NCBI GenBank assembly: GCA_037442825.1 | Contig: JBBIPN010000025.1 | Coordinates: forward strand, 1-16,445 | Source: Sulfurihydrogenibium sp. | GTDB taxonomy: Bacteria; Aquificota; Aquificia; Aquificales; Hydrogenothermaceae | DNA length: 16,445 nt | Reading direction: 5' to 3' | Shown: piece after piece, positions 1 to 16,445 of the stretch | How positions within the stretch are numbered: the stretch's first letter is position 1 | Layout of the letters: the number at the start of each line of letters is the position of its first letter | The notes under the pieces: generated by a model | Databases searched by the model: none | What the model was told of the DNA's origin: nothing | What the model saw: the letters and a program-made list of their open reading frames with translations, nothing else | Made by a program: the position numbers and the translations under genes

Positions 1-378
1 CAAAGATTGATAAGAAAAGTTTGCCATGGGTGTAAACAAAAAGTAGAAGTAGATATAAATTATCTTGCTAATATACTAAATATAGAGATAGATACAATAA
101 AGAAATATGTAAACAGTGATAAAGTAGAAATAATAAAAAGCACAGAAAGTACAGGATGTAATAGTTGCAATGGTACAGGCTACTTAGGAAGATCTGTTAT
201 TGCAGAAATTTTTATTATAGATGAAGAAATAGCAGAAGCTATAAGTGAAAATAAAGGATTAACAACTATTAAAAGTTTAGCAAAAGAAAAAGGTATGAAA
301 ACAATAAAAGAGATAGGATTATTAAAAGTATTAAAACATGAAACAACGCCTGAAGAAATATATAGAGTTTTAGGATAA
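1..378 (+). CDS. GspE/PilB-family secretion/pilus assembly ATPase, C-terminal part (5' end lies outside the window)
   Basis: The frame is open from base 1 (CAA AGA TTG = QRL), giving the QRLIRKVC motif. It has the tetra-Cys Zn site CHGC...CNSC, the GTGYLGRSVIAE motif and a C-terminal 'A.EKGMKT...GL.KV...TTPEEIYRV'. The TTG at 7 is internal, not a start. Confidence 0.92.
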   Translation, partial: QRLIRKVCHGCKQKVEVDINYLANILNIEIDTIKKYVNSDKVEIIKSTESTGCNSCNGTGYLGRSVIAEIFIIDEEIAEAISENKGLTTIKSLAKEKGMKTIKEIGLLKVLKHETTPEEIYRVLG

Positions 379-1595
379 TGGCTACTTATATAATAGAAGC
401 TTTAAAACCAGATGGAACAGTTGTAAAAAAAATTATTGAATTAGAAAATGAAAATGAAATTTCAAATTTACTAACATCAGAAGGTCTTATTCTTTTAAAT
501 TACAAAAAAACATCGTCTATATTAAATGTTTTTAAATCGTTTAGAAAGAAAAAGGTAAAGCCTGTTTATACTATAGAATTTTTAGAAAACTTTCATTTGG
601 TAATAAAATCAGGTGTACCTTTAAGTACAGGAATAAGAGACTTAGCAGAAGATGTAGAGAATAAAACACTTAAACAGATTTTAACAGATATATACAATCG
701 TATAAACACAGGTGAAAGTTTATATAAAGCATTTTCTAATTATAAAAGCATTTTTTCAGATGTTATATTAACTTTAATCAAAATCGGAGAAGAAACAGGT
801 AACTTAGAAAAAGTATTAAAAGATGCTGCAAACTATTTAAAAAGAATAGAAGATTTAAAAGCAAAAACGAAACAAGCTCTGATCTACCCAGCATTTACAT
901 TTTTTGCTGTTTTTGGAGCTATGACTTTTTGGATGGTATATGTTTTACCAAAGATGATAGAGGCATTTCAAAACTTTAATATAGAATTACCAATAACAAC
1001 CAAAATTTTAATAGCAATGTCAAACTTTACAAAAAGTTATATACTTCATATAGTCTTTTTATTAATATCAGCATTTATAATTTTGAAAATACTAAGAAAA
1101 ACCAACAAAAAAGTTAAATTTTATACAGATAAAATTATATTGAGATTACCTATTTTAGGTTTGGTCATAACTTATTTTAACTATGCTTTCATCTCTGAGT
1201 ACCTTAGACTTATGATAAGCTCAGGAGTTAGTATATCTAGAGCTTTAGAAATATTAGGAGAATCTTTAGGTAATGAAGTTTTTAAAAATGCAGCAATAAA
1301 ATCAAGAGAAAACTTAATATCTGGTGAAGGAATATCTGAATCTTTTAAGAAACAAGGACTATTTTCATCGATGATAATTAGAATGCTAAATATTGGGGAA
1401 AACACTGGTAGACTTGAAGAGCAGCTTGAATATATATCAAACTTTTACTATGATAAAGTCGATTATATATCACAAAATATAGCAAAAATGATAGAACCTT
1501 TACTAATATCAATTTTAGGAATATTTATGCTAATTATTATTTTAGGATTAATAGGTCCTATATACGATTTAATATCTACTGTGAATAAAACTTAA
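378..1595 (+). CDS. GspF/PilC-family inner-membrane platform protein
   Basis: 405 aa with two T2SSF repeats (SGVPL...GEETGNLE; SSGVSI...GENTGRLE) and typical TM segments (ALIYP..., MIEP...LIGPIY). TAATG overlap with the ATPase stop. Confidence 0.93.
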   Translation: MATYIIEALKPDGTVVKKIIELENENEISNLLTSEGLILLNYKKTSSILNVFKSFRKKKVKPVYTIEFLENFHLVIKSGVPLSTGIRDLAEDVENKTLKQILTDIYNRINTGESLYKAFSNYKSIFSDVILTLIKIGEETGNLEKVLKDAANYLKRIEDLKAKTKQALIYPAFTFFAVFGAMTFWMVYVLPKMIEAFQNFNIELPITTKILIAMSNFTKSYILHIVFLLISAFIILKILRKTNKKVKFYTDKIILRLPILGLVITYFNYAFISEYLRLMISSGVSISRALEILGESLGNEVFKNAAIKSRENLISGEGISESFKKQGLFSSMIIRMLNIGENTGRLEEQLEYISNFYYDKVDYISQNIAKMIEPLLISILGIFMLIIILGLIGPIYDLISTVNKT

Positions 1596-1598
1596 ATA

Positions 1599-1626
1599 TT
1601 GATTTTTAAAATTTTTATAATAAAAT
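1599..1626 (+). promoter_or_regulatory. Possible sigma70 promoter for the pilin-like gene
   Basis: TTGATT (1599-1604), a 16-bp spacer and TAAAAT (1621-1626); TATAAT is also present at 1616-1621. The very AT-rich context makes chance matches likely. Confidence 0.3.
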
Positions 1627-1665
1627 TATTTTTATAAGTTAAAAAACCACTTTAAGGTGATAGCC

Positions 1666-3333
1666 ATGAAACATAAAAATGGGTTTTCTTTACTTGAAGT
1701 TGCAATTATACTTATTATAATAGGTGTTCTTTTAGCTGGAGGATTAACTCTTTTTAATATTCTTATAAAGAAGCAGCAACACCAAAAACTTGAAGAAAAG
1801 GTTAATGCTGTATATGAAGCTATTATTGGGTATGTTGCAGCTTATAAGAGATTCCCAGCATTATCTGACCTTGGTATAGATACTAAAGACTATGGTAGCA
1901 TAGATCTAGTATATAAATCTGCTACAACTACAAATATATGTAAAGATCCAGTAAGTGGTTTATTAACCATAACAGATAATAGAAACGCTACCAGTAGTAA
2001 TAGGGTAGCATTCATTGTATTTTCAAGGGGAGACAATAGATGTAATCAAACTGGTGATCCAAGTGGTACAAGTTTTACAATTGAAAATCCACAAAACAAT
2101 GTAGTATGTTTAGATAATACCCCAGGCAGTTCTTTACCCTATGAAGATATTGTTAAATACATAACAATAGATGATTTAAGAAATGCGGTATGTGGTAGTT
2201 TTAGTATTACAACCAATTCATTACCTGAAGGAGTAATGTATCAAAATTACAGTGCTACTATAGAAGTAACATATGGTATCATGCCTATAACATTTTCTAT
2301 AGAGTCTGGTAGTTTACCTTCAGGATTATCAATGAATTCTTCTGGTAATATTTCAGGAATACCAATACAAAGTGGCACCTTCAACTTTACTGTAAGGGCA
2401 ATAGATAGTATAAATAATGTAACTACAAAAACATTATCACTCACAATCCAACCAAACAAACCAAAGATAACTACTGAATACTTACCTTATGGACAGGTAA
2501 ACCAACCTTACTGTGCAGCTATTACCGTTAGTGGTGGAAAACCACCATATAGTTATACATCTTCATCCTTACCATCTGGATTAAGCTTTCAAACTAACTG
2601 TTCAGGTAGTTGTAATCCTGGTGGTCCTTGTATATATGGGACACCAACTGTAAGTGGTGGATTCCCAGTAACTATAACCGTTACAGATAACAATACAACT
2701 TATCCACAAAGTGACTCTAAAACATTAACATTAACAATAAATCCAGAAATTTCTGGTGGTGGCAGTGGTGGAGGGGGAGGAGGTGGTGGAGGAAGTGGTG
2801 GTGGTGGTAGTACACCAGCAACATGTACTCTAAGAGTTACAAACAATCCGATGCCGAATAATACAAGACCAAATTTAGAAATAACTATTTCAAATGGTCC
2901 TACTAACGTTTCATTTAGCCCTTCTACAGGTACTTGTGGTCCAATAACAAATGCAAATGGAATACTTTCCTGCCAACCTGACCCTATCACAAGAAATAAT
3001 ACGTATACAGCAAATTTAAGTAGTGGTAATAACTGCTCAGCGAAAGCATGTGTTATAAGGTATAGGGGATATAGAGTTTACAACGGAACAGGTTCTAGGA
3101 GAGATTTTAGAAGGCCGAATGGTGCATGTGTACGTATCAATAATGGCAGTGAGATTACCACAAGTACTATTCGATTAACTGTATCAAGTGGCCCAGTTAT
3201 TATGTACGATTCAAATAATAGATCATGTACAGGAGAGTTGGGAAGAGTAGACTTTTCATGGGCAGTATGTACTGATGATGATGCAGATAGTACTATAAAA
3301 TTCAATGCAGATGGAACTACTTCAGATAGATAA
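1666..3333 (+). CDS. Large prepilin-type N-methylation protein with two putative Ig (He_PIG-like) repeats, a Gly linker and a Cys-rich C-terminal domain
   Basis: Class III signal MKHKNG|FSLLE followed by a hydrophobic helix. AAGGTG RBS favours ATG 1666 over GTG 1657. Two repeats of the form 'ITT..LP.G...Q.Y.A.I.V..G..P.....SLPSGLS...I.G.P..SG.F..T....D......KTL.LTI'. Confidence 0.88.
   Translation: MKHKNGFSLLEVAIILIIIGVLLAGGLTLFNILIKKQQHQKLEEKVNAVYEAIIGYVAAYKRFPALSDLGIDTKDYGSIDLVYKSATTTNICKDPVSGLLTITDNRNATSSNRVAFIVFSRGDNRCNQTGDPSGTSFTIENPQNNVVCLDNTPGSSLPYEDIVKYITIDDLRNAVCGSFSITTNSLPEGVMYQNYSATIEVTYGIMPITFSIESGSLPSGLSMNSSGNISGIPIQSGTFNFTVRAIDSINNVTTKTLSLTIQPNKPKITTEYLPYGQVNQPYCAAITVSGGKPPYSYTSSSLPSGLSFQTNCSGSCNPGGPCIYGTPTVSGGFPVTITVTDNNTTYPQSDSKTLTLTINPEISGGGSGGGGGGGGGSGGGGSTPATCTLRVTNNPMPNNTRPNLEITISNGPTNVSFSPSTGTCGPITNANGILSCQPDPITRNNTYTANLSSGNNCSAKACVIRYRGYRVYNGTGSRRDFRRPNGACVRINNGSEITTSTIRLTVSSGPVIMYDSNNRSCTGELGRVDFSWAVCTDDDADSTIKFNADGTTSDR
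2755..2811 (+). repeat. Low-complexity (GGN)n run encoding the linker GGGSGGGGGGGGGSGGGGS
   Basis: Directly visible as ggtggtggcagtggtggagggggaggaggtggtggaggaagtggtggtggtggtagt, in frame with the pilin-like gene. Confidence 0.9.
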
Positions 3334-3336
3334 ATA

Positions 3337-3875
3337 TCAATTCCTATACTTTTCTTTTTCTATGGGGAGACTTTCGTCGTTTCCCCATTTATACCAGCTT
3401 CTTGTATAAATTTTTAAATTTCTTGCAAATAATATAGAGATATAAAGACAAAAGAAGATCTATTTCCTATAGTGCAATAAAGAATTATCTTTTTATTTAG
3501 ATCTATGTTAAGTTTTTTCATATCTTCTGATAGTTTTTCATAAGGTTTATATATAGATTCTTTACCTTTAAACAATCTCAAATATACAAATATAACTTTA
3601 TTATGGTTTTCTACATGTTTTAAAACTTCTTCTTTTGTTGCTATTATGTTATATCGTGTAAGGTAAAAACCACATATAACTTACTTTATTTGGAAGGTTG
3701 CCATTATAGTAAATGATTGTCCTACCATTGTTTGATATACCTTTCTCTGAAAAAAGTTTTTCAGCAGTTTTTGGACAAAGAGGTAGATAATTACATTTTA
3801 CTTTTCATTATTCTTTATAGCTATATCTTGAACAGTTAAAACATCTATCATCAAAAACAATAGAATGTATACCAT
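3337..3875 (-). pseudogene. Degraded tandem-domain rhodanese / thiosulfate-mercaptopyruvate sulfurtransferase (SseA/RhdA family)
   Basis: Manual minus-strand translation gives successive frameshifted pieces. About 3798-3649: KCNYLPLCPKTAEKLFSEKGISNNGRTIIYYNGNLPNKVSYMWF (N-domain). About 3660-3414: RYNIIATKEEVLKHVENHNKVIFVYLR...YKPYEKLSEDMKKLNIDLNKKIILYCTIGNRSSFVFISLYYL (catalytic Cys codon at 3474-3476). About 3426-3337: ARNLKIYTRSWYKWGNDESLPIEKEKYRN*, matching the YDGSWxEW...LP signature. The 5' boundary is uncertain. Confidence 0.8.
3362..3392 (+). terminator. Possible intrinsic terminator for the pilin-like gene
   Basis: 10-bp stem ATGGGGAGAC / GTTTCCCCAT (one G-U pair) with a 7-nt loop, about 30 nt after the stop at 3333. 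The U-tract is weak (TTAT). Confidence 0.4.
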
Positions 3876-4016
3876 TTTTCACTACAAAATAATCTTTTTT
3901 AATAAAAATTAAATATTAAAATTAACCATTTAAATGATTTGAATCAGATTTAAAAGTTTTGAAATAAAAGAGTAATAAGATTAAAATTATTAGCTAAAAA
4001 ATAAGGAGTTTGATTT

Positions 4017-5123
4017 TTGAAAATGGAAAATTTTGAACATTATATGAAAATAGCTTTAAATCTTGCAAAAGAAAGGAAAGGATTTACACATCCTAATCCT
4101 ACAGTAGGAGCTGTTATTGTTAAAGATAACCAGATTATAGGAAAAGGTTATCATTATAAAGCTGGTTATCTACATGCAGAAAGGGAAGCTATAAAAGATG
4201 CTAAAGAAAAGGGTTATGATTTAAAAGATTCTACAATATTTGTAACATTAGAACCATGTTGTCATTATGGAAAAACTCCACCATGTACTAATGCAATTAT
4301 AGAAGAAGGTATCTCAAAAGTAGTCATTGGCTGTTTAGATGAAAACCCATTAGTAAGAGGTAAAGGAGTAGAGATATTAAAATCACATGGTATAGAAGTT
4401 ATAACCGGTGTTTTAGAGAAAGAATGTAAAAAGATTAATGAAGACTTTTTTATATATATTTCAAAAAAAAGACCTTTTATTCATATAAAAGTAGCACAAA
4501 CGTTAGACGGAAAAATAGCTACAAAAATAGGAGATTCTAAATGGATAACAAATGAAAAATCACGACAGTTTGCTCATATATTAAGAAATGAAGCTACAGC
4601 AATATTAGTTGGTACAAATACAGTTTTAAAAGATAATCCGGTTCTAACAGTAAGAAATATTTCTACAGAAAAACAACCTACAAGAGTAGTTATAGACAGA
4701 GATTTAAAAATACCTATAAACTATAACGTTTTTAACTCTGATGCAAAAACGATAGTAATAACGTCTGAAAATGTCGGCCAACAAAGATTAAATATATTTG
4801 AAGAAAAAGAAAATATAGAGATAGTAAAACTTTCAACAGTTAAAAATAGATTTAAAGTTGAAGATATTTTAAAAGTTTTATATGAAAAAAATATTGTTCA
4901 TTTACTTGTAGAAGGAGGAAAAGATACTATCTCTGAATTTTTAAAAATGAAGATTGTAGATAAAATATCATTATTTATAGCTCCAAAAATTATTGGTGAA
5001 GACGGTCTATCTTCAATAGGTAGTTTAGACATAGAAAATGTAAAAGATAGTTTAAAACTAAAGATAGAAGACTTTAAGATTTTTGATGGCGATTTTTATT
5101 TTGAGTGTTACTTGCAAGAATAA
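4017..5123 (+). CDS. ribD: Bifunctional diaminohydroxyphosphoribosylaminopyrimidine deaminase / 5-amino-6-(5-phosphoribosylamino)uracil reductase
   Basis: [13 protein letters not shown] and [14 protein letters not shown]n motifs; reductase motifs 'TLDGKIAT...SKWIT', '[11 protein letters not shown]' and 'LLVEGG'. AAGGAG lies 8 nt before TTG 4017 (ATG 4023 is the alternative start). Confidence 0.97.
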
Positions 5124-6066
5124 TTGAAAGTTTTATAGCTTCTATAAGTGAGGAAGGGTCAGCAATATTTTTACCTGCTATATCATAAGCTGTCCCATGG
5201 TCTGGTGAAGTTCTTATAAATGGTAGTCCTAATGTTATATTTATAGCTTTTCTAAAACATAGCATCTTTAACGGTATTAACCCTTGATCATGATACATTG
5301 CAATATATACATCATAATTTTTATAGTTGTTGAAAGCTGTATCTGGTGATAAAGGTCCTATTACGTTTATACCTTCTTCTTTTAGTTTGTTTAAAGCTGG
5401 TTTTATTATTTTCTCTTCTTCATTTCCTATATTTCCATTGTCAGAAGCATGAGGATTTAATCCTAATACAGCTATTTTTGGATTTGAAATACTAAATTTT
5501 TCTCCCAACTCTTTAACTAAAAGTTTTATTTTTTTTAATATCTTTTCTTGGGTAATACTTTTTGGTACATTTTTTATTGGTATATGTGTTGTTATTAATG
5601 CGACTTTCATTTTTTTACACATTAAGACCATTACATAATCTTTTGTATTTGATATATCTGCTAAATAATCTGTATGTCCTGCATAGGGAAAACCACTTTC
5701 CATAATCCACTGTTTTGAAATGGGAAGTGTAACTAAAGCATCTAATTTTTTATCTATTATGTCTTTTACTGCATTTTCTAAAAAAATGATAGATGCTTTT
5801 CCACTTTCTACTGATGGTTTACCAAACTTAAAATCTTTATTAGATAAATTTATAAAATAGATACCTGCCCTTTTTGCATCTTCAACGTTATAAATTTTTC
5901 TATATTCTATATCTATACTTGTTAAATCTTTTGAATTATTTAATGTTTTCTCACAACCGTATATAATGTAAGAAACATTTTTTTTAGGAATTTTTTTTAA
6001 TGCTTTTATAAGTATCTCACCATTGATACCTGTAGGGTCTCCTAAGGATATACCTACCTTTACCAA
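5074..6066 (-). CDS. pdxA: 4-hydroxythreonine-4-phosphate dehydrogenase
   Basis: Motifs [35 protein letters not shown] and [24 protein letters not shown]. The TTG start overlaps the dsrH stop. Confidence 0.96.
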
Positions 6067-6302
6067 ACAACCACCTTATTTGCTTTTTCTATAATATTTA
6101 AAATATCTTCATAATCCAAAAGTTTATTTTCTTTAATTTTAATATTCCTTGCAACTACATCTTCTTTACAAGCATACCAGTTTGATGTTGAAGGTTGTCT
6201 AATTACACCATCTTGTATAAGTATAAGAATATCATTTTCTTCTATCAGGTCAAGAATTGGAAAATCTGCAGGTTTTTTTATTAGAAATACAGTATTTACC
6301 AT
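6060..6302 (-). CDS. dsrH: DsrH/TusB-like sulfur relay subunit
   Basis: 'D.LILIQDGV', 'EDVVARN' and 'LDYE....I.....VVVW' are typical of TusB/DsrH. It follows the DsrE- and DsrF-like genes. Confidence 0.8.
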
Positions 6303-6646
6303 GTTATAACAACCTCAGCAGATTTTATAATATCACAAACTTCATCTTTTGTTTTAATATGTATATCAACAGGTAATTCTTTTAACTTGTTTATTCCTCT
6401 CTCACTTAATGATTCTTTCTCTACAATTATTTTAGCGTTTAACATTCCCAAAGCTTCTAAAGATTTGTCTGATGATGGTACCCCTATCATTTGAGGTTTC
6501 CAATCTGTAAGGGTAAATACTCCATCCTTTACAAAAATAACATTTACGTTATGATCCATAGCCATTCCAACAGCTTGTCTTAAAGCTTCAAATGTTTTCC
6601 ATCCAAATGGATTTGATTTTATTAAAGTAACTACATTTTTTTTCAC
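6296..6646 (-). CDS. dsrF: DsrF/TusC-like sulfur relay subunit
   Basis: 'SNPFG...FEALR', 'VIFVKDGVFTL', 'ESLSERGI' and C-terminal 'VVITW'. GTG start with AGGTG RBS. Confidence 0.78.
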   Translation of the reverse strand: MKKNVVTLIKSNPFGWKTFEALRQAVGMAMDHNVNVIFVKDGVFTLTDWKPQMIGVPSSDKSLEALGMLNAKIIVEKESLSERGINKLKELPVDIHIKTKDEVCDIIKSAEVVITW

Positions 6647-6658
6647 TTTATCACCTAT

Positions 6659-6961
6659 CTAAGATAGATTTATTACTTTATCACTTTCTGAAATCAATTT
6701 AGACAATCCATACATACTACTACTTTCTGCAAATGTTATATTTTCTATTTTTCTTTGGTTTGCATTGTGGGCACAGTAATGGATTTTAACACCTTCTTCT
6801 GATAACTTTTTTACTTCATCGTGCAAAAGACAGTAAACACCGTTTGCCATAAAAAATACAGAGACTTTATCATTTCTTTTTATACCAGCTCTTGCAAACT
6901 TTAGCATTGTATTAAAATCAAAAGAGTATGGATTACTTGCCATTATAATAAGTAGTTTCAT
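6659..6961 (-). CDS. dsrE: DsrE/TusD-like sulfurtransferase subunit (short, 100 aa)
   Basis: 'IIMASNPYS', 'VSVFFMANGVY', active-site-like 'YCAHNANQR' and 'LSKLISESDKVI'. The likely start is ATG 6961, which forms an ATGA overlap with the tusA stop, rather than 6988. Confidence 0.8.
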   Translation of the reverse strand: MKLLIIMASNPYSFDFNTMLKFARAGIKRNDKVSVFFMANGVYCLLHDEVKKLSEEGVKIHYCAHNANQRKIENITFAESSSMYGLSKLISESDKVINLS

Positions 6962-7191
6962 CTTACTTTCCTTACTATTACTTCCCAAAGATTATCACCT
7001 ATTTGGTTTACAGATATAACCTCTTGCCCTTCCATCTGCATACTTTTTGGAACATTCTCTACAGAAGGTTTATAATCTATTATCACTTTTAAAACTTCTC
7101 CTTTTTCCATCTGCTCAATTATAAGCTTACTTTTTACAAATGTAAATGGGCAAACTTCTCCTCTTAAATCAAGCTCTCTGTTTATCTCCAT
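6958..7191 (-). CDS. tusA: TusA/SirA-family sulfur carrier protein
   Basis: 77 aa with LDLRGEVCPF (a CPxP variant), 'GEVLKVIID..PS.ENVP' and a terminal 'VIVRK'. Confidence 0.9.
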   Translation of the reverse strand: MEINRELDLRGEVCPFTFVKSKLIIEQMEKGEVLKVIIDYKPSVENVPKSMQMEGQEVISVNQIGDNLWEVIVRKVR

Positions 7192-7200
7192 TTTTTTACC

Positions 7201-8019
7201 TCAAAAATGTATTTCACAAGCTTGGTCATACTCTATAAGATCTTTAATGGTTGGGTTTTCACCACAAAGATTACATTTTTTATCTTTTCTCAATTTAACA
7301 GTTCTAAACTCTGTTTTTAAAGCATCAAATACTAAAAGCTTACCAATAAGAGGTTCACCTATTTCAAGTATAAGTTTTAACGCCTCATTTGCTTGTAAGG
7401 TACCCATAATACCACCTACTACACCAAGTAAACCAGCTTCTTGACAACTTGGTACAAGTCCTGGAGGTGGTGGTTCTGGAAATAGACATCTATAACATGG
7501 AGATATTTCTTTATTTTTATAATCAAAGGTTGTAAGTTGTCCTTCAAATCTTAATATTGCTGCAGATACTAAAGGTTTCCCAAGCATATAACATGCATCG
7601 TTAACTAAAAATCTTGTAGGAAAGTTATCTGAGCCATCTAAAACAATATCAAAATCTTTTATTATATCTAAAACATTTGATTTATCTATCTTTTGATTAT
7701 ATGTAATAACATTTACATCTGGATTCAAAGATTCAACGGTCATTTTAGCAGATTCAACTTTTGGTATTCCTACCCTTGAAGTATTATGTAAAATCTGTCT
7801 CTGTAAGTTTGAAAAGTCAACTACGTCAAAATCTACAATTCCAATGGTACCTACACCAGCAGCAGCTAAGTAGTAAATTGAAGGAGAACCAAGACCACCA
7901 GCACCTATAACCAATACTTTTGATTCGAGAAGTTTTTTCTGTCCTATTCCACCAACTTCAGGTAAAATTATATGCCTACTGTATCTTTTAATCTGCTCTT
8001 CTGTAAATTGAAAACTCAT
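7201..8019 (-). CDS. moeB: MoeB/ThiF-family E1-like adenylyltransferase (no C-terminal rhodanese domain)
   Basis: RYSRHIIL, GAGGLG, SNLQRQ, DGSDNFPTR, CYRC and CNLC Zn motifs, and VPSCQEAG. GAGGTG RBS favours ATG 8019 over GTG 8028. Confidence 0.92.
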   Translation of the reverse strand: MSFQFTEEQIKRYSRHIILPEVGGIGQKKLLESKVLVIGAGGLGSPSIYYLAAAGVGTIGIVDFDVVDFSNLQRQILHNTSRVGIPKVESAKMTVESLNPDVNVITYNQKIDKSNVLDIIKDFDIVLDGSDNFPTRFLVNDACYMLGKPLVSAAILRFEGQLTTFDYKNKEISPCYRCLFPEPPPPGLVPSCQEAGLLGVVGGIMGTLQANEALKLILEIGEPLIGKLLVFDALKTEFRTVKLRKDKKCNLCGENPTIKDLIEYDQACEIHF

Positions 8020-8048
8020 ATACTTCACCTCGTTTAAATTATATAAAA

Positions 8049-8071
8049 TATGCTAAAATAATTTTAGCATA
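8049..8071. promoter_or_regulatory. Perfect palindrome in the divergent moeB / DUF4388 intergenic region, candidate operator
   Basis: TATGCTAAAAT-A-ATTTTAGCATA: 11-bp arms with a 1-nt spacer, between two divergently oriented start codons. Confidence 0.55.
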
Positions 8072-8087
8072 AATACGAGGAAATTTT

Positions 8088-8864
8088 ATGATTAGTGTAG
8101 GTAATCTTAAAACATTTGGTTTAATTGATATATTCCAAGTTATTAGGGAAAATAGAAAAGATTGTATTCTTACAGTAGAAAACAATGGTTCAGTTTATGC
8201 AATTTACTTCTATAAAGGAAATCCAATATATGTAAGGAAAGTTAAAAGAAGTTTTTTTATCTATATGGATATAGATTTTGAATCTGCTCTGAAAAGGGAT
8301 AAAATATCAAAATATGACTTATTTAATGTTTTAGCTACACGATTACCAATGATTTTAAAATTAAAGGAAGGAAAATTTTCCATAACATCTGGTTTTATAA
8401 AATATCCAAGTGATATTCAAACAGTTGTAGAAATAGAAAGACTTATTATCCTCTTATCAAGAAATTTAATGCCTAAGGAAGTAGATAGAAAAATCACAGA
8501 TTTAGATATCATCTTTGAAAAAACGGAAGAATCAGAAAATATAGATAAATTTGGTTTAAACAATAGAGAAAAAGAAATTTTAAATCTAATCGATGGTAAA
8601 AATAAAGTTAGTGGTATTATAACAAAGATACATTTTGATATGATTTTAAGAGAATATAATACTACAGATTTGTCTGATGAAAATATATTACAAAAGCTGT
8701 ATAGTGAGAGTGAACTTCATGTTAAAAGAGCTTTATACGGATTTCTAGCAAGTGGATTGATTAGAAAGCAAAAAACCTTAAAGAAATCAGAAAATATTTT
8801 TGAAAAGATGTTAAGTTACTTAGAAACAAAACCTTTAATAGATACTATTAAAGAAAAAGTATAG
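8088..8864 (+). CDS. DUF4388 (PatA_N-like) domain protein with a C-terminal winged-helix-like region
   Basis: The N-terminus 'GNLKTFGLIDIFQVI...K...LTV......IYF.KG.PIY' and 'EGKFS' fit DUF4388. 'L..RE.EIL.LIDGK..V..I...V.RALY.F...GLI' is the usual companion HTH-like region. Confidence 0.72.
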   Translation: MISVGNLKTFGLIDIFQVIRENRKDCILTVENNGSVYAIYFYKGNPIYVRKVKRSFFIYMDIDFESALKRDKISKYDLFNVLATRLPMILKLKEGKFSITSGFIKYPSDIQTVVEIERLIILLSRNLMPKEVDRKITDLDIIFEKTEESENIDKFGLNNREKEILNLIDGKNKVSGIITKIHFDMILREYNTTDLSDENILQKLYSESELHVKRALYGFLASGLIRKQKTLKKSENIFEKMLSYLETKPLIDTIKEKV

Positions 8865-8874
8865 AGGTGAAGTT

Positions 8875-10212
8875 ATGACATTAAGTTATACTGAAAGTAT
8901 AGCAAAAAAAGCAAAACAAACTACAAGAGCACTTTCTTCTCTTACAACAAAAGTAAAAAATGATGCATTGTTAAGAACTGCAGAACTTTTAATAGAAAGA
9001 AAAGAAGAGATATTAAGAGAAAATAGAAAAGATTTAGAATTAGCTGAAAAGAAAGGTTATTCAAAAGCTTTACTTGACAGGTTGGCCCTTGATGATAAAA
9101 GAATAAATCAGATGGTTCAAGTGTTAAAAGATGTTGCAGCATTGCCAGATCCAGTAGGTGAAATTATAAATATGTGGACAAGGCCAAATGGATTAAAAGT
9201 TGGTCAGATGAGAGTACCTCTTGGTGTTATCCTTATTATATATGAGGCAAGACCAAACGTAACAATAGAAGCTGCATCTTTATGTATGAAATCATCAAAT
9301 GCTGTTATCTTAAAAGGTGGTAGTGAAACAATCAATTCAAATAGAATTTTAGTAGACATTATAAAACAAGCTTGCAGAGAAACGTGTTTTCCAGAGGATG
9401 CAGTTCAGTTTGTAGATACTACAGATAGAGAAGTTGTAAATCAACTTTTACAGCTTGAAGGACTTATAGACGTTGCTATTCCAAGAGGTGGTGAAAGTCT
9501 AATAAGAGCAGTTGCAGAAAATGCTAAAATACCAGTTATAAAACATTACAAAGGTGTATGTAATCTTTATATCGATAATGAAGCAGATTTGGAAAAAGCT
9601 TTAAATATAGCCTACAATGCAAAAGTTCAAAGACCTTCAGTATGTAATGCTATAGAAAACCTTGTTGTTCATAAAGATATAGCAGATAAATTTTTACCAG
9701 AAATTGCATACTACTATGGAAAAGCTGGTGTAGAGATGAGATGTGATGATTATAGTTATAACCTCTTGATAAATCATCCTAAAGCAAAAGATACAGAAAT
9801 CGTAGAAGTAAAAGAAGAAGATTACTATGAAGAATTTTTAGATTTAATAATAGCAGTTAAAGTAGTTGAAAATATTGATGAAGCTATAGATTTTATAGAA
9901 AAGTATGGTTCTCATCACTCAGATGCAATTGTAACGGAAAACTATACAAAAGGAATGAAATTTATACAGGAAGTAGATAGTGCAGCTGTGTATATAAATG
10001 CATCAACAAGATTTACAGATGGAAATGAGTTTGGTCTTGGTGCGGAGATGGGAATATCAACAGATAAGATACATGCAAGGGGACCAATGGCATTAAAAGA
10101 ACTTACGATACCTAAATTTATCGTATTTGGAGACGGTCAACTTAGAGAAAATGTTGGTATACCAAAAGATGAAAAGATAGAGATAAACAAAGAAGCTTGT
10201 GAATTAAAATGA
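8875..10212 (+). CDS. proA: Gamma-glutamyl phosphate reductase
   Basis: RVPLGVILIIYEARPNVT, IPRGGESLI, RPSVCNAIE (catalytic Cys) and NASTRFTDGNEFGLGAEMGISTDKIHARGPM. Confidence 0.98.
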   Translation: MTLSYTESIAKKAKQTTRALSSLTTKVKNDALLRTAELLIERKEEILRENRKDLELAEKKGYSKALLDRLALDDKRINQMVQVLKDVAALPDPVGEIINMWTRPNGLKVGQMRVPLGVILIIYEARPNVTIEAASLCMKSSNAVILKGGSETINSNRILVDIIKQACRETCFPEDAVQFVDTTDREVVNQLLQLEGLIDVAIPRGGESLIRAVAENAKIPVIKHYKGVCNLYIDNEADLEKALNIAYNAKVQRPSVCNAIENLVVHKDIADKFLPEIAYYYGKAGVEMRCDDYSYNLLINHPKAKDTEIVEVKEEDYYEEFLDLIIAVKVVENIDEAIDFIEKYGSHHSDAIVTENYTKGMKFIQEVDSAAVYINASTRFTDGNEFGLGAEMGISTDKIHARGPMALKELTIPKFIVFGDGQLRENVGIPKDEKIEINKEACELK

Positions 10213-10997
10213 AAACAATTACAGAATTTTTAAAAGCAAAACACGAAAAAAGAAAAATTACAGTAATATCTACCTATGACTATTGGACTGCTAAACTATG
10301 TGAAGAAGCTGCTATAGATGCCATATTGGTCGGTGATTCACTTTCTATGGTCGTTCAAGGTAACGACTCTACTTTACCTGTTACATTAGAAGAGATGATA
10401 TACCATACTAAAGCAGTTAAAAAAGGTGCTCCAAACACTTTTGTTATAACTGATATGCCATTTTTAACCTACCATACATCTCTGGAAGAAACAGTCAGAA
10501 ACTGTGGAAAAGTTTTAAAGGAGTCTAAAGCTAATGCTGTAAAGTTGGAAGGTGGAGAGCAGATAGCAGATACTATCTATAAATTAACATCCTTAGGAAT
10601 ACCTGTTATGGGACATTTAGGATTAACACCACAGTATATAAATATAATAGGTGGCTACAAAGTTCAAGGAAAAACAGAAGATAGTAGAGAAAAAATAAAA
10701 AAAGATGCTAAGATACTTCAAGAAGCTGGCTGTTTTTCTATAGTACTTGAAGCTGTTCCATCAAATTTAGCTAAAGAAATTTCTGAAAGTTTAAATATAC
10801 CTACCATAGGTATAGGTGCTGGCAAGTATACAGATGGGCAGGTTTTAGTTTTCCATGACCTTATAGGTATCCTTGAAAAAACACCTAAATTTGTAAAGAG
10901 ATACTTAGAAGCTGGAAAACTTATAAAAGATGCTTTATCTACATTTAACAATGAGGTAAAGAATGGGCATTTTCCCTCAGACGAATATCAATATTAG
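10209..10997 (+). CDS. panB: 3-methyl-2-oxobutanoate hydroxymethyltransferase
   Basis: ILVGDSL, DMPF, AVKLEGG, GHLGLTPQ and PTIGIGAG...DGQVLV.HD. ATGA overlap with proA. Confidence 0.98.
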   Translation: MKTITEFLKAKHEKRKITVISTYDYWTAKLCEEAAIDAILVGDSLSMVVQGNDSTLPVTLEEMIYHTKAVKKGAPNTFVITDMPFLTYHTSLEETVRNCGKVLKESKANAVKLEGGEQIADTIYKLTSLGIPVMGHLGLTPQYINIIGGYKVQGKTEDSREKIKKDAKILQEAGCFSIVLEAVPSNLAKEISESLNIPTIGIGAGKYTDGQVLVFHDLIGILEKTPKFVKRYLEAGKLIKDALSTFNNEVKNGHFPSDEYQY

Positions 10998-11583
10998 CAA
11001 CTCTCTAAATGATGTAATAGATATTATTAAAAATGGTGGTTTAGTAGTTGCTAGAACCGATACAATCTACGGAATTATTGGAAATGCTTTAAATAAAGAA
11101 ACTGTTGAAAAAATATACCAAATAAAAGGAAGAGAAGAAGATAAACCATTTATTATTTTAATTCCATCAAGTAAGATGTTAGAAATATTCAATGTTAGAG
11201 AAAATCAAACAGCAGAAAAATTACTAAATTTAAAAGGTATAACAGTTATATTTGATATAGAAGATCAAGAAGGTAAATGGTATTACTTACATAGAGGAAT
11301 AAAAAGTTTAGCTTTTAGAATACCAGATGATATAGTATTTTTGAAATTTTTAGAAAATTTAAATTTACCAGTTGTTGCTCCCAGTGCTAATCCATCTGGA
11401 CTACAACCAGCAGAAGATATAAATCAAGCTATTGAATATTTTTACGATAAGATAAATTTATATGTTGATAGTGGGAAAGTTGTTGAAAATATTCCTTCTA
11501 CAGTTGTAAAAGTCGAAAATGGAAAGATAAAAATATTAAGAAAAGGAAAAAAAGAGTTGTTTAATGGAAATAAAAACACATAA
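10963..11583 (+). CDS. tsaC: L-threonylcarbamoyladenylate synthase (YrdC/TsaC type, no Sua5 C-domain)
   Basis: TDTIYG, IYQIKGR...KP, AFRIP, APSANPSG and PSTVV...ILRKG. GAGGT RBS precedes ATG 10963. Confidence 0.93.
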   Translation: MGIFPQTNINISNSLNDVIDIIKNGGLVVARTDTIYGIIGNALNKETVEKIYQIKGREEDKPFIILIPSSKMLEIFNVRENQTAEKLLNLKGITVIFDIEDQEGKWYYLHRGIKSLAFRIPDDIVFLKFLENLNLPVVAPSANPSGLQPAEDINQAIEYFYDKINLYVDSGKVVENIPSTVVKVENGKIKILRKGKKELFNGNKNT

Positions 11584-11953
11584 AAGTATTGATGAAATGC
11601 TATCTGGTAAAGTTGTAGATTTGAAAGAAGGTGAATCTGCAACAGTAGTATTACAGGCAAATGATAAGATGATAGCAGATAAAAAAGGGCTTATACATGG
11701 TGGTTTTATATTTTCAGCAGCAGATTACTGTGCTATGGTTACAGTAAACCATCCAAACGTCGTTCTTGCCTCTGCTGAAGTCAAATTTTTACAACCTTTT
11801 AAAATATACGACGTTGGTATATTTAAAAGTAAAGTGTTGGATACAAAAGGAAGATGGACCACTATATTAGTAGAAGGTTTTAAAGGAGAAGAAAAGTTTT
11901 TTGAAGGAACATTTAGATGTTATACCTCTGAAAAACATGTTTTAGAAAAATGA
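11564..11953 (+). CDS. PaaI-like hotdog-fold thioesterase
   Basis: 129 aa with 'GLIHGGFIFSAADY' (HGG...D active-site helix), 'EVKFL.P' and terminal beta strands 'FEGTF'. Confidence 0.85.
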   Translation: MEIKTHKSIDEMLSGKVVDLKEGESATVVLQANDKMIADKKGLIHGGFIFSAADYCAMVTVNHPNVVLASAEVKFLQPFKIYDVGIFKSKVLDTKGRWTTILVEGFKGEEKFFEGTFRCYTSEKHVLEK

Positions 11954-12687
11954 AATATTTCAGTTTAAAAATGAGAGCATCTTTAGAAGATAAACATATT
12001 TCAGGTGCAGAAAGGATTGTAGAAGAAGAAAATTTAGAAAAAACCGTATTAGAGCTTTTAAATAGACCTAATATATATGATTTTTTAAACATAAAAGTTG
12101 AAAGACTAAAAGAGATTGAGTATCTAGAAAAATCCTTAGATATAAAAAGTTATACATTTAATGATTATATAGAAGCTAACGATTTTGCTATCTCTTTACT
12201 GGAAAGTATTGGAATACAAAAGGAAATTTCTAAAAAGTACATATGGTTATTACACGATGTAACTGGCGAGTATGGAAACAATATGAGAGGAGCAATGATA
12301 GTCAATTTAAATGGTGATAGATTAGAATTAGATAAATCAAGGGGAGTAAGAACTACAAACGTTGATTTTTTAAACAGAAAAGATATAGAAAAAAGATTAT
12401 TAGAAAAAGGCTACTCTTTAAGGACAGTAGATGCTTTAGCTTTAGCTACAAAAAATTTAAACCATCCAGATATAGTTGCAGAATACTGTATATCAGATCA
12501 ATCAGATTACACTACTGGCTATGTAGCTACAAAAGGTTTATACAATAGAATTTTTCCACTAAAAAAATATGGTAATAAAAAAGGTGGTAGAATATACTTT
12601 GTAAAAAATAACGTAAATATTGCCCAGCTTTACGACTATTTACAAAATAAAAGTTTATTAATTAAAGATTTAGGGAAGATAGGATGA
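11950..12687 (+). CDS. bioW: 6-carboxyhexanoate--CoA ligase (pimeloyl-CoA synthetase)
   Basis: 'SLKMRAS...HISGAERIV', 'MRGA', 'RLE....RGVR', 'DALALATK', 'AEYCISD..DYTTGYVA' and 'GGRIYFV' are BioW signatures. Confidence 0.93.
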   Translation: MKYFSLKMRASLEDKHISGAERIVEEENLEKTVLELLNRPNIYDFLNIKVERLKEIEYLEKSLDIKSYTFNDYIEANDFAISLLESIGIQKEISKKYIWLLHDVTGEYGNNMRGAMIVNLNGDRLELDKSRGVRTTNVDFLNRKDIEKRLLEKGYSLRTVDALALATKNLNHPDIVAEYCISDQSDYTTGYVATKGLYNRIFPLKKYGNKKGGRIYFVKNNVNIAQLYDYLQNKSLLIKDLGKIG

Positions 12688-13331
12688 AATATATATTCAT
12701 ACATGGATGGGGTTTTAGTAAAGAGATATTCAAAGATTACTTTTATATAGATAACAGCGATTTTTTAGATTTACCATTTCATGGAGAGATGTCAGATTTT
12801 GAAGATAAAAATATATTAGAAAATTATGTAAATTACGTATCATCTAAAATACATAAAGATACCACATTAATAGGTTGGTCATTGGGAGCTACTGTAAGTT
12901 TACTTACAACACTTAAAAATGAAAATGTAAAAAAATTAGTTTTGATAGGTTTTAGTCCAAAATTTAACGATGAAAAACTTGGCAGTAGTCCAGTTTACAT
13001 AAAAGCATTTTTAAATAATTTAAATAGAGATTTTTCCTCTACCCTTTCTAATTTTAGAAAAGTTGCTATAGATAAAGAGATAAAAAACATACCAAAACCA
13101 AAAGAAGGATCAAAATCATTACTTAAAGAATTTATAAACCTTGATTTAACAGACACATTAACTAAAATAAATATTCCAACTATAATATTACACGGAATAA
13201 ACGATAAAATAGTAAACAAAGAAGCAGCATTTTTTAGCCATAAAAAAATTAAAGATAGTCAGCTTTTTTTATTAGATTCCCATCACGGACCATTTTTAGA
13301 AAGGGATATTTTTGAATTCATTAATGAATAA
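12684..13331 (+). CDS. bioH: BioH-like alpha/beta hydrolase (pimeloyl-ACP methyl ester esterase)
   Basis: FIHGWG oxyanion motif, DLPFHG, GWSLG nucleophile elbow, HG..D and a catalytic His in HHGPF. It lies directly upstream of bioC. Confidence 0.82.
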   Translation: MKYIFIHGWGFSKEIFKDYFYIDNSDFLDLPFHGEMSDFEDKNILENYVNYVSSKIHKDTTLIGWSLGATVSLLTTLKNENVKKLVLIGFSPKFNDEKLGSSPVYIKAFLNNLNRDFSSTLSNFRKVAIDKEIKNIPKPKEGSKSLLKEFINLDLTDTLTKINIPTIILHGINDKIVNKEAAFFSHKKIKDSQLFLLDSHHGPFLERDIFEFINE

Positions 13332-14022
13332 AAACCGTATAATTCTGTCATTTTCAAGGTCGGCTTTTTATTATGAAAAAAATGCAGATATACAAAAACA
13401 GACAGCTTTAGATTTGTCTAATTTTGCAAAAAATATTGATGGTTTAGGTATAGACCTTGGTTGTGGGACAGGATTTTTATCTGATATCCTAAAGAAAAAT
13501 ATTATAGGTGTAGATATATCAAAAAATATGATAGAAATTTACAAGCAGAAAAATAATCTTGCTACTGTTTGCGATATAGAAAATTTACCTTTTAAAGACA
13601 ACTCTTTTGATTTTGCTATTTCTAATTTTAGTTTACATTGGACAGATTTAAATAAATCTATCAGAGAGATTCATAGAGTTTTAAAAAAAGATAGTAAACT
13701 TTATTTTTGCATGCCTGTAGAAGGAAGTTTAAATATAGTTAAAAAAGTTTTAGGTTATGATAATTTTAACTTTTTAGATGAATATTCAGTATTAGAAATT
13801 ACAAGAAAGTATCTTAAGATAGAAAATTATTTTTCTAAAGACTATATCAAAACATTTAATAGTGGTATTGAGTTTTTAAATCATCTTCATTATACTGGTT
13901 CTGCTATAGGAAAGGAAGGTTTAACCTTTGGAGAGAAAAAAAGAATCTATGAGAAGTTTAAAGGTTTAAAGGGAAATATTAAGCTTAATTTTAAAGTTAT
14001 GTTTGTACGTGGAAAGAAATAA
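13324..14022 (+). CDS. bioC: Malonyl-ACP O-methyltransferase
   Basis: N-terminal 'FSRSA..Y...A.IQ', SAM motif IDLGCGTG, 'DIENLPF....FD..ISN..LHW' and 'L.HL..TG'. ATG 13324 overlaps the bioH stop and is preferred over TTG 13312. Confidence 0.88.
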   Translation: MNKNRIILSFSRSAFYYEKNADIQKQTALDLSNFAKNIDGLGIDLGCGTGFLSDILKKNIIGVDISKNMIEIYKQKNNLATVCDIENLPFKDNSFDFAISNFSLHWTDLNKSIREIHRVLKKDSKLYFCMPVEGSLNIVKKVLGYDNFNFLDEYSVLEITRKYLKIENYFSKDYIKTFNSGIEFLNHLHYTGSAIGKEGLTFGEKKRIYEKFKGLKGNIKLNFKVMFVRGKK

Positions 14023-14070
14023 ATCTCTTTTTATCCTTTTTAATAAAAAAATAAAACACTATTTTATTTT

Positions 14071-14079
14071 TGGTATAAT
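14071..14079 (+). promoter_or_regulatory. Extended -10 promoter element upstream of nuoE
   Basis: TGGTATAAT matches TGnTATAAT, about 33 nt upstream of the nuoE start in the 14023-14112 intergenic gap. Confidence 0.5.
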
Positions 14080-14112
14080 AATAAAAAACTCGATACCTAA
14101 AGGTAAATATAA

Positions 14113-14595
14113 TTGGAATATATTTATATTGATGAAGAGTTAAAAAGTAAAATAGATAAGTTATTAAAAACTTTCTTTACAGAAGACCAGGTGATTATTC
14201 AATCATTACATCTAATATATTCAAAGTATAGAGATATCACTTTAGAACATTTAGAAGAGTTGTCAAACTACTTAAATGTACCTTTAAATAAAATTGAAGG
14301 TATCGTTTCTTTTTATGATATGTTTAGAGTTAAAAGAAATGCAAAACACCATATTAGAGTATGTAAAAATCTACCTTGTCATATAATGGGATGTAAAAAA
14401 CTTATTGATATAATAGAAAAGCTTACTGGAGAAGTTAGAAATGAAGAAAGTAAAAATGGTTTGTTTTATATAGAAACAGTAGAATGTATAGGAGCTTGTA
14501 GTATAGCACCTGCTTTTATGGTAGATGATGATTTATACAATGGAACTAATATAACAGAGGAAGTTTTAGATGAAATCCTATCCAAATATACCTAA
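14113..14595 (+). CDS. nuoE: NADH-quinone oxidoreductase subunit E (2Fe-2S)
   Basis: 'VSFYDMF', CKNLPC and ECIGAC..AP [2Fe-2S] ligands. TTG start with AAGGT RBS; overlaps nuoF. Confidence 0.92.
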   Translation: MEYIYIDEELKSKIDKLLKTFFTEDQVIIQSLHLIYSKYRDITLEHLEELSNYLNVPLNKIEGIVSFYDMFRVKRNAKHHIRVCKNLPCHIMGCKKLIDIIEKLTGEVRNEESKNGLFYIETVECIGACSIAPAFMVDDDLYNGTNITEEVLDEILSKYT

Positions 14596-15853
14596 CTTTT
14601 ATACGTATAGTGATGTCAACTTACTTTTAAGAAGAGCTAAAGAAAACAGAACAACATCCATAGATGAGTACATAAACACAGGTGGTTATTCTGCTTTAAA
14701 AAAAGCATTACAAAAATTTACCCCTGAAGAGATTATAATTTTAGCAGAAGAAAGCACTTTAAGAGGTAGAGGTGGAGCAGGTTTCCCTACAGGTAGAAAA
14801 TGGAGATTTGCAGTCTCAAATCCTAAACCAAGATATCTAATATGTAATGCAGATGAATCTGAACCAGGAACATTTAAAGATAGAATAATCATAGAGAGAG
14901 ATCCACATCTATTAATAGAAGGGATGGTAATCTCTGCTTATGCTATAGGTGCAGAATTTGGATTTATATATATAAGAGGCGAATACCCAGCTGGCTACAT
15001 GATATTAGAAAATGCAATAGAAGAGGCAAGACAAAAAGGGTTTTTAGGTAAAAATATACTTGGAACAGATTTTTCTTTTGATATACTTGTGTATAGAGGA
15101 GCTGGAGCTTATATATGTGGAGAAGAAACAGCACTGATAGAAAGTTTAGAAGGGAAAAGAGGACACCCAAGACTAAAACCACCATACCCAGTAGTAGAAG
15201 GCTTATTTGGTAAACCAACAGTTGTAAACAATGTAGAAACTCTCGCAAATATTCCTATAATCGTTACCTATGAAAATTATTATATGAATATAGGACCTGC
15301 TGGATACTACGGACCTAAACTTTTCCCAATTAGTGGAAAAGTAAACAAACCTGGTGTATACGAAAGTACAATGGATATTACATTAAGAGAGCTTATAGAA
15401 AAAGCTGGTGGAATGAAAGACGGCAAAAAATTTAAAGCTGTTTTTTCTGGAGCTTTAGGTGTATACTCTGAAAAAGACCTTGATGTACCTATGGACTATT
15501 CACCAAAAGGTTTTGGAGGAACAGGGACTACTATAGTTTTATCAGAAGATGACTGTATTATAGATAGTTTGATAGTGATAGTAGAATTTTTTCACCATGA
15601 AAGTTGTGGAAAGTGTACACCTTGTAGAGTTGGTACATATGAACTTCTAAATGTATTAAAAAAGTTTCAAGAAAAAAAAGCTACAATAAAAGATTTAGAA
15701 TATTTAAAATTTCTTGGTAAAAATATACCTGTTGGTTCTATATGTGGACTTGGTTTTTCAGCACCAAATGCATTAATGGATGCCATTAGAAAATTTGAAC
15801 ATGAATTTATAAAACATATAAATGGAATATGCCCTGCAAAAGTTTGTTTCTAA
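14570..15853 (+). CDS. nuoF: NADH-quinone oxidoreductase subunit F (FMN, 4Fe-4S)
   Basis: LRGRGGAGFPTG, CNADESEPGTFKDR, GAGAYICGEETAL, NNVET and HESCGKCTPCRVG...SICGLG. The N-terminus MKSYP.IP resembles Aquifex NuoF. Confidence 0.95.
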   Translation: MKSYPNIPNFYTYSDVNLLLRRAKENRTTSIDEYINTGGYSALKKALQKFTPEEIIILAEESTLRGRGGAGFPTGRKWRFAVSNPKPRYLICNADESEPGTFKDRIIIERDPHLLIEGMVISAYAIGAEFGFIYIRGEYPAGYMILENAIEEARQKGFLGKNILGTDFSFDILVYRGAGAYICGEETALIESLEGKRGHPRLKPPYPVVEGLFGKPTVVNNVETLANIPIIVTYENYYMNIGPAGYYGPKLFPISGKVNKPGVYESTMDITLRELIEKAGGMKDGKKFKAVFSGALGVYSEKDLDVPMDYSPKGFGGTGTTIVLSEDDCIIDSLIVIVEFFHHESCGKCTPCRVGTYELLNVLKKFQEKKATIKDLEYLKFLGKNIPVGSICGLGFSAPNALMDAIRKFEHEFIKHINGICPAKVCF

Positions 15854-15878
15854 AATTTAAAAAACTTTACTTTCTTTA

Positions 15879-15968
15879 TTAAATTTTGCTGATTTTCAAT
15901 AACTTAATAGCTTCTTCTTCTGGTATTGGTTTAGATATTAAATAACTTTCACTCGATTGTAGATAAGT
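15879..15968 (-). pseudogene. Probable C-terminal remnant of an EAL (c-di-GMP phosphodiesterase) domain gene
   Basis: The minus-strand frame reads TYLQSSESYLISKPIPEEEAIKLLKISKI*, similar to the EAL terminal motif Y.QGY..SKP.P.EE...LL. The frame has no start codon. Confidence 0.5.
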
Positions 15969-15970
15969 TT

Positions 15971-16444
15971 TTATAAAAATTTTCCTCTTATTTGGTCATA
16001 AACTTTCTTTGCTAAGTAATCAATTATTACATTTCTAAAATCTTCTTCCATAATTATTTTTAAGAATAGCTTTTCATTTTCTTCTCTCCTATTAATGAGA
16101 ATATCCATAAACATTTTTGTATAATCCAATTTAAAGTTATCAAAATCATTGCTATTTACCTTTGAAATAATCTCCTTATTATTCATGGTATCCTGTTCTA
16201 ATTGGTCTAATGTTAATCTATCTTTTTCTGTAAAGTCTGTCCCAAACCTTTGATTTAACTCTTCAATAATCGAAGATAACTTTGTTTTTTCTTCCTCATG
16301 TATTGTCTTACCGAATGATGTAGGCTGTAATACTGCTTCCCCTTCTTTAAATAAAGATATACTTCCGTCGAATATCTTTTCATTTCTATAATACTCTAGA
16401 GCAATTTCATCAGCTAAATCTAGCTTTGAAGAATCTTCTTTTGG
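15971..16444 (-). CDS. hsdR: Type I restriction endonuclease subunit R, C-terminal part (gene begins beyond the window)
   Basis: The frame is open from the window edge: PKEDSSKLDLADEIALEYYRNEKIFDGSISL...KLSSIIEELNQRFGTDFTEKDRL...NFKL...ENEKLFLKIIMEEDFRNVIIDYLAKKVYDQIR, the typical HsdR C-terminus. The 71-aa ORF in the track is only its tail. Confidence 0.8.
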   Translation of the reverse strand, partial: PKEDSSKLDLADEIALEYYRNEKIFDGSISLFKEGEAVLQPTSFGKTIHEEEKTKLSSIIEELNQRFGTDFTEKDRLTLDQLEQDTMNNKEIISKVNSNDFDNFKLDYTKMFMDILINRREENEKLFLKIIMEEDFRNVIIDYLAKKVYDQIRGKFL

Positions 16445-16445
16445 T

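What the first reader, a model, noticed from the sequence alone, without database searches (positions are those of the whole stretch)
11564..14022. Thioesterase-bioW-bioH-bioC: candidate hybrid pimelate pathway joining two normally alternative biotin-precursor routes
Seen: four overlapping, translationally coupled genes (hotdog thioesterase, BioW, BioH-like esterase, BioC). Established: BioC-BioH makes pimeloyl-ACP through fatty-acid synthesis (E. coli type), whereas BioW activates free pimelate to pimeloyl-CoA (Bacillus/Aquifex type). The two are usually treated as alternatives, and the enzyme that releases free pimelate for BioW is poorly defined. Inference: BioC/FAS/BioH makes pimeloyl-ACP, the hotdog thioesterase releases pimelate (or its methyl ester), and BioW makes pimeloyl-CoA for a CoA-specific BioF. 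This would assign a function to an orphan thioesterase.
Basis: partly seen in the sequence, partly recalled or inferred. Interest (0 to 1): 0.72.

Follow-up and report, generated by a model that had tools for sequence, protein, structure and literature searches.

The report
Hybrid BioC-BioH-BioW biotin precursor route
This hot-spring-type bacterium keeps genes from two supposedly alternative ways of making biotin's seven-carbon precursor side by side, and they likely work in series because its next enzyme is predicted to accept only the CoA form; the small thioesterase gene in front is probably a bystander.

Summary
The four overlapping genes are real: PH1136-like hotdog, BioW, BioH-like esterase, BioC-like methyltransferase. 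They end an eight-gene run that also holds proA, panB and tsaC.

The hybrid route is supported. BioW, BioH-like and BioC-like genes occur in 108, 111 and 110 of 114 good Aquificota genomes. A second phylum (Desulfuromonadia) has bioW two kilobases from bioH in 29 of 31 bioW genomes, as bioW-bioF-bioH-bioC where read. BioF sequence tracks BioW: 26 of 26 BioW-less Desulfuromonadia BioFs share E. coli's basic 122/130/149; BioW-bearing ones, this organism's included, resemble CoA-only Bacillus BioF. The Aquificota genome lacking bioW has the E. coli-like pattern. The marker has counterexamples and is untested.

The thioesterase assignment is not supported. It lies next to bioW in 13 of 111 genomes (two genera, probably one event), in 0 of 80 bioW loci sampled broadly, and was not found in 29 bioW-bearing Aquificota.

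Co-occurrence was noted in 2004 as two separate pathways; the pimelate source for BioW is called unknown in a 2024 review. New variant; interest 0.55.

The parts
11564..11953 (+). Single-domain hotdog protein of the PH1136/Cj0977/FapR-like group; probable thioesterase of unknown substrate, probably a passenger in the operon
   Evidence: D39, H45-G46-G47 and D54 invariant in 40 sequences; AlphaFold model pLDDT 97.7 with one long helix 46-61 and five long strands; linkage counts
11950..12687 (+). BioW, pimeloyl-CoA synthetase
   Evidence: Over three curated cut-offs; E 1.2e-62 to 5tv5; Y187, Y198, R200 match the carboxylate-binding Tyr188/Tyr200/Arg202 of A. aeolicus BioW named in PMC9544090
12684..13331 (+). 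Short BioH-like serine esterase; triad S66-D174-H201 intact; lacks the cap helix that carries E. coli R155/R159
13324..14022 (+). BioC-like SAM methyltransferase (longest ORF starts 13312; ATG at 13324 preferred)
   Evidence: E. coli BioC tblastn E 1.3e-16 over 197 aa; BioC structure 8x8i matched over residues 1-210, E 9.7e-8
8088..11583 (+). Upstream members of the same run of abutting genes, unrelated to biotin: DUF4388 (8088-8864), proA-like aldehyde dehydrogenase (8875-10212), panB (10209-10997), tsaC/sua5 (10963-11583)
   Evidence: the proA name is read from the sequence, Pfam gave Aldedh

Best explanation
bioW, a bioH-like and a bioC-like gene sit together here and likely form one serial pathway: BioC, fatty-acid synthesis and BioH would make pimeloyl-ACP, a general thioesterase would release pimelate, and BioW would re-activate it as pimeloyl-CoA for a BioF predicted to be CoA-only. 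Shown: gene identities, intact catalytic residues, co-occurrence, operon order in two phyla, and the BioF sequence pattern. Established elsewhere: BioC/BioH chemistry in E. coli, BioW chemistry, CoA-only B. subtilis BioF. Inferred: every substrate in this organism, the BioF carrier preference, and the releasing enzyme. I commit to a housekeeping thioesterase for release; the best-distributed candidate is the YbgC-type 4HBT_2 protein at G000:C10:8425-8820. The hotdog at 11564 is likely a passenger that may contribute unspecifically.
For: (1) BioW 108, BioH-like 111, BioC-like 110 of 114 genomes at least 90% complete; BioF 99 of 99; bioA, bioB and bioD pieces are in this genome. (2) bioW within 2 kb of bioH in 36 of 45 family-f1 genomes with both positions listed. 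(3) Desulfuromonadia sample: BioW 31 of 91, BioH-like 77 of 91; all 31 BioW genomes have BioH, 29 within 3 kb, order bioW-bioF-bioH-bioC. (4) BioF, E. coli numbering: basic at 122/130/149 in E. coli and 26/26/26 of 26 BioW-less Desulfuromonadia; in 0/1/0 of 22 BioW-bearing ones, 2/0/0 of 30 Aquificota, 7/1/0 of 19 Bacillota bioW-locus BioFs. Basic at 141 in 0 of 26 against 22 of 22, 30 of 30, 19 of 19. All 54 BioFs in 80 broadly sampled bioW loci have K/R141 (they include the 19). (5) 15 of 16 further Aquificota BioFs have K/R141; the 16th, G149, has K130/L141/R149, BioC beside another hydrolase-like ORF, and no BioW. (6) E. coli BioF favours pimeloyl-ACP and B. subtilis BioF takes only pimeloyl-CoA (PMC7645780 passages; PMC12704756 passages). 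(7) BioH cap regions of BioW-bearing groups stay net basic, so BioH probably still meets ACP. (8) 4HBT_2 thioesterase in 62 of 64 genomes.
Against: R141 is ancestral: CoA-using relatives that look like KBL carry it, mostly with R149 too, so only the combination is informative. The pattern is one-way: five BioFs in bio clusters (L342, L343, L371, L399, L418) and two Burkholderiales BioFs (L489, L490) have the CoA-like pattern without BioW, though none has a clear BioH. Structures 5vnx and 3wy7/7s5m have A130/R141; 3wy7 is recalled as M. smegmatis, which uses BioC/BioH1-3 (PMC9302846), so a BioF without the E. coli pattern may still work downstream of BioH. Rhodanobacter BioF with true BioH is mixed (K130, K141, R149). 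Each group is a clade or nearly so (quick tree), so independent events are few. That 122/130/149 contact ACP is inferred, with only unverified recall of the 8dle complex. BioH and BioC are below their NCBIfam cut-offs. The 4HBT_2 family is equally present in BioW-less genomes and 11 of 14 controls, so its distribution only fails to exclude it.
Confidence: 0.5

Rival explanations
1. Parallel routes: BioC/BioH deliver pimeloyl-ACP straight to a BioF that accepts both carriers, and BioW only salvages outside pimelate or recaptures pimelate lost from ACP.
For: This is the published reading for Desulfuromonas (PMC545781 passage). BioFs without the E. coli pattern exist in BioW-less organisms. No dedicated thioesterase travels with bioW (0 hotdog-family hits in 80 loci; none recognised by eye among clustered neighbours).
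Against: BioW is kept in 108 of 114 good genomes of a small-genome phylum, which is unlike an optional salvage gene (inference). Within one class, BioW absence and the E. coli-like BioF go together in 26 of 26 and BioW presence with the other pattern in 22 of 22; G149 repeats this.
Confidence: 0.23
2. One reading: the hybrid route holds and the hotdog at 11564 is the enzyme that releases pimelate (or its methyl ester) from ACP, at least in this two-genus clade.
For: Hotdog-bioW adjacency in 9 of 9 genus-g1 and 4 of 4 genus-g6 genomes. In G133, G135 and G138 the upstream panB-tsaC block is gone while the hotdog stays on bioW. Putative catalytic D39/H45-G46-G47/D54 intact. The linked proteins share K/R118 and Y120 (12 of 12, against K in 3 and Y in 8 of 90). 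Likeness to FapR's domain, which binds malonyl thioesters (recalled).
Against: Unlinked in 98 of 111 genomes, with varied neighbours (mtnA, prfA and others). The 12 linked sequences form one weakly supported clade, so one event can explain both linkage and shared residues. Not found in 29 bioW-bearing Aquificota, including single-contig G034 that has bioW, bioH and bioC. Orthologue in 6 of 30 bioW-bearing Desulfuromonadia. Present in 5 archaeal and 5 bacterial genomes where BioW was not found (completeness not given).
Confidence: 0.13
3. Hybrid route with a different order or enzyme: the thioester is cut first and the short BioH demethylates free monomethyl pimelate, or this BioH cuts both ester and thioester itself.
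For: Aquificota BioH lacks the helix bearing E. coli R155/R159 in 22 of 22 sequences and has mostly N/K at 138 and N at 142; these four arginines are the ACP contacts named in PMC9302846. bioH is the hydrolase that does travel with bioW. An archaeal BioH-complementing esterase has acyl-CoA thioesterase activity (PMC6138646 passage).
Against: BioH of BioW-bearing and BioW-less Desulfuromonadia have similar cap length and charge; Aquificota BioH keeps basic residues at 126 and 144 (22 of 22 each) and mostly at 134.
Confidence: 0.12

Closest known systems
E. coli BioC-BioH pathway (PMC7645780, PMC9302846; passages read)
   Same: BioC-like methyltransferase and BioH-like Ser-Asp-His esterase, adjacent here
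   Different: E. coli has no BioW and its BioF favours pimeloyl-ACP; here BioH is 215 aa with a shortened cap, and BioF lacks E. coli's K122/R130/R149
B. subtilis BioW pathway (PMC7645780, PMC11089781; passages read)
   Same: BioW with the pimelate-binding Tyr/Tyr/Arg; BioF motif like the Bacillus type (R141, no R130/R149)
   Different: In B. subtilis the pimelate source is unresolved and BioI is dispensable; here bioC and bioH offer a source
Desulfuromonas bioW plus bioC-bioH (Rodionov 2004, PMC545781; passages read)
   Same: The same three genes in one genome; here shown as bioW-bioF-bioH-bioC in relatives
   Different: The paper reads them as two different pathways; no hotdog gene in those operons
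PH1136 (1ixl), Cj0977, HP0420 homologue, FapR effector domain
   Same: Hotdog fold and HGG...D motif; E 1.8e-30 to PH1136
   Different: No role in biotin synthesis known to me; substrates of this group not established in what I could read

Membership tests
BioW (PF03744, TIGR01204) | Scores over curated cut-offs | tested here: met
   244 vs 25; 205.5 vs 193.55; 264.5 vs 226
BioW (PF03744, TIGR01204) | Tyr/Tyr/Arg that bind the distal carboxylate | tested here: met
   Y187, Y198, R200
BioH (TIGR01738) | Score over equivalog cut-off | tested here: not met
   75.9 vs 206.95; still the best model; 0 of 91 Desulfuromonadia reach it either
BioH (TIGR01738) | Ser-Asp-His triad and HGW/GWSLG motifs | tested here: met
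   S66, D174, H201; 22 of 22 Aquificota sequences
BioH (TIGR01738) | ACP-contacting R138/R142/R155/R159 | tested here: not met
   Helix with 155/159 deleted; other basic residues conserved
BioH (TIGR01738) | Methyl-pimeloyl-ACP esterase activity | not testable with these tools
   Needs assay or complementation
BioC (TIGR02072) | Score over equivalog cut-off | tested here: not met
   106.9 vs 184.95; best of 33 models and full length
BioC (TIGR02072) | Adjacent to a pimeloyl-ester hydrolase gene | tested here: met
   Directly after bioH here and in loci L033, L034, L039, L041-L043, L045, L047, L477, L478, L480
   13 of 111; 5 of 83; 0 of 80
   Needs assay
PaaI/4HBT hotdog thioesterases | Hotdog fold with HGG...D motif (motif recalled) | tested here: met
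   PF03061 over cut-off; below PaaI and FapR equivalog cut-offs
CoA-only BioF (B. subtilis type) | No activity with pimeloyl-ACP | tested here: inconclusive
   Sequence pattern only, with counterexamples

The most novel reading that the evidence does not exclude
Nearly all Aquificota and the BioW-bearing Desulfuromonadia run an obligatory serial route, BioC-FAS-BioH-thioesterase-BioW-BioF; BioF's choice of carrier can be read from positions 130, 141 and 149; and in this clade the PH1136-like hotdog has been recruited as the long-missing pimeloyl-ACP thioesterase. The serial route without the hotdog claim I put near 0.7 in all its forms; the probability given here is for the full statement.
Probability: 0.13. 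Interest if true: 0.78.

Novelty: new variant of a known kind. Interest (0 to 1): 0.55.

Why it matters
A 2024 review states that the pathway supplying pimelic acid to BioW remains unknown in B. subtilis or any other strain (PMC11089781). A serial BioC/BioH-to-BioW route would answer this for two lineages, one of them the phylum of the A. aeolicus BioW used for structures. It would also change the textbook split into alternative routes and give a simple sequence marker for BioF carrier choice. All of it can be tested with existing E. coli bio mutants.

Tried and rejected
Overlap as proof of shared function: rejected. A second hotdog or dedicated thioesterase beside bioW elsewhere: none found (neighbours were clustered and read by eye, not scanned against Pfam). 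The 119-aa ORF between bioW and bioH in four genera as the missing enzyme: no Pfam family over cut-off, only hypothetical Atlas clusters, absent from this genome. Loss of basic charge in BioH caps of BioW-bearing groups: not seen. R149 alone as a marker: rejected, KBL-like proteins have it. A promoter or BirA site before the hotdog: promoter-like sites 30 against 37.3 in shuffles; no BirA-like palindrome upstream of the cluster at up to 3 mismatches. A blind test on Elizabethkingia, Chryseobacterium indologenes and Chlamydia BioFs of known preference was not achieved: only an unassayed Chryseobacterium BioF was reached (L507: E130, Q141, K149). No fold comparison was obtained for the hotdog model. 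No complex prediction was run. Earlier scan notes: none on this locus or idea; one search gave 8 notes on other pimelate routes, not used.
Full report
Observation. The four ORFs are present at the stated coordinates and overlap by 4, 4 and 20 nt. BioW passes three curated cut-offs and keeps the three residues that bind pimelate's far carboxylate. The esterase's best model is bioH and the methyltransferase's is BioC, both below cut-off; the esterase triad is intact. The first ORF is a hotdog protein closest to PH1136, then Cj0977, an HP0420 homologue and FapR, with a confident model. The run of abutting genes begins further upstream with DUF4388, proA, panB and tsaC, and about a third of same-strand neighbours in this genome overlap (308 of 912, rough ORF call), so overlap alone says little. 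The closest named loci with the same gene order are Sulfurihydrogenibium and Hydrogenothermaceae records, so the window is inferred to be from Aquificota. bioF, bioA, bioB and bioD pieces lie on other contigs.

The hotdog. It was found in 127 of 178 genomes of the phylum. Of 111 genomes with both positions printed, it is within 5 kb of bioW in 13, all in genera g1 and g6 (16 hotdog genomes had no printed BioW position, as the 15 weakest matches were not listed and some lack BioW). The 12 distinct linked sequences form one clade among 102, with weak support 0.47. Elsewhere its neighbours vary. I gave 30 of the 51 genomes without a hit to a 40-sequence profile: three weak hits (E 6.5e-6 to 1.1e-4, against about 1e-44 for true orthologues) and no orthologue; 29 of these 30 have BioW, among them single-contig G034 with bioW, bioH and bioC. 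Among 83 hotdog loci from many phyla (best 80 of 583 plus three; some cut short by contig ends) bioW was seen in 5, all from this lineage. Ten hotdog-bearing genomes outside the phylum gave no BioW. Among 80 bioW loci with flanks (of 120 returned) none held the family. In its favour: the hotdog stays with bioW in three genomes where the upstream block was replaced, and linked proteins share K/R118 and Y120; both can come from one ancestor.

The BioW-BioH-BioC set. These are in 158, 165 and 168 of 178 genomes, and 108, 111 and 110 of 114 good ones. In family f1, bioW is within 2 kb of bioH in 36 of 45; in other families they are apart, with bioH-bioC often paired. The broad bioW sample showed bioW-bioF-bioH-bioC in Geoalkalibacter and two Deltaproteobacteria records. 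In 91 sampled genomes of that class, 31 have BioW and 77 a BioH-like gene; all 31 have BioH, 29 within 3 kb. The hotdog orthologue is in 6 of 30 of these and 0 of 14 BioW-less ones.

BioF. I aligned E. coli BioF with 26 BioFs from BioW-less and 22 from BioW-bearing Desulfuromonadia (of 46 and 31 such genomes with BioH; L275 and L288 left out because bioW or bioF was outside the locus), 30 from family f1, and 19 from Bacillota bioW loci. Positions 122, 130 and 149 are basic in E. coli and all 26 BioW-less proteins and almost never in the others (122 is basic in 7 of 19 Bacillota); position 141 is the reverse. All 54 BioFs in the 80 bioW loci have K/R141, one has R130. Of 16 more Aquificota BioFs, 15 have K/R141; G149, which lacks BioW and this BioH and has BioC with another hydrolase-like ORF, has K130/L141/R149. 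Three unrelated family members with K130 and no R141 also lack BioW, two of them near bioC. Since E. coli BioF favours ACP and B. subtilis BioF takes only CoA, I infer this organism's BioF (E122, E130, R141, I149) prefers CoA. Limits: R141 is the ancestral state; seven CoA-like BioFs occur without BioW, none with a clear BioH; 5vnx and 3wy7/7s5m have the CoA-like pattern, and 3wy7 is recalled as M. smegmatis, a BioC/BioH organism; a Rhodanobacter BioF is mixed; the groups are clades on a quick tree whose careful search did not finish, so few independent events are counted.

Mechanism. Most likely (0.5): BioC methylates malonyl-ACP, fatty-acid synthesis elongates it, BioH removes the methyl group, a general thioesterase frees pimelate, BioW makes pimeloyl-CoA, BioF uses it. 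A YbgC-type thioesterase like aq_1494 is in this genome and in 62 of 64 genomes tested, but also in BioW-less ones. Rivals: parallel routes with BioW as salvage (0.23); the window's hotdog as the link in this clade (0.13); BioH cutting the thioester or acting on the free half-ester (0.12).

Literature. Passages only were read of PMC545781, PMC9544090, PMC7645780, PMC9302846, PMC11089781, PMC6138646, PMC12704756 and PMC12915131; no supplements were opened, and those of the BioE papers hold BioF alignments that may bear on the marker. PMC545781 notes both bioC-bioH and bioW in Desulfuromonas as two different pathways. PMC11089781 calls the pimelic acid source for BioW unknown. I found no statement of a serial route or of this BioF marker in searches, but the library lacks most subscription papers; Manandhar and Cronan 2018 and Estrada 2017 were not held, and Rodionov 2002, Manandhar and Cronan 2017 and the paper behind 8dle were not seen. 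Any of them may already say part of this.

Verdict. Observation confirmed; interpretation partly supported. Interest 0.55.

Noticed in passing
L033:4842-5201 (also L034:4750-5109, L036:4659-5024, L037:2917-3279): A ~120-aa ORF of no Pfam family sits between bioW and bioH in four genera of family f1, overlapping both; Atlas clusters are all hypothetical; absent from this genome.
   Followed up: partly
L048:2787-4157: In G001 the hotdog is fused in frame to an IF-2B-family (MtnA-like) protein, 456 aa; in four same-genus loci (L017, L021, L031, L032) the two are adjacent separate ORFs, so the fusion may be a frameshift or sequencing error.
   Followed up: partly
L147:6197-7108 and 14 other Nitrospirota loci: bioW is directly followed by a ~300-aa ORF in 15 loci (looks like a YegS/diacylglycerol-kinase family protein by recall, not scanned), often after bioB; no BioH found in four Nitrospirota genomes, so their pimelate source is open.
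   Followed up: partly
L138, L140, L146, L148, L149, L157, L163, L164 and others: BioW-BioF fusions of about 630-690 aa are common across Bacillota, Desulfovibrio, Kiritimatiellia and Verrucomicrobia records, beyond the described Corynebacterium fusion.
   Followed up: no
L191:5797-7514: Two tandem bioW-like ORFs in an Armatimonadetes biotin operon.
   Followed up: no
L489, L490: Two Burkholderiales genomes have bioAFDB with CoA-like BioF but no BioW and no clear BioH; their pimeloyl source is unexplained here.
   Followed up: partly
L050:798-3493: FeGP-cofactor genes (HcgF, a ThiF-family gene, Fibrillarin_2) converge on the bioH-like gene in G163.
   Followed up: no
window 1657-3333: 558-aa pilin-like ORF with repeated Ig-like units and a glycine-rich linker, after PilB/PilC-like genes; read by eye, not scanned.
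   Followed up: no
window 6060-8028: Three small DsrE/F/H-like ORFs and a MoeB/ThiF-like ORF on the minus strand; read by eye.
   Followed up: no
window 14113-15853: A stand-alone NuoE/NuoF-like pair follows bioC after 90 bp (PF01257 for the first; the second read by eye).
   Followed up: no
G000:C111 and C113: E. coli BioD matches the same 108-residue part on two contigs, a duplicate or an assembly break.
   Followed up: no
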